Shown here one piece after another: positions 1-64,000 of a stretch of DNA of 64,000 bases. The DNA is taken from assembly GCA_009711765.1 (NCBI GenBank), contig VEND01000100.1, forward strand, positions 1,561 through 65,560, read 5' to 3'. Both the position numbers and the translations under genes were made by a program. Source of the stretch: Bacillota bacterium. Lineage in GTDB: Bacteria; Bacillota; Clostridia; Tissierellales; MES13. Position 1 is the first letter of the stretch, and the number at the start of each line of letters is the position of its first letter. The notes beneath the pieces are model-generated. The model ran no database searches. It was not told where the DNA came from and worked only from the letters and a program-made list of their open reading frames with translations.

Positions 1-139
1 ATGATTCTCCCCTTTCTACTTGTGAAAGGAAACTTACAGATAAATTAGTTTTTTTGCTCATATCCTTTAATGTCATATTTTCATTATTTCTTAATTTTCT
101 AATTTTTTTTGATAATTCCTTTATAATTTTATTTTCCAA
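1..139 (-). CDS. XRE (Cro/C1-type) helix-turn-helix regulator, N-terminal part; gene runs off the left edge
   Basis: Not in the ORF track because it is partial. Minus-strand translation from TTG 137-139 gives LENKIIKELSKKIRKLRNNENMTLKDMSKKTNLSVSFLSQVERGES, the classic HTH_3 pattern (TL..ls..t.lS.s.lSq.ERG). AGGAG lies 8 nt upstream (148-152). Confidence 0.6.
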   Translation of the reverse strand, partial: MENKIIKELSKKIRKLRNNENMTLKDMSKKTNLSVSFLSQVERGES

Positions 140-285
140 ACAGCACGCTCCTAATTTTTAGTAATTTTATATTACTATAATATCAAAAAAAATAAATGTT
201 TTAAAGTAATTTTACTTATGTAAAATAATTATTTAAATACATTTAAACTAAAGTAGTTATTAATCAATTTACAATATAAACTTTT

Positions 286-333
286 TTTAAAAATAAAAAA
301 GCTTAATTAAGGAATTTCTCCTTAATTAAGCTT
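286..333 (-). terminator. rho-independent terminator after the 5'-nucleotidase gene
   Basis: Perfect 15-bp inverted repeat AAGCTTAATTAAGGA (299-313) / TCCTTAATTAAGCTT (319-333) with a 5-nt loop. A T-run follows on the minus strand. Confidence 0.8.
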
Positions 334-338
334 AATTT

Positions 339-2030
339 CTATTGTTGAGGAATTGATAATTCTTGACCAGGTAAAATTAAGTTAGGATTCTTTAAGTTAT
401 TAAATTTAGCTAATTTTTCCCAACTTACTTTAAATTTGTTTCCTATCTTCCATAAAACATCTCCTGGTTTAACAACATATGTTTCTAAAGCTGGTTTTTC
501 TTTAGGAGTATATAAACCAATTCTACCATCTACTTTAGCATCAGCTACTCCGTATTTTTTAATGTGTTCCATAACTATTTCATCAAGACCTGCTAATTGA
601 GTAACTGTTTCTTTTCCTTTAAACATTGAATAGTTATCTCCACCTGCTGCTAAGAAATCATTAGTAGCAAGTTTATAAGTTTTATCTAAGTTAATAGCTT
701 TACCATTAACTTTAACTTCCATAACTCTATTTCCAGCTTCTTTATTTTCATCAAATTCAAATGTCATACCAGCAATATGTGGGAATGCTCCCTTTGTTTC
801 AGGATAATCAGATATACCATGTTCTAATGCTTTTACTATATCTGAACCCTTAACTTTTATTACTTCAATAAAGTTTCCAAAAGGTAGTACTGTTATTACA
901 TCACCCTTTGTTATTTCCCCTGGTGAAATAGAAGCTCTAATTCCTCCACCATTAGTTAAAACAACATCAGCTTTAGTAGCCTTTAACATAGACTCTGTTA
1001 TTAAATTACCTAAATTAGTCTCACCTGTTCTTACATCTTGTCTTTCTCCTAATAAATTAAAGTCAGTGTTTCCTACAACAGCTGAAAGTACCTTATCATT
1101 TTCTTTTTCAATTTCTTCAACTACTGCTACTACATCTAAATCTTCTTTTATTTCACTCGCTTCATCCTTTGTAAATAGTGAAGCATTTAAATCTTTAATT
1201 TCACCATCTTCATATGAAAAATTAACAATACCTAAATTCTTATCATATTCCCCTGCTTGAACTATTAAAGTATCATTAATCTTTTTACCATTTTCTAATG
1301 TACTGTGACTATGTCCATCTACTACTATATCTATTCCATCAACTTTATTAACAACATATTCACTAGTATATGTTGAAGCTTCATCTAATCCTAAGTGGGA
1401 TAAACAAACTAAAACATCAGTTTTATCCTTAAGATCATCTACCATTTCCTGAGCCACTATAGCTGGATCTTTAAAGTTAAGCCCTTCAACATTCTTTGGA
1501 TGAGTTTTATAAGTAGTTTCAGGAGTAGAAAGTCCGAATATACCTACTTTAACTCCACCAATTTCTTTAATTGTATACTTATCTAATATAGACTCATCAT
1601 CCTTTAATACATTAGCAGCTAAAATAGGGAAATTAGCCATATTTGATAATTCTACTAATCTATCTTGACCATAGTTAAAGTCATGATTACCTGCTGCCAT
1701 AGCATCATAGCCTATAGTATTCATAATCTCAACTATACTTTCTCCTTCAACTAAAGAAGCTATTGTCTGACCATGGAAAGCATCTCCTGCATCTAGTACT
1801 AACATATTAGGGTTTGTTTTTCTAAGATCATTAATTTTTGTAGCTAACTTAGCAAAGCCCATTCCGTCATACTTACCTTCTTTAACCCTTGCGTGGGTAT
1901 CGTTTGTATGAACTATTGTTATTTGGACAGAATCATTTTCTTCAGCACTGACAAAACTAAATGGTATTATAAGTGAAAGTACTAATGTTAATACCAATAA
2001 TAAACTAAGTTTTCTTGAAATCTTTAACAT
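339..2030 (-). CDS. secreted bifunctional metallophosphatase/5'-nucleotidase (UshA/CpdB-like) with C-terminal LysM domain
   Basis: 563 aa with an N-terminal signal peptide. Calcineurin-like motifs are HTNDTH, DAGD, GNHDF and GHSH, and the C-terminal half is 5'-nucleotidase-like. The terminal LysM reads YVVKPGDVLWKIGNKF...LILPGQELSIP. Confidence 0.9.
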   Translation of the reverse strand: MLKISRKLSLLLVLTLVLSLIIPFSFVSAEENDSVQITIVHTNDTHARVKEGKYDGMGFAKLATKINDLRKTNPNMLVLDAGDAFHGQTIASLVEGESIVEIMNTIGYDAMAAGNHDFNYGQDRLVELSNMANFPILAANVLKDDESILDKYTIKEIGGVKVGIFGLSTPETTYKTHPKNVEGLNFKDPAIVAQEMVDDLKDKTDVLVCLSHLGLDEASTYTSEYVVNKVDGIDIVVDGHSHSTLENGKKINDTLIVQAGEYDKNLGIVNFSYEDGEIKDLNASLFTKDEASEIKEDLDVVAVVEEIEKENDKVLSAVVGNTDFNLLGERQDVRTGETNLGNLITESMLKATKADVVLTNGGGIRASISPGEITKGDVITVLPFGNFIEVIKVKGSDIVKALEHGISDYPETKGAFPHIAGMTFEFDENKEAGNRVMEVKVNGKAINLDKTYKLATNDFLAAGGDNYSMFKGKETVTQLAGLDEIVMEHIKKYGVADAKVDGRIGLYTPKEKPALETYVVKPGDVLWKIGNKFKVSWEKLAKFNNLKNPNLILPGQELSIPQQ

Positions 2031-2314
2031 GTATTATCCCCCTTTTTAATTTGGTTACAAATTGAAAATGACTTAATTCCATCACACCTCCTTGATAATA
2101 ATTAGAATATTTATAATATTCGCCAAACAAACTCCTATACCTTCCTATAATGTTAAATACATGTAAAATTTTCATTATTTTTTATGCATGAATTATATGT
2201 ATTATAATTATGTGTTATTTATGAATTTTTATTTAAAAGTAAATGTATTTTTTATATAAAAAAAGCAAGGCTAAACCTTACTTTTAAACTAATTTTGTTC
2301 TTTTTTAAAAGATA

Positions 2315-3049
2315 TTAATGCCACTGAAATAGTTTCCCTAAAAACCTTTTTAATTCTTCACTTTTAGGTGATGTGAATATTCTTTCACTTTCCCCATGTT
2401 CTATGATTTTACCTTCCGATATGAAAATTGTATACTCGCAAGCCTTCCTTGCAAATCCCATTTCATGGGTTACAAGAATTAAATCTTTATTTTCCTTTCT
2501 TAAACTATTAATCATATCTAATACTTCCATGGTAAGTTCAGGATCTAAAGCTGAAGTTGGCTCATCAAATAATAAAAATTCAGAATTAAGTGCTAAAGCC
2601 CTTGCTATTGCAACCCTTTGTTTTTGACCTCCGGATAATTTATCTGGGCGTTTATTACTATGTTTAGATAATTGAAATCTTTCTAATAAACTTTGGGCTT
2701 TTTTAAAAGCTTCTTTTTTATTTATTTTATGTACTTCTTCTAAAGGGAGGGTTATATTTCTAATGGCTGAGATATGTGGAAATAGATTATATGCTTGAAA
2801 AAGCATACCTATATTTTTTCTATATGTTTTTAAATACTTTTCATTAAATAAAATATTCCAATCATTTATTTTTATATTTCCTTTATCAGGTTTTTCTAGC
2901 CCTGCTAAAATTCTTAAAAGTGTAGATTTCCCCCCTCCTGATGGTCCTATTATTGCCAGGGAAGTTATATTTTTAAGATTTATATTTATATCATTTAACA
3001 CTTTATTATTTTCATAGCTTTTAGTTAAATTATCTATATTAATATTCAT
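2315..3049 (-). CDS. polar amino-acid ABC transporter ATP-binding protein (GlnQ-like)
   Basis: Walker A GPSGGGKST, signature LSGGQKQR, Walker B LLLFDEPTSALD, H-loop VTHE. I prefer the ATG at 3049 (MNINIDNL...) over the TTG at 3067 used by the ORF track. It overlaps the permease stop, which suggests translational coupling. Confidence 0.9.
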   Translation of the reverse strand: MNINIDNLTKSYENNKVLNDININLKNITSLAIIGPSGGGKSTLLRILAGLEKPDKGNIKINDWNILFNEKYLKTYRKNIGMLFQAYNLFPHISAIRNITLPLEEVHKINKKEAFKKAQSLLERFQLSKHSNKRPDKLSGGQKQRVAIARALALNSEFLLFDEPTSALDPELTMEVLDMINSLRKENKDLILVTHEMGFARKACEYTIFISEGKIIEHGESERIFTSPKSEELKRFLGKLFQWH

Positions 3050-3863
3050 AGCTAAATTTCCTTTCAAGTAGTTTAGATAAATATGATAAAGGAATAGTTA
3101 TAATCATATACAATCCTGCTAAAAGTAAATAATTTTCTATAGATGCAAAATTTAATGAATCAGCTTCCTGTATGTTTTTAGTAAGCTCATTTACTGCTAT
3201 TACAGAAAGTAATGATGAGTCTTTAACTAAGGATAAAAACTGTCCAGCTAAGGGCGGTGTTATCTTTTTAATCACTTGGGGTATTATAATATATCTATAC
3301 TTTTGATATGTATTAAAGCCAAGGGAGTCTGAGGTTTCTAACTGACTTTTAGATATCCCTTCTATTCCAGATCTTATTATCTCAGTAACATATGCCCCTG
3401 AAAATAAGGATAATATTATAATTCCCATTATATATCTATTAGTTAAGTTAAAGGCCGTACCTATAACATAGAAAAATACATATATCTGAACTAAAAAAGG
3501 TGTCCCTCTTATCATAGCAACATAAAATCTATATAAATAGTATAAAGGTAGAAATTTAGATCTAGATGCTACAGTAAAAAAACTTCCAATTATTAAGCTT
3601 GTAAATAATGAAAAAAAACTTAATAAAAAAGTCATCTTAAAACCTAATATAAACTTATGTTTATACTTAAATACTGCTCCCCATCTCATATCGTATCCAA
3701 TTTTTTCAATAGAAAAAATAAATACAAATACCAAAAGTAAAAATATTAATAACCCATTAAATAATCTCTTCTTAGTTGATATATTTTCAGAATCAGAAAT
3801 GAATAATCTTTTAAATAAACCCTCTTTATTGTTTGTTTTATTTATACTTTCCTCTATCTCCAT
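3039..3863 (-). CDS. polar amino-acid ABC transporter permease
   Basis: 274 aa with multiple hydrophobic segments. It sits between the SBP and ATPase genes and has an EAA-type loop region (SQLETSDSLGFNTYQKYRYIIIPQ). Confidence 0.85.
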   Translation of the reverse strand: MEIEESINKTNNKEGLFKRLFISDSENISTKKRLFNGLLIFLLLVFVFIFSIEKIGYDMRWGAVFKYKHKFILGFKMTFLLSFFSLFTSLIIGSFFTVASRSKFLPLYYLYRFYVAMIRGTPFLVQIYVFFYVIGTAFNLTNRYIMGIIILSLFSGAYVTEIIRSGIEGISKSQLETSDSLGFNTYQKYRYIIIPQVIKKITPPLAGQFLSLVKDSSLLSVIAVNELTKNIQEADSLNFASIENYLLLAGLYMIITIPLSYLSKLLERKFSYEY

Positions 3864-3886
3864 AATATTTTCCCTTCTTTTTATTT

Positions 3887-4696
3887 TTAAAAGAAAAATG
3901 GTATATTAAGTTTTTCGAAGGTTTCTTTTTGTTCTTTTAGATATTTATTAGCTAATTTATCAAATCCACCTTGATTTTTATATTCTTTTAAAAATTCATT
4001 TACACTTTTTCTTAATTTGTCATTTTCCTTTCTCATACCAATTCCCCAGTGTTCAAATTCCTCTTGAAATGGTTTTAATATTGCAGTTGTTTTATTTTCA
4101 TTCATTTTCCAATTTTTATATATAGTCATTTGATCATAAATAAAAGCATCTGCCTTACCTTGAGTTACTTCTAAAACACATATACCCTGTTTATCAAATA
4201 CCATAACTTCTGCATTTTTAAGATTTTCTGATGCATATATATGTCCTGTTGTACCCTTTTTAACAGCAACTTTTTTCCCCTTTTTATTTAAATCATCTAT
4301 ACTTTCTATATTAGAATCTTTATTTGCTAATACTGAAAGATAGGCCCTACAATAGGGATTAGAAAAATCTATAGATTCTAAACGTTCATCAGTTATTGTC
4401 ATTGATGATATTATTAAATCTATTTTTCCTGTTTTAAGTGATGGGATTAATCCTTGATAAGCCATATTTTCTATTCTTATATTCTTACCTAGATATTCAC
4501 CTAAAGCCTTAGCTAAATCAACACTTATTCCCGATGGATTACCATCTTTATCTGTCATTTCAAAGGGAGGGTAAGCAAGTTCCATTCCTACTACTAATGT
4601 ATCTTTATCTAAAGTTGATGCTGGTTTTTCATTAGAACATGCAGTTAATGTTACTGTAAGTATTAAAACTAAAAAAATTATAATAAATTTCTTCAT
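3887..4696 (-). CDS. amino-acid ABC transporter substrate-binding lipoprotein (SBP_bac_3 type)
   Basis: 269 aa with lipobox LTACS. Shows type-3 periplasmic binding protein patterns (VGMELAYPPFE, GKIDLIISSMTIT.ER). Confidence 0.85.
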   Translation of the reverse strand: MKKFIIIFLVLILTVTLTACSNEKPASTLDKDTLVVGMELAYPPFEMTDKDGNPSGISVDLAKALGEYLGKNIRIENMAYQGLIPSLKTGKIDLIISSMTITDERLESIDFSNPYCRAYLSVLANKDSNIESIDDLNKKGKKVAVKKGTTGHIYASENLKNAEVMVFDKQGICVLEVTQGKADAFIYDQMTIYKNWKMNENKTTAILKPFQEEFEHWGIGMRKENDKLRKSVNEFLKEYKNQGGFDKLANKYLKEQKETFEKLNIPFFF

Positions 4697-4762
4697 AATA
4701 TCCCCCTATTTTTATTCATCATATGGATATATACCCTAGAAATTATAATTAACCAGTTATTT

Positions 4763-5185
4763 CTAAAAATTTTTATACATTTTCTTTAAAACTTTTCTAA
4801 ATACTTCCCTTTCTTCTTCAGTTATATCTTTATATTGAATTTTATATAACTTTTCTGATATCTTAGTAAAACCTGTTTTCAGCTCCTTTCCTTTTTTTGT
4901 AAGATAGATTTTATTAGATCTTCTATCCTCAGGATTTTCCTTAGAATCAACTAATCTTAGCTTAAGTAATTTATTTACTAAAGTTGTCACTGTTGACCTA
5001 TCCCTATGAATTTTTTCTGCTATTTCAGTCTTAGTTAATTCTTCATAATTAAATAAAGCTGACAAAATATCACCATGGGATGGAGCTAGATTATCAATTC
5101 CTAGTTCTTTAAGTTCTTTTTTAATTAATTTGTTTGCTTCTTCTCTTATTCTTCCTATTAAATGTATTGTATTATCTAAATTCAT
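4763..5185 (-). CDS. MarR-family transcriptional regulator
   Basis: 140 aa with a winged-HTH core (LTKTEIAEKIHRDRSTVTTLVNKLLKLRLV...DRRSNKIYLTKKG). Confidence 0.85.
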   Translation of the reverse strand: MNLDNTIHLIGRIREEANKLIKKELKELGIDNLAPSHGDILSALFNYEELTKTEIAEKIHRDRSTVTTLVNKLLKLRLVDSKENPEDRRSNKIYLTKKGKELKTGFTKISEKLYKIQYKDITEEEREVFRKVLKKMYKNF

Positions 5186-5191
5186 AAGTTT

Positions 5192-5220
5192 ATTATACTT
5201 GGACGTCCAAGCATTGTCAA
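5192..5220 (-). promoter_or_regulatory. consensus sigmaA-type promoter of the marR-ABC operon; predicts a leaderless mRNA
   Basis: Minus strand reads TTGACA (5215-5220), a 17-nt spacer, TATAAT (5192-5197), AAACTT, then ATG (5185). There is no Shine-Dalgarno sequence between the -10 box and the ATG. Confidence 0.6.
5198..5211. promoter_or_regulatory. 14-bp perfect palindrome in the promoter spacer; candidate MarR operator
   Basis: CTTGGACGTCCAAG is GC-rich in an AT-rich context and lies exactly between the -35 and -10 boxes. Confidence 0.5.
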
Positions 5221-5421
5221 TAGATGTTTTACCTATCCACTTAATTTTTAATCCCTTACCTTTTATAAATTTTTAACAAAATTATAGTTTTATAAAATTA
5301 ATTATAGTATTACTATAATTTTTATGTTAATATGAAAATTAGTTGGAGTAATTAATATATTTTATTTAAAAATTTCACATATCCACTTCCAACAATTTTT
5401 ACTAACTAAGGAGGATTTATT

Positions 5422-6846
5422 ATGAAAAAAACAAAATCTATAGGTTTTTGGGATCTTGTACTTATGAATGTGGCTGCCCTTTTCGGACTTAGATGGATGG
5501 CTGTGGCAGCTGGTTATGGTGCTGGTTCTATATTTATGTGGTTACTTGCAGCGTTTTTATTTTTCGTACCAAGTGCTTTAGTAGCTGCTGAATTAGCATC
5601 TGCATATCCCCATGAAGGTGGTATGTTTGCATGGGTTAAAGAAGCATATGGCGAAAAATGGGGTTATATTGTATGTTGGTTAAACTGGACTGCTAAAATA
5701 TTTTGGTATCCTGGATATTTAACATTTATTACTGTAAGTTCTGCCTTCGTTTTAGGTAGACCTGAACTAGCAGATAATAAGTTTTTCGTTATACCAGTAG
5801 TTTTAGGGGTATTTTGGTTTATAACAACTGTTAATTTAAAGGGTATGAAAACTGGGAAATGGTTTTCAAACTTTGGAGCTTTATTAGGAAGTATAATTCC
5901 TGCAGTACTTCTTATAGGATTAGGTTTAGCTTCTGTTTTTGTATTTAAAAAACCGGTTGCTACAGAATATAATTTATCAACTTTAATACCTGATTTTGGT
6001 CAAGGGTCAAATATTGCTGCATTATCAGCTCTTATGTTTGCTATGGCAGGGGTTGAAGTTACAGCAGCCTTTGCTACAGATGTTAAGGATGCTCAAAGGG
6101 TATTTCCAAAGGCAATATTTACATCAGCTTTTATAGTTGCTGGATTATACATTCTAGGTACAGTTTGTATAACATTTATGATGACACCGGATAAGATAGG
6201 TTCAGCAAGTGGTATCATGGATACATTTAAATTAATAGCACAAACTTTAGGTATAGGTGAATGGTTTGTAAGAGTTATTGCATTTTTAATAGTAATAAGT
6301 GGTTTTGGTGCATTAAGTGTATATGTAATGAGTCCTACTAAAATGTTATTTGCCAGTGTTAAAAATGGAATTTTTCCTGACTTTTTAACAAAATCAAATA
6401 AGCATAATGTTCCACAAAATGGTCTAATAGTACAGGCTATAGGTGTTTCTATAGTAATGTTACTTATGATTTTAATGCCAAGTGTTAATGCTATTTACTC
6501 AATATTAGTTACAATGACGGCTATAACTAGTTTACTTCCATATCTATTATTATTTACTGCTTTTTTGAGTCTAAGAAAAAATAGACCTAATGATAAAAGA
6601 CCATTTAAGGCTGCAAGAAACAGTAAAGTTGCAAAATCAATAGCTATAGTCGGATTACTTTGTTGTTTCTTAGGTATGGGCCTTTCTTTAATTCCATCGG
6701 ATGAATATAAAACTTTAATGCAAAAGGTTATCTATGAAGTTGAAATTATAGGTGGTGGATTCTTTATATCATGGCTAGGATTTGTTATATGGAATAGATA
6801 TGAAAAGAAAGTTAAAAGTGGTAAAATAGATAATAAATCAGCTTAA
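5422..6846 (+). CDS. APC-family amino-acid permease/antiporter
   Basis: 474 aa with about 12 hydrophobic segments. N-terminal APC pattern is FWDLVLMNVAALFGLRW...AAELASAYPHEGGMFAWV. RBS is AAGGAGG. Confidence 0.85.
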   Translation: MKKTKSIGFWDLVLMNVAALFGLRWMAVAAGYGAGSIFMWLLAAFLFFVPSALVAAELASAYPHEGGMFAWVKEAYGEKWGYIVCWLNWTAKIFWYPGYLTFITVSSAFVLGRPELADNKFFVIPVVLGVFWFITTVNLKGMKTGKWFSNFGALLGSIIPAVLLIGLGLASVFVFKKPVATEYNLSTLIPDFGQGSNIAALSALMFAMAGVEVTAAFATDVKDAQRVFPKAIFTSAFIVAGLYILGTVCITFMMTPDKIGSASGIMDTFKLIAQTLGIGEWFVRVIAFLIVISGFGALSVYVMSPTKMLFASVKNGIFPDFLTKSNKHNVPQNGLIVQAIGVSIVMLLMILMPSVNAIYSILVTMTAITSLLPYLLLFTAFLSLRKNRPNDKRPFKAARNSKVAKSIAIVGLLCCFLGMGLSLIPSDEYKTLMQKVIYEVEIIGGGFFISWLGFVIWNRYEKKVKSGKIDNKSA

Positions 6847-6866
6847 TAAATTTAAGGAGGTTTACT

Positions 6867-7937
6867 ATGAATGAAAAAAGATTAGAAAATATTATATCAA
6901 ATATGAAAAATCATGATATAGATCAATTAATTATTACTTCTCCAGATTCAATATTTTATTTACTTAATGAATGGATACATCCAGGGGAAAGAATGCTTGC
7001 TTTATATATAAATTCAGATGGATTTACTAAACTTTTTAATAATAAATTATTTCCATTATCAGATATAGGTACTGCAGTTTGTTATTATGATGATACTGAA
7101 GACCCTATTAAAAAATTAGCTAGTGTAATTGATGAAACAAAAATAATGGGAATAGATAAAAATTGGCCATCATCATTTTTAATTAAACTACTAAATGAAA
7201 CTAACAATCTTAAAGTTGTTGATAGTTCTATAGTAGTAGATGAAACAAGAATGATTAAAGATAAAGAAGAAATTAAACTTATGAAAAAAGCATCTGAAAT
7301 AAATGACAAAGTCATGCAAAAAGCTTTAGACCTAGTTAAAAAAGGTTTAACTGAACAAGAAATTGGTAAAAAACTAGCAGATGTATATGCTGAATATAAT
7401 ACACCTAATTTTTCCTTTGACCCTTTAATATGTTTCGGTGAAAATGCAGCCGAGCCCCACCATTCATCGGATGATACTAAGCTTAATGAAAATGAGTGTA
7501 TTATAATTGATATCGGTGGAATTACAAATAACTATTCCTCTGATATGACTAGAAGTTTTTTTCATGGAACTCCTAGTAAAGAATATAAAAAAATATATAA
7601 CTTAGTATTAAAAGCTAATTTAAAGGCTATTGAAAAAGTTAAACCTGGTGTTAAGTTTTCTGATATAGATAATGCTGCAAGGGATATTATTAAAGATGGT
7701 GGTTATGGAGAGTATTTTATTCATAGAACTGGTCATAATATTGGCCTTTGTGCCCATGAATATCCAGATGTAAGCAGTGTTAATGATATGGAAGTTAAAG
7801 AAGGAATGGTATTTTCTATAGAACCTGGAATTTATATTCCTGGTAAATATGGTGTTAGAATAGAGGATTTAGTTATTGTTACTAAGGATGGTTGTGAAGT
7901 TATAAATAACTACCCAAAAGAATTAAAAACTTTTTAA
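6867..7937 (+). CDS. M24-family Xaa-Pro dipeptidase/aminopeptidase
   Basis: 356 aa with a creatinase-like N-domain and a pita-bread domain. Metal ligand motifs are DIGG..NNYSSDMTR, HRTGHNIGL.AHE, SIEPGIY and RIED. Confidence 0.9.
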   Translation: MNEKRLENIISNMKNHDIDQLIITSPDSIFYLLNEWIHPGERMLALYINSDGFTKLFNNKLFPLSDIGTAVCYYDDTEDPIKKLASVIDETKIMGIDKNWPSSFLIKLLNETNNLKVVDSSIVVDETRMIKDKEEIKLMKKASEINDKVMQKALDLVKKGLTEQEIGKKLADVYAEYNTPNFSFDPLICFGENAAEPHHSSDDTKLNENECIIIDIGGITNNYSSDMTRSFFHGTPSKEYKKIYNLVLKANLKAIEKVKPGVKFSDIDNAARDIIKDGGYGEYFIHRTGHNIGLCAHEYPDVSSVNDMEVKEGMVFSIEPGIYIPGKYGVRIEDLVIVTKDGCEVINNYPKELKTF

Positions 7938-7963
7938 CAAGGGGATATACCCCTTGTTTTTTT
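7938..7963 (+). terminator. rho-independent terminator
   Basis: CAAGGGG-ATATA-CCCCTTG hairpin followed by T7, immediately after the stop codon. Confidence 0.85.
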
Positions 7964-7984
7964 GATGAAAAAATATATTATACT

Positions 7985-8449
7985 TTATTTCCTTTTACTT
8001 AGTTTTTTTAACTTTTTCATTAAACCACTTCCTAAAATATCATCTGATACTTTTAAAATACTTTTAATAGTAGGTAATAATTTTTTATCTCCAATCCAAT
8101 ACTTTTCAATAATTTCATTAGAAGTTTTATTTATTACTCTATTAAGTACAAAGGCTGCTAATGCTAAATCATCTATAAACCCTGGTGGACCTATAAAGGC
8201 TTCAGGAAAAAAATCTACAACTAAAATGAAATATGCAATAGTTGATAAAAGCATAGCTTTATATGTTTTAGGTATTTCTTTATCCATAATTAATCTACAA
8301 AGTAGATAAAACATATCTGGAACTATAAGTAAGTATTCTCCATACTCATATTTTTTTCCCTTTTTCGACTTTAAAAATTTATCAATATCTTTTCTTAAAG
8401 CTTTATAAAAGTCATTATAGTCTCTATTTTCAAGCTCTTTATATTCCAT
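7985..8449 (-). CDS. DUF1232 (YkvA-like) membrane protein
   Basis: 154 aa. The motif FFPEAFIGPPGFIDDLALAAFVLN matches the DUF1232 pattern (P..iP..G..DD). Preferred over the overlapping plus-strand ORF 7962-8309. Confidence 0.65.
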   Translation of the reverse strand: MEYKELENRDYNDFYKALRKDIDKFLKSKKGKKYEYGEYLLIVPDMFYLLCRLIMDKEIPKTYKAMLLSTIAYFILVVDFFPEAFIGPPGFIDDLALAAFVLNRVINKTSNEIIEKYWIGDKKLLPTIKSILKVSDDILGSGLMKKLKKLSKRK

Positions 8450-8540
8450 AAAAACACCTCTTTTAATAGTTACTATTATTATAACTTATTAATTATGTTA
8501 TAATACTACCTTTGAAAAAACTTCCCTTTTACTGTTTTCC

Positions 8541-10760
8541 TTAGACTATATCTAATTTATTTAAAAACACATCTACAACCCTAGGTGAAAATTGAGTCCC
8601 TTTATTTTTCTTTATTTCTTTTACTGCAATTTCTTTACTGAGGGCTTTTCTATAAGACCTATTAGAGGTCATTGCATCCCAAGTATCAGCTACTGTTAAA
8701 ATTTGTGATATTAAAGGTATTTCTTCTTTTTTAAGTCCATCAGGATATCCAAATCCATCCCATCTTTCATGATGATGTTTTACATACCTTGCGACATTTC
8801 TAAGTTCCTTTGAATCTTTTAATGTTTCGTATCCATATACAGGATGCTTTTTTATTATATTGTATTCTTCATCGGTTAATTTTTCTTTATTATTTAATAT
8901 TTCATATGGAATTAGAGTTTTTCCTATATCATGGATTATACCTGCCCAATAAGCTTTATCTACCCTTTCTTTATTTAATCCCATTTTTTCAGCTATTTTA
9001 GCTGCCAAATCCGCCACATTTTTTGAATGATTTTTTGTATAACTATCATGTATCTCTAACATATTAATCATAGATACTATAATCTCTCTATGAAAATCAT
9101 TCTGCATTTTATAATAGGTTTGTAGTTTATAAAATACCATATTTAAGTTTTTAAAATCTTTTATAAGTTTTATTGAGTCATTTTCAAATTTCTTTTCACT
9201 AAGTTTATCTATATCAATGTTCATCCCACAGCTTTTTTCTTCATTTATATATAGCGCAAACAATAATGTTTGCTTTGTAGGTTTTATTGCCTTATTGAAA
9301 GTATTTTTATCAACACTTACCTTTCTAAATAATTTTTCATCAATATTATCTATAATTTTTAATTCATCTTTTTTTAATTTAAATTCATTAATCCCTAAAT
9401 CTAGCTTATTTAAAGCATTTAGATTATGTCCTATAGCATCTATAAAAGTAAATTCATCTTGTTCATATGTATACACAGTTCCACAATCAGCTTCCGGTAT
9501 TATATTAATAGCTGTTCTTAACATATTAGATAAAAACTCATTTTCATCCTTTAACTTGAATTTACCCACATCTGAAGTTAAAGATATAACTTTTTCAAGT
9601 CCCTTTGCTATTGTATTTACTTCTTGATAAGATTCTTCTAATTCATCGTAACTATCTTTTAATTTATTATTTTTTGTATTTATGATTTCTATCATGTTTT
9701 TATAACTATTTTGTATTTTATTAATCTCTTTAAGTTTTGTCTTAGTAAATTTAAATGTATCATCAGTGTTTTGTTTATAATTATCCATATCACAAGCTAT
9801 ATATCCTAAAGGCATCATTATATTTTTCATTTCATCTATAAACATATTTCTTAATAGTAATAATATAAAAATTATAAAAACTATAATCATAATCATTACT
9901 AAAAACATTTTTTCTAAGACTTTATATCTTACCTTTACTCTTAAAAACTGCTTACCATATTTACTTTCCCACCCTTTATAAAAACTTTCAGTAAATAAAG
10001 TTTTTCTTTTACTTATAACTTCATTTTTATCTAAAGAATCAGTAAAATATTTTTTCTCTTTATCTGTGACTTTGTATTTACCAGTTAATAAAGAGTTAAA
10101 GTCATATGTTAACAAGTCAAATTCAGTATAATTACCCTTTTTTAAATACGTAAATTTATCTGTTATTTTTTTTGTGAATTTTTTAAAATTTAATCCTATT
10201 TCAAATACATTATCATCGGGCAATTTAATATATCCATAGAGTCGTACTTTATCATTTTTTGTTTCATTATCAAAGGGTAGCAATAATACTTCACCTTTTT
10301 CTAACATCTTTATCTTATCCCATATCGAAGGGTATTTTCTTAAATTTAGATATAAGTCATCTTCATAATTTGTTTTTCTAATTGTCCCTTTCTTATCTAA
10401 AAGATAATAGTTAGTTTCTGTTACTTTAAAATCATTTAAATTCTCAATATTTTTTCCTATATTTAATAAATAATTTTCCATGTAAGTATCATCGGAAAAC
10501 TTTGTATACTCATTATAGAAACGTACTAATTCTTCTTCTAATTCTTTATTATAATGATCTTGAGTTTCATATAATGTTTTTTCTAGTACTTTTACTAAAT
10601 TATTAAGTACTCCCTCTAGTTTTATTTTTTCTTGAGCATAATTCTCTTTATATACACTATATAAAAATGTAGTTGAAAGTAATAAAGTAATTATTAAAGT
10701 TATTAAAGTTATTCCATTAAACTTTCTTTTAATATAGGTTACTATTGAGTAATCTTCCAT
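8541..10760 (-). CDS. membrane sensor HD-GYP domain protein (c-di-GMP phosphodiesterase family)
   Basis: The C-terminus carries HDIGK and HHERWDGFGYP, the HD-GYP signature. There are two TM segments around an extracytoplasmic domain. Start moved to ATG 10760 (MEDYSIV), which has AGGAGGG upstream; the ORF-track start at 10817 has no RBS. Confidence 0.85.
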   Translation of the reverse strand: MEDYSIVTYIKRKFNGITLITLIITLLLSTTFLYSVYKENYAQEKIKLEGVLNNLVKVLEKTLYETQDHYNKELEEELVRFYNEYTKFSDDTYMENYLLNIGKNIENLNDFKVTETNYYLLDKKGTIRKTNYEDDLYLNLRKYPSIWDKIKMLEKGEVLLLPFDNETKNDKVRLYGYIKLPDDNVFEIGLNFKKFTKKITDKFTYLKKGNYTEFDLLTYDFNSLLTGKYKVTDKEKKYFTDSLDKNEVISKRKTLFTESFYKGWESKYGKQFLRVKVRYKVLEKMFLVMIMIIVFIIFILLLLRNMFIDEMKNIMMPLGYIACDMDNYKQNTDDTFKFTKTKLKEINKIQNSYKNMIEIINTKNNKLKDSYDELEESYQEVNTIAKGLEKVISLTSDVGKFKLKDENEFLSNMLRTAINIIPEADCGTVYTYEQDEFTFIDAIGHNLNALNKLDLGINEFKLKKDELKIIDNIDEKLFRKVSVDKNTFNKAIKPTKQTLLFALYINEEKSCGMNIDIDKLSEKKFENDSIKLIKDFKNLNMVFYKLQTYYKMQNDFHREIIVSMINMLEIHDSYTKNHSKNVADLAAKIAEKMGLNKERVDKAYWAGIIHDIGKTLIPYEILNNKEKLTDEEYNIIKKHPVYGYETLKDSKELRNVARYVKHHHERWDGFGYPDGLKKEEIPLISQILTVADTWDAMTSNRSYRKALSKEIAVKEIKKNKGTQFSPRVVDVFLNKLDIV

Positions 10761-10825
10761 ATTCCCTCCTAAAGTGATGTTTTTTATTATGTATCCAAAA
10801 ATATATGATTTAAACATTTTTCTGA

Positions 10826-10865
10826 AAAATATTGTCGAATTTTCTTTTTATTTCGACAATATTTT
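10826..10865. promoter_or_regulatory. perfect 14-bp inverted repeat; candidate operator between the divergent HD-GYP and MCP genes
   Basis: AAAATATTGTCGAA (10826-10839) and TTCGACAATATTTT (10852-10865) separated by a 12-nt spacer. No flanking T-run on either strand, so it is not a typical terminator. Confidence 0.45.
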
Positions 10866-11104
10866 ACATTAAATATTCACTTAATAACAAGTTTTAAGGC
10901 TGTTTTTTTAAATGAATTTTAAGCATTAAAATTTATTGCTTAATTTCAAATCCCCATAAATTAGCTATTTTGATTTGATATAAAACTTAATTTATGGTAC
11001 TATTGAGGTGCTTGACTTGTTGATTTTGTCATACAAACTCAAATTTTGTCGAATTTCAAAGACCTATAAGTCTCTGACATAAAAAATATTTTAAGGAGGT
11101 CATT

Positions 11105-12418
11105 ATGGAAAAAGTAAAAGGTTTATCAAAATTTAAATCACTCAAATTCACAAACTCTATTTTATTTAAATTCATCATCCTTACAGTTATAGCCCAACTA
11201 GGAACCCCCTTTATAGCGACTTTTATTAATAAGTATGTAAACAAATTTTCTGTATTAAATATTGATATCGGAGCCTACGTTGCTTCATTTATGAATATTA
11301 TAATACTCACTATAGTTATTACTATATTAGTAAAAAAAATAATATTATCAAGGATATCTGAACTTATGGAGTTCTCAGAAAAGGTAGCTAAGGGAAATTT
11401 AAAAAATAGACTTTCTTTAGACAAAAAAGATGAAGTAACTCTTTTAGCCAAAGAAATAAATAAAATGGTAGATCACTTAGCTGACTTAGTTAAAAATACC
11501 ACCGAATCCGTTGAAAAAGTTTCAGATATTTCTCTAGATGTAAATAAAAGTACTGATACTGTGGATAAAGCTATGTCAGGTATAGCAAGTAAAACTGAAT
11601 CTATAAATGAAAGTATGTTAAATATAAACAACTACATAGAAGATACTAAAAACCATTTCTCAAATCTTAATGAAATGTCTCAAGGCATAACAGCAAGTTC
11701 TGAAGAAGCAGCCTCTTTTACAACTAATGTTAATCAAATAGTTTCAGATGGAAAAAATAAAAATGATGATGTAGTTAAAGGTATTGATAATTTAGATAAG
11801 TCCTTTGATATGGTAGAAGATTCATCTAATATATTAAAAGAAAAATCAGAAGAAATACAAAAGATTACTGAAACAGTTAATAAAATAGCTGAACAAACAA
11901 CTATACTTGCTTTAAATGCTAAAATAGAAAGTGCTAAAACTAATAGTATAAAAGAAGGTAATGGCTTTGGAGTAGTTGCTGAAGAAATAAGAAATTTAGC
12001 TGAAGATACAGCAACTTCTATATCTGAAATTGAAAATGTTATTAATGCCATAAAATCAGAAATTAAAAATCTAAATACAGAAACTGAAAACGTATCAAAT
12101 GTTATTGAAAATATAAAAGAAGTATCCAATTCATCCAATGAACTATACGAAAAAATCCAAAATGAAATATCATCAGTTAATTCTATGGTTCAAGAAATTT
12201 CTGCTTCTAATGAAGAACAAACTGCTACTGTAGAAGATATATCCTCTACAATGGAAAGTATAAGTAAAAAAACTAATGATGTATTAGAATCTATAGAAAA
12301 TACAACAGCTTTAATGGAAGAAACTACAGGTTCTGTAAATAAAATTTCAGAATCGGTTGATTTATTATCAGAAAATGCAGATGAAACTAAGGAAAAAATA
12401 TATAAGCTAAAGATATAA
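11105..12418 (+). CDS. methyl-accepting chemotaxis protein (short, divergent signalling domain)
   Basis: 437 aa with two TM segments and a HAMP domain (LAKEINKMVDHL). The signalling hairpin IAEQTTILALNAKIESAKT...GFGVVAEEIRNLAEDT diverges from the canonical [19 protein letters not shown]. Confidence 0.85.
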   Translation: MEKVKGLSKFKSLKFTNSILFKFIILTVIAQLGTPFIATFINKYVNKFSVLNIDIGAYVASFMNIIILTIVITILVKKIILSRISELMEFSEKVAKGNLKNRLSLDKKDEVTLLAKEINKMVDHLADLVKNTTESVEKVSDISLDVNKSTDTVDKAMSGIASKTESINESMLNINNYIEDTKNHFSNLNEMSQGITASSEEAASFTTNVNQIVSDGKNKNDDVVKGIDNLDKSFDMVEDSSNILKEKSEEIQKITETVNKIAEQTTILALNAKIESAKTNSIKEGNGFGVVAEEIRNLAEDTATSISEIENVINAIKSEIKNLNTETENVSNVIENIKEVSNSSNELYEKIQNEISSVNSMVQEISASNEEQTATVEDISSTMESISKKTNDVLESIENTTALMEETTGSVNKISESVDLLSENADETKEKIYKLKI

Positions 12419-12496
12419 TCATACTAGGCCTTCCTGCCTCTCCTATTACCTTTTTACCTACAATCTCTAAAATAATTGATATTTAATATAAAGAAA

Positions 12497-12524
12497 CTGA
12501 GGATAAAAATCCTCAGTTTTTTTT
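12497..12524 (+). terminator. rho-independent terminator
   Basis: CTGAGGAT-AAAA-ATCCTCAG hairpin followed by T8. Confidence 0.85.
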
Positions 12525-12532
12525 AATATAGA

Positions 12533-13951
12533 TTATTTAATTTTGATATCTAAACTATTAACTACATCTAAAATATATTCCCTAGATTTGTTAGTATCCT
12601 CCATTAAAAACTCAATATCTTCATTATCTAATTCTTTAATATTATTCTTTTGTATTGCATTTTTAATTAAACTTTTCTTCAATTTATCTAAACTTAAATC
12701 ATTAACTTTTAATTGTTCAAAACTTTCTGGTATGATTACACTTTCTCCTGGAACACTATCTTCAGGTTTTCCTCTTTTAACCTCTATTCCATTTTCTCTA
12801 GCAAAGGTTAACTGGGCCGTTGGATGCTTACCTGCTCCTGTATATTCTGTTTCTTGTACTACTATAGTTTTATCTTCATCCATTTCCTTAGCAATAGCAA
12901 CTGCAGCAGCTAAAGAAGTGTTTCCAGCAGGTCCTCTTTCTAGACCTTCTAATTGGGCTAATGCTTCAGTTACATAGAATACTTCCCCTTGAGTCAATGT
13001 AACATATCTATCCATATATCTCAATACCCTTGCTGCATTTCTAGGAACATCTGCCCTATCAGGCCAAGTTGCAAAAGGAACACCAAATCCTGTATGTCCA
13101 GTTGTAAATGATTTTTTATTAAAATCATTGTCTGATGCCATATGTAGTCCTGTTAAATCGACTGAAGCACCAAATATCTTTGTATCTTTAGCACCTTGTT
13201 TTATTAATCCTCTAGCTGTTCCTGTTAAATTTCCTCCACCTGCATTTGTTGCAATAACAACATCAGGATACTTTCCTTCCTTTTCAAGCATTTGATTAGC
13301 AAGTTCTGATCCTAAAGTTTCTACTCCTGCAATACCAAAGGGTGTATATAAAGAAGCATTAAAATAACCTGTCTCTTCTAATAGTTTTAAAAAAGTATAA
13401 AATAACTCAGGTCCTACTGTAAGCTGTACAACTTCAGCTCCGTAAGCCTCACATTTTCTTGCCTTTTCTAATATTTCAGGCTGTCCTATTTTCCTAGAAT
13501 CGTAAACCTCTTGTACGATTATGCATTTAAGTCCCCTTTGAAGAGCTTGAGCTGCGACAGCTGCACCATAATTACCACTGGTTGCTGCAATTACACCTTT
13601 ATATCCGTGTTTTTCAGCATGATATACAGACACAGCAGCTCTTCTAGCTTTAAATGATCCAGATGAATTAACTGCTTCATCCTTTAAAAATACCCTAGCT
13701 CCTTTTCCCTTAGGAGAATATTTCTTTATTAATTTATTTATATTCTTAAGCTCATATAATGGGGTATTTCCTACCTTTGTTTCATTTTGAATTTTTCTAA
13801 CTTCTTCTAAAGAATAACCAACCTTTTTCATCATCTCTTCATAATCAAAGGCTATTTGTCCATAATCAAACACCTCATAATCAATACCTACTGCTTTTTT
13901 CATAATCTCATTTTTTCTAGCCATAATAGCTTCATACGAAATATCTCTCAT
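12533..13951 (-). CDS. ortB: 2-amino-4-oxopentanoate thiolase beta subunit (OrtB-like, PLP fold-type II)
   Basis: 472 aa with PLP-lysine motif SSGSFKARRA and glycine loop TNAGGGNLTG. It lies directly downstream of a 101-aa OrtA-sized gene, and the size and pairing match the OrtA/OrtB thiolase. Confidence 0.7.
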   Translation of the reverse strand: MRDISYEAIMARKNEIMKKAVGIDYEVFDYGQIAFDYEEMMKKVGYSLEEVRKIQNETKVGNTPLYELKNINKLIKKYSPKGKGARVFLKDEAVNSSGSFKARRAAVSVYHAEKHGYKGVIAATSGNYGAAVAAQALQRGLKCIIVQEVYDSRKIGQPEILEKARKCEAYGAEVVQLTVGPELFYTFLKLLEETGYFNASLYTPFGIAGVETLGSELANQMLEKEGKYPDVVIATNAGGGNLTGTARGLIKQGAKDTKIFGASVDLTGLHMASDNDFNKKSFTTGHTGFGVPFATWPDRADVPRNAARVLRYMDRYVTLTQGEVFYVTEALAQLEGLERGPAGNTSLAAAVAIAKEMDEDKTIVVQETEYTGAGKHPTAQLTFARENGIEVKRGKPEDSVPGESVIIPESFEQLKVNDLSLDKLKKSLIKNAIQKNNIKELDNEDIEFLMEDTNKSREYILDVVNSLDIKIK

Positions 13952-13981
13952 TCTAACATCTCCTCTAAAATAATTTTAGAT

Positions 13982-14287
13982 TTAGTCTAACTTAATTATT
14001 TCATCCCTAAGTTCTATACCTACATCGATAAGTTCCTTAATAGGTTCTCCAAAATTATGAACATGCTTTGGATTTATATCTGATAATTTTCCTTTAACTT
14101 TTCTACCTATAAGTGTTTTAATCTCAACTTCATCGCCTATATTAGCTTCTTCAGTTATCATATATCCCTTAAACCATTGTACTAATGGTACTTTCTTTGT
14201 ATCTAAAGGCAAATGCTTAGCCCTTTTTTCAGGTTCTAATAAAATCTCTTCTATTTCAACCCATTCTCCACGTTTTACTTGTTTCAT
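13982..14287 (-). CDS. ortA: 2-amino-4-oxopentanoate thiolase alpha subunit (OrtA-like)
   Basis: 101 aa, immediately upstream of the OrtB-like gene. Its start abuts the stop of the NhaC-family gene (14287/14288). Confidence 0.6.
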   Translation of the reverse strand: MKQVKRGEWVEIEEILLEPEKRAKHLPLDTKKVPLVQWFKGYMITEEANIGDEVEIKTLIGRKVKGKLSDINPKHVHNFGEPIKELIDVGIELRDEIIKLD

Positions 14288-15715
14288 TTATGCCATCTCC
14301 TTTTCTAAACTTTTTACAGGTTCTCCGTTAGGACCTATATACTCTCTACCCCAACCAGAAATTACAGCAAAAATCATAATTGCTAGCATTATCCAACTAT
14401 AAAAAATCCAAGGTGTCATCTGTGTTGTTTCAAATACTGGAACTAAATCCCCAAACTGTGAATTTGCATTTTCAGCTAATGATTTTACTAATAATAAAGC
14501 TGGTGTCCAAGGTAATGAATAAACCAATGTACAAGCTGTTGCATCTAAAAGATTTGCTCTTCTATAAGGATGTATTTTATATTTTTCTCCTAAAGGTTTT
14601 GCATAAAATGTACCTAGTGCTAATATCGGAGGTGCATTTAATCCCATAATAGCTGACATAGTAATTATTAACGTTATCATTGATACTTCTACTCCTCTAG
14701 CAGTTTTAACAAACTTATTAGCTAAACCTATTAATGCTTTATCTCCTCCACCTTCTTTCATTATGTTTACACAAGCAAGGATCAATAAGGCTAAAATTGA
14801 GATATCAACCATACCTCCTATACCATCTACTAAAAGTCCTTTAGCTGCTCCATCTTCAACATAAAGTAGTTTTGATATACTATTTAAACCAAATATCTGT
14901 GCTGTAATAGCCGCTACTACAGTACCTATTGTTGTAGCTGTTATTATATGTGCTCCTCTTATTGCAATAAAAATTGTTAAAAACGCTGGTATAAGCATTA
15001 CTAATCCTGTTGGATTCATATACTGAGCTAGTGTTTCATATGGTACATTTTGTACAGTATTTCCTCCACCGAAAAATGCAAATAATACTAAAGTAATACC
15101 TCCAGCTAATAAAGAATATTTTAGTCTTGATTTAACAACTCCACCTACATCTGTACCTTGACTTGCAGCTGAACTAATAGTTGTATCAGATAATGGAGCT
15201 AAATTATCTCCAAAAGTTCCTCCTCCAACTATTGCTCCTATTAAAGCTAAAGGATTAGCACCTAATAAAGCTCCTGCTGGATATAAAACTGCCATACCTG
15301 CTACTATAGTACCAAAACCTGTACCTGCTGCTGTAGCAAATAATGCACTTGCTAAAAATGTAATAATAACAAATAAAGTTCCTTTTGCTCCAATATGATA
15401 TGCAACCCAAATTATACCTTCAACTAAACCAGAAGATCTTAATACTGTTGCAAAAACTCCTGCAAATATCCAACATGCTACTGGAATTATAGCAATTTTA
15501 TCTGCCATACCTTCAATAACTACATTTGCATAATTCTCTTTATTCCTTGCAAAGAAAAATGTTAACATAATTCCTCCAAGGGCTCCTACCCACATACCCC
15601 TTACATCCGGTGCCTTTAATAAAGATATATAAATAGCAACAAATACAAAAACACCAAAGGGTAAAAAGGATGTCCACCCTCCTCCTATTAAATCTAATTT
15701 CTTTTTATTTTCCAT
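14288..15715 (-). CDS. NhaC-family Na+/H+ antiporter-type transporter
   Basis: About 475 aa and highly hydrophobic (about 11-12 TM). Start placed at ATG 15715, with AAAGGAGGAG 5 nt upstream. The ORF-track GTG at 15721 abuts the RBS. Confidence 0.75.
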   Translation of the reverse strand: MENKKKLDLIGGGWTSFLPFGVFVFVAIYISLLKAPDVRGMWVGALGGIMLTFFFARNKENYANVVIEGMADKIAIIPVACWIFAGVFATVLRSSGLVEGIIWVAYHIGAKGTLFVIITFLASALFATAAGTGFGTIVAGMAVLYPAGALLGANPLALIGAIVGGGTFGDNLAPLSDTTISSAASQGTDVGGVVKSRLKYSLLAGGITLVLFAFFGGGNTVQNVPYETLAQYMNPTGLVMLIPAFLTIFIAIRGAHIITATTIGTVVAAITAQIFGLNSISKLLYVEDGAAKGLLVDGIGGMVDISILALLILACVNIMKEGGGDKALIGLANKFVKTARGVEVSMITLIITMSAIMGLNAPPILALGTFYAKPLGEKYKIHPYRRANLLDATACTLVYSLPWTPALLLVKSLAENANSQFGDLVPVFETTQMTPWIFYSWIMLAIMIFAVISGWGREYIGPNGEPVKSLEKEMA

Positions 15716-15750
15716 ATACACTCCTCCTTTTATATTTACTAAATATATTT

Positions 15751-15766
15751 TGCAATTTCCATACCA
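15751..15766 (-). promoter_or_regulatory. sigma-54 (-24/-12) promoter for nhaC-ortA-ortB
   Basis: Minus strand reads TTGGTATGGAAATTGCA. The GG and GC dinucleotides have the consensus TGGCAC-N5-TTGCW spacing. It lies about 35 nt upstream of the start codon and next to a sigma-54 activator gene. Confidence 0.65.
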
Positions 15767-15843
15767 AAAGATTGAAAATTCTTAGAAGTTAGTGTATATG
15801 AAGGTTTTCATAGTTTAGCTAAAAAAAAATTATAACTTATAGT

Positions 15844-15892
15844 AAAAAAACTAGGAAATAAATTTCCTAGCGATTAGAAATTTATTTCCTAG
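15844..15892 (-). terminator. terminator of the kinase/activator operon (16-bp perfect inverted repeat); may double as an activator binding site
   Basis: CTAGGAAATAAATTTC (15851-15866) and GAAATTTATTTCCTAG (15877-15892) with a 10-nt loop. A T7 run follows on the minus strand (15844-15850), directly after the stop at 15894. Confidence 0.7.
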
Positions 15893-15893
15893 T

Positions 15894-17243
15894 TTACTTT
15901 AAATCATATTCTACTATCTTATTAAATAACTGACGTCTACTAATATCTATATTTTTAGCAGCCTTTGTTATATTTCCATTGTATTTTTGTAAAACATTTT
16001 TAATATATTTTATTTCTGCTTCTTTTCTTATTTCTTTTAAACTCTTATTATAATATAATTTTTCCTTTTTATTTTGATACCCAGGTAAATCATTTGCTCT
16101 TATAACCCCACCTTCTGAAAGTACCACTAATCTCTCTACAATATTTTTTAACTCCCTTATATTTCCTGGATAATCATAGTTAAGTAAAAAGTCAAGGACT
16201 TCCTTTTCTATATCAAAAACCTTTTTTTTCATCTCCTTAGATTTTTTATCTAAAAAGAAATTAACAAACATCTTTAAATCTTCTTTTCTTTCCCTTAAAG
16301 GTGGTATATCTAAAATTATTGTATTCATTCTATAAAATAAATCTTCCCTAAAATTACCCTTTTTAACTTCATCGGGTATATCTCTATTTGTAGCACTTAT
16401 AAATCGTAAATCCAAATTTATTGTTTTATTACTACCTATTCTTTGAATATTTTTATTTTCTATGACCCTTAATAACTTTGTCTGTACACTTAAGGGCATC
16501 TCACCTATTTCATCTAAAAAAAGTGTTCCTTTGTGGGCTTGTTCAAATCTTCCTACCCTTTTATCAACGGCTCCTGTAAATGCTCCTTTTTCATGTCCAA
16601 ATAATTCTGATTCTAACAAATTTTCAGAGAATGATTGACAATTAACTGCTACAAATCGTTCATTATTTCTATAACTACATTCATGGATATATCTAGATAA
16701 TATTTCCTTTCCAACGCCTGACTCTCCCATTATTAACACATTTACATCTGTATTTGCTACTTTCTCAGCTACATTAATTACCTCACTAAACTTTTTATTT
16801 TTTGTTTTTAATAATGAATTTCTATTAACCTCATTTTTTTTTAATAATATATTATCAGATTTTAGTTTAGTAAGCCTTTGTACTTTTTTTATTTCTAATA
16901 GTAACTCTTCAGGGTCGTGTCCTTTAATAAAATATCCATATGCACCTTTTTTCATAGCTTCAACAGCATTTTTAACTGAGCCATAACCTGTTACTAAAAT
17001 AACTTCTAAATCATGATACTTTTTATTTATTTTTTCTAAAAGTTCTATACCATCCATTTTATCCATTATTAAATCAGTTAAAACTAAATGAAACTTTTCT
17101 TTTTTTAATTTATTTAAAGCCTCTAAAGCTGAGTTAGCTGAGCTTATATTATAACCTTTTTCATTTAAAATCATTTCTAATACATCTAAGTATTCCCTTT
17201 CATCATCAACTATTAAAATATTAAAATCTTCATTATTTATCAT
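15894..17243 (-). CDS. sigma-54-dependent response regulator (NtrC family: REC + AAA+ + Fis-type HTH)
   Basis: 449 aa. REC domain (ILIVDDE...LTDLIM), Walker A GESGVGKE, sigma-54 contact loop GAFTGA (ESELFGHEKGAFTGA), and a C-terminal HTH (NITKAAKNIDISRRQLFNKI). Confidence 0.9.
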   Translation of the reverse strand: MINNEDFNILIVDDEREYLDVLEMILNEKGYNISSANSALEALNKLKKEKFHLVLTDLIMDKMDGIELLEKINKKYHDLEVILVTGYGSVKNAVEAMKKGAYGYFIKGHDPEELLLEIKKVQRLTKLKSDNILLKKNEVNRNSLLKTKNKKFSEVINVAEKVANTDVNVLIMGESGVGKEILSRYIHECSYRNNERFVAVNCQSFSENLLESELFGHEKGAFTGAVDKRVGRFEQAHKGTLFLDEIGEMPLSVQTKLLRVIENKNIQRIGSNKTINLDLRFISATNRDIPDEVKKGNFREDLFYRMNTIILDIPPLRERKEDLKMFVNFFLDKKSKEMKKKVFDIEKEVLDFLLNYDYPGNIRELKNIVERLVVLSEGGVIRANDLPGYQNKKEKLYYNKSLKEIRKEAEIKYIKNVLQKYNGNITKAAKNIDISRRQLFNKIVEYDLK

Positions 17244-19248
17244 TCTCCACTTCCCCTTTCAAAGGCAAATAAATTTCAAAAGTTGTTCCTTTATCTAGCT
17301 TGCTATTAACCTTTATTTCTCCTCCAGATTTCTCAACTTGATTATATAAAACATATAAACCTAGTCCAGTACCCTTTGATAATCCTTTATTAGTGAAAAA
17401 AGGATCGAATATATTTTCTAAATCACTTTCACTAATCCCTATACCTGTATCACTACATGATATAAAAAGTGAGTTTCCATTTTTTATACACTTAAGTGTT
17501 AACTTTCCTCCATCAGGCATAGCATCTATTGCATTAGAAATTAAATTTATTATAATATGCTTTAAGGATTCTTGATTTATTTCTAAATCTATATCATCAG
17601 AAATAGCTTTAAAATCTATTTTTTGTTTTTCCATTACTTTTCTTTCTAACTGTAAAATGTTATCTACAAAGCTTTTAAGATGAATTTTTTTCTTGTCTGT
17701 TCCTGAAATCCTTGAAAAGTTTAATAAATTATCTATAATATCACTTGCTTTATCTACTGAAGATTCTATAGATTTTATAGCCTTTTTAGTACTATCATCA
17801 ATATTTTTAAATTTCATTTTTAACAGATAAGTATAGTTTCTAATAAGTCCTAAAGGATTTCTTATCTCATGAGCAACCCCTGCTGCTAGTTGTCCTACTG
17901 CAACCATTTTATTTGCTTGCATTAACTTTTTTTCTTGTATCTTTATATTTGTAACATCTTTAACCATTAATAAAACTTTAATTATCTTTTGTTCTTTATC
18001 TTTAAGTGGGAAACTTGATATTTCATAGATTCGATTTTCATACTTGATTTTTTTGTTATATCTTTTTTTATTAATATAAGTATTCTTTATAATATCATGG
18101 ATTTCATTCATATCAATAAAATCTGTATCTTTTTTCCCTATAATATTTTCCCTTTTTTTATTAACAAAATTACAAAAGGCTTTATTAACATTAACTATTT
18201 TATAATCTTTATTAAATACAATCATAAAATGGGTAAGCCCATCAAAAGTCGTCTGTAAATCATTTCTACTCATATATAGTTCTTCAGTTCTTTTTTTCAC
18301 TTCTTTTTTTAAAGTTCTATTCCATGAATAAAAAAGATATGTTATTCCTAAATAAATAATAGCAAATATAGCTGATATTATTACAACTTTTTCAGTCATC
18401 CCCTCATTTGAGATGGGTACAGAAATTCCAAACCATTTCTGTTGTATTTTCTGAATTACTCCTTTCCTTTTTAAATTAAATATTCCTTTATTTATAATCC
18501 GAATAAGTTTTTCCTCAGATTTTGGTACAGCAAATACCACTTCTTTTTCATATAAAGGCTCATTTACTATTTTGGTTTTATCCTCTAAATTAAGTTCATT
18601 TACAAAATAACTTACTACAGGCTCATCCCCTACAACAGCTTTAACTTTACCACTTTTTAAAAGTTTAATTGCTCTTTTTATATCCTTAGTAAATATAAAA
18701 TTTATTTTATCTGATCTCTTTTTTAGAAATTCTATAGCATAATCACCTTTAGGAACCGCCACATTTTCATTTATTAAATCCTTATAATTTTTTATATTAT
18801 CCTCAGATTTTTTTGTTAATATTACTCCCCGTAAATTATAAAAGGGTTTAGAAAAAAGATAATATTTTTCCCTTTCCTTACTTTTAAACATATCACATAT
18901 ATCTGTTTTTCCCTTTGCTAAACTACTTAGTGCCTTTTCCCAAACTAAGGGTTTAATCTCTATAGGCTCACCTATCTCTATAGAAAGTGTTTTTATATAA
19001 TCTACAATGGCTCCTTTATATTGCCCATCTTCATTATCTACATATCTAAGGGGAGGAGCATTTTGATCTGCTCCATAAATAAGACTTCCATGTTCTTTTA
19101 GATAGCTTCTTTCTTCTAATGAAAGGGGTTTTGAATAGGATATATACTGTATTAAATTTATATCATATTTTTTATTTATGTATAGATTTATACTAAGTAA
19201 TATAATAAGTAAAATAAATATTAAAGCTGAAATATATTTTTTCTTCAT
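17233..19248 (-). CDS. sensor histidine kinase with extracytoplasmic amino-acid-binding (SBP_bac_3) domain and PAS domain
   Basis: 671 aa: signal/TM, solute-binding-like domain (PPLRYVDNEDGQYKGAIVDYIK), TM, PAS, H-box HEIRNPL, and HATPase N and G boxes (NAIDAM, DTGIGI, GTGLGL). It overlaps the regulator gene by 11 nt. Confidence 0.9.
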   Translation of the reverse strand: MKKKYISALIFILLIILLSINLYINKKYDINLIQYISYSKPLSLEERSYLKEHGSLIYGADQNAPPLRYVDNEDGQYKGAIVDYIKTLSIEIGEPIEIKPLVWEKALSSLAKGKTDICDMFKSKEREKYYLFSKPFYNLRGVILTKKSEDNIKNYKDLINENVAVPKGDYAIEFLKKRSDKINFIFTKDIKRAIKLLKSGKVKAVVGDEPVVSYFVNELNLEDKTKIVNEPLYEKEVVFAVPKSEEKLIRIINKGIFNLKRKGVIQKIQQKWFGISVPISNEGMTEKVVIISAIFAIIYLGITYLFYSWNRTLKKEVKKRTEELYMSRNDLQTTFDGLTHFMIVFNKDYKIVNVNKAFCNFVNKKRENIIGKKDTDFIDMNEIHDIIKNTYINKKRYNKKIKYENRIYEISSFPLKDKEQKIIKVLLMVKDVTNIKIQEKKLMQANKMVAVGQLAAGVAHEIRNPLGLIRNYTYLLKMKFKNIDDSTKKAIKSIESSVDKASDIIDNLLNFSRISGTDKKKIHLKSFVDNILQLERKVMEKQKIDFKAISDDIDLEINQESLKHIIINLISNAIDAMPDGGKLTLKCIKNGNSLFISCSDTGIGISESDLENIFDPFFTNKGLSKGTGLGLYVLYNQVEKSGGEIKVNSKLDKGTTFEIYLPLKGEVENDK

Positions 19249-19376
19249 TTGTTTTTCTCCTTTATTAGTTTATATAATTAAAGTTTCTAAATAAATTTGT
19301 TTCTTCTTTATATTAACATAAAAAAACCTAAGAATTTAATCCTAGGTTTTAAAAAAATAAAAAATTTTTATTAACT

Positions 19377-20594
19377 TTACTTATTTAATGGTTCTGTTGC
19401 ATCTAAACCTTTAATAACTACTAAATACTGAAAATAATCAGTTGTTACACCTTTCTTTTTAATAGAATATGAATAAGGCCATAATAACTCATCATTAAAT
19501 GGAGAGTTTTCACCATCTAATTTAAATAGTGTAAAATCTTTAATTAAATCAAGTTCATGATTAAAATTATCCATAGCCTTAACTTCATAGGAACCATTAT
19601 TTTTACTCATATACTTACAATCATCATAGGCATATACAATAGATACTATTTTGTCTTTTAATCCTTTACTATCATTCATTAAAGTTGCCATCCATTTTAC
19701 TTCCCTTTGTTCCCTTTGATATATATGCCCATCTCCCCATTGTCCAAAATACTTTTCATCTGGGTCTTCATTATATATTTTTTCAAAGTTTTCATATATT
19801 CTTTTATCCCTAATACTATTAAAATTATCCTTACCATATGCTTCATATCTATAAAGGATATTATTATTTACTAAGTTAAATATAAATAAATCATCTCCTA
19901 AATATTTTTTATACTCTTTTTTATTTTCTTCTATATCTTTTTTTAGTCTCTTAGAAAAATCCTTTAACCCTTCATGATTAACCTTTTTTTCTTGATTCAT
20001 TATAGCTTTAAATTCATTTATCATTTCACTTATTTTTTCCTTTGGTTCTTCTTTTGGTAACACATCATACATGCATCTTAATGCATTAGAAGGTTGATGT
20101 TCAATATCTATACCAACAACCTTTATTTTACTTTCCTTTGGAAGTTTTTTATTATACTCATATAACATTTTCCAATGGTTATAATTATCCTGATTCCATT
20201 CATATGTACCCTTTAATGGTTTATATATATTATCTAAAATTTCTATATCTCCAGTTTCTAAATACTTATTTAAAAAATATCCCATACTATATGAAAGTTC
20301 ACATAAATAATATTTAAAATCTGTTTCCTTTTTAAAATATTTTAAAAACTTTTCTCTAAGTTTCATATTTCCTTTATTTCCATGTCTCTCCCCTGTTAAG
20401 AAAACTCTTTTATTTTCAGTATCTATAATATTAACATCTTCAAAATTATCACTCTCAACATCAACTATAGAATAGTTTTTTTCAAGATAATTATATACTT
20501 CTTTATTTTTAAATTTTAAATCCTTTAAATCAGTTACGCTACACCCTGTTAACATTGTAATAATAATTAAACTTATAAATATTTTTTTAAACAT
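19377..20594 (-). CDS. lipoprotein of unknown function
   Basis: 405 aa with lipobox LTGCS. The weak GExH-like motif FLTGERHGNKGN recalls the ChaN/erythromycin-esterase/Tiki superfamily, but I cannot confirm this by eye. Confidence 0.55.
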   Translation of the reverse strand: MFKKIFISLIIITMLTGCSVTDLKDLKFKNKEVYNYLEKNYSIVDVESDNFEDVNIIDTENKRVFLTGERHGNKGNMKLREKFLKYFKKETDFKYYLCELSYSMGYFLNKYLETGDIEILDNIYKPLKGTYEWNQDNYNHWKMLYEYNKKLPKESKIKVVGIDIEHQPSNALRCMYDVLPKEEPKEKISEMINEFKAIMNQEKKVNHEGLKDFSKRLKKDIEENKKEYKKYLGDDLFIFNLVNNNILYRYEAYGKDNFNSIRDKRIYENFEKIYNEDPDEKYFGQWGDGHIYQREQREVKWMATLMNDSKGLKDKIVSIVYAYDDCKYMSKNNGSYEVKAMDNFNHELDLIKDFTLFKLDGENSPFNDELLWPYSYSIKKKGVTTDYFQYLVVIKGLDATEPLNK

Positions 20595-20826
20595 AAATTA
20601 CCTACTCCCCCTAGTACTTATTTTTAATATATAGACTCTAAACTAATACTTTCTATAATTTCTATGAAATGTAATTATATCCTTCTTTTTATCTGTTATA
20701 TTCTATATAGGTTAAATATTACCTCTACACCTAATTATTAAGAAAATATAACATAATTAGTTTTGTTTGTCTTTAAAGTGTTTAAATCTATATAATAAAG
20801 AAAGGATATAAAATTTATAAATTTTT

Positions 20827-20855
20827 AAAAACTATTTTCCTTACTTGTGCATCTA
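20827..20855 (+). promoter_or_regulatory. candidate ECF-type autoregulated promoter
   Basis: AAAAAC-N17-CATCTA resembles the ECF pattern (G)AAAC-N16/17-CGTCTA. It lies 23 nt upstream of the ECF sigma start codon. Confidence 0.3.
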
Positions 20856-20877
20856 ATACATAGAAGGGAGGCAACGG

Positions 20878-21387
20878 ATGCAAAATTTAATAAAAAAAGC
20901 TAAAAAAGGCGATAAAAAAAGTCTATCAAAGGCAATATTTTTAATAAAAGATGATGCTTATAAAATTGCTTATTGCTATCTACATAATAAAGAAGATAGT
21001 ATGGATGCAGTGGCTAATGCTGTTGAAAAAGCTATATTAAATATAAAAAACATAAAAAAAACTAAGTTTTTTAAAACTTGGTTTATAAGGATTGTTATAA
21101 ATGAATGCAATATGAAATTACGTAAAAGAGAAAAAATAATGAGAATTGATGATTTATCTAAAGAAAAATCCACCAAAAAAACAAATAAAGAGGAGAAAAT
21201 GGATTTAAATAATTCATTAAACAAACTTTCACCTTCTGATAAGTCATTAATATATATGAAATATTATTTAGGTTACACATTAAAAGAAATTTCTGAATTA
21301 ATGGATTTACCCCTATCAACTGTGAAAACAAGAATATATAAAAATTTAAAATTATTAAAAAAAGAATTAGAAATAAAGGAGGTATGA
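20878..21387 (+). CDS. ECF-type RNA polymerase sigma-70 family factor
   Basis: 169 aa with region 2 (DAYKIAYCYLHNKEDSMDAV...FKTWFIRIVINE) and a region 4 HTH (YTLKEISELMDLPLSTVKTRIYKNLKLLK). Confidence 0.85.
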   Translation: MQNLIKKAKKGDKKSLSKAIFLIKDDAYKIAYCYLHNKEDSMDAVANAVEKAILNIKNIKKTKFFKTWFIRIVINECNMKLRKREKIMRIDDLSKEKSTKKTNKEEKMDLNNSLNKLSPSDKSLIYMKYYLGYTLKEISELMDLPLSTVKTRIYKNLKLLKKELEIKEV

Positions 21388-21389
21388 TT

Positions 21390-22643
21390 TTGAGTAAAAA
21401 CAATGAAAAGGAACTTGATGAATATGGTAAGTCTTTATTTGATGATATAGAAGTACCTAAAGAGTTAGATGATAAAATAAAAAAAAGAATAGATAAAACC
21501 CCTATTAAAAAAGATAAAATCTTAAATAAAAGAATAAGTAAAGTATTAGCTGTAGCTATTATATTTATGTTTCTTTTTACAATTGGAGTAAAATATATTA
21601 AAGGCTTTTCAGCCTATGCATCTAATATTCCTATAATAAAAATAGCTGTTGAATGGATTAAAGGAGATAGTGGAACTGAATATGCAAAACAAAATGGTTA
21701 TAAAGAAATTAAAGGGACTGTTATTAATAAAGATGGATATAGACTAACAATTAATAATATTATGTTCGATGAAGATAGATTAGTATTATCAGTAATAGCA
21801 GATGGAGAAAAGGTAAAAAAACTCAAAAGTGAAAAATCTAATCTAACAATTGATATTAAATTTAATGACTTTAAAGAAAAAGGTGGTTTTTTACAAACAA
21901 ATATTAGTAAAGAAAAAATCAAAATAAGGGCTGAAAAAATATTTAAAGATAAAGAAGTAATCACATTTTTAAAAAAGAACCCTAAATACATTACTCTAAA
22001 TGCTAAACTTATGATAAGAAATGATAAAGAAAGTAAGGTGATTAAAGAATTCAATGATATAAAAATACCATTTAAAGAGGAAAATGTTTTATTATCTAAA
22101 AAACATTTTCTAAACAAAGAAATAACTTCTCCCCATGGAGTTATAAATTTTAAAAAATTAACAATAAGTCCTACTAGAATGAAATTAGATGTAAAGTTTG
22201 ATATGGATGAAGGATATTTATTTACAGACTTTGAAAATCTTTATTTACTAGATAGTAAGGGAAATGCTTATAAACCTGAAGGATTAGTTAGTACTAATCC
22301 TAATGAAAATAGTCGTAGTTTTTATTTTGTACCTTCTATATATTTTGAAGAGTTTAAAAAGTTATATATTGTATTTGATGGAGTTTGGATAGGCTCTAAA
22401 GATAATAATATTAATCTTAACATTAAAGACTCTTACCCAAAGAAAATAACATATATGAATAAAGAAATAACATTCAAAAAAGTAATCCACAAAAATGAAA
22501 ATTTAGTTATTACATTGAAGTTACCTAGACGTTTAAGGGTTAATAGTTTAGATATTGATGGCTTTAAAGGAGATAGCTACAAAAGCTTTAGAGAAAACAT
22601 TAATAATAAAAATGAACCTTCTATAAATGAATTTGGATTTTAA
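21390..22643 (+). CDS. membrane-anchored anti-sigma factor candidate (DUF4179-like)
   Basis: Directly coupled to the sigma gene, with a single TM (VLAVAIIFMFLFTIGV) after a short cytoplasmic N-terminus. Start is ambiguous: the ATG at 21384 is 1 nt from AAGGAGG, whereas the TTG at 21390 has 7-nt spacing. Confidence 0.6.
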   Translation: MSKNNEKELDEYGKSLFDDIEVPKELDDKIKKRIDKTPIKKDKILNKRISKVLAVAIIFMFLFTIGVKYIKGFSAYASNIPIIKIAVEWIKGDSGTEYAKQNGYKEIKGTVINKDGYRLTINNIMFDEDRLVLSVIADGEKVKKLKSEKSNLTIDIKFNDFKEKGGFLQTNISKEKIKIRAEKIFKDKEVITFLKKNPKYITLNAKLMIRNDKESKVIKEFNDIKIPFKEENVLLSKKHFLNKEITSPHGVINFKKLTISPTRMKLDVKFDMDEGYLFTDFENLYLLDSKGNAYKPEGLVSTNPNENSRSFYFVPSIYFEEFKKLYIVFDGVWIGSKDNNINLNIKDSYPKKITYMNKEITFKKVIHKNENLVITLKLPRRLRVNSLDIDGFKGDSYKSFRENINNKNEPSINEFGF

Positions 22644-22816
22644 AAAATAGATTTAAAATCCAAATATAATATTACCCTTGATAATTCTGGATATCTTTAT
22701 GATTTACAAAAGAACATAAAAATACCATTAAAATAACTAATAATAAATAAACCTCTTACTTATTGATTATATATATATAAAGATATAAAATGAAAAGTAA
22801 ATGTTTTATATAAGAG

Positions 22817-23200
22817 GTGATTTATCTGAAAAAAATAATATTAATAATACTTGGCTCTATATCGATAGCTTTAGGAATAATAGGTATCTTTTTACCATTA
22901 CTCCCTACAACTCCACTACTTTTATTAGGGGCTAGTTGTTATGTTAAAAGCTCTAATTCACTTTATAATTGGCTTATTAATAATAAATATCTAGGAAGCT
23001 ATATAAAAAATTATAGACTAGGTAGGGGAATTCCTAAAAAAACAAAAATAATTGCAATTTCAACCCTTTGGCTAACTATAGGATATTCAGCTATATTTAT
23101 TGTTCCTTTACTTTTAATTAAAATACTTTTATTTTTTATAGCAATAGGTGTTACAATACATCTATTAACTATACCAACATATAAAAAGACACTTAAGTAA
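22817..23200 (+). CDS. DUF454 (YbaN-family) membrane protein
   Basis: 127 aa; LGIIGIFLPLLPTTPLLLLGASCY is the YbaN hallmark. The exact start is uncertain because the GTG overlaps the RBS-like AAGAGG. Confidence 0.7.
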   Translation: MIYLKKIILIILGSISIALGIIGIFLPLLPTTPLLLLGASCYVKSSNSLYNWLINNKYLGSYIKNYRLGRGIPKKTKIIAISTLWLTIGYSAIFIVPLLLIKILLFFIAIGVTIHLLTIPTYKKTLK

Positions 23201-23220
23201 ATCCTTAAGTGTCTCTTTAT
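23181..23220. terminator. bidirectional terminator between convergent genes
   Basis: GACACTTAAG (23188-23197) / CTTAAGTGTC (23204-23213) hairpin, flanked by an A-run on one side and a T-rich run on the other. Confidence 0.75.
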
Positions 23221-23976
23221 TTATATATCTAATTCAACTGATACAGGACAATGATCACTTCCATAAATATCTGTGTGTATATAAGAATCTATTAAATTAT
23301 CCTTTAATCTTTCAGATACAATAAAATAATCTAATCTCCATCCTGAATTTCTTTCTCTAGCCTTTCTCATATAAGACCACCAACTATATATATCTTCTTT
23401 ATCTGGATAAAAATATCTAAAAGTATCTATGAAACCTGTTTCTAATAAATTTGTCATCTTCTCTCTTTCTTCATCTGAAAAACCTGCATTTTTTCTATTT
23501 GACTTTGGATTTTTTAAATCAATCTCCTTATGGGCAACGTTTAAATCACCACATAAAATAACAGGCTTTTTAGAATCTAAATCCTTTAGATACTCTCTAA
23601 ATAATTTTTCCCATTCCATTCTATAATCTAGTCTTTTTAATCCCCTCTGGGAATTAGGCGTATAAACATTTACTAAGAAAAATTCATCAAATTCTAAAGT
23701 TATTAATCTACCCTCTTTTGAATGTTTCTCAACACCTATTCCATACTGAACATTTAATGGTTTTTTCTTTGTAAAAACAGCTGTACCAGAATATCCTTTC
23801 TTTAAAGCATAATTCCAATATTGATAATATCCTTCTAAATCTAGATCTATTTGTCCAGCTTGTAATTTAATTTCTTGAACAGAAAATATATCTGCATTTA
23901 CTTCATTAAAATAATCTAAAAAACCCTTTCTTACACAGGCTCTTAAGCCATTAACATTCCATGATACTAATTTCAT
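23221..23976 (-). CDS. xth: exodeoxyribonuclease III
   Basis: 251 aa matching the ExoIII/APE1 family: SWNVNG, QEIK, GDLNVAH, SDHCPV. Confidence 0.95.
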   Translation of the reverse strand: MKLVSWNVNGLRACVRKGFLDYFNEVNADIFSVQEIKLQAGQIDLDLEGYYQYWNYALKKGYSGTAVFTKKKPLNVQYGIGVEKHSKEGRLITLEFDEFFLVNVYTPNSQRGLKRLDYRMEWEKLFREYLKDLDSKKPVILCGDLNVAHKEIDLKNPKSNRKNAGFSDEEREKMTNLLETGFIDTFRYFYPDKEDIYSWWSYMRKARERNSGWRLDYFIVSERLKDNLIDSYIHTDIYGSDHCPVSVELDI

Positions 23977-24056
23977 ATTCTCCCTCCATTAATTATCCTT
24001 AGTCTATATATCAATTACCCTTAATATATAATTATAATCTTTAAAACTTAAGGATT

Positions 24057-24953
24057 TTAATTCAATTCTTCAACTAAAATATCCTTCATTTTTTCTATTA
24101 TCCCTGGAGAAGGGACATCTTGATATCCAGTTACTAATAAAGCAAAATTTTCTGCAAGGATTTCCTCTGGTTGTATAGAAGAATCAGTATTTGCACCTAC
24201 TTTATCTAAAAATCCATCTACCTTTACAAAATCTAAACATACAGGTTCATCTTTTTTATATTTAACCCTTAATTTTCCCTCAATATCCTCTAGTACTAGA
24301 AGTTTTAAATCTAATTTTTTTAATATGTCCTTATCATCACTTATATTTTCATAATCATCCTTTAAAAGTATTACAGGTGTAACCTTTACTTTTCTTTCTT
24401 TATGTAGAACTGTTATATAACTATTAATTAAAGGGGCATCGGGATTTGTCATCCTTCTTTTTAAATATTTTTGTGGAAGTTTTATATTATTAACTAGTTT
24501 AAAACCTATAACTTCATATAACTTTTTTCTTAAGTTAAAATTATTTCTTGATATAATATGAAAAAGTTCATGGGCTAAAAACTTTGTTAAACCTAGATTA
24601 TTATAAGACTCAATTCTTCTTTGGGGTAAAAATATTGTATCCATCCTAGTATATGCACTATTAAATTCTTCCCTACCTGTTGTTTTAACTAAATGTATCT
24701 CTTCATCTATACTTAGGCTTAAATCCTTTAATAATCTATTTAATTCATCTAAACTTGTCTTTATTTTTTCCTTTTCTTTCTTTTTCCATGGTAATACATT
24801 ATCCTTTAAGAATTCTTCATATTCATTTTCTCCGATTAATTTATCAGTTCTCATTTTTAATGACCTTTCAAAGTCATTCATATTTTCTAATAATTCATCT
24901 TTTTTAGCTATTACATTTTGTCCTTCTTTTTTATTTAAAAAATTATATATCAT
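24057..24953 (-). CDS. hypothetical cytoplasmic protein with HExxH motif (putative zinc metallopeptidase)
   Basis: 298 aa with no signal peptide. AHELFH is followed by a downstream acidic motif QPEEILAENFA. I do not recognise the family. Confidence 0.4.
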   Translation of the reverse strand: MIYNFLNKKEGQNVIAKKDELLENMNDFERSLKMRTDKLIGENEYEEFLKDNVLPWKKKEKEKIKTSLDELNRLLKDLSLSIDEEIHLVKTTGREEFNSAYTRMDTIFLPQRRIESYNNLGLTKFLAHELFHIISRNNFNLRKKLYEVIGFKLVNNIKLPQKYLKRRMTNPDAPLINSYITVLHKERKVKVTPVILLKDDYENISDDKDILKKLDLKLLVLEDIEGKLRVKYKKDEPVCLDFVKVDGFLDKVGANTDSSIQPEEILAENFALLVTGYQDVPSPGIIEKMKDILVEELN

Positions 24954-25024
24954 ACATAGCCTCCATAACTTTTATAAACTTTATCCTTTTATAAGTATAT
25001 AATAGATTTAAACTAAAATAAAAT

Positions 25025-25052
25025 GAAAAAGAGATAGAATTTAATCTATCTC
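25025..25052 (-). terminator. rho-independent terminator of the MCP gene
   Basis: GAGATAGA/TCTATCTC hairpin (25031-25052) followed by T5 on the minus strand. Confidence 0.75.
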
Positions 25053-25058
25053 CTTAGT

Positions 25059-27116
25059 TTAATCAATTTTAAACTTCTTTGTAGCCTTAGATAACATATC
25101 AATCATTTCATCTAATTGCTGTATAGATGATGCTATTTCTTCTATAGACGCCGTTTGTTCTTGTATTGATGCACTTATTTGTTCGGTGGATGCTGCTGAG
25201 TTTTCAGCTACCCCAGATATATTTTCCATAGTATCAACAACACTTTCATTAGACTTTGTAACATCTTTAATATCAGTATTTAATGAATGTACCTTTCTAG
25301 TTACTAACTTTATTGATTCGTCTAATTTTTTAAATATATCCTCTGTATTATCTAGGGATTTATTTGATTTTATTAACATTTCTCCTGCTATTTTAGTTTC
25401 TGAATTAACATTAACTATAGTGCTATTTATATCTTCTATAATATTTTGAATTTCATTAGATGCATTAGTTGACTGTTCTGCTAATTTTCTAATTTCATCA
25501 GCAACAACAGCAAATCCCTTTCCAGATTCACCAGCACGGGCTGCTTCTATTGCTGCATTTAATGCAAGTAAATTAGTTTGTTCTGATATTTCATTTATTC
25601 TATCTACTATGTTTCCTATTGTCTCAGATTTCTCAGATAAACTACCAACATTTTCATTTACATTAGATGCCACTGAAGTATACTTTTTAAATCCAGTTTT
25701 AAGTTCTTTAACTGAATCTAAACCTTTTTTATTGTTTTGATCCATCAATTCTGTATCATTCATAGTAGTCTTTATTTTTTCATTTATATTTTTTACTTTA
25801 TTTGATAATTCATTTGTTGTATTTAAGGATTTATTAATTTCCTCTGCTTGATTGTTTACCCCTGAGGCAACTTCCTGTACAGTTGTTGATATTTCATCAC
25901 TAGATAGGCTTACTTCCTCAGAAGATTTAGTTATTGAATCTGAAGTATTTTTTAAATTCATAGATGCATCTTGTATATTACCTATAATTGATTTCACATT
26001 TTGAACCATTTTATTAAAGTTATTACTAAGTAATCCTATTTCATCTTTAGTCTTAGTTTTAATATTTACATTTAAGTTTCCTTTAGATATTTCATCTGTA
26101 GCGTTAACGACTTTCATTAAAGGCTTTAATAAAGTATTTAATAAAAACATAAATACTAATAATATTAAAACTACTATTCCGCCGTTTATAGCCATAATCT
26201 TAAATACATTACTCTCCATTGTATCAAGGGCTTTATTTATGGTATCTTTAGCTACGTTTGCATTCTCAAAATATGGTTTTGTGTTTATATTAGAATATAT
26301 AACATAACGAATATTACCATCATATTTTATAGGGTAATACATCTCTGCAACGTCACCTTTTAAATTAATTATACTTTCAGAGGTTTTAAATACCTTCTTT
26401 ATATACTCATTTTCTAATTTTTTACCTTTTTCAATTGAAGACTCTACATTTTTTAGATTTTCAGTTAAAACTAAATTATTACTATCAATTAAATATAATG
26501 ACTTAATTTCATTATTTTCTTTTATAAAATCTTTTAAAGATTTTTCTATTTTTTCAGCATTTAATGCAGATTCTATAACACCTTTATTATCATACCTTGG
26601 TATTGCCATAAACTTAAATATTTCTCCTGTTTCTTCTTTCATTTTAAGTGATGATGGTAAAGCTTTAACATCTCCTGTTACAAGCATCCTATATCCATCC
26701 CAAATATCAAATAAATTTAATCCTACTGACTTTTCTTCTGTTGACAGAGTAAAAAAACCATCTTTATCTGTTAGATATAAATCTGTCATCTCAGTCTTTT
26801 CTTTTATAGATTCTAAATCTTTATTTGTTAGTTCTTTTCCCTTATCAGCTTCTTGTAAAACATAGGCTGCATTTAACATAACATTATCTATTTCTTTTTC
26901 TGTATTTTTAACATAATTAGATATTTTAAAGCAAAGTTCATTTAAAGATTTTTCTACATCTTCTTTAGAATTTTCATTTAGTTTATCCACTGTTATATTA
27001 GTTTTATCCTTAATATTTTCTTTCTGCATAAACATAACAGCTGAAGTTATCATAAGAAGCAAAGCTAAAGAACCTGCTGCAAATATCATAAATTTTTTCT
27101 TTATAGATGTTTTCAT
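25059..27116 (-). CDS. methyl-accepting chemotaxis protein (Cache-type sensor, HAMP)
   Basis: 685 aa with an N-terminal TM, extracytoplasmic domain, second TM and HAMP. Canonical signalling hairpin [39 protein letters not shown]. Confidence 0.95.
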
Positions 27117-27240
27117 TCCTGTTAGCCCCCTTAGATATTATAGTATTTTCTTTTGAAATTTTACATTGACTTTAAACATTGTTTCCTCTTAAGGTTAGTC
27201 CTATGTAAATCCTATATACACTCCCCCTTTTTCGGGCACG

Positions 27241-27267
27241 CAAAAGACACCTATAAACATATAGGTG
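27241..27267 (-). terminator. riboswitch expression-platform hairpin (candidate intrinsic terminator)
   Basis: Minus strand has a CACCTATA-TGTT-TATAGGTG hairpin followed by TCTTTTG. It lies 15 nt downstream of the aptamer. Confidence 0.5.
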
Positions 27268-27277
27268 CCATAAAAAT

Positions 27278-27358
27278 TAATATGGCAACCTGGCTATCTA
27301 TAACTAGACCCATGGCTTTGCGTCCCTGCCTCACGACAAGTTTGCCTTTTACATTGTA
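27278..27358 (-). promoter_or_regulatory. cyclic-di-GMP-I riboswitch aptamer (GEMM-I), copy 1, in the 5' leader of the MCP gene
   Basis: Minus strand reads AAAGGCAAACTTGTC-GTGA-GGCAGGGACGCAAAGCCATGGGTCTAG...CCAGGTTGCC. It contains the GEMM-I hallmarks GCAAAC, a GNRA-capped helix, GGGACGCAAAGCC and GGTCTA. Confidence 0.85.
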
Positions 27359-27382
27359 TTAAATTTAATATTTCCTCCTCAC

Positions 27383-27411
27383 ATTATAGCTGATTTTTAG
27401 TGCTTTTTCAA
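27383..27411 (-). promoter_or_regulatory. sigmaA-type promoter of the riboswitch-MCP transcript
   Basis: Minus strand reads TTGAAA (27406-27411), a 17-nt spacer, then TATAAT (27383-27388). Confidence 0.6.
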
Positions 27412-27474
27412 CAAATTTCACTATAATTTAACAGTATCTGATTATGTTTATATATTTGTTACAAAAATTCAATC

Positions 27475-27510
27475 GTAAAAAAAATGAGCTAAGAAAATTC
27501 TTAGCTCATT
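27475..27510 (-). terminator. rho-independent terminator of tkt
   Basis: 12-bp stem ATGAGCTAAGAA/TTCTTAGCTCAT (27484-27509), with T-runs on both strands. Confidence 0.85.
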
Positions 27511-27512
27511 TT

Positions 27513-29501
27513 TTAACCTTTTATCATTTCTTTAGCATTTTTAACTATATTATCGACTGTAAAACCATACTTTTCCATAAGTATTTCTCCAGGTGCTGAA
27601 GCTCCAAATTTATCTATTCCTATTACTCTTCCTTCATCTCCAACATATTTATGCCATCCGTATGTTGAAGCAGCCTCAACTGAAATCCTCTTTTTAACTT
27701 CTTTAGGAAGAACGCTTTCTTTATAAACCTTAGGTTGTAAGTCAAATACCTCTAAACTTATCATACTTACAACTCTTGAATTAATTCCCTCTTCTTTTAA
27801 TCTTTCATGGGCTTTTGTAAGTAGTGAAACTTCAGAACCACTTCCCATTAAAATAATATCTGGTTTATTTCCATCTTCTTTTCTTAGAATATACCCTCCT
27901 GAATGAGCTCCTTTATTAACTCCTTCTAAAAGGGGTACACTTTGCCTTGTTAAACAAATAGCCGATGGTCCTTCAGTATTTTTTAAAGCTTCTATCCAGG
28001 CTATAACTGTCTCTTTAGAATCAGCTGGTCTAAATACAGTTAAATTAGGGATTGATCTTAAGGATGTTAATTGTTCTATTGGTTGATGTGTTGGTCCATC
28101 TTCACCTAGAGCTATACTATCATGGGTAAATACATAAATAACTGGTTGTTTCATTAATGCTGCAAGCCTTATTGATGGTTTCATATAATCAGAAAAAATT
28201 AAAAATGTAGAACCAAATACTCTTAATCCTCCATGAAGACTCATACCGTTTAATACTGCCCCCATACCATGTTCCCTAACTCCAAAATTTATGTTATTTC
28301 CATGGGGTGTATTCCACTGAAAATCATCCTTTTGTTTTAAAGTAGTTTTTGTTGAAGCATTTAAATCTGCTGAACCCCCTATTAAATTTTCTAGATGTTT
28401 ACTAACTATATTAATAACCTTTCCACCTTCTTTTCTAGTGGCTTTTGGTTTATCAACAAAATCCCAAAGTTCTTCATCCATTAATAATGAATCCGGTATT
28501 TCTTTACTAAACCATTTTCTCCATTGTCTTGCTTTTTCTGGGTAGTCTTCACAATAATCATCAAATGTTTCTTCCCAGTCAGCTTTTATTGTTTCTCTTT
28601 TTTCTACTATTTCTTTAATATAATCCCTTACCTCTTTCGCTACATAAAAATCTGGATGATCCCAATTATGTCTTTTTTTAGTTAATTTAATTTCTCCCTC
28701 TCCTAAAGGTGCTCCATGGGCAGCTGACTTACCTTCTTTGTTAGGACTTCCATAACCTATAGTAGTTGGTACTTTTATTAAACTTGGTTTATCTAAATTT
28801 TCTCTAGCCTTTTTAATTACTTTTTCTATCTCATCAATATCATTACTATTTTTTACTTCAAATACTTCCCAACCATAACTTTCAAATCTTTTTTTTACAT
28901 CTTCAGTAAAACTTATTTCTGTAGTTCCATCTATAGTTATATTATTATCATCATATAGTGTTATTAATTTTCCTAATTTTAAATGTCCTGCTAAGGATGC
29001 TGCTTCGCTTGCTACACCTTCCATTAAATCACCATCCCCAGCTATAACATAAGTATAATGATCAACTATATTATATTCTGGTTTATTAAACTCATTTGCT
29101 AATCTTTTCTCAGCAATAGCCATTCCTACTGCATTTCCTATCCCTTGACCTAAAGGTCCTGTAGTAGTTTCTACACCTGGAGTATGACCATATTCAGGAT
29201 GGCCTGGTGTTTTTGAATTTAATGTTCTAAAGCTTTTTAAATCCTCCATTAAAACATCATATTCAAACAAATGTAAAAGGGAATAAAGTAACATCGAACC
29301 ATGTCCTGCTGATAAAATAAATCTATCCCTATCGGGCCAATTTGGATCCATCCCACTTCCCTTTAAAAACTTACTCCAAAGGGTAAAAGCCATAGAAGCT
29401 GTTCCCATAGGTAAACCAGGATGGCCTGATTTAGCCTTTTCGATTGCATCTACTGATAAAAAACGTATAGTTTCAATTGTCTTTTTCTCTATATTCTTCA
29501 C
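27513..29501 (-). CDS. tkt: transketolase
   Basis: 662 aa with SGHPG, the ThDP motif GDGDLMEG...NN, and a full-length three-domain organisation. Confidence 0.97.
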
Positions 29502-29569
29502 AACTAGACCTCCTTTTTTATCTCTATTAATATATATATCCTTTTTTAAGTGTTTTTAACTATATATTA

Positions 29570-29597
29570 AAAAACAAACTGAGATTTTCACCCCAGT
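29570..29597 (-). terminator. terminator after the sortase gene
   Basis: Minus strand has an ACTGGGG-TGAAAAT-CTCAGT hairpin followed by TTGTTTTTT. Confidence 0.6.
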
Positions 29598-29608
29598 CAT
29601 AAAATCTA

Positions 29609-30283
29609 TTAATATATTTTTATATATTTTTTATTTTCCATACTTATATCTTTTTGTTTTCCCCTTACAATTATTCTTTGTTTTGAAGTATTAAGTGGAT
29701 GACATGCTGTTAGAGTAATAGCATTATATCCTATAGATTCAGTTACTGACCAATCATTTTTCTCTACGATAAATACTTTTTCTACTTCATATGAAAAGTT
29801 TGTATTATTTATTTTTAAAATTATTTTATCACCTTTTTTAAGCTTATCTACGTTTCTAAACCAAGCACCATAGGTAGTTCTATGTCCTGCTATACATACG
29901 TTTCCTTTCTCTTTCCATGGTAAAGGACTCTTCTCATAAAGACCTGGTCCTTTTTTTAAGTCATTAACTGAAGTACCAGAAATAATTGCTGCCTTAACAT
30001 CTATCTTAGGAATATAAATTTTCATTAAACCATCTTTATAATCTTTCCTTGAAAGCTTAAATTCTACATCTATTTTTTCTTCTACTTTTTTTATCGATAT
30101 ATTATTTCTTAACTCTCTTTTTATTACCTTTTTATCTTTTTTCTCATCTATAACCTCTTTACTTAATAAATCATTTTGAATAATCTTCCACTTATTTATA
30201 TTATATAGAGAAATTAATATTAAAATGATCCCTAATATTATAAGTATTGAACCTTTTTTAATTTTTAAAAAATTATTTTTCAT
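29609..30283 (-). CDS. sortase-family transpeptidase (membrane-anchored)
   Basis: 224 aa with an N-terminal TM, catalytic His (IAGHRTTYG), Cys motif TLTACHP and conserved Arg (RIIVRG). Confidence 0.9.
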   Translation of the reverse strand: MKNNFLKIKKGSILIILGIILILISLYNINKWKIIQNDLLSKEVIDEKKDKKVIKRELRNNISIKKVEEKIDVEFKLSRKDYKDGLMKIYIPKIDVKAAIISGTSVNDLKKGPGLYEKSPLPWKEKGNVCIAGHRTTYGAWFRNVDKLKKGDKIILKINNTNFSYEVEKVFIVEKNDWSVTESIGYNAITLTACHPLNTSKQRIIVRGKQKDISMENKKYIKIY

Positions 30284-30337
30284 ATGCTCACCTTCTATAA
30301 GTTAAAAGGAAGTTGATAATCAACTTCCCTTTACTAA

Positions 30338-33247
30338 CTATCTATTTTTTCTATTTAATTTAATACCAAATCCTAATAACAATGTTCCTAATCCACTTAA
30401 TATAAAATCAGATGGTATCAAACCCCCTGTGTTAGGTAAATTAGGTATCTCTTTTTTAGGTTCGATTATTATCTCTTCCTCATTTTCTGGTTCAGGATCA
30501 TTTGGTATATCAGGTATTTCATCGATTGGTTCAATAATTACTTCTTCTTCATAAATATTTGTTATTGTAATATTTATTGTCTCATCTTCTATGATTGTAA
30601 AATCTTTTTTAGTATATTCTACTTCATCTGCTCCATTATTATTAGTTTCTACAATATAATAATCACCTATCTTTAATTTAATTGGTTCTGTTGTACCTTC
30701 TGTTATTTCAATTATTTCTACTTTATTATCTTCTTCATCATATATTGTTACCTCATATTCTTTACCTTCTGTATCACCTTCTACTAATTTTGTTACGGTT
30801 AAATATCCTGGTTTTCTTTCTTTATTGTCTTCATCGTCTTTATCATCATTTTTGTCTTCATCTTTACCATCTTCTTTTTGCTCTTCATATAAATTTTTAA
30901 TTGTTAAATTTACTGTTTTATCTTCTTCTATAGTAAATTCTTTGTTACTATAACTTATACTATCTGCTTTATTACTTTCAGTCTCTTCTATACTATAGTT
31001 TCCCAGTTCTAATTCTATTGTCTTACTTTCTCCTTTTACTAAATTTATTACCTCTACTATATTCTCTTCTTCATCATACACTGTAACTTCAAATTCACCT
31101 TCTGGGGCTTTTCCTTCTACTATCTTTGTTACTGTTAAATACCCTGGTTTTGGCTCTTCTTCTTCATATTTATTCGTTACTGTTACATCTATAGTTTCTC
31201 CTTCAACTACCATTATATCTTGATTACTATAACTTATACTATCTGCTTCATTGCTATCAGTCTCTTCTATACTATAGCTTCCTGGTTCTAACTCTACTTT
31301 TTTTGTTTCCCCTTTTACTAATTCTATTACCTCTACTATATTTTCCTCTTCATCATACACTGTTACCTTAAATATTCCTTCAGAAGCTTCCCCTTCTACT
31401 ATCTTTGTTACTGTTAAATATCCTGGTTTTTGCTCTTCTTCTTCATATTTATTTGTTACTGTTACATCTATAGTTTCTCCTTCAACTACCATTATATCTT
31501 GATTACTATAGCTTATACTATCTGCTTTATTACTATCAGTCTCTTCTATGCTATAGCTTCCTGGTTCTAACTCTACTTTCTTTGTTTCCCCTTTTACTAA
31601 TTCTATTACCTCTACTATATTCTCTTCTTCATCATAGATTGTAACTTTAAATGTTCCTTCCGGAGCTTCCCCTTCTACTATCTTTGTTACTGTTAAATAT
31701 CCTGGTATAGGCTCTTCTTCTTCATATTTATTTGTTACTGTTACATCTATAGTTTCTCCTTCAACTACCATTATATCTTGATTGCTATAGCTTATACTAT
31801 CTGCTTTATTACTATCAGTCTCTTCTATGCTATAGCTTCCTGGTTCTAACTCTACTTTTTTTGTTTCCCCTTTTACTAATTCTATTACCTCTACTATATT
31901 TTCCTCTTCATCATACACTGTAACCTTAAATATTCCTTCAGGAGCTTCCCCTTCTACTATCTTTATTACTGTTAAATATCCTGGCTTTGGCTCTTCTTTT
32001 TCATATTTATTTGTTACTGTTACATCTATAGTTTCTCCTTCAACTACCATTATATCTTGATTACTATAGCTTATACTATCTGCTTTATTACTTTCAGTCT
32101 CTTCTATACTATAGTTTCCCGGTTCTAATTCTATTGTCTTACTTTCTCCTTTTACTAAATTTATTACCTCTACTATATTCTCTTCTTCATCATAGATTGT
32201 TACCTTAAATGTTCCTTCCGGAGCTTCCCCTTCTACTATCTTTGTTACTGTTAAATATCCTGGTTTTGGCTCTTCTTTTTCATATTTATTTGTTACTGTT
32301 ACATCTATAGTTTCTCCTTCAACTACCATTATATCTTGATTACTATAGCTTATACTATCTGCTTTATTACTTTCAGTCTCTTCTATACTATAGTTTCCCG
32401 GTTCTAATTCTATTGTCTTACTTTCTCCTTTTACTAAATTTATTACCTCTACTATATTCTCTTCTTCATCATAGATTGTTACCTTAAATGTTCCTTCCGG
32501 AGCTTCCCCTTCTACTATCTTTGTTACTGTTAAATACCCTGGTTTTGGCTCTTCTTCTTCATATTTATTTGTTACTGTTACATCTATAGTTTCTCCTTCA
32601 ACTACCATTATATCTTGGTTGCTATAGCTTATACTATCTGCTTTATTACTTTCAGTCTCTTCTATACTATAACTTCCTGGTTCTAACTCTATTGTTTTTG
32701 TTTCCCCTTTTACTATATTTATTACCTCTACTATATTATCTTCTTCATCATACACTGTAATTTCAAATTCACCTTCTGGGGCTTTTCCTTCTACTAGTTT
32801 TGTTAATTCTAAATACCCTAGATTTTGAAAATAAAATGTTACATGGCTTATATCAGGTATTTTTTCATTCTTTTCAGGAGAATGTAAACTTATATTGTTA
32901 TCACTATATTCTGCTGGTTCATAGGTATAAAGATTCCCACCATCGCCACCTTTTACAAATACATGTTTAACTAATAAATTACTATCCCAAGATTTTATAT
33001 ATTTTCCTTCGTAAACTTCTATTGTTACTGTTTTTTCATCCTCCGTATAAGTCTGACTTGTCAATAAGTTATCAGCTTCTATTTTGCATGAATCTAAATC
33101 TGTTACTTCAGAAGATAAGTCCTTATCATTACCTGGATAATATTTTACATTATCATAGGTTGCGTATAAATCCTCTGGTAAAGTAATTACCATAATCAAA
33201 GCTATTATTGCAATGAATACTAATGCCCTCTTTTTGTAATCTTTCAT
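30338..33247 (-). CDS. LPXTG-anchored surface adhesin with eight tandem Cna-B/SpaA-like domains
   Basis: The C-terminal sorting signal is LPNTGG, a hydrophobic stretch, then RKNR. The signal peptide starts at MKDYKKRALVFIAIIALIM. Start moved to ATG 33247 (AAAGGAGAT RBS) rather than the ORF-track 33319. Eight GYLTVTK...VTVTNKY units are present. Confidence 0.9.
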   Translation of the reverse strand: MKDYKKRALVFIAIIALIMVITLPEDLYATYDNVKYYPGNDKDLSSEVTDLDSCKIEADNLLTSQTYTEDEKTVTIEVYEGKYIKSWDSNLLVKHVFVKGGDGGNLYTYEPAEYSDNNISLHSPEKNEKIPDISHVTFYFQNLGYLELTKLVEGKAPEGEFEITVYDEEDNIVEVINIVKGETKTIELEPGSYSIEETESNKADSISYSNQDIMVVEGETIDVTVTNKYEEEEPKPGYLTVTKIVEGEAPEGTFKVTIYDEEENIVEVINLVKGESKTIELEPGNYSIEETESNKADSISYSNQDIMVVEGETIDVTVTNKYEKEEPKPGYLTVTKIVEGEAPEGTFKVTIYDEEENIVEVINLVKGESKTIELEPGNYSIEETESNKADSISYSNQDIMVVEGETIDVTVTNKYEKEEPKPGYLTVIKIVEGEAPEGIFKVTVYDEEENIVEVIELVKGETKKVELEPGSYSIEETDSNKADSISYSNQDIMVVEGETIDVTVTNKYEEEEPIPGYLTVTKIVEGEAPEGTFKVTIYDEEENIVEVIELVKGETKKVELEPGSYSIEETDSNKADSISYSNQDIMVVEGETIDVTVTNKYEEEEQKPGYLTVTKIVEGEASEGIFKVTVYDEEENIVEVIELVKGETKKVELEPGSYSIEETDSNEADSISYSNQDIMVVEGETIDVTVTNKYEEEEPKPGYLTVTKIVEGKAPEGEFEVTVYDEEENIVEVINLVKGESKTIELELGNYSIEETESNKADSISYSNKEFTIEEDKTVNLTIKNLYEEQKEDGKDEDKNDDKDDEDNKERKPGYLTVTKLVEGDTEGKEYEVTIYDEEDNKVEIIEITEGTTEPIKLKIGDYYIVETNNNGADEVEYTKKDFTIIEDETINITITNIYEEEVIIEPIDEIPDIPNDPEPENEEEIIIEPKKEIPNLPNTGGLIPSDFILSGLGTLLLGFGIKLNRKNR
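30545..32818 (-). repeat. tandem coding repeats: about 279-bp (93-aa) unit, copies 1-6 full length and near-identical, copy 7 shares about 66 aa then diverges, copy 8 divergent
   Basis: Repeat boundaries recur about every 279 nt (e.g. CTTCTACTATCTTTGTTACTGTTAAATA near 31115, 31395, 31675, 31955, 32235, 32515). Protein copies 2 and 3 are identical. Confidence 0.9.
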
Positions 33248-33384
33248 TTTACTATCTCCTTTCTTTTTAAATTTATACTTTACGTAATATCCTTTCTTTA
33301 AATATACCCACTTTATCATGCTAAACTCTTTTATATTTCATATTATGAAAATAATTTAATAAATATTATATATGTATAAAATTC

Positions 33385-33417
33385 AAAAAAATAAACTGAA
33401 CTATAAAGTCCAGTTTA
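33385..33417 (-). terminator. terminator between the transglutaminase-like gene and the adhesin gene
   Basis: Minus strand has an AAACTGGAC-TTTATA-GTTCAGTTT hairpin followed by ATTTTTTT. Confidence 0.65.
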
Positions 33418-33452
33418 TTAAAATCCATATTCAATTATATGTTTGCTTTTAA

Positions 33453-34283
33453 TTAATATTCTGATTGTTTTATATGATTATCATCAAATTCTTCAGTATC
33501 GAAATAATTACTATTAGCAGTATCTGCAAAAGTTGTATCTAATTTAATCCAAGTATTCTTTTCTGATATGTATATTTCATTCCAAGCATGTAATCCACTA
33601 TAATCTTCTGTAATACCCTTACCTTCTATAACCTTAGTTTGAAGTTTAATAGCTCTTCCTAAAGCAGCCACTAACGTAGCATAGTCATAACATACACCTT
33701 TTTTTACTTTAATTGTATTTAATGCTCCATAACTTTGATTATAGTTGTCATTTAAATGTTTATTATATTTTTTATTATCATATTCAATATTCTTTATAAC
33801 CCATTCATATATAGCCTTTGCCTTTTCATAATCTGTTTCTTTATTAGCAGTTATTTTCTTAGCAAGCTTTATTATCTCTTTATTATTACTTTCAATATGT
33901 TTATTAGAAACAAGAAACTTATTTACCTTTTTAGTATTAATAACCTCTATTTCAGGCCCATATTTATATTTTCTACCCTCTATATTTACTAAAATATAAA
34001 TTTTATAACTACCTTTTCCCTCTGTTAAATATATTTTTTTACTAAACTTTCCTTTATTAATATCTACATCAAACCATTTAGTATAATCATCTTTTTTGAC
34101 TAATATTTTTATTTTACTATTGGTAGTTTTTCCAGATAACTTTACAACACCTTCTACCTTATCATCTAACTTTTCTAAAGATACATTATTTTTCGTTATG
34201 AAATTTTTCCCCTGTGCAAAGGTTGCTTGTCCAATATTTAATATCAAAACTATAATTATTAGTAAAATAAAATTTTTTCTCAA
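33453..34283 (-). CDS. secreted transglutaminase-like (papain-fold Cys-His-Asp) protein
   Basis: 276 aa with a signal peptide. Core motifs are KKGVCYDYATL (Cys), GLHAWNEIY (His) and WIKLDTT (Asp). TTG start with AAAGGAGGT 7 nt upstream. Confidence 0.8.
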   Translation of the reverse strand: MRKNFILLIIIVLILNIGQATFAQGKNFITKNNVSLEKLDDKVEGVVKLSGKTTNSKIKILVKKDDYTKWFDVDINKGKFSKKIYLTEGKGSYKIYILVNIEGRKYKYGPEIEVINTKKVNKFLVSNKHIESNNKEIIKLAKKITANKETDYEKAKAIYEWVIKNIEYDNKKYNKHLNDNYNQSYGALNTIKVKKGVCYDYATLVAALGRAIKLQTKVIEGKGITEDYSGLHAWNEIYISEKNTWIKLDTTFADTANSNYFDTEEFDDNHIKQSEY

Positions 34284-34295
34284 TTAAAAAACCTC

Positions 34296-34388
34296 CTTTT
34301 TCGGTGACCCGACTGTCATAGTGAATAAACACCTTAGACTCGTAGCTTTGCGTCCCTATATTTCTATAGGTTTGCCTTTATCGAAAGG
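34296..34388 (-). promoter_or_regulatory. cyclic-di-GMP-I riboswitch aptamer, copy 2a (proximal; abuts the Shine-Dalgarno sequence)
   Basis: Minus strand reads AAAGGCAAACCTATA-GAAA-TATAGGGACGCAAAGCTACGAGTCTAAG...GTCGGGTCACCGAAAAAGGAGGT, so the aptamer 3' end runs directly into the RBS. Confidence 0.85.
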
Positions 34389-34409
34389 GGTTGTCCCTTT
34401 CTGCCTTAA

Positions 34410-34440
34410 ATAAAAAACCTATCTAGATTACCCAGATAGG
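34410..34440 (-). terminator. intrinsic terminator between the two tandem aptamers
   Basis: Minus strand has a CCTATCTGGGTAATCTAGATAGG hairpin followed by TTTTTTATTT. Confidence 0.75.
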
Positions 34441-34455
34441 TCGATATACAAATAT

Positions 34456-34546
34456 CTATCTTCGGTAACCCAGCCGTCATAATAAAGTATCTTAGACCTG
34501 TGGTTTTGCGTCCTTATTTTTCAATAAGTTTGCTCTTATCGCTTTC
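34456..34546 (-). promoter_or_regulatory. cyclic-di-GMP-I riboswitch aptamer, copy 2b (distal)
   Basis: Minus strand reads GAGCAAACTTATT-GAAA-AATAAGGACGCAAAACCACAGGTCTAAG...GGCTGGGTTACCGAAG. Confidence 0.8.
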
Positions 34547-34563
34547 TATATTTAGTTACTTTA

Positions 34564-34592
34564 ATTATAACAAAGCTTAGATATATATTCAA
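34564..34592 (-). promoter_or_regulatory. sigmaA-type promoter of the tandem-riboswitch transcript
   Basis: Minus strand reads TTGAAT (34587-34592), a 17-nt spacer, then TATAAT (34564-34569). Confidence 0.6.
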
Positions 34593-34689
34593 TTAATTAA
34601 ATGTATATCTATTACATATATATCCTATTTCTCATCTCTTAATCTTTTTTTCAAAAAGTTAAAACTATAAGCAGATATATGCTTATAGT

Positions 34690-36768
34690 TTAAATTTCAA
34701 ACTTATTAGTAGTGCCCTGTAAATCCTGGGATAGATTTTTTAACTCTTCTACATAGGAACTAACTTCTTCCATACTAGCTAATTGTTCCTCTGCTGATGC
34801 AGAAACTTCCTGTGTTGATGCTGATGTTTCCTCTGAAGAAGCTGAGATATTTTCTATAATTGAAACTATTTCATTTTTCTTATTCGTCATATTATTAGTA
34901 TTATCTTTAACTTCATTTACTTTTAAGGTTAACTTGTCTATACTTTGTGATATTTTTTTAAATATATCATTTGTATTTTTAACTTCTTCATCTTGATTTT
35001 TTACAATTTCTTTAACCTTTTCAATAGCATCAACTGAAACCTTTGCTTCACTTTGTATTCCCTCGATTATACCTTTAATCTCCCCTACTGAGGATGACGA
35101 TTCCTCTGCAAGCTTTCTTATCTCATCAGCGACAACTGCAAAACCTTTACCCTTTTCTCCTGCCCTAGCTGCTTCTATTGCTGCATTTAGTGCAAGTAAA
35201 TTAGTTTGTTCTGCTATTTCTCCTATTGTTTGTGATATTTTACCTATCTTTTCTGTTCTTTTATCAAGTTCTTTAATTATACTATTTACTTTATCGGTAG
35301 CTTCTAAATTTTTCTTTGATTTTAAAGTTAATGATTTTACAATTTCTATACCCTTATTACTCATATTATTAGTATCCTTAGCAAAACCATCCATATCTAA
35401 AGCTGAGTTAGAAACCTTTTCTATATTACCTGCTAATTCTCCTATTTCATTAGCACCCTGTTCTGTTATTTTAGCCTGTTCACTGGATACATTAGCAATT
35501 TCTTCAATAGTAGATGCTACTTCATTTGTAGCATTAGTCGTTTCGTTTGTAATATCAGTTAATGATTTCGAAGAATCTAACACTGTAAAAGATGCTTTTT
35601 TTACATCTTTTATAAGTGTCTTTATATTCTTTAACATAGCATTAAAACTATTACCCACATCACCAAATTCATCCTTAGTTTTTATATTAACCTCATTAGT
35701 TAAATCTCCATTAGAAGCTTTATTAAAGGCCTCCTTTAAACTATTTAATGGTTTAGTAATAGTCTTAGATAAAAATATTGCAACGAATCCTACTATTACC
35801 ATTAAACCTAATAGTATAAAGATGTTTTTATTTCTTACATCATTTACAAACCCGTAGGCATCACTTTTCCTTTGAACAGTTATAACTGCCCAATCATTAG
35901 ATTTTCCTGGAAGTTTAATAGACTTATATGCACTTACAACTTCTTTTCCATTTACATTTTCATATTCTAAAAATCCTGACTTTCCATTTAAAACTTTTTC
36001 TGTTAATCCCTTTAATGCTTTGGAAACTTCAATTTTTTCTGTCTTTATTTTATGGTTTCCATTAGAGTCTTTGATAATATTTCCATTATCATCTTTCACT
36101 ATAGTCTTTTTTGTAAGTGTTTTATAATTATATTGCTCACTAACTTTCCTTTTATCATGATGGGCTATAACTACACCTTGGCTATCTACAATATATGTAT
36201 AAGTTCCATCATTTAGCTTCATTTTATCTACCATCTGCTGTAGGTAATCTAATTTTATATCTGCTCCCATCACACCTGTCATATCATTATACTTATCATA
36301 TGTTGGTATGCATATAGCTGTAACAGGAATATTACTAGATAATGAAAAGTATGACTTTCCAACAAAGGCATTTTTCTCATTCATAGTCTTTTTAAACCAC
36401 CATCTATTTGATCTATCTCCTAAAGAACCACTAGACCTTGCAGTTTGCATACCATCTGTCCCTTGTATATACAAAAGATCAAAATATGGATTTCTCTTAA
36501 TAGTTTTCTTTAAAACCTTTTCCTGTTTATAAGGCTCATAGCTTTTAATATCACTATTATTAGCTATTTGTTCTGTTACTTTAAAAGCTGTTGTTACAAA
36601 GGATGATACATTTTCTGATAAACTATTTGCAATATTTAAATGATTAGCTTCTATTCTATCTCTATAATTCTTAGATATAAAATAATTACTAAAAATATTT
36701 GATATAACAAAAGGTATTAATACTATTAAAACCATAATAATTATAAGTTTATTTTTTATACTTTTCAT
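34690..36768 (-). CDS. methyl-accepting chemotaxis protein (double-Cache-type sensor, HAMP)
   Basis: 692 aa. Signalling hairpin is [39 protein letters not shown], and the HAMP domain includes [18 protein letters not shown]. Confidence 0.95.
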
Positions 36769-36786
36769 AATCTCCTCCTTTATATT

Positions 36787-36808
36787 AAAAAAACGCCTAT
36801 TTCAGGCG
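36787..36808 (-). terminator. riboswitch expression-platform terminator, just upstream of the MCP RBS
   Basis: Minus strand has a CGCCT-GAAAT-AGGCG hairpin followed by T7. The SD AAGGAGGAG starts about 8 nt later. Confidence 0.75.
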
Positions 36809-36809
36809 C

Positions 36810-36886
36810 AAAAGTGCAACCTGGCAGTCATAGTTTCCCTTAGACCCATAGCTTTGCGACCCTACCTTTCAATAGGTGTGCTAAAA
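36810..36886 (-). promoter_or_regulatory. cyclic-di-GMP-I riboswitch aptamer, copy 3, in the 5' leader of the MCP gene
   Basis: Minus strand reads TAGCACACCTATT-GAAA-GGTAGGGTCGCAAAGCTATGGGTCTAAGGGAAACTATGACTGCCAGGTTGCAC. Confidence 0.8.
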
Positions 36887-36930
36887 ATTTATTTGAATAT
36901 TTATTTATATTATATGTAAGTTATACAATA

Positions 36931-36960
36931 TTCTACATTTAACTACATTTTCCTACATTT
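36931..36960 (-). repeat. three helically phased 10-bp direct repeats at or above the -35 position
   Basis: Plus strand reads ttCTACATTT aaCTACATTT tcCTACATTT, which is AAATGTAG x3 on the minus strand. They lie just upstream of a TATAAT (36909-36914) that has only a poor -35 (TGTAGA). Confidence 0.5.
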
Positions 36961-36981
36961 ATTAATTAATTTTCTTGTAAA

Positions 36982-37021
36982 TAAAAAACTTCTTTCTGAT
37001 TAATCAGAAAGAAGTTTTTTT
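36982..37021. terminator. bidirectional rho-independent terminator
   Basis: AACTTCTTTCTGATTAATCAGAAAGAAGTT palindrome (36987-37016), flanked by an A-run and a T-run. Confidence 0.85.
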
Positions 37022-37025
37022 AGTT

Positions 37026-37463
37026 TTATACAGCAGCACCTGTTTTTAAACTTTTATCTTTTTTGTAATAGCTCTCAATACAAATTTTAAAATCACTAAA
37101 ACAATCAATAAATTCATTTATAATTTCATATAACTCTTCTTTATCCATATATTTTAAGTAATCAACTTTTATTATAGGTAAATACTTTTCAAATCTTAAT
37201 TTTAAATTAGCCTTTAATATTTTTTTATCATCTAAATAATCAAGTATATTAGCTATATCATTTTCCATTAATCCATTATAATGTCCTACTAGCCTACAAA
37301 TATCCTTTATTTCTTTTATTCCTAGTAATATATATCTTTCTGTTCCACCAAATATTAGAGGTTCTCCAATAAAATCTTCCTTTCGATAGCTCCTTGCCAC
37401 ATAAAGTACCTCTGTGTAATACTCTAAAGTGTCTAGCTTTCCACTTATTTCATTTAGCATAGT
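37026..37463 (-). CDS. hypothetical protein
   Basis: Start moved to ATG 37463 (MLNEISGKLD), which has GGAGGGA upstream. No motif recognised. Confidence 0.5.
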   Translation of the reverse strand, partial: TMLNEISGKLDTLEYYTEVLYVARSYRKEDFIGEPLIFGGTERYILLGIKEIKDICRLVGHYNGLMENDIANILDYLDDKKILKANLKLRFEKYLPIIKVDYLKYMDKEELYEIINEFIDCFSDFKICIESYYKKDKSLKTGAAV

Positions 37464-37604
37464 ATATCCCTCCAATTTTTTTATCCTTTGAACTCTGTAT
37501 TTGTATAATAGCATATACTATGCGATTAATTTGTCATAATGAGTATAAAAAAACTTCTTTATTTGTCGAATTTGATAAAAATAAAATAGGGGTTATTTTT
37601 ACCC

Positions 37605-38192
37605 CTATGCTGTTATCCTAATTTCTCTCTTTTCTTCCATAATATAGTTTAATGACATTATTGAAATAATTGATGCCACATCAATGGATGATTTTAAGTC
37701 ATTTTTATAATCCTCTATTTTTCTATAATCAAAATGTAACTCTTCGATTAGTTTCTTTATATTACTTTTAGTAATAACCCCTAAATTAGGAGCTATAATT
37801 CTAGCACTATAATTATATTTCTTTGCCTTTTTATGAAGATTAATTTCATATTTTAAATGTTTTTTCATATCTGTATTAAAATGCCATCCTTGACTATGGG
37901 GAATACAGAAAAAATCTGTTAGAAAGTGACTTATTATTCCTAAATCAACACTTAACTTATTTTCATTATACTTATTATTAAAATCAAAATCAGATTTTAA
38001 TAACTTAAAGATATTTTCAATAACAAAATCAAAACTTTCATCCTTATAATGGGATTTACTTAGCAATTTAAAATCAACATCTGGTTTTATATTTCCCCAT
38101 TTAAATAATCTTTTATTAAGATTATATCCAGTAACCTTTTTAATATTATCATAAACATTATCTGCTATGATATAGTGAGTGCTTGGAAGCAA
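37605..38192 (-). CDS. zinc-dependent phospholipase C-family-like small protein
   Basis: 195 aa. His-rich motifs in the typical order (N-terminal STHY, WGNIKPD, ISHFLTDFFCIPH) resemble Zn_dep_PLPC family members. TTG start with AAAGGAGGAG upstream. Confidence 0.45.
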   Translation of the reverse strand: MLPSTHYIIADNVYDNIKKVTGYNLNKRLFKWGNIKPDVDFKLLSKSHYKDESFDFVIENIFKLLKSDFDFNNKYNENKLSVDLGIISHFLTDFFCIPHSQGWHFNTDMKKHLKYEINLHKKAKKYNYSARIIAPNLGVITKSNIKKLIEELHFDYRKIEDYKNDLKSSIDVASIISIMSLNYIMEEKREIRITA

Positions 38193-38385
38193 AAAAAGCT
38201 CCTCCTTTTAAGATTTAAAAATCTTTTTTTATTTTTAGTTCTTATTTATCATATGTTTGTATATTAATATTGATATAATTTTCAGAATTATTAACCATAT
38301 ACATCATATCATTTATATGTATAAATTAAAAGAATCAGAGCTTTTTTAAGTGTATTTTCTATTTAATATCTTATGGAGGGGTTAT

Positions 38386-39000
38386 ATGAAAACTAGAAAA
38401 GTACTTATACTTCCTTTTATATTAATTATTTTACTAATAACATTTATACCTTACATGATTAAACCATCAAAGATAAAAAAAATTGACATATCAAAGGATA
38501 TATCTATAACTGAAAAGTTATTAACTTCTGATATAATTGTGTTTGGAAAAAGTACTATATCTTTTACAGAGGAAGAAGTAAATTCTTTGTTAGTGCCATT
38601 AATAGAAAAAGAAATATCAAAATCAAATCTTCCATCATATATTAAGTATAATGGTTTATATATAGACCTTAAAAAAAATAAAGCTTTGATAAAAACTGAT
38701 ATAAGTCTTTATAAATTACCTGTAGGCTTAAATATCTATACTAAAGTATTTTTAAAAAACAATATAGTTTATATAAAATTAACTAATGTTTTTCTTGGTA
38801 GGATACCCATTTCTTTATATATATTAAAAAAACTTATGTTAAATGAAAGTGATCTAACTTTTAATTTAAATATAAAAGAGTTAGATAAAATCACAATTAA
38901 AGATATTACTATAACTGAAAATAATTTAAATATTAAATTTATTATTAATAAAGATACAATAATAAATTTCCTTGATAAATTAAAAGAAGATATAAAATAA
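38386..39000 (+). CDS. membrane-anchored hypothetical protein
   Basis: Start moved to ATG 38386 (MKTRKVLILPFILIILLITFIPY) with GGAGGGG upstream. Single N-terminal TM; possibly YpmS/DUF2140-like, unverified. Confidence 0.5.
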   Translation: MKTRKVLILPFILIILLITFIPYMIKPSKIKKIDISKDISITEKLLTSDIIVFGKSTISFTEEEVNSLLVPLIEKEISKSNLPSYIKYNGLYIDLKKNKALIKTDISLYKLPVGLNIYTKVFLKNNIVYIKLTNVFLGRIPISLYILKKLMLNESDLTFNLNIKELDKITIKDITITENNLNIKFIINKDTIINFLDKLKEDIK

Positions 39001-39015
39001 AGAAAAAACTTCTTT

Positions 39016-39050
39016 AAAAAGATAAATTAAAAATTAATTTATCTTTTTTT
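39016..39050. terminator. AT-rich bidirectional terminator
   Basis: 12-bp stem AAGATAAATTAA/TTAATTTATCTT (39020-39045) with a T7 run and an A5 flank. Confidence 0.55.
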
Positions 39051-39052
39051 CC

Positions 39053-39481
39053 TTACTTATAAAAATAAAAGAATTTCATATCTAAAAGTATTTTATCAAT
39101 ATCTAAATTCATTTCTATATCATTAATTAATTCCCCAGATAAATATTTTTCAAACTCATATGATTTAATCCATTTATACTCCCAGGACTTATCCTTAAGC
39201 TTTACTATATTCTCCTTTGAAAAACATAAAAGAGTTATCTCTAATATCTGCTTTTTATTATTTTTTATAATAGTAGTAGTATAAAGTGGTTTAAGTACTT
39301 CTATATCTAAACCTGTTAAATCTTTAATTCTATTAAATGTTGCTCGTTCTAAAGTTTCTCCAAACCTAACTTTACCCTCAGGGAATTCCCATGACTTAAA
39401 GGGTTTTATTACTAAAAATCTATCAAGATTAAAAATCATAGCCTTTATTTGTATTTTGAAAATTTTTCTCATATCAGTCAC
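39053..39481 (-). CDS. NUDIX-fold protein with degenerate Nudix box
   Basis: 142 aa. GKVRFGETLERATFNRIKDLTGL aligns to GX5EX7REUXEEXGU, but RE is replaced by NR and EE by DL. Confidence 0.5.
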   Translation of the reverse strand: MTDMRKIFKIQIKAMIFNLDRFLVIKPFKSWEFPEGKVRFGETLERATFNRIKDLTGLDIEVLKPLYTTTIIKNNKKQILEITLLCFSKENIVKLKDKSWEYKWIKSYEFEKYLSGELINDIEMNLDIDKILLDMKFFYFYK

Positions 39482-39584
39482 CTTAATATATATTTAATGC
39501 ACCTTTAGTATGACCAGTGGGATATGTTCTTATGTGAAAAATAAAAGACTTGCTTTATTTTTAAATAAAACAAATCTTTAGGTA

Positions 39585-41351
39585 TTAATCAAAAAGGTTT
39601 ATAACCTTTCCTCTTACTTTTTCTTTATTATCTGTTAGTACTTTAAAAACTGCTTTACCCATAGGTTTAATAAGAATAGATTTTATTTTTCTTTTTTTAT
39701 CTTTTCCAGTATCATATAAATCATACTCAACTAAATTTAAATTTTTAAAAATATTAAATAATACAAAGTTAAATATATGAAAATTCTTATTTATAGGGTG
39801 TTCTGTAGAATTAATAAATATTTTTTCTAATGTGTCATAAAAATATTTTTCGTTTTCTTTAAGTTTAGATATTTCTTTTATATATTTAAATTTATTATTT
39901 TCATTTAAAAGTATAAAATTTTTATTAGGTATATATTTATCAAGTTTAAACTTATTAAAGATATAATCTATAAATATAGCTAATTTCTCATAGTTATCAT
40001 ATTCATTAAAATCATTTAACCCATCATCTAATTTAATGATTTTATTATCAATATCTATTATATTATAATAAAGGGAAAACCTATAAAAGATATCTAAATA
40101 AGTTATATCTATTTCCTTAACACCTTTATTAATGATTAAATCATTTAAATTTTTAATATCTTTTTTCTTAAGATTTTTATTAGTTTTTGCAACCTTTGGT
40201 TTTTCATTTTTTATATAATTTAAAAACACATAAAAATCTTTAATAAATCTTTCTTTGACTTCATATCCTTTTAAAATATCTTTTATTGTATTATTATAGT
40301 TAAATACACTATCTATATCCTTACTATTTTTATTTTTAAAATTAATTACATTTTCATAATTCATTTCATAATCTAATCTCTTTATATATTTATCCCTTTG
40401 TTTTGATATTTTAACAATGCTTTTATATGCCTTTTTTTCTAAATGTCCATAATCAAATAAAAATTTACTAAACTTTTTTAAAGATACTATATGGGAGTTT
40501 ATAGCAGTTTTTGATAATAAATAATTAATCTCTATTCCTTCTTTTATAAAAGTATCAACATCTTTCCCTGTCATATCCTCTATAGCTTTATTTTCATTTT
40601 TATAATATATTTCATAAAAACTATATAAGTTTTCCATATGCTTATTAACAGTCTCTTCTTTTAGCTCCTGTTCATTGACTAAATACATTCCAAATATATC
40701 AATTGGTGAAACTTTAGACTCCTTAGAATCCTTTTCTCCATTTATTAATTTTTCAAGATATTCATATATCCCTTTACTTAACATCTTTAATTTTTCTATC
40801 CTAGATAGATCTTTTAACCCTTTTTCTTTATCTATTACTTTTAAACTTTCCTTCATAAATGTAAGTAAAATATCCTTTAACTTTTCATTTAAGTAGTGAC
40901 ATGTACCTACTATTAAATTATATCCTAAAATATTAGCTATCCTTGTTAATATGATATCTCCATTTTTAAACTCACCGTTAAAAACTTTAATATCTAAATA
41001 CTTTTCATTTAAAAAATCATATAGTTTAACATCATTCTTTTGAGTATCAACTACTTGATATATATTTACATAACTATTATTTCTTCCCTCTAAGATCTTT
41101 ATTTCTTTTTTTGTAAGATTATTACTTTCATCGATAAATTGTTCTATTAAACTTTTATTATATATAGTTATATAATCTGATTCTAACCAACTATAAAAGG
41201 TAAAATCTTCATCGGTTTCATCCTCTCCTGTATAGTCAAATTCTAAGTTTTCTAAAACTTCATCATCTAAGAAGTTTACATAATCTTCTATATAATAACC
41301 TAATTTATCCTTAACTTTATAATATTTCTTAATTATTTCTTCTATTTTCAT
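39585..41351 (-). CDS. 588-aa orphan protein, last gene of the SMC operon
   Basis: AGGGTGA RBS lies 9 nt after the VanZ stop. A central segment (VNKHMENLYSFYEIYY...TAINSHIVSLKKFSKFLFDYGHLEKKAY) resembles the SAM-like core-binding domain of tyrosine recombinases. No R-H-R-Y catalytic domain is visible. Confidence 0.5.
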   Translation of the reverse strand: MKIEEIIKKYYKVKDKLGYYIEDYVNFLDDEVLENLEFDYTGEDETDEDFTFYSWLESDYITIYNKSLIEQFIDESNNLTKKEIKILEGRNNSYVNIYQVVDTQKNDVKLYDFLNEKYLDIKVFNGEFKNGDIILTRIANILGYNLIVGTCHYLNEKLKDILLTFMKESLKVIDKEKGLKDLSRIEKLKMLSKGIYEYLEKLINGEKDSKESKVSPIDIFGMYLVNEQELKEETVNKHMENLYSFYEIYYKNENKAIEDMTGKDVDTFIKEGIEINYLLSKTAINSHIVSLKKFSKFLFDYGHLEKKAYKSIVKISKQRDKYIKRLDYEMNYENVINFKNKNSKDIDSVFNYNNTIKDILKGYEVKERFIKDFYVFLNYIKNEKPKVAKTNKNLKKKDIKNLNDLIINKGVKEIDITYLDIFYRFSLYYNIIDIDNKIIKLDDGLNDFNEYDNYEKLAIFIDYIFNKFKLDKYIPNKNFILLNENNKFKYIKEISKLKENEKYFYDTLEKIFINSTEHPINKNFHIFNFVLFNIFKNLNLVEYDLYDTGKDKKRKIKSILIKPMGKAVFKVLTDNKEKVRGKVINLFD

Positions 41352-41360
41352 TTTATCACC

Positions 41361-41807
41361 CTATGTTAAATTTAATTTAAGTAAATCTTTTTTAATTAAT
41401 ATAAAAATTATCAATATCCCAAAGGTTACCCCTAAAGAATCTATAAAAACATCCTTTAATTGAGAGCCCCTTCCTGGTATAAAATACTGGTGAAACTCAT
41501 CTGAAAAAGCATATAATACTCCTATAATAAAAGCTTTAATATAAAACTTATCTATATTTAGAGTATTTAATGATAATGTTAATAAAATACCTAATATAAA
41601 ATATATGCTAAAATGGGCTAACTTTCTTATTAGTAGTTGCAATTTTTTTATTCTTTCATCATCATTTGTTATTTCATTTTCGTCAATAAGATTTAAAAGT
41701 ACTAATATACTTCCTGATTGCTTTTCTGAAACATTAGCTGGTTGATTAGAAAAGAAAAATATTAGTAACATCCAAAATATTGTACTTATCCATAATATCC
41801 TTTTCAA
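41361..41807 (-). CDS. VanZ-family membrane protein
   Basis: 148 aa with 4 TM. Motifs KLAHFSIYFILGILL and DEFHQYFIPGRGSQLKDVFIDSLG. TTG start with AAGGAG upstream, 15 nt after the SMC ATPase stop. Confidence 0.8.
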   Translation of the reverse strand: MKRILWISTIFWMLLIFFFSNQPANVSEKQSGSILVLLNLIDENEITNDDERIKKLQLLIRKLAHFSIYFILGILLTLSLNTLNIDKFYIKAFIIGVLYAFSDEFHQYFIPGRGSQLKDVFIDSLGVTFGILIIFILIKKDLLKLNLT

Positions 41808-41822
41808 TATATTACTCCTTTT

Positions 41823-44800
41823 TTATAAATCCTTTAAGAAATCAATTTGCTCTTGCTTACCTAATCTATCTAAAGCTTTAGGGTCATTATCTTTAAAAAA
41901 TGCATATTTAATTTCTTTTTCTTTATCTATAATAAAACTATGACCATTACTTGCTTCCCTTAATTTACAGCTATATACTACCGGAAAATAATTTCTTATA
42001 TATTTACCATCGGTATGGGCTGTAAGTGCTATTATTTGAAATCCTAACTTCTCAGCTATAAAAAATACTGGATCTAAAACATGGTCACTTGATGCTTTAC
42101 CAAAGGGATTATCCACTATCACTGTTCTATTTGTTTTATTAGATGTGTTAATGTTTTGTCTTTTTTCAGCTAAATAATTTAATATCCCTAGAAAAAGAGT
42201 CATATTTTTACTCCATTTCTCTCCTCCTGACCATTTGTTTGAATATTCCCAAGAAGTAGGCGCACTACTAATTCTACCATCGTTTGTTACTTTTCTACAA
42301 CTTATTTTTATTACTTTATCCTTTAAAACAATCCTTAATAATTGTTTTGACTTAAGCCACTTTTCTATTTCATTTCTGATTTTAACTAGGTTTTCACTAC
42401 CATCATTATTTTTAAATTCACTATTTTCAAGTTGTTTTATCATCCAGTTTATATGATTTCTTAATTCTTCTTTACCTTGTTGTTCTTCCCAATCTGGAAC
42501 GTTAAATCTATATATTTGTTTCCATTTATCTTCAACTTTTATTCGGGTCTTTTTAGGGATTTCCTTCAGTTGTTCTGTAAGGGTTCTTAAAAAAATATAT
42601 AATTGTTCTAAAAAATGTTGGATTTCTTTATCATGTTCCCTCATATCATCCTTAGCTATATTTATTATTCTAGTTATATTTTCTTCCATCTGGTTTTGCC
42701 ACTTTTTAATTTCTTTATAATTATTTTTATAATTGACTCCACCTATGGCCATATTTCTTAATTTAGGATCACTTATATTATCGTTACAAAACTCAATAAA
42801 CTTACTCTTTTGAGTATCTACATTTTTTTTTGTATTCTCTAATCTTTTATATAATAAATTTAATTTTTCTATTATATCTTCAATAAATTTTTTCCTATTA
42901 TAAGGAAAATCCTTTAATATACTATCGTCTAATTTTATAGGTTTTACATCTTCTGTTAAGAATAAATATCTTTCATTTTTTCTTTCTAATATGTTTATAC
43001 AATCATCTATTTCCTTCTTTTCAGTAGTCAATTTTTCATAGATTTTATTTAAATTATCTTCCCTTTTTTTATTTTCTCTAAATTCTTTATTTAAATCATC
43101 ATTTATTTTATATATTGATTCTGTAAATTCAATTAAGCTATCATAAACTTTTAAAAAATTTTCTAAAGAAATTTCATATTTAGCTTTTAAATTTTTAAAG
43201 TTTTCTAAAGCTTCATTTTTTTCATCCTCTAACTTTTTTACCTTAGGTTTTAACTTTTTTATCTCCCTTACTAAATCATTCATCTCCTCTTCTCCATAGG
43301 AGGGGAAAGTTAAATTTTTAGATATCTCAAATCCACACATACTTAATTTCCTATCTAAGTCTTTATTTAAATTTTCCTTAATTTTTATTTTTTCTTTTAA
43401 ATCTTCTCTATAATATTTTATATCCCTTTGTTTATCTTCTAAAGTATCAATTAAACTTTTCCTTTTACTTTTAAGTCCATCTATGGTTTTATCAGTAAAT
43501 AATGTTTTATAACTTTTTACCTCTTTATATAATTCATTTGATTTTAAATAACTTATTTTATCATTAAGAGAAGATATCTTTCCTTTTAAATCTTCTAATA
43601 ATCTTAAATAAGAATCCATATTTCTTTCAACTTTTTTTAAATTTCTATTTTTCTTTTTTAAATCTCTTTCTAAATTATAATTATCTTCTCTATATTTTTT
43701 CAAATCCTTATCTTTGCTTATATAAATTTGACTCCATTCCATTTTTGAATTTAACACTTGTTTTTCATCTTTGTATTTCTCTATATCATTATTAATTCTA
43801 AACATCTCTTTATCTATACTTTTAATTTTTTCTTCCTTACTTTCTATTAAATCATCAATGCTATCAATTTCTTCTTTAAATTTATGTTTATCTTTATTAA
43901 GTTCTTTATATTCACTAAATGGAAATTCAATGAAAAAGTTTCTTACTCCCTTTAACATATCATTATAATAATCTAATTCCTTTTCCTTAGACTTTCTTAT
44001 TTTATTTACCTTTTTATATTCTTCATATAATTCTTCTTTCCAGTTTATAAAATTTTGTTGTAATAAATTATCTCTCCAAAAGTTAGGAAATACAGTTAAA
44101 ATATCTCTAGCTTTACCTTTTTCAATAATATCTAAAGCTTCAGTATCTGATAATATGAAAATAGGATATGTTATTTTATCCTTTCTTTTTAATAATTTAT
44201 CCCTTAGCTTATCTACTTCAGTATCTTTTACTATTACACTCAAAGACCAATATGGATATTTATCAAAATATAAACTTTCTTTTTTATTTAAATTTTTAGA
44301 AACTCTTTGTATATATTTTGTCCCCAACTCTATATATGAAAAATTATTATTAAGACTCAGTATAAGTTTTTCTAATAAAGGTTCTACTGTAAAAAATTTA
44401 TTTTCTGTATAATCATCATATAATCTACTTACCTTTCTTTCATCCTTTAATAGGTCTTCTTTTTGTTTATTTAAATGTTCTATTTTGTTTTCTAATGTAT
44501 TTATTATAGACCCTTCCTTTGTATATAAAGAATCTATAAAATTTAAACTATTTAACTCCTGTAATTTAAGTATTTGTTTATTCTCTTCATTATTTATTAT
44601 ATCTAGTTTATTTTGAGTATCCCTAAGATTATTTGAAAGTTTTTTTAATTCTTTTCTTTTCTTAGGTAAAATATTTTCTAAATCTTCCTTTTCAGTTTTT
44701 AAATTACTAAGCTTAACTTTTAAATCGGCAACCCTTTGTTCTAAAACACCTATTCTTTTTCTCCATGTATTTTGTATGTTTTTAATATCCTCATCTTTAT

Positions 44801-46253
44801 TTTCTAATATCCTTCCCCTTATATCTAATAAATCCTTACTCAATCTATTAATTTCTCCATTTTTTTCATTGATAGACTTATTAAGCTCTTCTTTATTTAG
44901 TAAAATTTCTTTTTTATTATCTAATAAGTCATTATATATACCGTTATAATTATCATATTGATTATTTAATAAATCTAATTTGCTTTTTAAATTTTCTTCC
45001 TCCTTAATAAAATATCCCTTTATCATTTTAGAGTTTTCATTTAATTTATTTCTTAATTCATTAATGTCTTTGTCTTTATTAAGAAGTTCTATTTGATTTT
45101 TTAAATTTTTAATTTCATCTTCTGTTCTTTTTATGTCTAATCTAATTTTAAGGATATCTAATGTTTCGTATCTTTTTTTCTTTTTATCATAATTCTTATA
45201 TATCCTTTGAAAAGCTTCATCTTTATCTTCTAAGATAAGTTTTTCTTCATCCTTTTTAATTTTAAGTTTATATATTTCAAAGGATTTTTCCTTTCTTTTA
45301 AGTTCCTTTATATCATCCTGTAATTTTTCTTTATTTAATTTATTTTCATCTAACATATACTCTAATTTTCTAGATTTATTATTAACTAGTTCAAAAATAC
45401 TTTTAGCATATCTCTTTTTTTCATTATAATCATCATTAATGTTATTATAATCACTATAAACATCAACATAATATTCAATTTGGTCTTTTATTTCACTACA
45501 TTCTTCTATCTTTTCTGTTAATTGTTTATGCTTTTTAAAATGCTCCCTTTGTTTATCAAATGTATCAACAAAATTATCAGTTACTTTATCACTTATAGCC
45601 TCTTCAACAACGGGTATTAACAACTTATCAACAAGCTGTCCTGTAGTTTTACATCCATCAAAAAACTCTTCTACACTTCCCTCAGCACTATTTATAAGAC
45701 TTATCTTTCTCCACTCAGATGGTATTATTTTATAATTTTCTTCTATATATTCATGGAACTCTCTTATTGTTTTAAAAGTAGATGCATTTATATACTCACT
45801 TTTCATATTAGAATAATATTCACTTATTTCTCCCCTACTAGAAGGTCTTAATCCTTTATTCGTCTTCTTTACAAAGGGTAAATTTTCTAAACTATGTTTA
45901 TCATTATGTCCATACTCATACACATATTTATAGGAACTAAGTTTATTATTTTTTACAAATAGTGTAACAGAAGTTACTGCATATCTTCTAGGTCTTTCAT
46001 TTAATATCCATTCTATAGCTATATGACATGGATTTCCCTCTAAAGATAATGTATCTATTATTTTTCTATCAGCTACATCTTGATGGGGAAGTATTGCTTG
46101 AATTGCTGTTTGTATAAAAACTGTTTTCCCTCCACCATTTTCAAGCAATATAGCCCCATTATATCCATCAAATTCAAATATATCATCATTATATCTTTTT
46201 CCACCATTTTCATATATAACATTAGTAAATCGTATCTTAGATATACAAGGCAT
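41823..46253 (-). CDS. SMC/ABC-type ATPase with very long coiled coil (JetC/MksB-like)
   Basis: 1476 aa. N-terminal head has P-loop LLENGGGKTV. The C-terminal head has signature WSGGEK, Walker B TVIVDNPFGKASSDHV and H-loop ALTAHTD. About 1000 aa of K/E/L-rich heptad sequence is interrupted by a central globular segment (about 44050-44420). Confidence 0.8.
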   Translation of the reverse strand: MPCISKIRFTNVIYENGGKRYNDDIFEFDGYNGAILLENGGGKTVFIQTAIQAILPHQDVADRKIIDTLSLEGNPCHIAIEWILNERPRRYAVTSVTLFVKNNKLSSYKYVYEYGHNDKHSLENLPFVKKTNKGLRPSSRGEISEYYSNMKSEYINASTFKTIREFHEYIEENYKIIPSEWRKISLINSAEGSVEEFFDGCKTTGQLVDKLLIPVVEEAISDKVTDNFVDTFDKQREHFKKHKQLTEKIEECSEIKDQIEYYVDVYSDYNNINDDYNEKKRYAKSIFELVNNKSRKLEYMLDENKLNKEKLQDDIKELKRKEKSFEIYKLKIKKDEEKLILEDKDEAFQRIYKNYDKKKKRYETLDILKIRLDIKRTEDEIKNLKNQIELLNKDKDINELRNKLNENSKMIKGYFIKEEENLKSKLDLLNNQYDNYNGIYNDLLDNKKEILLNKEELNKSINEKNGEINRLSKDLLDIRGRILENKDEDIKNIQNTWRKRIGVLEQRVADLKVKLSNLKTEKEDLENILPKKRKELKKLSNNLRDTQNKLDIINNEENKQILKLQELNSLNFIDSLYTKEGSIINTLENKIEHLNKQKEDLLKDERKVSRLYDDYTENKFFTVEPLLEKLILSLNNNFSYIELGTKYIQRVSKNLNKKESLYFDKYPYWSLSVIVKDTEVDKLRDKLLKRKDKITYPIFILSDTEALDIIEKGKARDILTVFPNFWRDNLLQQNFINWKEELYEEYKKVNKIRKSKEKELDYYNDMLKGVRNFFIEFPFSEYKELNKDKHKFKEEIDSIDDLIESKEEKIKSIDKEMFRINNDIEKYKDEKQVLNSKMEWSQIYISKDKDLKKYREDNYNLERDLKKKNRNLKKVERNMDSYLRLLEDLKGKISSLNDKISYLKSNELYKEVKSYKTLFTDKTIDGLKSKRKSLIDTLEDKQRDIKYYREDLKEKIKIKENLNKDLDRKLSMCGFEISKNLTFPSYGEEEMNDLVREIKKLKPKVKKLEDEKNEALENFKNLKAKYEISLENFLKVYDSLIEFTESIYKINDDLNKEFRENKKREDNLNKIYEKLTTEKKEIDDCINILERKNERYLFLTEDVKPIKLDDSILKDFPYNRKKFIEDIIEKLNLLYKRLENTKKNVDTQKSKFIEFCNDNISDPKLRNMAIGGVNYKNNYKEIKKWQNQMEENITRIINIAKDDMREHDKEIQHFLEQLYIFLRTLTEQLKEIPKKTRIKVEDKWKQIYRFNVPDWEEQQGKEELRNHINWMIKQLENSEFKNNDGSENLVKIRNEIEKWLKSKQLLRIVLKDKVIKISCRKVTNDGRISSAPTSWEYSNKWSGGEKWSKNMTLFLGILNYLAEKRQNINTSNKTNRTVIVDNPFGKASSDHVLDPVFFIAEKLGFQIIALTAHTDGKYIRNYFPVVYSCKLREASNGHSFIIDKEKEIKYAFFKDNDPKALDRLGKQEQIDFLKDL

Positions 46254-46988
46254 CTAACTATCCCCTTTCATCTGATCTAAATTATACATAAAATCAAGTA
46301 TTCCTCTGTTATATTCATACTCCATATAATATCTTTTAATAATTACCTTTGCCTTTTCAGTAATTTCTATTTCCTCATTTCCTATATCTAAAATAAGTTC
46401 TTGGGATTTTAAAAACTTTTTTACTTTATCTAAAAAACTTAGCCTACTTATAGTATTACCGCTTTGACTTTTAGCATTTTCCTTTAAATCATCCATAGCA
46501 TCCCATTTTTCAAGTATTGATATCCAGTTATATTCAAAGTCTTTTTCTAAATTTTTAAGTTCTTCTTTATCAAATTCCTTTAATGATTCTATTCTTTCAT
46601 TAATGCTTTTAAGCCACTCTTTTGTAGATATAAAATCCCTTGTAGGATCAGTACTATGATATCCATCATAAAATTCTCCAAAAAGTATTATTATAGTTAC
46701 ATACATCAAATATATATCCATATTTAATGCTTTAGATGGTAAATAATCCTTTTTTATACTTTCATTTGTTATATGAAAGGGACTATTTATATTAACAGGT
46801 ATCATATATATTAAATCTCCTACAACAAAAATAGTTGAATCCACTTCCTTTGAAAATTCATCTACTAATCCCCTTACATTATCATCAGCTAAATACTCCC
46901 TTAATTCTTCCTTTTCTTCATATCCATTTAAAGCTAGCTTTGAATATATTTTAAAAGCTTTCATAACTTGATCATGACTATAATTCAT
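46254..46988 (-). CDS. small SMC-accessory subunit candidate (JetB/MksE, KITE-sized)
   Basis: 244 aa. Assigned from position and size only. Its stop TAG abuts the ATPase ATG, and its start overlaps the upstream gene by 11 nt with a GGAGGT RBS. Confidence 0.5.
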   Translation of the reverse strand: MNYSHDQVMKAFKIYSKLALNGYEEKEELREYLADDNVRGLVDEFSKEVDSTIFVVGDLIYMIPVNINSPFHITNESIKKDYLPSKALNMDIYLMYVTIIILFGEFYDGYHSTDPTRDFISTKEWLKSINERIESLKEFDKEELKNLEKDFEYNWISILEKWDAMDDLKENAKSQSGNTISRLSFLDKVKKFLKSQELILDIGNEEIEITEKAKVIIKRYYMEYEYNRGILDFMYNLDQMKGDS

Positions 46989-48477
46989 TACCCTTTACCT
47001 CCAATGAAAGTCTCATATCTTTAATACTAAATCTATCATTAATATTTAAAGTATTATTTTCTTCTATTAATTTAATCTCTCTATATTCTTCTTTAAAGTT
47101 TTCTATTACTTTTTTAAATAAAACTTCTTCCTTTTCATCATCAAAATATATAGGCGATTTTTGATGAAGTAACATAAAAAAGTCATAAAATACCCTCTTA
47201 TTTAATAATTCCTTTTCATTTTCTTTAACATGTTCTATTATATCCTTTAAGGTTGTCTCATTTTCATATATAACTTTTAATATAATATCAAAAATATATT
47301 TGAAATTATCTTGAATAATTTTTATTTCTTTTTGTTTTTGTTCTTCACTTTTTAAGTCTAAAAATTCATAAGACTTATCTAAATTATCTTTATTTTCTAA
47401 TCTTTGTTGTGAAAATACACTCATAGGTGACCAGGAAACTTGTTTTTCTAAATAAAGAAAGGGTTTTATTAAATTTCTAGTACTATACACAGGAAGCGGG
47501 GATGAAAAAAGTCTTGAAACTATCTCCTTTTTAAAATTAAAGGCTTCTATACCTATATAATATAAAGATTCCTGGGCTGCTTCTATAGTTGTAGTTTTAA
47601 GTTCTATACTCCTTTGAAGTAATTTATTATGAATAGTATGAACATCACTTAACTTATTATCTATCTTAATAATGTAGGTTAAAGCCTCTTGGTCTTTTTT
47701 TAGTTTTAATTCATATCCTAACCTTTTCTTTGTTTCCTTTATAAAAGTTTTAATTTCATTAAATTCTTCATTTTCCCTAGTTAACCTTCTATTTATATCA
47801 CCTATAAGTTCTTTATATCTTTCATATGTTTTTTCAGCCATTATATTTCTTTGTATTTCATGTTTTAGCTTATTTATTCTATCCTCTAAAGTTTTTACAT
47901 CTATTCTCATTTCATCTATTTGTCTTAATGCTATGGAAAACTCTCCCTTTTCTAATTGCTTTCTAAGTAAAAGTTGATTTATAGAAAGTTGAAATTCACT
48001 AAAGTATTCCTTAGTTGCAAAAATAAGTTCTAAACCCTTCTCATCTAATGTATAATACTGGGTATTACTTTTAGTATCTGATTTAGATGCCTTTAATATG
48101 GAATATTGTATTATTTCTTCTTTTCTTGTTTCCCAATTATAGAACTTTCTAAAGTTTCTTTTTCCACTTGGGGGTCTAAATACATCTATTATAGTTCTTG
48201 CTGTTTTTTGAAAACCACTATAATCTAAATTAATTTCATCTTTATTTAATCTATATAAAAATGAAGCTAATTCGTTTATACCTGTTTTTTTATTTCTCAT
48301 AAGCATATTTTCAAAGAAAAACAATAAAGTTAAAAGCCCTAAACTAAAAAAGTCTATATATTTACCACTATTATCCTTTGTTTTTTTATTTTCTAACTTA
48401 TATAAAGGATCAAAAAGGGTAATCCTTTCTATACGCTCTTTATAATTTTTAGTAATATTTTTAATATCTATTTCCAC
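46978..48477 (-). CDS. kleisin-like subunit candidate (JetA/MksF-sized)
   Basis: 499 aa with a central coiled/helical region (about aa 170-300). GTG start with GGAGGA 7 nt upstream, overlapping the upstream gene by 10 nt. Assignment rests on size and synteny only. Confidence 0.5.
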   Translation of the reverse strand: MEIDIKNITKNYKERIERITLFDPLYKLENKKTKDNSGKYIDFFSLGLLTLLFFFENMLMRNKKTGINELASFLYRLNKDEINLDYSGFQKTARTIIDVFRPPSGKRNFRKFYNWETRKEEIIQYSILKASKSDTKSNTQYYTLDEKGLELIFATKEYFSEFQLSINQLLLRKQLEKGEFSIALRQIDEMRIDVKTLEDRINKLKHEIQRNIMAEKTYERYKELIGDINRRLTRENEEFNEIKTFIKETKKRLGYELKLKKDQEALTYIIKIDNKLSDVHTIHNKLLQRSIELKTTTIEAAQESLYYIGIEAFNFKKEIVSRLFSSPLPVYSTRNLIKPFLYLEKQVSWSPMSVFSQQRLENKDNLDKSYEFLDLKSEEQKQKEIKIIQDNFKYIFDIILKVIYENETTLKDIIEHVKENEKELLNKRVFYDFFMLLHQKSPIYFDDEKEEVLFKKVIENFKEEYREIKLIEENNTLNINDRFSIKDMRLSLEVKGNEL

Positions 48478-49475
48478 TTATTATTCCTCCAAATATCTAA
48501 TATCTCTTTTGAATTTAAACTCTCCTGGGGATAATAACCTCCATCATCTAAAAGTTTTTTTATCTTTTTTCTTTCACAGTTTTTAAAATTCTTTAAGAAG
48601 TTTTCTAAGGCTAATTTATTTTTATAATGATTTTCCTTTCCATATGAATATGGCTTTTTAAGTAATTTTTTATAAAAGGGATATGCTAATTTAACTAAGG
48701 ATGATTTATTTAAACTATTCCATATACTTATTCCTTCATAATCTAAATCTCCAAAATAATATATTATATTAGAGTCTTTATCTAAATCTAACTGTTTAGT
48801 TAACATATCTATATTCCCTACTATTTTCCATCCTGAACCATATACTAAGGATGTAAAGTCTGTTTCGTTTAAACAATTTAAAAACAAATGAAAGGTTGCC
48901 TTATTTTCAATAACCATATGTTTATTAATTTCACCATTAATATTTTCTTTATTTATAGCAAGCATTAATGGGTCTTTATATAGACTTATCTTTAATTTAT
49001 TAAATATTTCAACTCTTTGTAAAAACTTCTTTCCACCTTTATAATCTATCCATTTTTCATCTTCTAATATTTCATAGCTTCTTTCTTCAGATGAAGCCTC
49101 CCTTTTAGGAAGACCCTTATCTTTTAGATATTTATCTAATATTTTTATAAATTTTAAATCTTTACTAAGGTCTTTTTTTGTTAATTTTAGATAATTATCT
49201 AATTTTATAGCTGGATGTATTTTTAATTTAAGGGTTTGTATTTCATCGATTAGTTCATCTTTAAATATGGTCTTATTTATTCTATAGGTATTATAAAGAT
49301 TATTTTTCTTTCCGTGGGATTTAACTGGTATTAATATCCTTTTCTTCTCAATATCTTTTATAACATTTGAAAACTCATTATAATCAACATCTCCCTCCAT
49401 TAGTCCTTCTATTTCTAATAGGGGTATTGTTTTTTTCTTCCTTTTTTTTAAATATTTGATTATTTTTTCATGCAT
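48468..49475 (-). CDS. Toprim-domain protein (JetD/MksG, DUF2220-like nuclease candidate)
   Basis: 335 aa. The C-terminal half has HMVIENKATF (Toprim Glu) and IIYYFGDLDYEGISIW (DxD), as in the Topo VI-A/JetD Toprim fold. The N-terminal part is wHTH-like. Confidence 0.65.
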   Translation of the reverse strand: MHEKIIKYLKKRKKKTIPLLEIEGLMEGDVDYNEFSNVIKDIEKKRILIPVKSHGKKNNLYNTYRINKTIFKDELIDEIQTLKLKIHPAIKLDNYLKLTKKDLSKDLKFIKILDKYLKDKGLPKREASSEERSYEILEDEKWIDYKGGKKFLQRVEIFNKLKISLYKDPLMLAINKENINGEINKHMVIENKATFHLFLNCLNETDFTSLVYGSGWKIVGNIDMLTKQLDLDKDSNIIYYFGDLDYEGISIWNSLNKSSLVKLAYPFYKKLLKKPYSYGKENHYKNKLALENFLKNFKNCERKKIKKLLDDGGYYPQESLNSKEILDIWRNNKWK

Positions 49476-49564
49476 ATTATCACCTATTTAAAATATTTAT
49501 AACTACCTATATTTTAACATACATATATATTTTTTTATATTATTTACTTTTATTTTACAAATAA

Positions 49565-49600
49565 AAAGCCACCATAACATTTTAAGTTAAGTGGCCTTTA
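49565..49600 (-). terminator. terminator of the upstream MCP gene, insulating the SMC operon
   Basis: Minus strand has an imperfect GCCAC...GTGGC hairpin followed by TTTTTATTTG. Confidence 0.5.
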
Positions 49601-49611
49601 TTATAATAATT

Positions 49612-51711
49612 CTAAACATTAAATTTATTAGTAGAATCCTTTAAGCTCTCTGCTAAGTTTTCTAATTCCTTAACATATGAATCTATTTCTTCCATAGTAG
49701 CTAATTGTTCTTCACTAGAAGCTGAAACTTGCTGGGTTGTCGCTGAAGTTTCCTCAGCAGCAGCTGTTATATTTTCTATAACATGAACTATTTCATTTTT
49801 CTTATCTATCATATTTTCACTATTAGTTTTAACATTTTTCACTTTATTAGTTAGCTGTTTAATATTATCTGATATATCCTTAAATATATTTTCAGTTTCA
49901 TTTACTGCTTCATTTTGTTCTTTAACTACAGCCTTTGTATTTTCCATTGCAGTTACTGCTTCTTTAGATTGATTTTGTATACCTTCAACTATATTTTTAA
50001 TTTCTTCAACTGATTTTGAAGATTCCTCAGCTAAAGTTCTTATCTCTTCAGCAACCACTGCAAAACCTTTACCTGCTTCTCCACTTCTTGCTGCTTCTAT
50101 TGCTGCATTTAATGCAAGTAAATTAGTTTGTTCTGCAATTTGTCCTATTGTTTCTGTTATCTTACTTATTTCAGTAGATCTTTCATCTACCTTTAATACT
50201 ATATCATTAACTTTCATTGAAGCATTGGTATTTTCCTTAGATTTTTCAGTTAATAACTTAACTGTATCAAGTCCTTTGTCACTAAGGGTATTTGTACTTT
50301 TTGATGATTTGTCCATTTCCACTGTTAATTTATCTATTCTTTCTATATCATCTGCTAAACTATTAACTTTAGCTGCTCCATCTTCAGTATCCTTAGCTTG
50401 GTCTGTGGCATTTTTAGATATTTCTTCTATACTTGATGCAACTTCATTAGTAGCTGTTGTAGTTTGTTCTGTAACATCGCTTAAAGAATCAGAAGAATCT
50501 AATACAGTTTCTGATGCTTTTTTCACATCTAATATTAAATTTTTAATATTACCTATCATATCATTAAAGCTATTAGCTGCATCTCCAAATTCATCATTTC
50601 TATTTACATTAGCCTCTACATTTAAATCTCCATTAGATGCTTTATTAAAGGCTTCTTTTAATTTATTTAATGGCTTTGCTATATATCTACTTAATATAAA
50701 GGATATTACTAAAGCTAATAAAAGTGCTCCTAATAAACTAAATAAAACAAACTTTTTTATAATATTTGTATCCTTAATAAGTTCTTTCTCTTCCATTGTA
50801 GCTGCTATTTTCCAACCTGTTTTCTCATCAGTATTAAATTGTAAAAACTTTTTCTCACCTTTATAAGTATATTCTTCAAATCCCTTTTCTTTGCTTTCAA
50901 CACTACTCCAAAAGCTTTCTTCAGTTATTTTTTTAGTACCTATAAGCTCCTTTGTAGGGTGGGATAATATTTTACCATCTTCACTGGTAATAAATATATA
51001 ACCGGTTCTACCTATTGTTTTTGAAGACATTTCATCTGATAATTCATTTAATAAAACATCTATACCAATAACACCTTTAACCTCACCATTTTCCATAACT
51101 GTTCTAGCAACGGTTACAGTTGTATTTTTAGAAGAATCATCTATGTAAGGATCTGTCCAAACTGTTTTACCCTTATTTTCTAGTGCCTTTTTATACCAAG
51201 GTCTTTCTCTAGGGTCATAGCCATCTGAAAGGTCCTGTTGTGGGTATATATGCATATCCCCCTTAGCTGTACCTATATAAGTATTAGCTATTGTAGATTC
51301 ACTTTCGTTTATATTTTTTAATAATTCCATTGCAGATTCCTTATAATCAGGCTTTTTAATAACCTTTTCTTTAAGTACCTTTTCCCCTTCTTCATTTTCT
51401 ATTTCCTCTGTAGTAGTTACCTCTAATTTTTCCTGTTTTATAAATTTAACTATTTCAGAACTATTACCTAAAACATACGCCTGGGCTTCTAGTCCTTTTA
51501 AATACTCATCTAAACCACTTGTTACTTCCTCCATCATTTGATTAGAAGTTAATTTAAGCTTATCCTCTAATACATTAAAACTTGCCCTATGGGATAAATA
51601 TCCTATACTAGCCACAGGAATTAATATAACTAAAGTTATAATTATAAAAAGCTTAACTCTTATGCTACTAAAAAAATTAGTATTCTTATTATTTTTCTTA
51701 TGTTTCTTCAT
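49612..51711 (-). CDS. methyl-accepting chemotaxis protein (double-Cache-type sensor, HAMP)
   Basis: 699 aa. Signalling hairpin is [39 protein letters not shown]. Confidence 0.95.
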
Positions 51712-51727
51712 GTTAAAACTCCTCCTT

Positions 51728-53734
51728 TTATTTTTTTAGATATTTTTCAAAGGATTTTCCCTCTAAGGGTTTACTAAAAAGATACCCTTGATACATATCA
51801 CAGGATTTACCCTTTAAAAATTTTAAATGCTTTTCAGTTTCAACACCCTCAGCCACGACCTCTAATTGTAAACTTTTACTCATAGATATTATAGCTGAAG
51901 TTATTTTTTTATTATGGGTATCGCTACAAACATCATCAACAAAGGATTTATCTATCTTTAATTTACTTATACTTTCCTTTCTAAGTTTAGAAAAGGAAGA
52001 ATAGCCTGTCCCAAAATCATCAATAGCTAAACTTACACCTAATTCCTTTATTCTTTTTAAATTTTCATTTATTTTAGCTGAGTAACTCATATAAACAGTC
52101 TCTGTAATTTCTAACTCTAAATATTTACTATCAAGTTTAGTTTCATCTAAAATTTCCTTAACTGTTTTATAAAAATTACTCTCTTTAAGTTGCAAAGCCG
52201 ATACATTAACTGATATGAAAATAGGCTTATAACCTAGATCTTGCCATCTTTTATTTTGCCTACAAGCTTTTTTTAATACCCATTTGCCTATTTTTATTAT
52301 AGTTCCATTTTTTTCTGCTATCGGTATAAAGGTAGATGGGGATATATTTCCTAAGTCATCATTTTCCCATCTAAGTAAAGCCTCAGCTCCTATTATTTCA
52401 CCACTTTTAGTATTTATTATTGGCTGATAATTTAAATATAGTTCTTCATATTCTAGGGCATATCTTAGGTAACTATCATATATAAAATCTGTTCTGATTT
52501 TATCATTTAGCTTTGATGTATATATTTCTACTCTATTTCCTTCCCCTTCCTTTGCTTTATTCATTGCAACCTCTGCATTTCTTATTAAATCCATTGCTTC
52601 TTTTCCATGTTCAGGATACTTTGATACTCCAATACTTATATTCATATAAATGTATTTATCTTCTATAATAAATGGCTTCTCCATAGAAGAAAAAATATCC
52701 CTTACTATATTTTTAAATTTATTATCACTATCATTTTTATTTATTAATACTATAAACTCATCTCCACCAAATCTTGATATAAAACTATTATTACTAACTG
52801 ATTTTTTTAATCTATTAGTAAATTCCTCTAAAACATAATTTCCATTTTTGTAACCTAAATTATCATTTATTTTCTTAAAATCATCTAAATCTATAAAAAG
52901 TATGTATATTTCTTGATTTATTTTCTTTTTTAGCTTTTCTTCTAATAATTCTAATAAAAAATCTTTATTACTTAATTTAGTAAGACTATCTGTATACTGT
53001 AAAAAACTTACCCTTTCTTCTAGCTTATTTATTTTTGTTACATCCTTAATCATAATACAACATAATTTTTCATTATTAAGTTTAAGGGGTATGGAAAATA
53101 TCTCTGTATCTCTAATAGAATTATTTTTAAGTCTTTGTTTTACATGTAAACTTTCCTTTTCACTCTTTTTTAGACCTTTAAGTCCCTTTAATAAAATTTT
53201 TTCATCTAAAGTAGTTATATCACTAAGTTTAAATGTATTAAGTTCACTTTTACTATACCCATAGTAATTTATAGCAGAATTATTTGCTTTTTTAATTTCT
53301 AAAGTATTATAATCTATAAGTAACATTGCTATTGGGTTTTTATTAAAAAAATTCTGATAGCTTAGATTATTTTCTTCTATCATATCGCTAATTTTCTTAA
53401 TATTTGTAATGTCTCTAACTATTGTTATGTAATAATCTATTCCATCTACTTTACTTGGGATTATTGTAGTATCAGAAAAGAAATTCTCCCCATTTTTTCT
53501 TTTTTGTATTAAATTAAACTTTTTCCTTTCATCTATATCCATATCAATTTTATCGACTAATAGCTTATTAAATTTACATCCTATTAACTCTTCCTTCTTC
53601 CCATATCCATAAAGATTAACTGTATAATCATTACAGCTAATTATTTTTTCATTTCTAATAACAAATATGGCTTCTAAATTATTAACAAATAACTCGTTAG
53701 TATTCTTTATTAAATTTAATTCATCTGTTACCAT
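51728..53734 (-). CDS. PAS-PAS-GGDEF-EAL c-di-GMP turnover protein
   Basis: 668 aa. The GGDEF motif is intact ([10 protein letters not shown]). EAL motifs are [21 protein letters not shown] and EGVE. The gene ends 16 nt before the MCP gene start. Confidence 0.92.
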
Positions 53735-54043
53735 CTAACTCCTCCTGTATTAAAAACCCTTTTTATTTATCATCATAAGTAAGTTAGACTTTACCCCCTC
53801 TTTACTATTTTATACTAAATAGCATTTATTTTGTCGTATTTTGAAAAAGAGTGTCTATAAACATTATATTCTATATACTTTATTAAAATCCTTTTTTAAA
53901 AGACTATTACTTTTTTACTATTATGTTTACATTTTAGGATGTCTAAAACTTATAATATATACTTTATACCCTTTTATAACTTTTTTTACACATTTTAGAA
54001 ATGCTTTTGTGGTAATATTGGACAATCCATAACTTTTTTCAAT

Positions 54044-54085
54044 AAAAAACCCTATAGAGATTTTTTACCATCTACTCTATAGGGT
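54044..54085 (-). terminator. rho-independent terminator
   Basis: 11-bp stem ACCCTATAGAG/CTCTATAGGGT followed by T6 on the minus strand. Confidence 0.8.
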
Positions 54086-54098
54086 GTATTATAAGTTT

Positions 54099-54569
54099 TT
54101 ATTTTGTAGCCTTTAATTTAATTATTTCATTCCAATTACTTGAAGCTACAAATTCAATTTTTGTTATATCTTTTTTCATATCCTTAATATCACCTTTAAT
54201 CTCTGTAATATCATGGGTAAATCTATCTCTTTGAGCTTTACTAACCTCACTTGCATGTTCTAAGGATCTTAATATATTTCTATTCTCCCTTTGGCCAATT
54301 TCTAATTTATCTAAACGTCTTGTTGTTTCATTTTTAAATCCAATCATCTCATCTTTAAAATCATGCATTACATCCTTAAATCCTATCATTTCATCTTTAA
54401 AACTATACATTACATCCTTAAATCCTATCATTTCATCTTTAAAACTATACATTTCATCCTTAAATCCAATCATTTCATCTTTAAAGTCATGCATTTCATT
54501 TTTAAATACAGTGATATCTTTTTTTACATCTTTTAATCCACTTAATATTTGTTTTAGAATTTTTTCCAT
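54099..54569 (-). CDS. coiled-coil protein with eight tandem heptads (M-x-x-FKDE)
   Basis: Start moved to ATG 54569 (MEKILKQIL) with AAGGAGA upstream. The repeat runs MHDFKDE MIGFKDE MYSFKDE MIGFKDV MYSFKDE MIGFKDV MHDFKDE MIGFKNE. Confidence 0.6.
   Translation of the reverse strand: MEKILKQILSGLKDVKKDITVFKNEMHDFKDEMIGFKDEMYSFKDEMIGFKDVMYSFKDEMIGFKDVMHDFKDEMIGFKNETTRRLDKLEIGQRENRNILRSLEHASEVSKAQRDRFTHDITEIKGDIKDMKKDITKIEFVASSNWNEIIKLKATK
54327..54494 (-). repeat. 21-bp x 8 in-frame tandem repeat
   Basis: The recurring DNA unit CATTTCATCTTTAAAnnnATnCAT is visible across 54330-54490. Confidence 0.85.
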
Positions 54570-54804
54570 AACATTCTCCTTTTCATCAATATTATCCGTT
54601 CCCTTATATTTGTATTTAATTTTATCATACATTTAAATAACTTTGTATTGATAAAATTATACAATTTTTCTTAGTGAACATCCACTACTTTCACCTATCG
54701 CCAGATAAGTAGATAACCTCCACTTTAGGAACGTATGTTCTTATTATGCTCATTTATCCTTTTTTAATTCCTTAATTATAAATTAGAGTTTTGTTAATTT
54801 AATT

Positions 54805-55233
54805 CTATTTATTTAAAATTCTCTTCATTTCAAATTTCAATCCATTATTATTTTTAATTCTTTTATCAATTATTTTTATTATTATGTGGGAGATTGCAAG
54901 AAAAAACATTCCAAATAAAACTCCAAATATTTCATAGTTATTGTATCCTATATTTTTAAAAACATAAACACCTGCTCCTGTTCCTATAATAAGCATAATA
55001 AGTGGAATAATATAAAGAATAAAAGCTGATTTCATAACCATTTTAGTTTCCATTCTTATTTCTACATAATCTCCAGCCTTTGCATTTAATTTATTCTCTA
55101 TCATTACTTTTGTGGCATTAACATTACATCCACCATTACAACTACTACATTTATCTCCACAAGCAGTTTCTCTTCTTATAATTACATTTGCTGTTTTTTT
55201 TTCAGTTTTAGTAATAAAACCTTTCTGTTTCAC
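54805..55233 (-). CDS. RseC/MucC-family (SoxR-reducing system) membrane protein
   Basis: 142 aa. N-terminal Cys cluster (ACGDKCSSCNGGCN), then a beta-rich segment, then two TM helices. Confidence 0.75.
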   Translation of the reverse strand: MKQKGFITKTEKKTANVIIRRETACGDKCSSCNGGCNVNATKVMIENKLNAKAGDYVEIRMETKMVMKSAFILYIIPLIMLIIGTGAGVYVFKNIGYNNYEIFGVLFGMFFLAISHIIIKIIDKRIKNNNGLKFEMKRILNK

Positions 55234-55295
55234 AAATATTAAACCTCCTTTTTATATAATTATAGATTTATAGAGCTACTACTTATATCTAGATA

Positions 55296-55424
55296 TTAAT
55301 TAAATTTACGATCCTTTTTATCATTTTTTCTATTTAGTTCACAACAATCCATTTTCTTAGAGCCAAAACTTTTTTTATTTTCTTCTTCTATTTTTTTAAT
55401 GAATTTTTTAAACCACTTTATCAT
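55296..55424 (-). CDS. unannotated 42-aa lysine-rich small ORF
   Basis: Below the ORF-track length cutoff. ATG 55424 has AGGAGGT 7 nt upstream. Translation: MIKWFKKFIKKIEEENKKSFGSKKMDCCELNRKNDKKDRKFN. Confidence 0.35.
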   Translation of the reverse strand: MIKWFKKFIKKIEEENKKSFGSKKMDCCELNRKNDKKDRKFN

Positions 55425-55588
55425 AAAATATACCTCCTAATTATTTTTCTATATATATATATATTATAAAAAATACTAGTGAAGAAAATGTGAATTTTTA
55501 CTTTATTATATTAAAATGAGTCTATTACTTAAACATTTCAAAAAAAAGCCAGTGAATTTAAATTCACTAGCTTTTAAAATGAGTGGTT

Positions 55589-55879
55589 TTAGTTATTAAA
55601 ACCATATCCATGACCTCTATTAAAACCCCTTCCGCAACCGGCTGGAAAGCCATTTTCTCTATGAAATTCTTCCATTTCTTCAAAATGCTCATTATAATAT
55701 ATGCCCTGTTGTTTTTGTATATCTCCATCTTCAACTGCTTGTTGAACTTGCCCTTTTCTCCATTCAATCATATTTGAAAACCATGTAGGAACATCTGTAT
55801 CAGTTGAATCTGCGAATGCATAAGCACTCATTGACAATACTAAGCTCCCAACTAATATAAACGATAAAATCTTTTTCAT
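55589..55879 (-). CDS. small secreted protein, unknown function
   Basis: 96 aa with signal peptide MKKILSFILVGSLVLSMSAYA and a strong RBS (AAGGAGGAG). Chosen over two overlapping ORFs. Confidence 0.65.
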   Translation of the reverse strand: MKKILSFILVGSLVLSMSAYAFADSTDTDVPTWFSNMIEWRKGQVQQAVEDGDIQKQQGIYYNEHFEEMEEFHRENGFPAGCGRGFNRGHGYGFNN

Positions 55880-55954
55880 AATATCTCCTCCTTATTTATT
55901 TCTACCTTAATTATAAAACCCTTTTTTGAAGATATTATGAAGATATAAAAAATT

Positions 55955-58495
55955 TTAATTTAATTTTGATAAAATAGTTAATGCTTCAGCCCTTGTTATT
56001 TTATTAAGGGGTCTTATTGTATTATCAGAATAACCACTATATATTCTTTCACTTATAAGCTTTTTTAAATCCTCGGTATACTTACTTTTTTTAATATCTT
56101 TAAATTTATTAAAATCTCTACTACTACCCCTGTATTCCATTTCATAATAATTAGCTATTAAAAATGCTACTTCTTCCCTTGTTATATAGTTTTCATATTT
56201 ACGTGTTAAACCAGACATTAAAAGTTTTCCAAAATTGATTTTAGATAAAACACTTTTAACTTCATAATAAGCCCAATCATCCTTATAAAGATTTATGTCA
56301 TATGTATTTTTAATCTCAAAGTCTTCATCTATAGATACCCTTGCTAAAAATGCTATAAATTCCTTTACTGTTATAAAATCATTAGGTTTAAATGTATTAT
56401 TTTCATACCCATTTGTTATTCCCTTTTTAGCCATATCCATAATATACTCTCTAGCCCAATGGTTTCTAATATCATAAAACTCATCTTTTTTTTCTATAAA
56501 TTGTGCATGTTTTATAGAATGAACTATTTTTTCTTCTGTTTCTAAGTTATATATTTCAAACTCATATATATCTTCATCTTCATCAAAATCAATTTCATCA
56601 TCAATAGAGTATAATCGATCCTTATATTTTATAACGATAAAGTCAGTATTTATATCCCTTTTTTCTTTCTTTTTTTTAGGAATAAATTCTAAATAATCAC
56701 TAAACTCTATACTATCTTCATTAGTAAAGTAAGGTAAATTATTTTTAATTTCATCAATATCCGTTTCTATATCAAAATCTTTAGCTGATATTACATATAT
56801 ATATCTTGTTTCTTCCTCTTGTTCATTATAAACTTCTGTCTCTGAAATACCTTCTTTTTCAACTATAATTCTATTAGTATCAGAATCTATTTTAAAATCA
56901 CTATCTACAAATTTAGTATCTTCTTTATCATATCTTTTGTCAAATTCATCTTCAAAATAATCATCAAATTCATCAAATATTTCTATTTCTTTATTTAAAT
57001 CTGAAAAAACTACATTTTCCATATCAAGCTCATCTATATCTTTAAAACCTTTAGTTCTCTCATCATCAATTTTATCTTCTATTCTATTAGTTAAATCCCC
57101 CTCATAAAGCTTATTATCTTCATCAACACTTACCCTAGTTGTTGTTTCATTACCAAATAAATCTTTTACTTTTATCTCAACTTCTGATGGGATTTCATCT
57201 AAGTCTATATCATCATGACTAGACCTATCAAAGCCTTCATCGTTTATATTATAATAGTAATACTTTATTCCATAATTATCATAGGCATCTATAAATAATT
57301 CCTCATCTATAACATAAACTCTTTCTATTTCTGGTCTTTTAGTATCTTCAATAGTAAAATCATCTTCATCGGTTACTAAAGTATCTTTAGTTTCAGCATT
57401 TATTATATCCACCTTATAAAAACATTCTGTTTCCTCAGTTATTTTAGGAAGAGTAATATAATCATCATTTGTTATTTTGTCCTTTATAAAATATATATTA
57501 TTGGTTTTATCCTCTATACTCACTTTATAGTTATAAAACTTATTTAATTTAGGTAATTTTAATCTATATCTTCCTCTTTCTAGCTTTACTTCCACTTCTT
57601 TTATTTTTTCATCAATATCGATATTTTCAAACCCACCATATACAGCAAATTCCACATCTATTAAAAGCTCATCTAATTTTTTTGCAAAACCTCTCTTACT
57701 AAAATAATCCTCAATTTTATTAACCTTTACTCTAACTAAATCCCTTAAATCTCTAGTCTCTTTTAATAATCTTTCCCCTCTACTATTATCATATAAGTCA
57801 TCATGTTTTAAGCTATATTCTACTGAATCAATCTTTTGTTTTACATAGTCTATAAATAAATCATCTAGTTCTTCGTCTCTATCTTCTTTATCATCTTTAT
57901 CCTGGATATCATCAGTAAGATTTCTTAAAACTTTAATCTCTTCTAAGTAAAAATCATCATCTACATACTGACTATCATTTAAATTTCTTAATTTAGTTTC
58001 TAAAATATTTATTGCTCTTTTAATGTAGTAATTAAGAATATTATAATTTTCATTATTTAAAGAACTTTTTACACTACTATTTCTTATATCATCAACAAAA
58101 TCATCTATTTCATCGATTTCATCTAAAATCCCGATACTTTTTAAACCTCCATATTTATTTACATTTCTAATAAAACTTTCTAACATATTTATCTTTGATT
58201 TTATATAATCATTATAAATTTTTTCTATCCTTTCAGACATATCTTCTTTTTTATTATCATCTTTAATATCATTAACCGTATACCTTAAATTATTGATTTC
58301 ATTTTTTACATAGCTATCATTAGTCCCATTTGATATTTTATTTTCTAAATCATTTATCTTTTTAGTTATACTTTCAATTAATTCTTGATCCTTTGTAGTT
58401 TCTACATTTTCTGTAACCTCATCACCTTGAGCAAAAGATGCAAAGGATGGAACTATTAAGCTTATTATAAGTAAAAATATAATTTTTCTTTTCAA
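55955..58495 (-). CDS. S-layer-homology (SLH) domain cell-wall protein, acidic
   Basis: 846 aa with a signal peptide and a D/E-rich body. The C-terminus has SLH repeats (FYDIRNHWAREYIMDMAKKGITNGYENNTFKPNDFITVKEF; ...YSGYSDNTIRPLNKITRAEAL). TTG start with AAGGAG upstream. Confidence 0.85.
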   Translation of the reverse strand: MKRKIIFLLIISLIVPSFASFAQGDEVTENVETTKDQELIESITKKINDLENKISNGTNDSYVKNEINNLRYTVNDIKDDNKKEDMSERIEKIYNDYIKSKINMLESFIRNVNKYGGLKSIGILDEIDEIDDFVDDIRNSSVKSSLNNENYNILNYYIKRAINILETKLRNLNDSQYVDDDFYLEEIKVLRNLTDDIQDKDDKEDRDEELDDLFIDYVKQKIDSVEYSLKHDDLYDNSRGERLLKETRDLRDLVRVKVNKIEDYFSKRGFAKKLDELLIDVEFAVYGGFENIDIDEKIKEVEVKLERGRYRLKLPKLNKFYNYKVSIEDKTNNIYFIKDKITNDDYITLPKITEETECFYKVDIINAETKDTLVTDEDDFTIEDTKRPEIERVYVIDEELFIDAYDNYGIKYYYYNINDEGFDRSSHDDIDLDEIPSEVEIKVKDLFGNETTTRVSVDEDNKLYEGDLTNRIEDKIDDERTKGFKDIDELDMENVVFSDLNKEIEIFDEFDDYFEDEFDKRYDKEDTKFVDSDFKIDSDTNRIIVEKEGISETEVYNEQEEETRYIYVISAKDFDIETDIDEIKNNLPYFTNEDSIEFSDYLEFIPKKKKEKRDINTDFIVIKYKDRLYSIDDEIDFDEDEDIYEFEIYNLETEEKIVHSIKHAQFIEKKDEFYDIRNHWAREYIMDMAKKGITNGYENNTFKPNDFITVKEFIAFLARVSIDEDFEIKNTYDINLYKDDWAYYEVKSVLSKINFGKLLMSGLTRKYENYITREEVAFLIANYYEMEYRGSSRDFNKFKDIKKSKYTEDLKKLISERIYSGYSDNTIRPLNKITRAEALTILSKLN

Positions 58496-58668
58496 TTTTA
58501 TCGCTCCTTATATGAATTGTATTTTTAATTCTTTCTTCATTTAAATAAATAGTATTTACGTCTTTGATAGTACCATATTTTCTTTGCATGATTTGTAAAA
58601 AAATGTCGAATCTTAAGTTTAAATATAAATCCCTGTATGAAAAAAACACCCAAAATTAATTGGATGTT

Positions 58669-59439
58669 TTAATTAAGTTTATTCTTTTCTTTTAAAAGAT
58701 TTTTTAAATCCTTAATAGCTATTGCAAATCCTAATCTTTCATCTATACCTTTAATATATCCAGTAGCAAAAACAATTCCTATAACTTTTCTTTCATTATT
58801 TAAAACAGGGCTACCACTACTTCCCTTATGAATAGGGCCTTTTAATATTAAAATTTCATTTTGCATCCCTTTATAATTAACTTTTTTTAGTAACTTAGCT
58901 TTATTAACAACCTTTTCATATCCTAAGGGATTTCCAATTATTAAAACTTCCATATTTCTTTTAAAGTCAGTACTATCTCCTAACTTTAAATATGAAAGAT
59001 TATTAGCATCTATATCTATTAAAGCTAAATCCACTCTCTTGTCTATAAAATAATCATTAACAGTGAATTTTTTACCGTTTAAAAAATTAATATTAATATA
59101 CTCAGCATCCTTAATGACATGTTTATTAGTTACTATAAGTCCATCTTTTCTAATATTAAATCCAGTTCCCATTTTTTTATCATGTTTTATTTCTACGACA
59201 GATTCTTTTAACTTTTTTATATTAGGATCTTTAGATAAGTTATGGGATTCTTTTAAAAAATTTAAAGAAGGAAGATTTAAAGATTGAATTAAAGGCCTAA
59301 AAAGAAAAAGAGTAAAAGTAATTATAACTATAATAGCTGTAATTCTTATCTTTCTTTTTCTTTTATATAACTCCTGTTCTAAATCAGTATCAATTTCAGT
59401 TAGATTTTCATTTATTTCTTTTATTTCATTATCATCCAT
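58669..59439 (-). CDS. membrane-anchored trypsin-like (S1) serine protease
   Basis: Catalytic triad contexts are TNKHVI (His), DLALIDI (Asp) and GSSGSPV (Ser), with one N-terminal TM. The ATG at 59439 is preferred over the TTG at 59469. Confidence 0.85.
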   Translation of the reverse strand: MDDNEIKEINENLTEIDTDLEQELYKRKRKIRITAIIVIITFTLFLFRPLIQSLNLPSLNFLKESHNLSKDPNIKKLKESVVEIKHDKKMGTGFNIRKDGLIVTNKHVIKDAEYININFLNGKKFTVNDYFIDKRVDLALIDIDANNLSYLKLGDSTDFKRNMEVLIIGNPLGYEKVVNKAKLLKKVNYKGMQNEILILKGPIHKGSSGSPVLNNERKVIGIVFATGYIKGIDERLGFAIAIKDLKNLLKEKNKLN

Positions 59440-59703
59440 ACCTATCCCCTCTTTATTTAATTGTCTCAAATTAACTCTAAATAATCAATAAATTTGTTAT
59501 CCACAAAGGCTAAATTAAAACTTTAAATTATCAACATATTTATTAACAAATTAACCACTAATTTTTTTATATAATTTAAATAGGTTAAAACAATTACTGC
59601 TTTAACCTAAATATAATTTTAAAAATTACTCTATTTTGTTATAATCACATTTTCACTACTTACTTCTTCCCCTTTTATCTTAGTTTAATAAAAAAATATA
59701 TCC

Positions 59704-60192
59704 TTAAAATAATTTATTTAAATATAAATCCGTAGGCTCTTCAAAATAAACTGGATTATTATTAGAATCTAAATAATGATAATCGTAATGTTGCTTTTTT
59801 ATAAACTTATTAAAGCCCCATGAATTATACATCCCCTTTAGTTTCTGATAATTATCATTATCAACACCTATTGTAACTTCAGAAAATCCCTTCTTTTTTA
59901 TTCTATCTAAAACAGATTTCATTAATTTACTTGCTAGACCACATCCTCTAAAATTTTCTTCAATTCTAAAAGCACATAAATAAGCCCGATTAACTCCATC
60001 GGCCTCATCAGAATCTTCAGAATTCCAAAAGATATATAATTCTCCTATGAGCCTATTTTCCTCTTTATTTTCAATAGCCCAAAATTCAATATTCCCAGTT
60101 TTTATACCATCAACAAAATAATTATAGGTTGGAGAATCACTATATTCCCAAAGTTTTTTCATTTCTTCTACTGAAGCTATACGTATGTCCAT
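59704..60192 (-). CDS. GNAT-family N-acetyltransferase
   Basis: 162 aa with acetyl-CoA motif FRGCGLASKLM. Confidence 0.85.
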   Translation of the reverse strand: MDIRIASVEEMKKLWEYSDSPTYNYFVDGIKTGNIEFWAIENKEENRLIGELYIFWNSEDSDEADGVNRAYLCAFRIEENFRGCGLASKLMKSVLDRIKKKGFSEVTIGVDNDNYQKLKGMYNSWGFNKFIKKQHYDYHYLDSNNNPVYFEEPTDLYLNKLF

Positions 60193-60461
60193 AAAATCAC
60201 CCCTTATATTATTTAGGTTTTGTCAAAAGTTTTTGCTAAAAATATTAACAAAACCCCTATTTTTACATATTTATATATAAAATACTTGATAAAAATAGTG
60301 CTTACATTTCCCTCTTATAGAAGTTGGGAGACTTACGCACTAATGGTTAAAATCCCTTGATTACCTATTAATTCTTTATATGTAGTGCCCTCCATTTTAA
60401 AAATTATCATTAAAAATAAAATAGTAATAATATTACAAACAGTACATATTACAGACCACCA

Positions 60462-60572
60462 TTAACTTAATTTATCTAATGATTGATTAGTAACTACCGC
60501 AATTACCACTCCAACTATGATAAATATAACACTTCTAAATAACGGTAATATAAAAGGTCCCATTTTTTTCAT
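60462..60572 (-). CDS. unannotated 36-aa hydrophobic small ORF
   Basis: MKKMGPFILPLFRSVIFIIVGVVIAVVTNQSLDKLS is a single TM. GGGGGA lies 5 nt upstream. The start overlaps (ATGA) the stop of a 12-codon mini-ORF. Confidence 0.3.
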   Translation of the reverse strand: MKKMGPFILPLFRSVIFIIVGVVIAVVTNQSLDKLS

Positions 60573-60787
60573 CCTGTTCCCCCTACAATTAAGGTATGAA
60601 ATTTCATATTTGCTCCTTTATTTTCACTTTTTTATAAACCATAAACCTTAAAAAATCCCTATTAATAAATGGACTACCTATTTATTATACCATATTATGT
60701 AATTATTGGTATGTGTTTAAGTTTTACTGTGTTAGAATTTATCTCTTACGCTAGTATTATTATAAAGGGGATATTATTTTTTACATA

Positions 60788-60821
60788 ATAAAAATCCATA
60801 TAAGCATACACCTATATGGAT
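60788..60821 (-). terminator. terminator of the blaI-blaR1-like operon
   Basis: ATCCATATA...TATATGGAT hairpin (60794-60821) followed by TTTT on the minus strand. Confidence 0.65.
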
Positions 60822-60850
60822 CATACCAGTGATAATAATATAATTGTTTA

Positions 60851-62206
60851 TTATTTATATCCTTTAAATATCTTTTTTAAATATTGACTATTAGTTTTCA
60901 TTGCCTTTTTATAAATTGTAACACCATCTGACGTTTTAACATGGGGATTCGCCCCTGCCTTTAAAAGTATTTTAGCCATATCACAATTATTCATAACAAA
61001 GACCTCTTCTAATGGATACCTTCCCTCTGAATTTTTCTTATTTATATCTACACTTTTACTTTTTATTATTTGATTTACTAAATCTATATCATTTACAATT
61101 ACTGCTTTATTTAACTTATCTATAGTATATTCCTTACTATTTTCCCCTTGGTTTGTAATATTAGCATTACCATTTAATCGATTTTTTTCAGTACTTGGAT
61201 TTGTTAAAAATATAGCTGCTAATAATATAAAAACACTAATTGAAAGTATTGATAGCTTATGCTTATTTTTATTAAATAATTTAATCATACTTATCCTCCT
61301 TTTTAATTGAGACTTATATCCAACTCCAGCTATGCCTGTAGGTCTTAATAAATATTTTGAATTCTCCACAAGTTTTACAATGGTAAATCCATAATTTTTA
61401 TAATCTTTACTCTTAACATAGGAAAGTGCCATCTCATCACAAGCAATCTCACAATCTTCTCGCATTTTATAAAACCCATACCATATAATTGGATTAAACC
61501 AATGTATTGTTTGTAAAATACTTAATAAATTAAATATAATAATATCCTTTCTTTTAAAGTGACTAAGCTCATGGAGTATTACATATTTTAATTCATTTTT
61601 ATTAAGTAATTTATTTATACCTTTAGGTAATAATATACATGGTTTAAATACACCATATAAAATAGGAGCTTTTAAAAAATCTGTGTTATATATTGAGATA
61701 TTTCCTTTTATATTCATAGTTTTTTTACATTCATTGAAAATTTTTATTATATCTTCATCTGGCAAGGAATAATTATTTTTAATATTTGATGATAGTTTTA
61801 TATTAGATTTTACTAATTTAAAGCTAAATATAGTAAAACCTATAGCCCAAATCATAAAAAAATATAAATTCTTATCATCCTTAGTCTTTTCTTTAGTATA
61901 ATTATTATTTTTATTTGCAAATTCATAATCTTTTGTAAATAGGTAAGTATTATCTTTATTTTCTTTTACTTCTTCTATAAAAGATGTGGTTTTATTAATA
62001 TGAAAAATATTAAAAATACTTATTTCACTTTTAGGAGAAAAGGGACTCATTAATTTTATTATAATTAAAAACCATATATAATAATGCCACTTAGCTCCTT
62101 GTCTTTCTTTAAATATAAATTTAATTAAAAATATAAAAAATATAATAAAACTTCCCTTTAAAGTTGCATCTAAAAGCCATTTTAAAAACATATCATAACC
62201 TATCAT
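60851..62206 (-). CDS. BlaR1/MecR1-type M56 peptidase signal transducer with C-terminal ankyrin repeats
   Basis: 451 aa with TM helices and the zinc motif HELSHFKRKD. The extracytoplasmic C-terminus has ankyrin-like repeats (GRYPLEEVFVMNNCDMAKILLKAGANPHVKTSDG) instead of a penicillin-binding domain. Confidence 0.8.
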   Translation of the reverse strand: MIGYDMFLKWLLDATLKGSFIIFFIFLIKFIFKERQGAKWHYYIWFLIIIKLMSPFSPKSEISIFNIFHINKTTSFIEEVKENKDNTYLFTKDYEFANKNNNYTKEKTKDDKNLYFFMIWAIGFTIFSFKLVKSNIKLSSNIKNNYSLPDEDIIKIFNECKKTMNIKGNISIYNTDFLKAPILYGVFKPCILLPKGINKLLNKNELKYVILHELSHFKRKDIIIFNLLSILQTIHWFNPIIWYGFYKMREDCEIACDEMALSYVKSKDYKNYGFTIVKLVENSKYLLRPTGIAGVGYKSQLKRRISMIKLFNKNKHKLSILSISVFILLAAIFLTNPSTEKNRLNGNANITNQGENSKEYTIDKLNKAVIVNDIDLVNQIIKSKSVDINKKNSEGRYPLEEVFVMNNCDMAKILLKAGANPHVKTSDGVTIYKKAMKTNSQYLKKIFKGYK

Positions 62207-62220
62207 AAGCTATCCCTCTT

Positions 62221-62595
62221 TTAATCATTTTTCTCATTAAGGATACTTTTTAGCTCCTCTATATCTTCTTTAGATAAATCTTCTATTTCTATAAACTTAG
62301 CAAACATAGCCTTTAATCCGCCATCGTATACCTTTTTTAAAAAGCTCTTACTTTTTGATTCTAAAAATTTTTCTTTATCCATTAATGGATAGTAATAATA
62401 TATTCTATTGTTATTATCATAGCTTATAACCTTTTTCTTTACTAATCTTCTTATAAGGGTTTTTATAGTAGTAGGTTTCCAATCTGTGGTTTTCGATAGT
62501 TTATCAATGATTTTACTAGATGTAAGGGGAGATTTTTCCCAAAGTATTTTCATAACTTCTAATTCTGAATCAGATATCTGTGGTAATCTATTCAA
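62221..62595 (-). CDS. BlaI/MecI/CopY-family transcriptional repressor
   Basis: 124 aa. The N-terminus ISDSELEVMKILWEKSPLTSSKIIDKL...WKPTTIKTLIRRLVKK is typical of the family. TTG start with AGGAGGTG upstream. Confidence 0.85.
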   Translation of the reverse strand: MNRLPQISDSELEVMKILWEKSPLTSSKIIDKLSKTTDWKPTTIKTLIRRLVKKKVISYDNNNRIYYYYPLMDKEKFLESKSKSFLKKVYDGGLKAMFAKFIEIEDLSKEDIEELKSILNEKND

Positions 62596-62612
62596 AGTAT
62601 CACCTCCTAGTA

Positions 62613-62663
62613 ACTACATCTGTAGTCTATTTATAGTTTACACTTGTAGTTTGGAAATGTCAA
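62613..62663 (-). promoter_or_regulatory. promoter with two TACA/TGTA dyads (BlaI-type operators)
   Basis: Minus strand reads TTGACA (62658-62663), a 17-nt spacer, then TAAACT (62635-62640). Dyad TACAAGTGTA (62639-62648) overlaps the -10 box and the spacer, and dyad ACTACAGATGTAGT (62613-62626) lies between the -10 box and the RBS. Confidence 0.55.
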
Positions 62664-62734
62664 TACATATTTGTTATTTTTTTCTATTTTTTTAATTTAA
62701 AAAGCCTCCCTTATAGGAAGCCTTATTCCTTAAT

Positions 62735-63160
62735 TTATTTTCTTACATTTTCTATATTCCCTACAGGTAACCAATCATCCATATTTCCATAATCACTTTT
62801 ATCTATTTTAAAGGGCTCTATAACTTTTATATTATCTACTTCTATTAAAACTAAATATCTCTTACCTGCCCACCTTTTAAACTGTTTATCACTTAAATTT
62901 AACTTATCACTATTTTCTTTTACTAACTTAATAGACTCATCTTTTGTCATCTTTTCAGAATTATATACATATTTTACATTACCCTTTGCTTTAATCTTTC
63001 CTTCACCATTATTGTTTATAAAATATAATTCATCTTTAACATTTACCCTTCCAAATGGTAGTTTTCTTCCTGCTGCTCCTCTAATTATCAGAGTCTTCGT
63101 TCCCTTAACTAATTTCTCATATTCCTTTGCTTTAGCATCTAAATAAACTACATGATCCAT
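62735..63160 (-). CDS. ASCH-domain-like small protein
   Basis: 141 aa. The N-terminal pattern (YLDAKAKEYEKLVKGTKTLIIRGAAGRK) resembles the ASCH/PUA-like fold. Weak assignment. Confidence 0.4.
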   Translation of the reverse strand: MDHVVYLDAKAKEYEKLVKGTKTLIIRGAAGRKLPFGRVNVKDELYFINNNGEGKIKAKGNVKYVYNSEKMTKDESIKLVKENSDKLNLSDKQFKRWAGKRYLVLIEVDNIKVIEPFKIDKSDYGNMDDWLPVGNIENVRK

Positions 63161-63493
63161 AAAATAACCTCCTATTAAATGTAATATTCCTCTTAACTAA
63201 ACAAGTAACTATAAACTTAACAAATCTTAATAATAACTCCTCTTTTTATTTTTAAAATAAGTTATGCATTTTATATTCTTGCTTTTCTATTAATATCCTT
63301 TATTTTTACCATAATTTTGTAATATTATAATAAATGAACAAATATTCTGATGTCTCTCACATAAATTTTTAAGTGATACAACCCCTTTAAACCATACATT
63401 ATTTCATAAAAATAAAGGACAGTAAGGCTTACATATAGCCTTTTACTGTCCTTTATTTTTATCATTTTATTTACCTTTGTTAAAATATATTAT

Positions 63494-64000
63494 TTATGCT
63501 TCTTCCTTACTCATATTTACTAAAGCATCAATAGCTATATCAATAGTTTTTGTTTCTGCTTTCCAGTAAAGCTCATCTTTTTGTTTAAGGGTAAGTTGTT
63601 TTTTCTTTATAATATTTGAATCAGTCCCTACAATAGCACCAACCCTTAAGTTTCTTTTAGAACCTACAATAAATACTGTAGAACATTCCATCTCTGATAC
63701 AACTACATCTGTATTTAATAAGATATTATTCAACTCTTCATTTTGCATATAATATGCATCCCTTGTATAACTTCCTCCAATATAATATTTCTCATCCTTT
63801 AAATAATTACCTGCTGCATTCATTAAAGCCATTGTTACATCCATATTAGCAACTGCAGGATAAATTTCAGGTAAATATTCATGGGAAGTACCATCTCCTC
63901 TGACTGCTGAATTAACTAAAACTACACTACCTACAGGTATATCTTCACCTCTTCCTCCAGCTGAACCTACTCTTATAAATGTATGTGCTCCAACCTTTGC
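63494..64000 (-). CDS. PNP/UDP-family nucleoside phosphorylase, C-terminal part; gene continues beyond the right edge
   Basis: The reading frame stays open upstream of the ORF-track Met to the window edge (AKVGAHTFIRVGSAGGRGEDIPVGSVVLVNSAVRGDGTSHEYLP...). The family motif SEMECSTVFIVG is present. Confidence 0.8.
   Translation of the reverse strand, partial: AKVGAHTFIRVGSAGGRGEDIPVGSVVLVNSAVRGDGTSHEYLPEIYPAVANMDVTMALMNAAGNYLKDEKYYIGGSYTRDAYYMQNEELNNILLNTDVVVSEMECSTVFIVGSKRNLRVGAIVGTDSNIIKKKQLTLKQKDELYWKAETKTIDIAIDALVNMSKEEA

Follow-up and report, generated by a model that had tools for sequence, protein, structure and literature searches.

The SAM-II/SAM-V and SAM-II/SAM-II tandems (Poiata et al., 2009) are bi-mechanism tandems, as reviewed by Sherlock et al. 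(2022; PMC9481103), and the gain proposed for this class is a steeper response combined with the silencing of transcripts that have already been made. The same review counts 347 doublets and 12 triplets of c-di-GMP-I riboswitches, which it classes only as pseudo-cooperative, and states that tandems have not been comprehensively checked for mixed platforms. Tandem c-di-GMP-I riboswitches preceding COG1305 (yebA) genes in the Bacillota were tabulated in 2025 (doublets 94%, triplets 6%, enrichment p = 1.08e-34; PMC12452182). For Cd1, in the flgB leader of Clostridioides difficile (Sudarsan, 2008), it has been described that aptamer and terminator coexist and that both compete with a transient antiterminator, which consists of the aptamer-stabilising 3' strand and the 5' arm of the terminator (PMC9262584). 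Compared with one copy, the triple tandem Bc3-5 of Bacillus thuringiensis gives tighter and more digital control (PMC4759541). Class I c-di-GMP switches are OFF switches in C. difficile, where zmpI is controlled by one of them and its substrates by class II ON switches (PMC11477304).

In this study a stretch of 64,000 nucleotides from a bacterium of the Bacillota (the window; contig VEND01000100.1) was analysed. Its minus strand carries, in this order, a TG-extended promoter, aptamer 1, an intrinsic terminator, aptamer 2, a Shine-Dalgarno (SD) sequence and a TTG-initiated, signal-peptide-bearing transglutaminase-like gene (Table 1). Two complete same-ligand riboswitches, each with its own platform, are thus united in one 5' UTR. 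Because a terminator with a U run lies between the aptamers, in the window as well as in 41/41 relatives, they do not share one platform, as the two aptamers of a cooperative glycine-type riboswitch do. We consider it fairly probable that this is a bi-mechanism tandem of two independent class I riboswitches, the first switching off transcription and the second translation, which together would repress the transglutaminase-like enzyme. The anatomy fits a first unit acting on termination and a second acting on translation initiation via the ribosome-binding site. A sequence-only reading of the same DNA had assigned a transcriptional platform to aptamer 1 and a translational one to aptamer 2, for which the comparison of 41 leaders provides support. 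The serial logic that it proposed is backed by the anatomy of the leader but is not a new idea, having been published as the bi-mechanism class (PMC9481103), and its statement that the gene context differs from that of known tandems has to be withdrawn, since the enrichment before COG1305 transglutaminase-like genes of the Bacillota was already on record (PMC12452182). The type of arrangement, the frequency of c-di-GMP-I tandems and the association with COG1305 genes are, in short, already published.

Table 1. Features of the tandem leader, the gene it precedes and related elements of the window.
Feature	Position	Strand	Details
Promoter-like site	34564..34592	-	-35 TTGAAT 34592-34587, 17-nt spacer, TG-extended -10 TGtTATAAT 34572-34564
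Aptamer 1 (distal), c-di-GMP-I	34461..34544	-	RF01051, 80.7 bits, E 2.8e-14, model 1-87/87
Putative antiterminator, 5' strand	34456..34471	-	GGGUUACCGAAGAUAG; aptamer 1 3' strand plus AGAUAG mimic of the terminator 3' arm
Aptamer 1 3'-strand segment	34471-34464	-	GGGUUACC; within the antiterminator 5' strand
Putative antiterminator, 3' strand	34439-34425	-	terminator 5' arm and loop
Terminator tip	34432-34426	-	GGUAAUC; within the antiterminator 3' strand
Intrinsic terminator hairpin	34416..34442	-	GACCUAUCUGGGUAAUCUAGAUAGGUU; 12 pairs and U run, -14.2 kcal/mol
Candidate anti-anti-SD hairpin	34383..34401	-	GAAAGGG-ACAA-CCCCUUUC; in the unconstrained MFE of riboswitch 2
Putative anti-SD	34387..34392	-	AACCCC; directly 5' of aptamer 2 P1, extends P1 coaxially by pairing with GG(A)GGUU
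Aptamer 2 (proximal), c-di-GMP-I	34300..34386	-	RF01051, 87.3 bits, E 6.6e-16, model 1-87/87; P1 of UUUCG (34386-34382) and CGAAA (34303-34299)
Ribosome-binding site	34281..34296	-	SD GGAGG 34296-34292, 8-nt spacer, TTG start codon 34283-34281
Transglutaminase-like gene	33453..34283	-	276 aa, secreted; PF01841, 3.2e-23
Terminator-like hairpin	33390..33419	-	just past the stop codon of the transglutaminase-like gene
Further GEMM-I aptamer	36892-36812		Rfam scan; upstream of a chemoreceptor gene, A at model position 11
Further GEMM-I aptamer	27355-27280		Rfam scan

The whole window was scanned with Rfam at the gathering threshold, which for RF01051 (c-di-GMP-I) is a score of 35. Both copies lie far above it in the cmsearch test that the sequence-only reading had set, neither is truncated, and the two complete GEMM-I aptamers in series that had been recognised in that reading (34296-34388 and 34456-34546) coincide with the Rfam hits within a few bases. 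Both copies possess the c-di-GMP-I architecture of two hairpins, a P1a with a GNRA tetraloop and a P1b with a tetraloop-receptor-type internal loop, linked through the conserved ACGCAAA junction, and the Rfam alignments display GAAA loops, GACGCAAA and GUCUAAG...UAUGAC in each. Judged by these features, both aptamers are expected to bind c-di-GMP. The tandem and an orthologue of the transglutaminase-like gene (45-57% identity) were found in genomes and metagenomes of many genera of the Clostridia, and 41 distinct orthologous leaders, in which the tandem stands directly upstream of the transglutaminase orthologue, form our comparison set, with aptamer scores of 62-87 bits.

The proposed promoter TTGAAT-17-TATAAT was recovered by a promoter scan (10/12 matches, TG present) and would place the transcription start near 34557. 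Promoter-like matches occur at chance density in the AT-rich DNA of the window (25 found vs 24.7 expected), but a TATAAT-like box is found at most 70 nt upstream of aptamer 1 in 38/41 orthologous leaders, mostly 13-36 nt off. The intrinsic terminator that had been noted after the distal aptamer is indeed there, a stable GC-containing hairpin with a U run between aptamer 1 and the gene, the 3' end of its stem entering a run of six U (34417-34412) that is followed by an A and by UUU (34410-34408). Such a terminator follows aptamer 1 in 41/41 leaders, whereas aptamer 2 is followed by no credible one, the terminator-like hairpins seen there in 2/41 both being located inside the ORF; a terminator scan found four terminator-like sites in 4 kb, where 0.7 are expected. 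The alternative pairing attributed to AGATAGA is real, AGAUAG (34461-34456) being identical to part of the 3' arm of the terminator, but had been described incompletely. This segment forms only the 3' end of a longer putative antiterminator strand, which starts inside aptamer 1, an overlap that would couple the antiterminator to ligand binding.

Several lines of evidence bear on this pairing. In the MFE structure of a window transcript truncated at the terminator loop, the two antiterminator strands pair with each other, and at least five antiterminator pairs appear in the MFE of 17/21 transcripts truncated in this way. The 3' strand of aptamer 1 (GGGUUACCR) is complementary to the tip of the terminator, which is conserved as YGGUAAUCC, with 87.6% of 209 cells paired vs 26-54% in slid registers. 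The covariation is modest (three pairs with double changes, among related sequences) and was reached by only 3-4/500 shuffles; pair 9-19 occurs as AU (12), GC (4) and GU (2) and pair 6-22 as GU, AU and GC, with one non-pair. The energy of the antiterminator duplex averages -13.1 kcal/mol (mean z -2.4) and beats 95% of the shuffles in 32/41 leaders. The complementarity, which is mutually exclusive with the terminator, is hence conserved, and its putative function is that of an antiterminator. For the window, the truncated transcript evaluates to -22.4 kcal/mol with the antiterminator vs -21.2 with the aptamer enforced, and the full-length transcript to -33.5 with the terminator vs -27.8 with the antiterminator. 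Since the terminator is some 5.7 kcal/mol more stable, read-through in the absence of ligand would depend on kinetics, and by analogy with Cd1 riboswitch 1 would be a kinetic switch (cf. PMC9262584). A Cd1-like antiterminator of this kind suggests that c-di-GMP switches transcription OFF at riboswitch 1.

The second platform lies at the ribosome-binding site. Aptamer 2 ends with CACCGAA at 34300, which is followed by AAAGGAGGU, 8 nt and the TTG codon, and orthologues have AAAGGGAGG or AAAGGGGG at the position of the SD. An SD starts at most 8 nt 3' of aptamer 2 in 38/41 leaders vs 1/41 for aptamer 1, and CC stands at most 4 nt 5' of aptamer 2 in 40/41 vs 0/41 for aptamer 1. Shuffling gave no information on the anti-SD/SD duplex, since the C-run and the G-run persist in shuffled sequences, a comparison of cognate with non-cognate flank/tail duplexes as a test of the anti-SD extension was not significant (427/5000 permutations), and covariation is impossible on the SD side of the extended P1. 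The case for the anti-SD is therefore its position-specific conservation and not covariation. The bound-like structure of riboswitch 2 evaluates to -23.0 to -24.6 kcal/mol, which is 10 kcal/mol above the free MFE, a gap no larger than the energy gained when a picomolar to nanomolar ligand binds. In the unconstrained fold of the window the SD is also weakly paired with an A/U-rich stretch of the ORF, which makes it unreliable to predict SD accessibility from thermodynamics in this case.

The unconstrained fold of riboswitch 2 further contains a hairpin in which GAAAGGG (34401-34395) mimics the 3' strand of P1 together with the SD, and which ties up the anti-SD together with the 5' strand of aptamer 2 P1. 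This hairpin is a candidate anti-anti-SD, representing the ligand-free state. Anti-SD pairing has P=0.87 in the window vs 0.50 in shuffles, and the closest relative (L083) has the same local hairpin solution; beyond the window only a few relatives show the hairpin clearly, and as a family-wide feature it is weak (mean P 0.48 vs 0.35 in shuffles). The U run after the SD (GGAGGUUUUUU) was also considered as a hidden terminator closed by P1, a candidate that was rejected as the run is not conserved in orthologues. The extension of P1 into the SD suggests that c-di-GMP also switches translation OFF, through riboswitch 2.

As a bi-mechanism tandem the leader would operate as follows. The transcript would start from the promoter-like site and riboswitch 1 would decide during transcription. 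In the ligand-free state the antiterminator 5' strand would pair with the 5' arm and loop of the terminator before the 3' arm is made, so that the polymerase reads through; with c-di-GMP bound, this strand would be held in aptamer 1 by P1b, the C92-type contact and P1, the terminator with its U run would form, and transcription would stop. Riboswitch 2 would act on the full-length mRNA. Its P1 (UUUCG/CGAAA) would continue into AACCCC/GG(A)GGUU, so that a ligand-stabilised P1 would bury the SD and block initiation at the TTG codon, and in the ligand-free state the hairpin GAAAGGG/CCCUUUC would hold the anti-SD and the SD would stay free. The net effect would be repression of the secreted transglutaminase-like enzyme by c-di-GMP at two levels, new transcripts being aborted and existing ones silenced, and the combined dose-response would presumably be steeper.

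The sequence-only reading had left the sign of the switches, ON or OFF, unstated. The anatomy points to OFF for both. It seems unlikely that both switches are ON instead, with c-di-GMP promoting read-through and freeing the SD and the enzyme being made together with adhesins at high c-di-GMP. The gene does have an LPNTG adhesin gene and a sortase gene as neighbours, c-di-GMP usually induces functions in adhesion, and the characterised tandem class I switches upstream of adhesin-type genes in Bacillus are reportedly inducing. Bc3-5 is likewise said to be an inducing (ON) switch with transcriptional platforms throughout, and direction is, therefore, not a property of the class. A more distant subfamily of leaders (L028, L031, L060) has the ON-type layout, the 5' arm of the terminator overlapping the 3' strand of the aptamer. 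In the main family, however, aptamer and terminator share no sequence, and the 3' strand of the aptamer has its pairing partner in the terminator's 5' arm and loop, which is the OFF layout of Cd1. Furthermore, the anti-SD is coaxial with P1, so that ligand binding could only stabilise the occlusion of the SD, and a terminator parts the gene from the adhesin gene, while the adhesin neighbourhood is not conserved.

Aptamer 1 has an A, not a G, at Rfam model position 11, where aptamer 2 has the canonical G. This position presumably corresponds to Vc2 G20, a ligand contact; on the same mapping the equivalents of Vc2 G20, A47 and C92 are G, A and C in aptamer 2, and aptamer 1 combines its A with intact A47 and C92. 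Variants with A20 still bind c-di-GMP, although more weakly and with a dual specificity, the affinity of Vc2 G20A being 53 nM vs picomolar, and the natural aptamer Cbe 1-2 of Clostridium beijerinckii has been reported to be bispecific (PMC6140456). It is conceivable, but improbable, that the tandem forms a gate with two inputs, aptamer 1 sensing 3',3'-cGAMP or both dinucleotides and aptamer 2 only c-di-GMP. The A in aptamer 1, which recurs in the aptamer upstream of the chemoreceptor gene, and the bispecificity of both Vc2 G20A and Cbe 1-2 would agree with this. Among the 41 orthologous leaders, however, the combinations at position 11 (GG 24, GA 6, AG 4, AA 5) vary sporadically, which looks like tolerated variation and not like a conserved division of labour. 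Still less probable are opposite signs, one switch being OFF and the other ON, with expression peaking at intermediate c-di-GMP. The direction of each switch was deduced independently and with moderate security, and the A vs G at the G20-type contact would, by analogy with Vc2 G20A, confer the different affinities that a band-pass needs. However, both platforms were independently read as OFF, and which of the two aptamers carries the A changes from orthologue to orthologue, with G/G as the commonest combination (24/41), so that a fixed asymmetry in affinity is not a conserved feature of the design. In 22 genome loci no tandem had an A at the G20 position of aptamer 1 and aptamer 2 alike, but as a rule this was refuted by five A/A tandems in the enlarged set.

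Very improbable indeed is regulation by riboswitch 1 only, with aptamer 2 as a duplicated relic or as an element acting on mRNA stability or Rho access, for although translational control was deduced from proximity only and natural variants without one aptamer (L001 without aptamer 2; L003, L012 and L024 with only the proximal one) indicate that a single switch is viable, aptamer 2 outscores aptamer 1, is kept at full length in 41 leaders and has a fixed junction with the SD, with CC(C) on its 5' side in 40/41, a junction retained exactly in the loci with a single proximal aptamer, all of which argues for a functional platform in its own right.

The regulated protein carries a signal peptide, its N-terminal part is an Ig-like beta-sandwich and its C-terminal part a transglutaminase/papain-like core, and Cys198, His232 and Asp249 are invariant. 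A search with its structure model (pLDDT 91.8) matched 3ISR, TglA (9CRN), TG2/TG3 and LapG (chain 4U65_E), and this fold search did not separate protease from transglutaminase; the enzyme could be a cross-linking transglutaminase instead of a protease. A look-up of the exact protein sequence returned no record, and the nearest match is a 264-aa call of the same protein on a 2.4-kb Logan contig. The terminator-like hairpin directly after the gene suggests that the unit controlled by the riboswitches is monocistronic. An operon of transglutaminase, adhesin and sortase was dropped because of this hairpin and because the downstream genes differ among orthologous loci (aconitase, histidine kinase, PdxS, SLH proteins and others). 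The neighbour in the window is a sortase-anchored LPNTG adhesin without a class II aptamer, none being detected before its gene even at E<=10. Orthologous genes often adjoin surface or matrix genes under ON-type c-di-GMP-II switches. In these relatives the neighbours are TasA/camelysin-like proteins with SipW-like peptidases, and SLH proteins, and the class II switches show the ON-type overlap of aptamer and terminator, which, combined with an OFF class I tandem, fits reciprocal control.

Current understanding is not overturned by these results. Nevertheless, the leader represents a clean, widely conserved natural case in which one second messenger would control one gene at two successive levels with the same aptamer used twice. 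It would suit measurements of the joint action of two gates, a kinetic one during transcription and a thermodynamic one at translation, and natural derivatives with a single aptamer are available as controls. The comparison also flags an uncharacterised family of secreted transglutaminase-like proteins as a recurrent target of c-di-GMP in Clostridia, and the apparently opposite regulation of neighbouring genes for matrix and surface proteins suggests a role in the release or remodelling of the surface as c-di-GMP falls. A farther-reaching idea, which we regard as speculative and rather doubtful, is that the OFF/OFF tandem silences a transglutaminase-fold cysteine protease or an isopeptidase/cross-linker at high c-di-GMP while class II switches turn on the neighbouring surface and matrix genes, a Gram-positive, riboswitch-built counterpart of LapG/LapA and PPEP-1/CD2831. 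For some members of the family this idea adds a physical coupling of both class I units, in which a helix would connect the aptamer 1 3' flank with the aptamer 2 anti-SD and both aptamers would act on one translational decision.

With PPEP-1/ZmpI and CD2831 of C. difficile and with LapG and LapA of Pseudomonas fluorescens, systems in which a secreted or periplasmic protease of the low-c-di-GMP state removes an adhesin of the high-c-di-GMP state, the transglutaminase-like protein shares the logic only, and its neighbours vary between genomes; LapG itself is a transglutaminase-like cysteine protease (PMC3032545). The COG1305 tandems of PMC12452182 match our locus in riboswitch class, tandem arrangement and gene family, but are given there only as a table entry, which covers neither the anatomy of terminator and then SD nor antiterminator, anti-SD or direction of control. 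Bc3-5 is a natural tandem of complete c-di-GMP-I riboswitches as well, although it consists of three units, controls the cspABCDE mRNA and belongs to a different family of leaders. Cd1 shows the transcriptional OFF logic predicted for riboswitch 1, but is a single riboswitch of a flagellar operon without a translational stage. The bi-mechanism tandems for SAM resemble the leader described here in that two complete riboswitches for the same ligand are placed in one leader, and differ from it in ligand and aptamer class, which here is c-di-GMP-I.

Scanned against Rfam at gathering thresholds over its whole length, the window yielded four aptamers of the c-di-GMP-I clan, all on the minus strand. 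Both copies of the tandem (aptamer 1, distal; aptamer 2, adjacent to the Shine-Dalgarno sequence, SD) passed the RF01051 gathering score, and their alignments showed the GAAA tetraloop, the ACGCAAA junction and a receptor-type P1b. After the terminal CACCGAA of aptamer 2 come AAAGGAGGU, a stretch of 8 nt and the TTG at 34283. Rfam, the consensus scan and the sequence recovered all the leader elements where the sequence-only reading had placed them, and its interpretation of a transcriptional gate followed by a translational one is supported.

Features of the window and c-di-GMP-II aptamers at orthologous loci (L handles)
Feature	Sequence	Coordinates	Strand	Evidence
Third c-di-GMP-I aptamer	window	36812-36892	-	59 bits
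Terminator hairpin after third aptamer	window	36809-36793	-	
Cache/HAMP methyl-accepting chemotaxis gene	window	36768-34690		
Terminator of upstream chemoreceptor gene	window	34691-34662	-	consensus scan
Promoter-like site TTGAAT-17-TATAAT, TG-extended	window	34592-34564	-	consensus scan
Aptamer 1	window	34544-34461	-	80.7 bits (gathering score 35), E 2.8e-14, end-to-end model match
Terminator hairpin between aptamers, 12 pairs + U run	window	34442-34416	-	consensus scan
Aptamer 2	window	34386-34300	-	87.3 bits (gathering score 35), E 6.6e-16, end-to-end model match
Terminator-like hairpin 3' of transglutaminase gene	window	33419-33390	-	
993-aa surface protein gene	window	30338-33319	-	
Sortase gene	window	29609-30283	-	
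Fourth aptamer	window	27280-27355	-	RF03167, 71 bits (gathering score 59)
Second chemoreceptor gene	window	27116-25059		
c-di-GMP-II aptamers	L007	6863-6946, 7142-7224, 8772-8856		Rfam
c-di-GMP-II aptamer	L013	7175-7262		Rfam
c-di-GMP-II aptamer	L020	6989-7075		Rfam
c-di-GMP-II aptamer	L083	2070-2153		Rfam
c-di-GMP-II aptamer	L100	2062-2129		Rfam
c-di-GMP-II aptamer	L120	2058-2141		Rfam

Because aptamer 1 and the terminator do not overlap, control requires an antiterminator. For a loop, the terminator tip YGGUAAUCC is unusually conserved, and the 3' strand of aptamer 1, GGGUUACCR, is complementary to it. When this pairing was tested in an anchored alignment of 20 leaders, standard pairs filled 87.6% of 209 cells, compared with 26-54% when the partner was slid by 1-3 columns. 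Next to the GG/CC core, 12 leaders have an AU pair, 4 a GC pair and 2 a GU pair; the pair opposite the A/G of UUACC/UUGCC is GU, AU or GC with a single non-pair, and only 3-4 of 500 column shuffles matched the observed covariation or percentage paired. The antiterminator duplex has a mean of -13.1 kcal/mol (z = -2.4; better than 95% of shuffles in 32 of 41 leaders), and for transcripts cut at the terminator loop the minimum free energy (MFE) structure contained at least 5 antiterminator pairs in 17 of 21 leaders. In the window, GGGUUACCGAAGAUAG (34471-34456) pairs with CUAUCUGGGUAAUCU (34439-34425) through 6 + 8 pairs around a small internal loop; the alternative pairing noticed earlier for AGAUAG was borne out as a continuation of this antiterminator strand. 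The transcript truncated at the terminator loop folds at -22.4 kcal/mol in the antiterminator state and at -21.2 kcal/mol with the aptamer enforced, the full-length transcript at -33.5 kcal/mol in the terminator state and at -27.8 kcal/mol with the antiterminator enforced; the antiterminator would therefore be transient and the decision kinetic.

In Cd1, a c-di-GMP-I OFF switch (c-di-GMP represses) of C. difficile, aptamer and terminator likewise coexist and compete with an antiterminator formed from the aptamer-stabilising strand (PMC9262584). Since riboswitch 1 has the same arrangement, we read it, with moderate confidence, as a transcriptional OFF switch in which c-di-GMP leads to termination. 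Without ligand, the 3' strand of aptamer 1 would form a transient antiterminator with the 5' arm and loop of the terminator; with c-di-GMP on aptamer 1, transcription would end at the hairpin between the aptamers. In the P1 of aptamer 1, the 5' flank genuinely covaries with the bases immediately 3' of the aptamer (e.g., UGCAU/AUGCA, AACAU/AUGUU, AGUAU/AUACU, ACUUUUG/CAAAAGU), which would bring the start of the spacer under ligand control as well.

The P1 of aptamer 2 (UUUCG, 34386-34382, with CGAAA, 34303-34299) is predicted to continue past a two-A bulge through pairing of AACCCC (34392-34387), the anti-SD, with GG(A)GGUU, the SD. The extension would stack coaxially on P1, leaving a bound ligand no effect on the SD other than to stabilise its occlusion; riboswitch 2 is therefore read, again with moderate confidence, as a translational OFF switch. 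GAAAGGG (34401-34395) mimics the 3' strand of P1 plus the SD and pairs with CCCUUUC in the unconstrained MFE structure; in the ligand-free state this hairpin would sequester the anti-SD. About 10 kcal/mol separate the bound-like fold from the more stable free fold, a gap that, judged from GEMM-I affinities, a tightly binding ligand could cover. Covariation is not possible on the SD side of the extension, and cognate and non-cognate flank/tail pairs did not differ significantly (427/5000). The anti-anti-SD hairpin is convincing only in the window, in its closest relative L083 and in a few other leaders. In about half of the other leaders (L002, L004, L011, L016, L017, L008/L009/L025 and others) the anti-SD pairs in the MFE structure with the 3' flank of aptamer 1 (GGUGUUUA with UAAACCC, for instance), in a helix that encloses the terminator and bridges both riboswitches. 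This bridging helix is a feature of the relatives; the window and L083 have the local hairpin in its place.

The layout recurs well beyond the window. For the transglutaminase-like protein there are 117 relatives, which share 30-57% identity with it and come from Anaerosolibacter, Alkaliphilus, Acetivibrio, Geosporobacter, Pseudobacteroides and a large number of uncultured Clostridia. A covariance model made from the four window aptamers was used to scan orthologous loci of species-representative genomes and of metagenomes, and a sample was confirmed by Rfam at 62-87 bits. A tandem lies directly 5' of the orthologue in 54 loci, representing 41 distinct leader sequences. All 41 have an intrinsic terminator 3' of aptamer 1; a terminator-like hairpin follows aptamer 2 in only two, in both cases more than 20 nt downstream and within the ORF. 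In 38 leaders an SD (GGG or GGAGG) starts no more than 8 nt past the 3' end of aptamer 2, and in one leader past that of aptamer 1; CC occurs within 4 nt 5' of aptamer 2 in 40 and of aptamer 1 in none, and 38 carry a TATAAT-like box within 70 nt upstream of aptamer 1, mostly at 13-36 nt. This conservation argues that the order promoter-aptamer-terminator-aptamer-SD is an old design rather than a local accident. Variants occur: the Anaerosolibacter locus L001 has lost aptamer 2 and kept a scar (ACCC...UUACCGUAAAAGGGGG), L003, L012 and L024 have the SD-linked aptamer only, and L031 has three units.

Pseudobacteroides-type leaders carry an insertion of about 190 nt in the distal loop of P1b of aptamer 2 (L008 5215-5500, L009 5721-5990, L025 5702-5990, L103, L107), with both flanking halves intact (5' UUUCG...GGUCUA, 3' ACUAUGACGGCUGAGUAACCGAAAAAGGGGG). 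A distant transglutaminase-like subfamily (L028, L031, L060/L076; ~32-36% identity, including Paenibacillus) has two or three tandem c-di-GMP-I units in which the 5' arm of the terminator and the 3' strand of the aptamer overlap (AGCUACCGAAAGAUUAGCUUUUUU), an ON-type layout (c-di-GMP induces); at L060 a collagen-binding LPQTG protein lies downstream.

The two remaining aptamers of the window each precede a chemoreceptor gene. The third lies directly 5' of its gene; a terminator hairpin (GCGCCUGAAAUAGGCGU, then a U run) begins no more than 3 nt beyond the aptamer, and CCAGG, the 3' strand of the aptamer, could pair with CCUG in the 5' arm of the terminator, pointing to a further OFF switch. The fourth scores best with RF03167 (c-di-GMP-I-GGC), yet its junction, ACGCAAA, is that of the canonical class and not the RF03167 consensus GCGAA; it probably binds like the canonical class, its P1b being shortened, rather than with variant specificity. 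Aptamer 1 and the third aptamer have A at position 11, where the model has G, a position which we take to be G20 of the aptamer Vc2. The G20A variant of Vc2 binds c-di-GMP more weakly (53 nM) and is bispecific for cGAMP (PMC6140456). Among the 41 tandems the combinations at this position are GG (24), GA (6), AG (4) and AA (5), and the A therefore looks tolerated rather than designed; by analogy with Vc2, aptamers 1 and 2 may well have unequal affinities.

The ORF opened by the TTG encodes 276 aa, with a transglutaminase core (PF01841, E 3.2e-23) behind a signal peptide. Given the terminator-like hairpin 3' of this gene, the riboswitches probably control a monocistronic unit. The predicted model (pLDDT 91.8) combines an N-terminal Ig-like sandwich with a transglutaminase/papain-like core, whose Cys198, His232 and Asp249 are invariant. 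It matches 3ISR (putative cysteine protease), 9CRN (S. pyogenes TglA), animal transglutaminases, pseudomurein endoisopeptidase and 4U65_E (LapG chain); protease and cross-linking activity cannot be told apart from these fold matches. The genes that come next encode a surface protein of 993 aa and, after it, a dedicated sortase best matching class E/D. The surface protein has a signal peptide, some nine SpaA/CnaB-like repeats of 93 aa that are nearly identical (seen as a 279-bp periodicity of promoter-scan matches) and a C-terminal LPNTG sorting signal. Its true start is likely ATG 33247, behind AAAGGAGA; no riboswitch was found ahead of this adhesin gene in the window. This neighbourhood is not conserved among the orthologous loci. 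The window transketolase is 97% identical to one in an uncultured Bacillota metagenome-assembled genome (MAG), the next relatives (65-69%) including Sporosalibacterium, Senegalia and Anaeromonas. The closest relative, contig L081 of that MAG (GCA_009711785.1; ~91-95% nucleotide identity), lacks window 29655-36974 (7.3 kb; compared region L081 7489-7850), i.e., most of the chemoreceptor gene, the tandem leader and transglutaminase gene, the adhesin and the sortase. Only two chemoreceptor-gene remnants (127 and 233 nt) are left, and these close relatives therefore differ by an indel, which appears to be a deletion on the L081 side.

At six orthologous loci (see table) a c-di-GMP-II aptamer lies just 3' of the transglutaminase gene, 5' of genes for a SipW-like peptidase and TasA/camelysin-family proteins in L013 and L020 and of an SLH protein in L007; genes of these SipW-like and TasA-family types also lie downstream in L023 and L024, two loci outside that Rfam scan. 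In the class II units the 3' strand of the aptamer's P1 doubles as the 5' arm of the terminator, an ON layout. Beside the OFF reading of the class I tandem, adjacent genes therefore appear to be under opposite c-di-GMP control. This parallels C. difficile, where zmpI is under a class I OFF switch and its adhesin substrates under class II ON switches (PMC11477304), and likewise LapG, a transglutaminase-like protease acting on LapA (PMC3032545). Both parallels are consistent with the OFF reading, as analogies only.

Tandems of c-di-GMP-I riboswitches are more frequent than those of any other class (347 doublets and 12 triplets; Sherlock et al., PMC9481103). Bi-mechanism tandems, with the terminator first and the ribosome-binding site second, were defined from SAM-II/SAM-V, and the same authors state that not all tandems were checked for mixed platforms (PMC9481103). 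Tandem c-di-GMP-I riboswitches are also significantly enriched 5' of COG1305 transglutaminase-like genes in Bacillota (p = 1.08e-34; PMC12452182). The Bacillus triple tandem Bc3-5 acts more digitally than a single unit, and Bc1 combines transcriptional and translational control in single-aptamer form. The tandem of the window thus joins known kinds and its novelty is low; what is added here is an explicit account of its anatomy and how far this is conserved, the assignment of an antiterminator and an anti-SD and, with moderate confidence, a predicted OFF/OFF direction of control.

What the first reader, a model, noticed from the sequence alone, without database searches (positions are those of the whole stretch)
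41823..49475. Wadjet/Mks-like SMC module with permuted gene order (Toprim, kleisin-like, KITE-like, giant SMC): candidate undescribed subtype
Four minus-strand genes are translationally coupled. There is a 10-nt overlap at 48468-48477 (GTG start, GGAGGA RBS), an 11-nt overlap at 46978-46988, and a TAG|ATG abutment at 46253/46254. The products are as follows. (i) A 335-aa protein with Toprim-type acidic motifs HMVIENKATF and YYFGDLDYEGISIW. (ii) A 499-aa protein with a helical centre. (iii) A 244-aa protein. (iv) A 1476-aa SMC/ABC ATPase with P-loop ENGGGKT, signature WSGGEK, Walker B VIVDNPFGKASSD and H-loop ALTAHTD. This is the component list of Wadjet (JetABCD) / MksBEFG, which recognise and cleave small circular foreign DNA. 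Described Wadjet operons run A-B-C-D; this one runs D-A-B-C. The two middle proteins carry no motif I can tie to JetA or JetB, and the ATPase motifs deviate. No integrase or tRNA flanks the locus. It is bounded by an upstream terminator (49565-49600) and sits among chemotaxis and c-di-GMP genes.
Basis: partly seen in the sequence, partly recalled or inferred. Interest (0 to 1): 0.9.

Follow-up and report, generated by a model that had tools for sequence, protein, structure and literature searches.

The report
Ordinary type III Wadjet anti-plasmid operon
This is a standard, already catalogued type III Wadjet (JetD-JetA-JetB-JetC) anti-plasmid defence operon, and its apparently "permuted" gene order is the normal order for that type, so it is not a new subtype.

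Summary
Four intact, overlapping minus-strand genes (335, 499, 244 and 1476 aa) sit at the stated coordinates, with every quoted motif present. The "undescribed subtype" interpretation fails. PADLOC profiles match all four proteins end to end as JetD3, JetA3, JetB3 and JetC3 (E 8e-92, 4e-205, 1e-118 and 0), which is Wadjet type III. The order D-A-B-C, with the same gene sizes, recurs in all eight related loci examined, down to 27-31% JetD identity. Structure prediction confirms the fold claims. JetD3 best matches the MksG nuclease and topoisomerase VI-A (Toprim). JetB3 (Pfam DUF6063) matches only MukE and JetB (KITE). The JetA3 fold was not tested.

Two side observations have some value. First, type III JetC has Asn where SMC/ABC ATPases have the Walker B catalytic Glu (hhhhD-N-PFG, 145 of 146 aligned cluster representatives), a family-wide trait I did not find reported. 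Second, against a sister genome the jetABC cassette shows 3-5 times the synonymous divergence of jetD and the flanks, with sharp boundaries, which implies allelic replacement of the sensor module.

Function (sensing and cleaving small circular DNA) is inferred from types I and II. Nothing was tested for this subclade.

The parts
48468..49475 (-). jetD (type III), 335 aa. The model shows an N-terminal winged-helix/arm (CAP-like) region followed by a C-terminal Toprim nuclease domain. The predicted catalytic residues are E190 (48906-48908), D243 (48747-48749) and D245 (48741-48743).
   Evidence: PADLOC JetD3 E 8.3e-92, covering 3-332 of 335. Pfam JetD_C PF09983, 30.5 bits. E190, D243 and D245 are invariant in a 50-sequence alignment. 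The AF2 model has pLDDT 91. The best Foldseek PDB hits are 8b7f_A, the C. glutamicum nuclease (E 4e-6; I identify this entry as MksG), and then topoisomerase VI-A chains.
46978..48477 (-). jetA (type III), 499 aa, GTG start, overlapping jetD by 10 nt. It is the presumed kleisin subunit.
   Evidence: PADLOC JetA3 E 4.3e-205, covering 2-495 of 499. No Pfam, NCBIfam or PDB sequence match, even with a profile. A protein of about 500-550 aa occupies this position in all related loci. The fold was not tested.
46254..46988 (-). jetB (type III), 244 aa, overlapping jetA by 11 nt. It is the KITE subunit (tandem winged-helix), Pfam DUF6063.
   Evidence: PADLOC JetB3 E 1e-118. Pfam DUF6063 E 2.8e-94. The AF2 model has pLDDT 74 and shows two H-H-H-beta-hairpin units. 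The top 20 Foldseek PDB hits are all MukE or JetB chains (3euh_C 2.8e-5, 8as8_C 3.3e-5, 8dk1_F 2.5e-4).
41823..46253 (-). jetC (type III), 1476 aa, an SMC-like ABC ATPase with long coiled-coil arms. Walker A is L37-ENGGGKT44 (46122-46145). The signature is WSGGEK at 1341. Walker B plus D-loop is T1377-VIVD-N1382-PFGKASSD1390 (42084-42125). The H-loop is LTAH1413.
   Evidence: PADLOC JetC3 E 0, 1638 bits, covering 1-1473 against 1-1471 of 1472. NCBIfam SMC_prok_B/A give coiled-coil matches. hhalign against ABC ATPase domains gives E 5.2e-5 for the Walker A half and E 4.6e-4 for the half running from signature through Walker B to H-loop. There is a weak Pfam SbcC_Walker_B hit at residues 1337-1390.
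49476..49564 (-). AT-rich intergenic leader between the MCP terminator and the jetD start. It presumably holds the operon promoter, which I did not identify.
   Evidence: Sequence read. The consensus promoter scan found fewer sites than the shuffles (75 against a mean of 83.9), so it is not informative in this 25% GC DNA. No Rfam family matches.
49565..49600 (-). Intrinsic-terminator-like hairpin plus U-run that ends the upstream MCP gene (49612-51711) and insulates the jet operon.
   Evidence: RNA fold -17 kcal/mol, z = -4.05 against shuffles. The simple terminator scan missed it.

Best explanation
This locus is a chromosomal type III Wadjet (JetD-JetA-JetB-JetC) anti-plasmid defence operon from an uncultured low-GC Bacillota bacterium. 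Shown here: there are four intact genes with overlapping or abutting reading frames under purifying selection. JetD3 has a Toprim/topoisomerase VI-A-like fold with the invariant acidic triad E190, D243 and D245. JetB3 has the MukE/JetB KITE fold. JetC3 is an SMC-like ABC ATPase with Walker A, signature, Walker B, D-loop and H-loop in the canonical order, separated by about 1050 residues of coiled coil and hinge. Inferred from biochemistry on types I and II: JetA3 (kleisin) bridges the JetC3 heads and binds JetB3, and JetABC probably dimerises. The complex loads on DNA and reels it in by loop extrusion. On a small circular molecule the two motor units meet and stall, and the bent DNA segment is then cut by the recruited JetD3 dimer. 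Linear DNA and the large chromosome escape. The D-first gene order and the tight coupling are the normal architecture of type III.
For: Full-length PADLOC type III hits for all four proteins. The same order and gene sizes in 8 of 8 related loci across Clostridia and Bacilli and on two megaplasmids. JetD3 structure matches the 8b7f nuclease and topo VI-A, with conserved E and DxD. JetB3 structure matches MukE/JetB only. JetC3 head halves align to ABC ATPase motifs. dN/dS is 0.10-0.28 for all four genes. [quoted passage not shown]
Against: There are no functional data for this locus or its subclade. I could not retrieve the tested B. thuringiensis system to compare it. The JetA3 kleisin fold was not tested. 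JetC3 lacks the canonical Walker B catalytic Glu, with Asn1382 in its place family-wide. That sits awkwardly with a fast ATP-hydrolysing loop-extrusion motor. None of the four proteins has a sequence-detectable relative in the PDB, so the mechanistic transfer from type I rests on fold and architecture only.
Confidence: 0.9

Rival explanations
1. One reading: this is a previously undescribed Wadjet subtype, defined by a permuted D-A-B-C gene order and unrecognisable middle subunits.
For: Pfam and NCBIfam give no family for the 499-aa and 1476-aa proteins. No sequence similarity to type I or II components is detectable beyond the Toprim core.
Against: The PADLOC type III models cover all four proteins end to end with E values from 8e-92 to 0. 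D-A-B-C is the order in every related locus examined. NCBI already names homologues 'Wadjet anti-phage system protein JetD domain-containing protein'.
Confidence: 0.03
2. The components are the same but the ATPase logic differs. Because JetC3 has Asn at the Walker B catalytic-base position, type III Wadjet may hydrolyse ATP very slowly or use a different catalytic residue. It would then act more as an ATP-bound clamp or sensor, as proposed for Lamassu LmuB, than as a processive loop extruder.
For: hhhhD-N-PFG occurs in 145 of 146 aligned representatives of 50%-identity clusters and in all 8 fetched loci. The register is supported by hhalign to ABC ATPases (D-N-P aligned to D-E-P, signature and H-loop aligned, E 4.6e-4). 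The H-loop His is Leu in 12 of 150 representatives. Lack of the catalytic Glu is the hallmark of degenerate ABC sites (PMC7544095). LmuB naturally carries Glu to Gln (PMC10586767).
Against: A B. thuringiensis operon, the type III representative in the literature, restricts plasmids like types I and II (10.1101/2022.10.04.510915), although I could not check its Walker B sequence. Walker A Lys, the signature and Walker B Asp are strictly conserved, which argues for a working nucleotide cycle. Other conserved carboxylates (E81, E180, E191, E217) might substitute. No structure of the head could be computed here.
Confidence: 0.25
3. The operon is a housekeeping MksBEF/MukBEF-like condensin for chromosome organisation and not a defence system.
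For: JetB3 is structurally equally close to MukE and JetB. The locus is chromosomal, sits among chemotaxis and c-di-GMP genes, and has no mobile-element hallmarks.
Against: A JetD Toprim nuclease gene with intact catalytic residues is coupled to the operon, and this is the feature that separates Wadjet from Muk/Mks (PMC9252829). The genomic neighbourhoods of homologues are unrelated to each other. Copies occur on megaplasmids. A decayed copy exists in C. cellulovorans, which would not be expected for an essential condensin.
Confidence: 0.04
4. The operon is an inactive relic.
For: The Walker B Glu is absent. A related C. cellulovorans copy has a fragmented jetC.
Against: All four ORFs are intact with their RBSs. 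dN/dS is 0.10-0.28. The catalytic triad and P-loop are conserved. The Asn is a conserved family trait and not a lesion specific to this locus.
Confidence: 0.04

Closest known systems
Wadjet type III (PADLOC JetA3/JetB3/JetC3/JetD3; defined by Doron et al. 2018, with a Bacillus thuringiensis representative)
   Same: All four proteins match full length. The gene order is D-A-B-C. The sizes are about 340, 500, 245 and 1480 aa. JetB is DUF6063. The JetC arms are long, consistent with the remark that Wadjet-III mostly has longer coiled coils and lacks a hinge channel (PMC12647877).
   Different: I found nothing that sets it apart from the family. It belongs to one subclade (best models PDLC00592, 00566, 00575 and 00582). 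The experimentally tested B. thuringiensis system could not be retrieved for comparison.
Wadjet type I (E. coli GF4-3 JetABCD, P. aeruginosa PA14 JetABCD, C. glutamicum MksBEFG)
   Same: Same four-subunit composition. The JetD3 model matches the solved 8b7f nuclease (I identify it as MksG) and JetB3 matches the solved JetB chains 8as8_C and 8dk1_F. The Toprim Glu and DxD are conserved.
   Different: The gene order is A-B-C-D in type I. There is no HMM-detectable similarity for A, B or C. The type I JetC Walker B carries the canonical Glu (E. coli JetC E1022Q is ATPase-dead; 10.1101/2022.10.04.510915), whereas type III has Asn.
Wadjet type II (Neobacillus vireti nvJET-II; the TIGR02677-02680 assignment is my recollection)
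   Same: An SMC-based plasmid sensor plus a Toprim nuclease, with long coiled coils.
   Different: Type II has a single tandem-KITE subunit with four winged-helix domains and needs Mn2+ (10.1101/2025.03.10.642339). Here JetB3 has two winged-helix units. There is only a weak partial hit to TIGR02679/DUF2399 in the Toprim core.
MukBEF / MksBEF condensins
   Same: The kleisin, KITE and SMC architecture. JetB3's best structural match is MukE.
   Different: They have no nuclease subunit and serve chromosome organisation. PADLOC reports such three-gene sets separately, as 'Wadjet other' (PMC9252829).
Lamassu LmuB (a Rad50/SMC-like defence ATPase)
   Same: A natural substitution of the Walker B catalytic Glu (Glu to Gln in LmuB; PMC10586767) parallels Glu to Asn in JetC3.
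   Different: LmuB is a different family of about 650 aa with short coiled coils, different partners (LmuA, LmuC), no kleisin or KITE, and an abortive-infection outcome.

Membership tests
Wadjet type III | All four components JetA, JetB, JetC and JetD are co-localised and each matches the type III profile (PADLOC requires the full JetABCD set). | tested here: met
   JetD3 8.3e-92, JetA3 4.3e-205, JetB3 1e-118, JetC3 E 0 (1638 bits). All are near full length, and the genes are contiguous and overlapping.
Wadjet type III | The operon organisation is characteristic of the type (jetD first, then A, B, C). | tested here: met
   8 of 8 related loci share the order. The literature says the types were classified by sequence similarity and operon organisation (PMC10586767). 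That the published type III figure shows D first is my recollection, not something read here.
Wadjet (any type) | JetD has a Toprim domain with a conserved Glu and a DxD metal-binding motif. | tested here: met
   E190, D243 and D245 are invariant in 50 sequences. The model has pLDDT 91. Foldseek gives 8b7f (C. glutamicum nuclease) at E 4e-6 and topo VI-A (1d3y, 2q2e, 9o7o).
Wadjet (any type) | JetB is a KITE subunit (tandem winged-helix, MukE-like). | tested here: met
   The model has pLDDT 74. The top 20 PDB matches are exclusively MukE or JetB, with E from 2.8e-5 to 1.6e-2 and probability 0.98-1.00. TM-scores are modest (0.32-0.40), so agreement is at the level of domains and topology.
Wadjet (any type) | JetA is a kleisin (N- and C-terminal winged-helix domains that bind the SMC neck and cap, with a middle region that binds KITE). 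| not tested
   Support is only the family-level JetA3 profile match and the conserved position in the operon.
Wadjet (any type) | JetC is an SMC-type ABC ATPase with split head halves, a long coiled coil, and Walker A, signature, Walker B and H-loop motifs. | tested here: met
   Motif order and hhalign to ABC ATPases (E 5.2e-5 and 4.6e-4). Coiled-coil matches to SMC_prok models.
Canonical SMC/ABC ATPase catalytic site | A Walker B hhhhD-E with the catalytic glutamate. | tested here: not met
   Asn1382 occupies the Glu position. The same is true in 145 of 146 aligned representatives and in all fetched loci. This is a property of type III as a family, so it does not count against type III membership.
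Wadjet (any type) | Restriction of small circular plasmids that depends on all four subunits. | not testable with these tools
   This is an experimental question. It has been shown for Bacillus type I, II and III operons in B. subtilis (10.1101/2022.10.04.510915), but not for this subclade.
Wadjet type I / type II | A, B and C components match DUF3375/DUF4194 (type I) or DUF2397/DUF2398/TIGR02680 (type II). These family assignments are from my recollection. | tested here: not met
   There are no Pfam or NCBIfam hits to these families. PADLOC JetD1 and JetD2 hit only the Toprim core weakly (4e-11 to 5e-4), and JetC2 hits only the coiled coil (1.5e-4).

The most novel reading that the evidence does not exclude
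Type III Wadjet as a family, including this locus, has lost the Walker B catalytic glutamate of its SMC subunit (invariant D-N-P-F-G). It may therefore run a different ATPase cycle from types I and II, either very slow hydrolysis or a relocated catalytic residue. That would bear on whether plasmid sizing by complete loop extrusion really applies to all Wadjet types. In addition, the JetABC sensor cassette is exchanged as a unit, independently of JetD, between closely related genomes, which suggests that arms-race pressure falls on the sensor and not on the nuclease.
Probability: 0.3. Interest if true: 0.55.

Novelty: already known. Interest (0 to 1): 0.15.

Why it matters
As submitted, the finding matters little. 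It is one more instance of a defence system that PADLOC-type tools would call automatically, and the gene order that prompted the flag is the family norm. Its practical value is annotation. NCBI labels these proteins 'DUF2399 domain-containing protein' and, wrongly, 'non-ribosomal peptide synthetase module'. The work also shows structurally that Pfam DUF6063 is the KITE subunit of type III Wadjet. The broader point worth passing on concerns type III itself, which the literature calls largely uncharacterised. Its SMC subunit universally lacks the canonical catalytic glutamate. For a complex thought to measure DNA size by ATP-driven loop extrusion, that is a concrete and cheaply testable mechanistic question.

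Tried and rejected
1. PDB sequence searches, with single sequences and with profiles, for JetD3, JetA3, JetB3, JetC3 and the JetC3 C-terminal head found nothing meaningful. Fold comparison was needed instead.

3. I tried to link the locus to experimentally tested systems. The C. cellulovorans Wadjet deleted in PMC12287153 (Clocel_0831-0834, compared there to the B. cereus Q1 proteins) is a different locus from that species' type III copy. The paper's jetD sgRNA target is absent from L008, and that copy has a fragmented jetC. B. thuringiensis JetD3 was not among the 120 best relatives of a Bacillus JetD3.

4. The full text of Doron et al. 2018 is not held, so the published type III order could not be quoted verbatim.

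5. The genome-contig scan with JetD3 returned only one locus, a close relative. The gene-order survey used the look-up of encoding contigs and the plasmid collection instead.

6. Mobile-element hypothesis: no tRNA, no flanking direct or inverted repeats above AT-rich background, only a modest GC dip, and the same synteny in the sister genome. I rejected recent island insertion as something that can be demonstrated here.

7. The consensus promoter scan is uninformative in 25% GC DNA, with fewer hits than the shuffles. There are no Rfam families in 38-52 kb.

8. PADLOC and PHROGs scans of the downstream vanZ and the 588-aa gene found no defence or phage family.
Full report
OBSERVATION. The four minus-strand ORFs exist exactly as described: 48468-49475 (335 aa, ATG), 46978-48477 (499 aa, GTG), 46254-46988 (244 aa, ATG) and 41823-46253 (1476 aa, ATG). 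Reading the junctions confirms a 10-nt overlap preceded by GGAGGA, an 11-nt overlap preceded by GGAGG, and a TAG|ATG abutment preceded by a GGGG-type RBS. Every quoted peptide motif is at the stated protein. The window is about 25% GC, and the operon is slightly lower at 0.22-0.25. The hairpin at about 49565-49600 folds at -17 kcal/mol (z = -4.05). It follows the stop codon of the upstream MCP gene directly, so it is that gene's terminator. The neighbours are two dCache-HAMP-MCP receptors and a PAS-GGDEF-EAL protein. There is no tRNA, no Rfam family and no flanking repeats above the AT-rich background.

WHAT IT IS. PADLOC profiles assign all four proteins, essentially end to end, to Wadjet type III:
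- JetD3: E 8.3e-92, residues 3-332.
- JetA3: E 4.3e-205, residues 2-495.
- JetB3: E 1e-118, residues 1-242.
- JetC3: E 0, 1638 bits, residues 1-1473 against model positions 1-1471 of 1472.
Types I and II score only weakly, on the Toprim core or the coiled coil. Pfam sees JetD_C (PF09983) in the first protein and DUF6063 in the third, and nothing in the 499-aa and 1476-aa proteins. NCBIfam sees only coiled-coil similarity to SMC. This explains why a reader working from the sequence alone could not tie the middle proteins to JetA and JetB. The identical JetD and JetB sequences are already in NCBI, from a Firmicutes MAG contig of 85.7 kb. They are named 'DUF2399 domain-containing protein' and 'non-ribosomal peptide synthetase module'. 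Many homologues are already named 'Wadjet anti-phage system protein JetD domain-containing protein'.

GENE ORDER. I examined eight related loci:
- A sister MAG with 94-95% JetD identity (L001).
- Clostridium drakei, Bacillus weihaiensis, Proteinivorax tanatarense and a Syntrophomonadaceae MAG, with 44-51% JetD identity (L002-L005).
- C. cellulovorans (L008).
- Two distant plasmid-borne copies: C. perfringens pJFP838A (404 kb, 31%) and a Pontibacillus plasmid (898 kb, 27%) (L006, L007).
Every one runs JetD (about 340 aa), then a protein of about 500-550 aa, then DUF6063 (about 245 aa), then a protein of about 1450-1700 aa, mostly with small overlaps. D-A-B-C is therefore the conserved architecture of this family and not a permutation. 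[quoted passage not shown] The operon diagrams are figures, and Doron et al. 2018 is not held. That the published type III diagram starts with jetD is therefore my recollection, supported by the survey above.

JetD3, modelled from a 50-sequence alignment (pLDDT 91), best matches 8b7f_A, the C. glutamicum nuclease (which I identify as MksG), at E 4e-6. Topoisomerase VI-A subunits follow (9o7o, 1d3y, 2q2e). TM-scores are low (0.31-0.36), as expected for a flexible two-domain protein. Glu190 (in VIENK) and Asp243 and Asp245 (in GDLD) are invariant. They correspond to the Glu plus DxD of JetD and topo VI-A described by Liu et al. (10.1101/2022.10.04.510915). JetB3, modelled from 41 sequences (pLDDT 74), shows two helix-helix-helix-beta-hairpin units. 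Its top 20 PDB matches are exclusively MukE and the JetB chains of E. coli and P. aeruginosa JetABC (E from 2.8e-5 to 1.6e-2). DUF6063 is therefore a KITE subunit. Its kleisin assignment rests on the JetA3 profile and its conserved position.

JetC3 ATPASE. Profiles of the two head halves, built from 101 and 131 representatives, align to canonical ABC ATPase domains taken from the fetched loci. The Walker A half gives E 5.2e-5 (LLENGGGKT against G.nG.GKST). The half from signature to H-loop gives E 4.6e-4 over 89 columns (WSGGE = LSGGE, VIlD-N-P = lllD-E-P, His = His). Asn1382 thus occupies the position of the Walker B catalytic glutamate. This is not peculiar to the locus. Among 150 representatives of 50%-identity clusters, 145 of the 146 that align there have D-N, nearly always as DNPFG, and so do all fetched loci, including the two distant plasmid copies. 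Leu replaces the first Gly of Walker A in 99 of 101 full-length representatives, and 12 of 150 have Leu at the H-loop His. Type I JetC has the canonical Glu, since E1022Q is ATPase-dead (10.1101/2022.10.04.510915). Loss of this Glu is the hallmark of degenerate ABC sites (PMC7544095). The SMC-like Lamassu protein LmuB naturally carries Glu to Gln (PMC10586767). I found no paper noting this for Wadjet type III, although the library searched is incomplete.

MECHANISM. Shown: component identities, folds of two subunits, catalytic motifs, coupled gene architecture and purifying selection (dN/dS 0.10-0.28). Inferred from types I and II: JetABC loads on DNA and extrudes loops. On a small circle the two motor units collide, and the trapped, bent DNA is cut by the JetD dimer. 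Linear and very large DNA escape (10.1101/2022.10.04.510915; 10.1101/2025.03.10.642339, which extends the principle to type III only 'by extension'). The occurrence of type III operons on plasmids of 404 kb and 898 kb is compatible with a size cut-off of roughly 50-100 kb. The missing catalytic Glu is the main reason for caution in transferring the motor mechanism unchanged.

OTHER THINGS SEEN. Compared with the sister genome L001, synonymous divergence is 0.14-0.25 for GGDEF-EAL, MCP, jetD, vanZ, orf588 and orf142. It is 0.63, 0.75 and 0.74 for jetA, jetB and jetC. In 60-codon windows the step is abrupt at the jetD/jetA junction (0.06 to 0.62) and at the jetC 3' end into vanZ (0.74 to 0.30 and 0.18). 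The simplest explanation is replacement of the whole jetABC cassette by a diverged allele through homologous recombination, with jetD left in place. The JetC heads remain 87-96% identical and the arms 43-68% identical. This rests on two genomes only. Downstream, vanZ starts 15 nt after jetC and a 588-aa gene follows 9 nt later, with no terminator detected, so they may be co-transcribed. A VanZ gene also abuts the C. cellulovorans type III locus, but the other loci have unrelated neighbours.

VERDICT. 'Wadjet' is right, but 'undescribed subtype with permuted order' is wrong, because this is an ordinary type III Wadjet operon. Interest in the finding as posed is low. The family-wide Asn at the catalytic position of JetC3 and the modular jetABC exchange are the only items worth forwarding.

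Noticed in passing
window 42084-42125 (JetC residues 1377-1390; Asn1382 = 42108-42110); Walker A at 46122-46145: The JetC3 Walker B reads TVIVD-N-PFGKASSD, with Asn in place of the catalytic Glu of SMC/ABC ATPases. This is conserved in 145 of 146 aligned representatives of the type III family and in both distant plasmid copies. Walker A has Leu in place of the first Gly (LENGGGKT). The H-loop His is Leu in 12 of 150 representatives. I did not find this reported in the searchable literature.
   Followed up: partly
window 41823-48477 compared with L001 10830-17490: The jetABC cassette has dS of 0.63-0.75 against the sister genome, while jetD and all flanking genes have 0.14-0.25. The steps fall sharply at the jetD/jetA junction and at the jetC 3' end. 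This suggests allelic replacement of the sensor module by recombination, with the nuclease gene retained. No closer donor allele was found.
   Followed up: partly
window 39585-41351 (-) and 41361-41807 (-): A VanZ-family gene starts 15 nt after jetC (TTG start, AAGGAG RBS). A 588-aa gene follows 9 nt later. It has an integrase-type SAM-like core-binding domain (residues 218-299) but no detectable catalytic domain and no PADLOC or PHROGs match. The same pair follows jetC in L001. They may be co-transcribed with the jet operon.
   Followed up: partly
L008 6460-11934 (C. cellulovorans 743B chromosome, about 4.41 Mb): C. cellulovorans carries a type III Wadjet locus whose jetC is reduced to fragments of 262 and 418 aa, with a VanZ gene immediately upstream of jetD. 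It is distinct from the Wadjet operon (Clocel_0831-0834) whose deletion raised conjugation about 100,000-fold. That paper's jetD sgRNA target is absent from this locus.
   Followed up: yes
window 46254-46988 (JetB3) and its homologues P0271, P0272, P0277, P0298 and others: NCBI and UniRef name many JetB3/DUF6063 proteins, including this one, 'non-ribosomal peptide synthetase module'. The predicted structure matches MukE/JetB KITE proteins, so this name looks like a propagated misannotation.
   Followed up: yes
L006 8884-16638 (C. perfringens pJFP838A, 404 kb); L007 8908-17341 (Pontibacillus plasmid, 898 kb): Distant type III Wadjet operons are carried on very large plasmids, well above the roughly 50-100 kb size limit reported for Wadjet targets. 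The Pontibacillus JetC is unusually long at 1705 aa.
   Followed up: no
L003 12249-16676 (Bacillus weihaiensis): jetC is called as a 51-aa ORF plus a 1376-aa ORF that lacks the N-terminal Walker A region. This may be a frameshift or pseudogene at the 5' end, or an assembly error.
   Followed up: no
literature compared with window 48906-48908 (JetD E190): Liu et al. (10.1101/2022.10.04.510915) number the Toprim Glu of B. thuringiensis JetD as E298. The equivalent residue here is E190, and PADLOC's JetD3 models are only about 346 residues long. The tested B. thuringiensis protein may have a longer N-terminus or belong to another subclade. I could not retrieve it to check.
   Followed up: partly
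window 37026-37514 (-): A 162-aa ORF has a sub-threshold HepT-like ribonuclease match (E 6.7e-4, 19.8 bits against a cut-off of 23.5). It may be a toxin-antitoxin remnant about 4 kb downstream of the jet operon.
   Followed up: no
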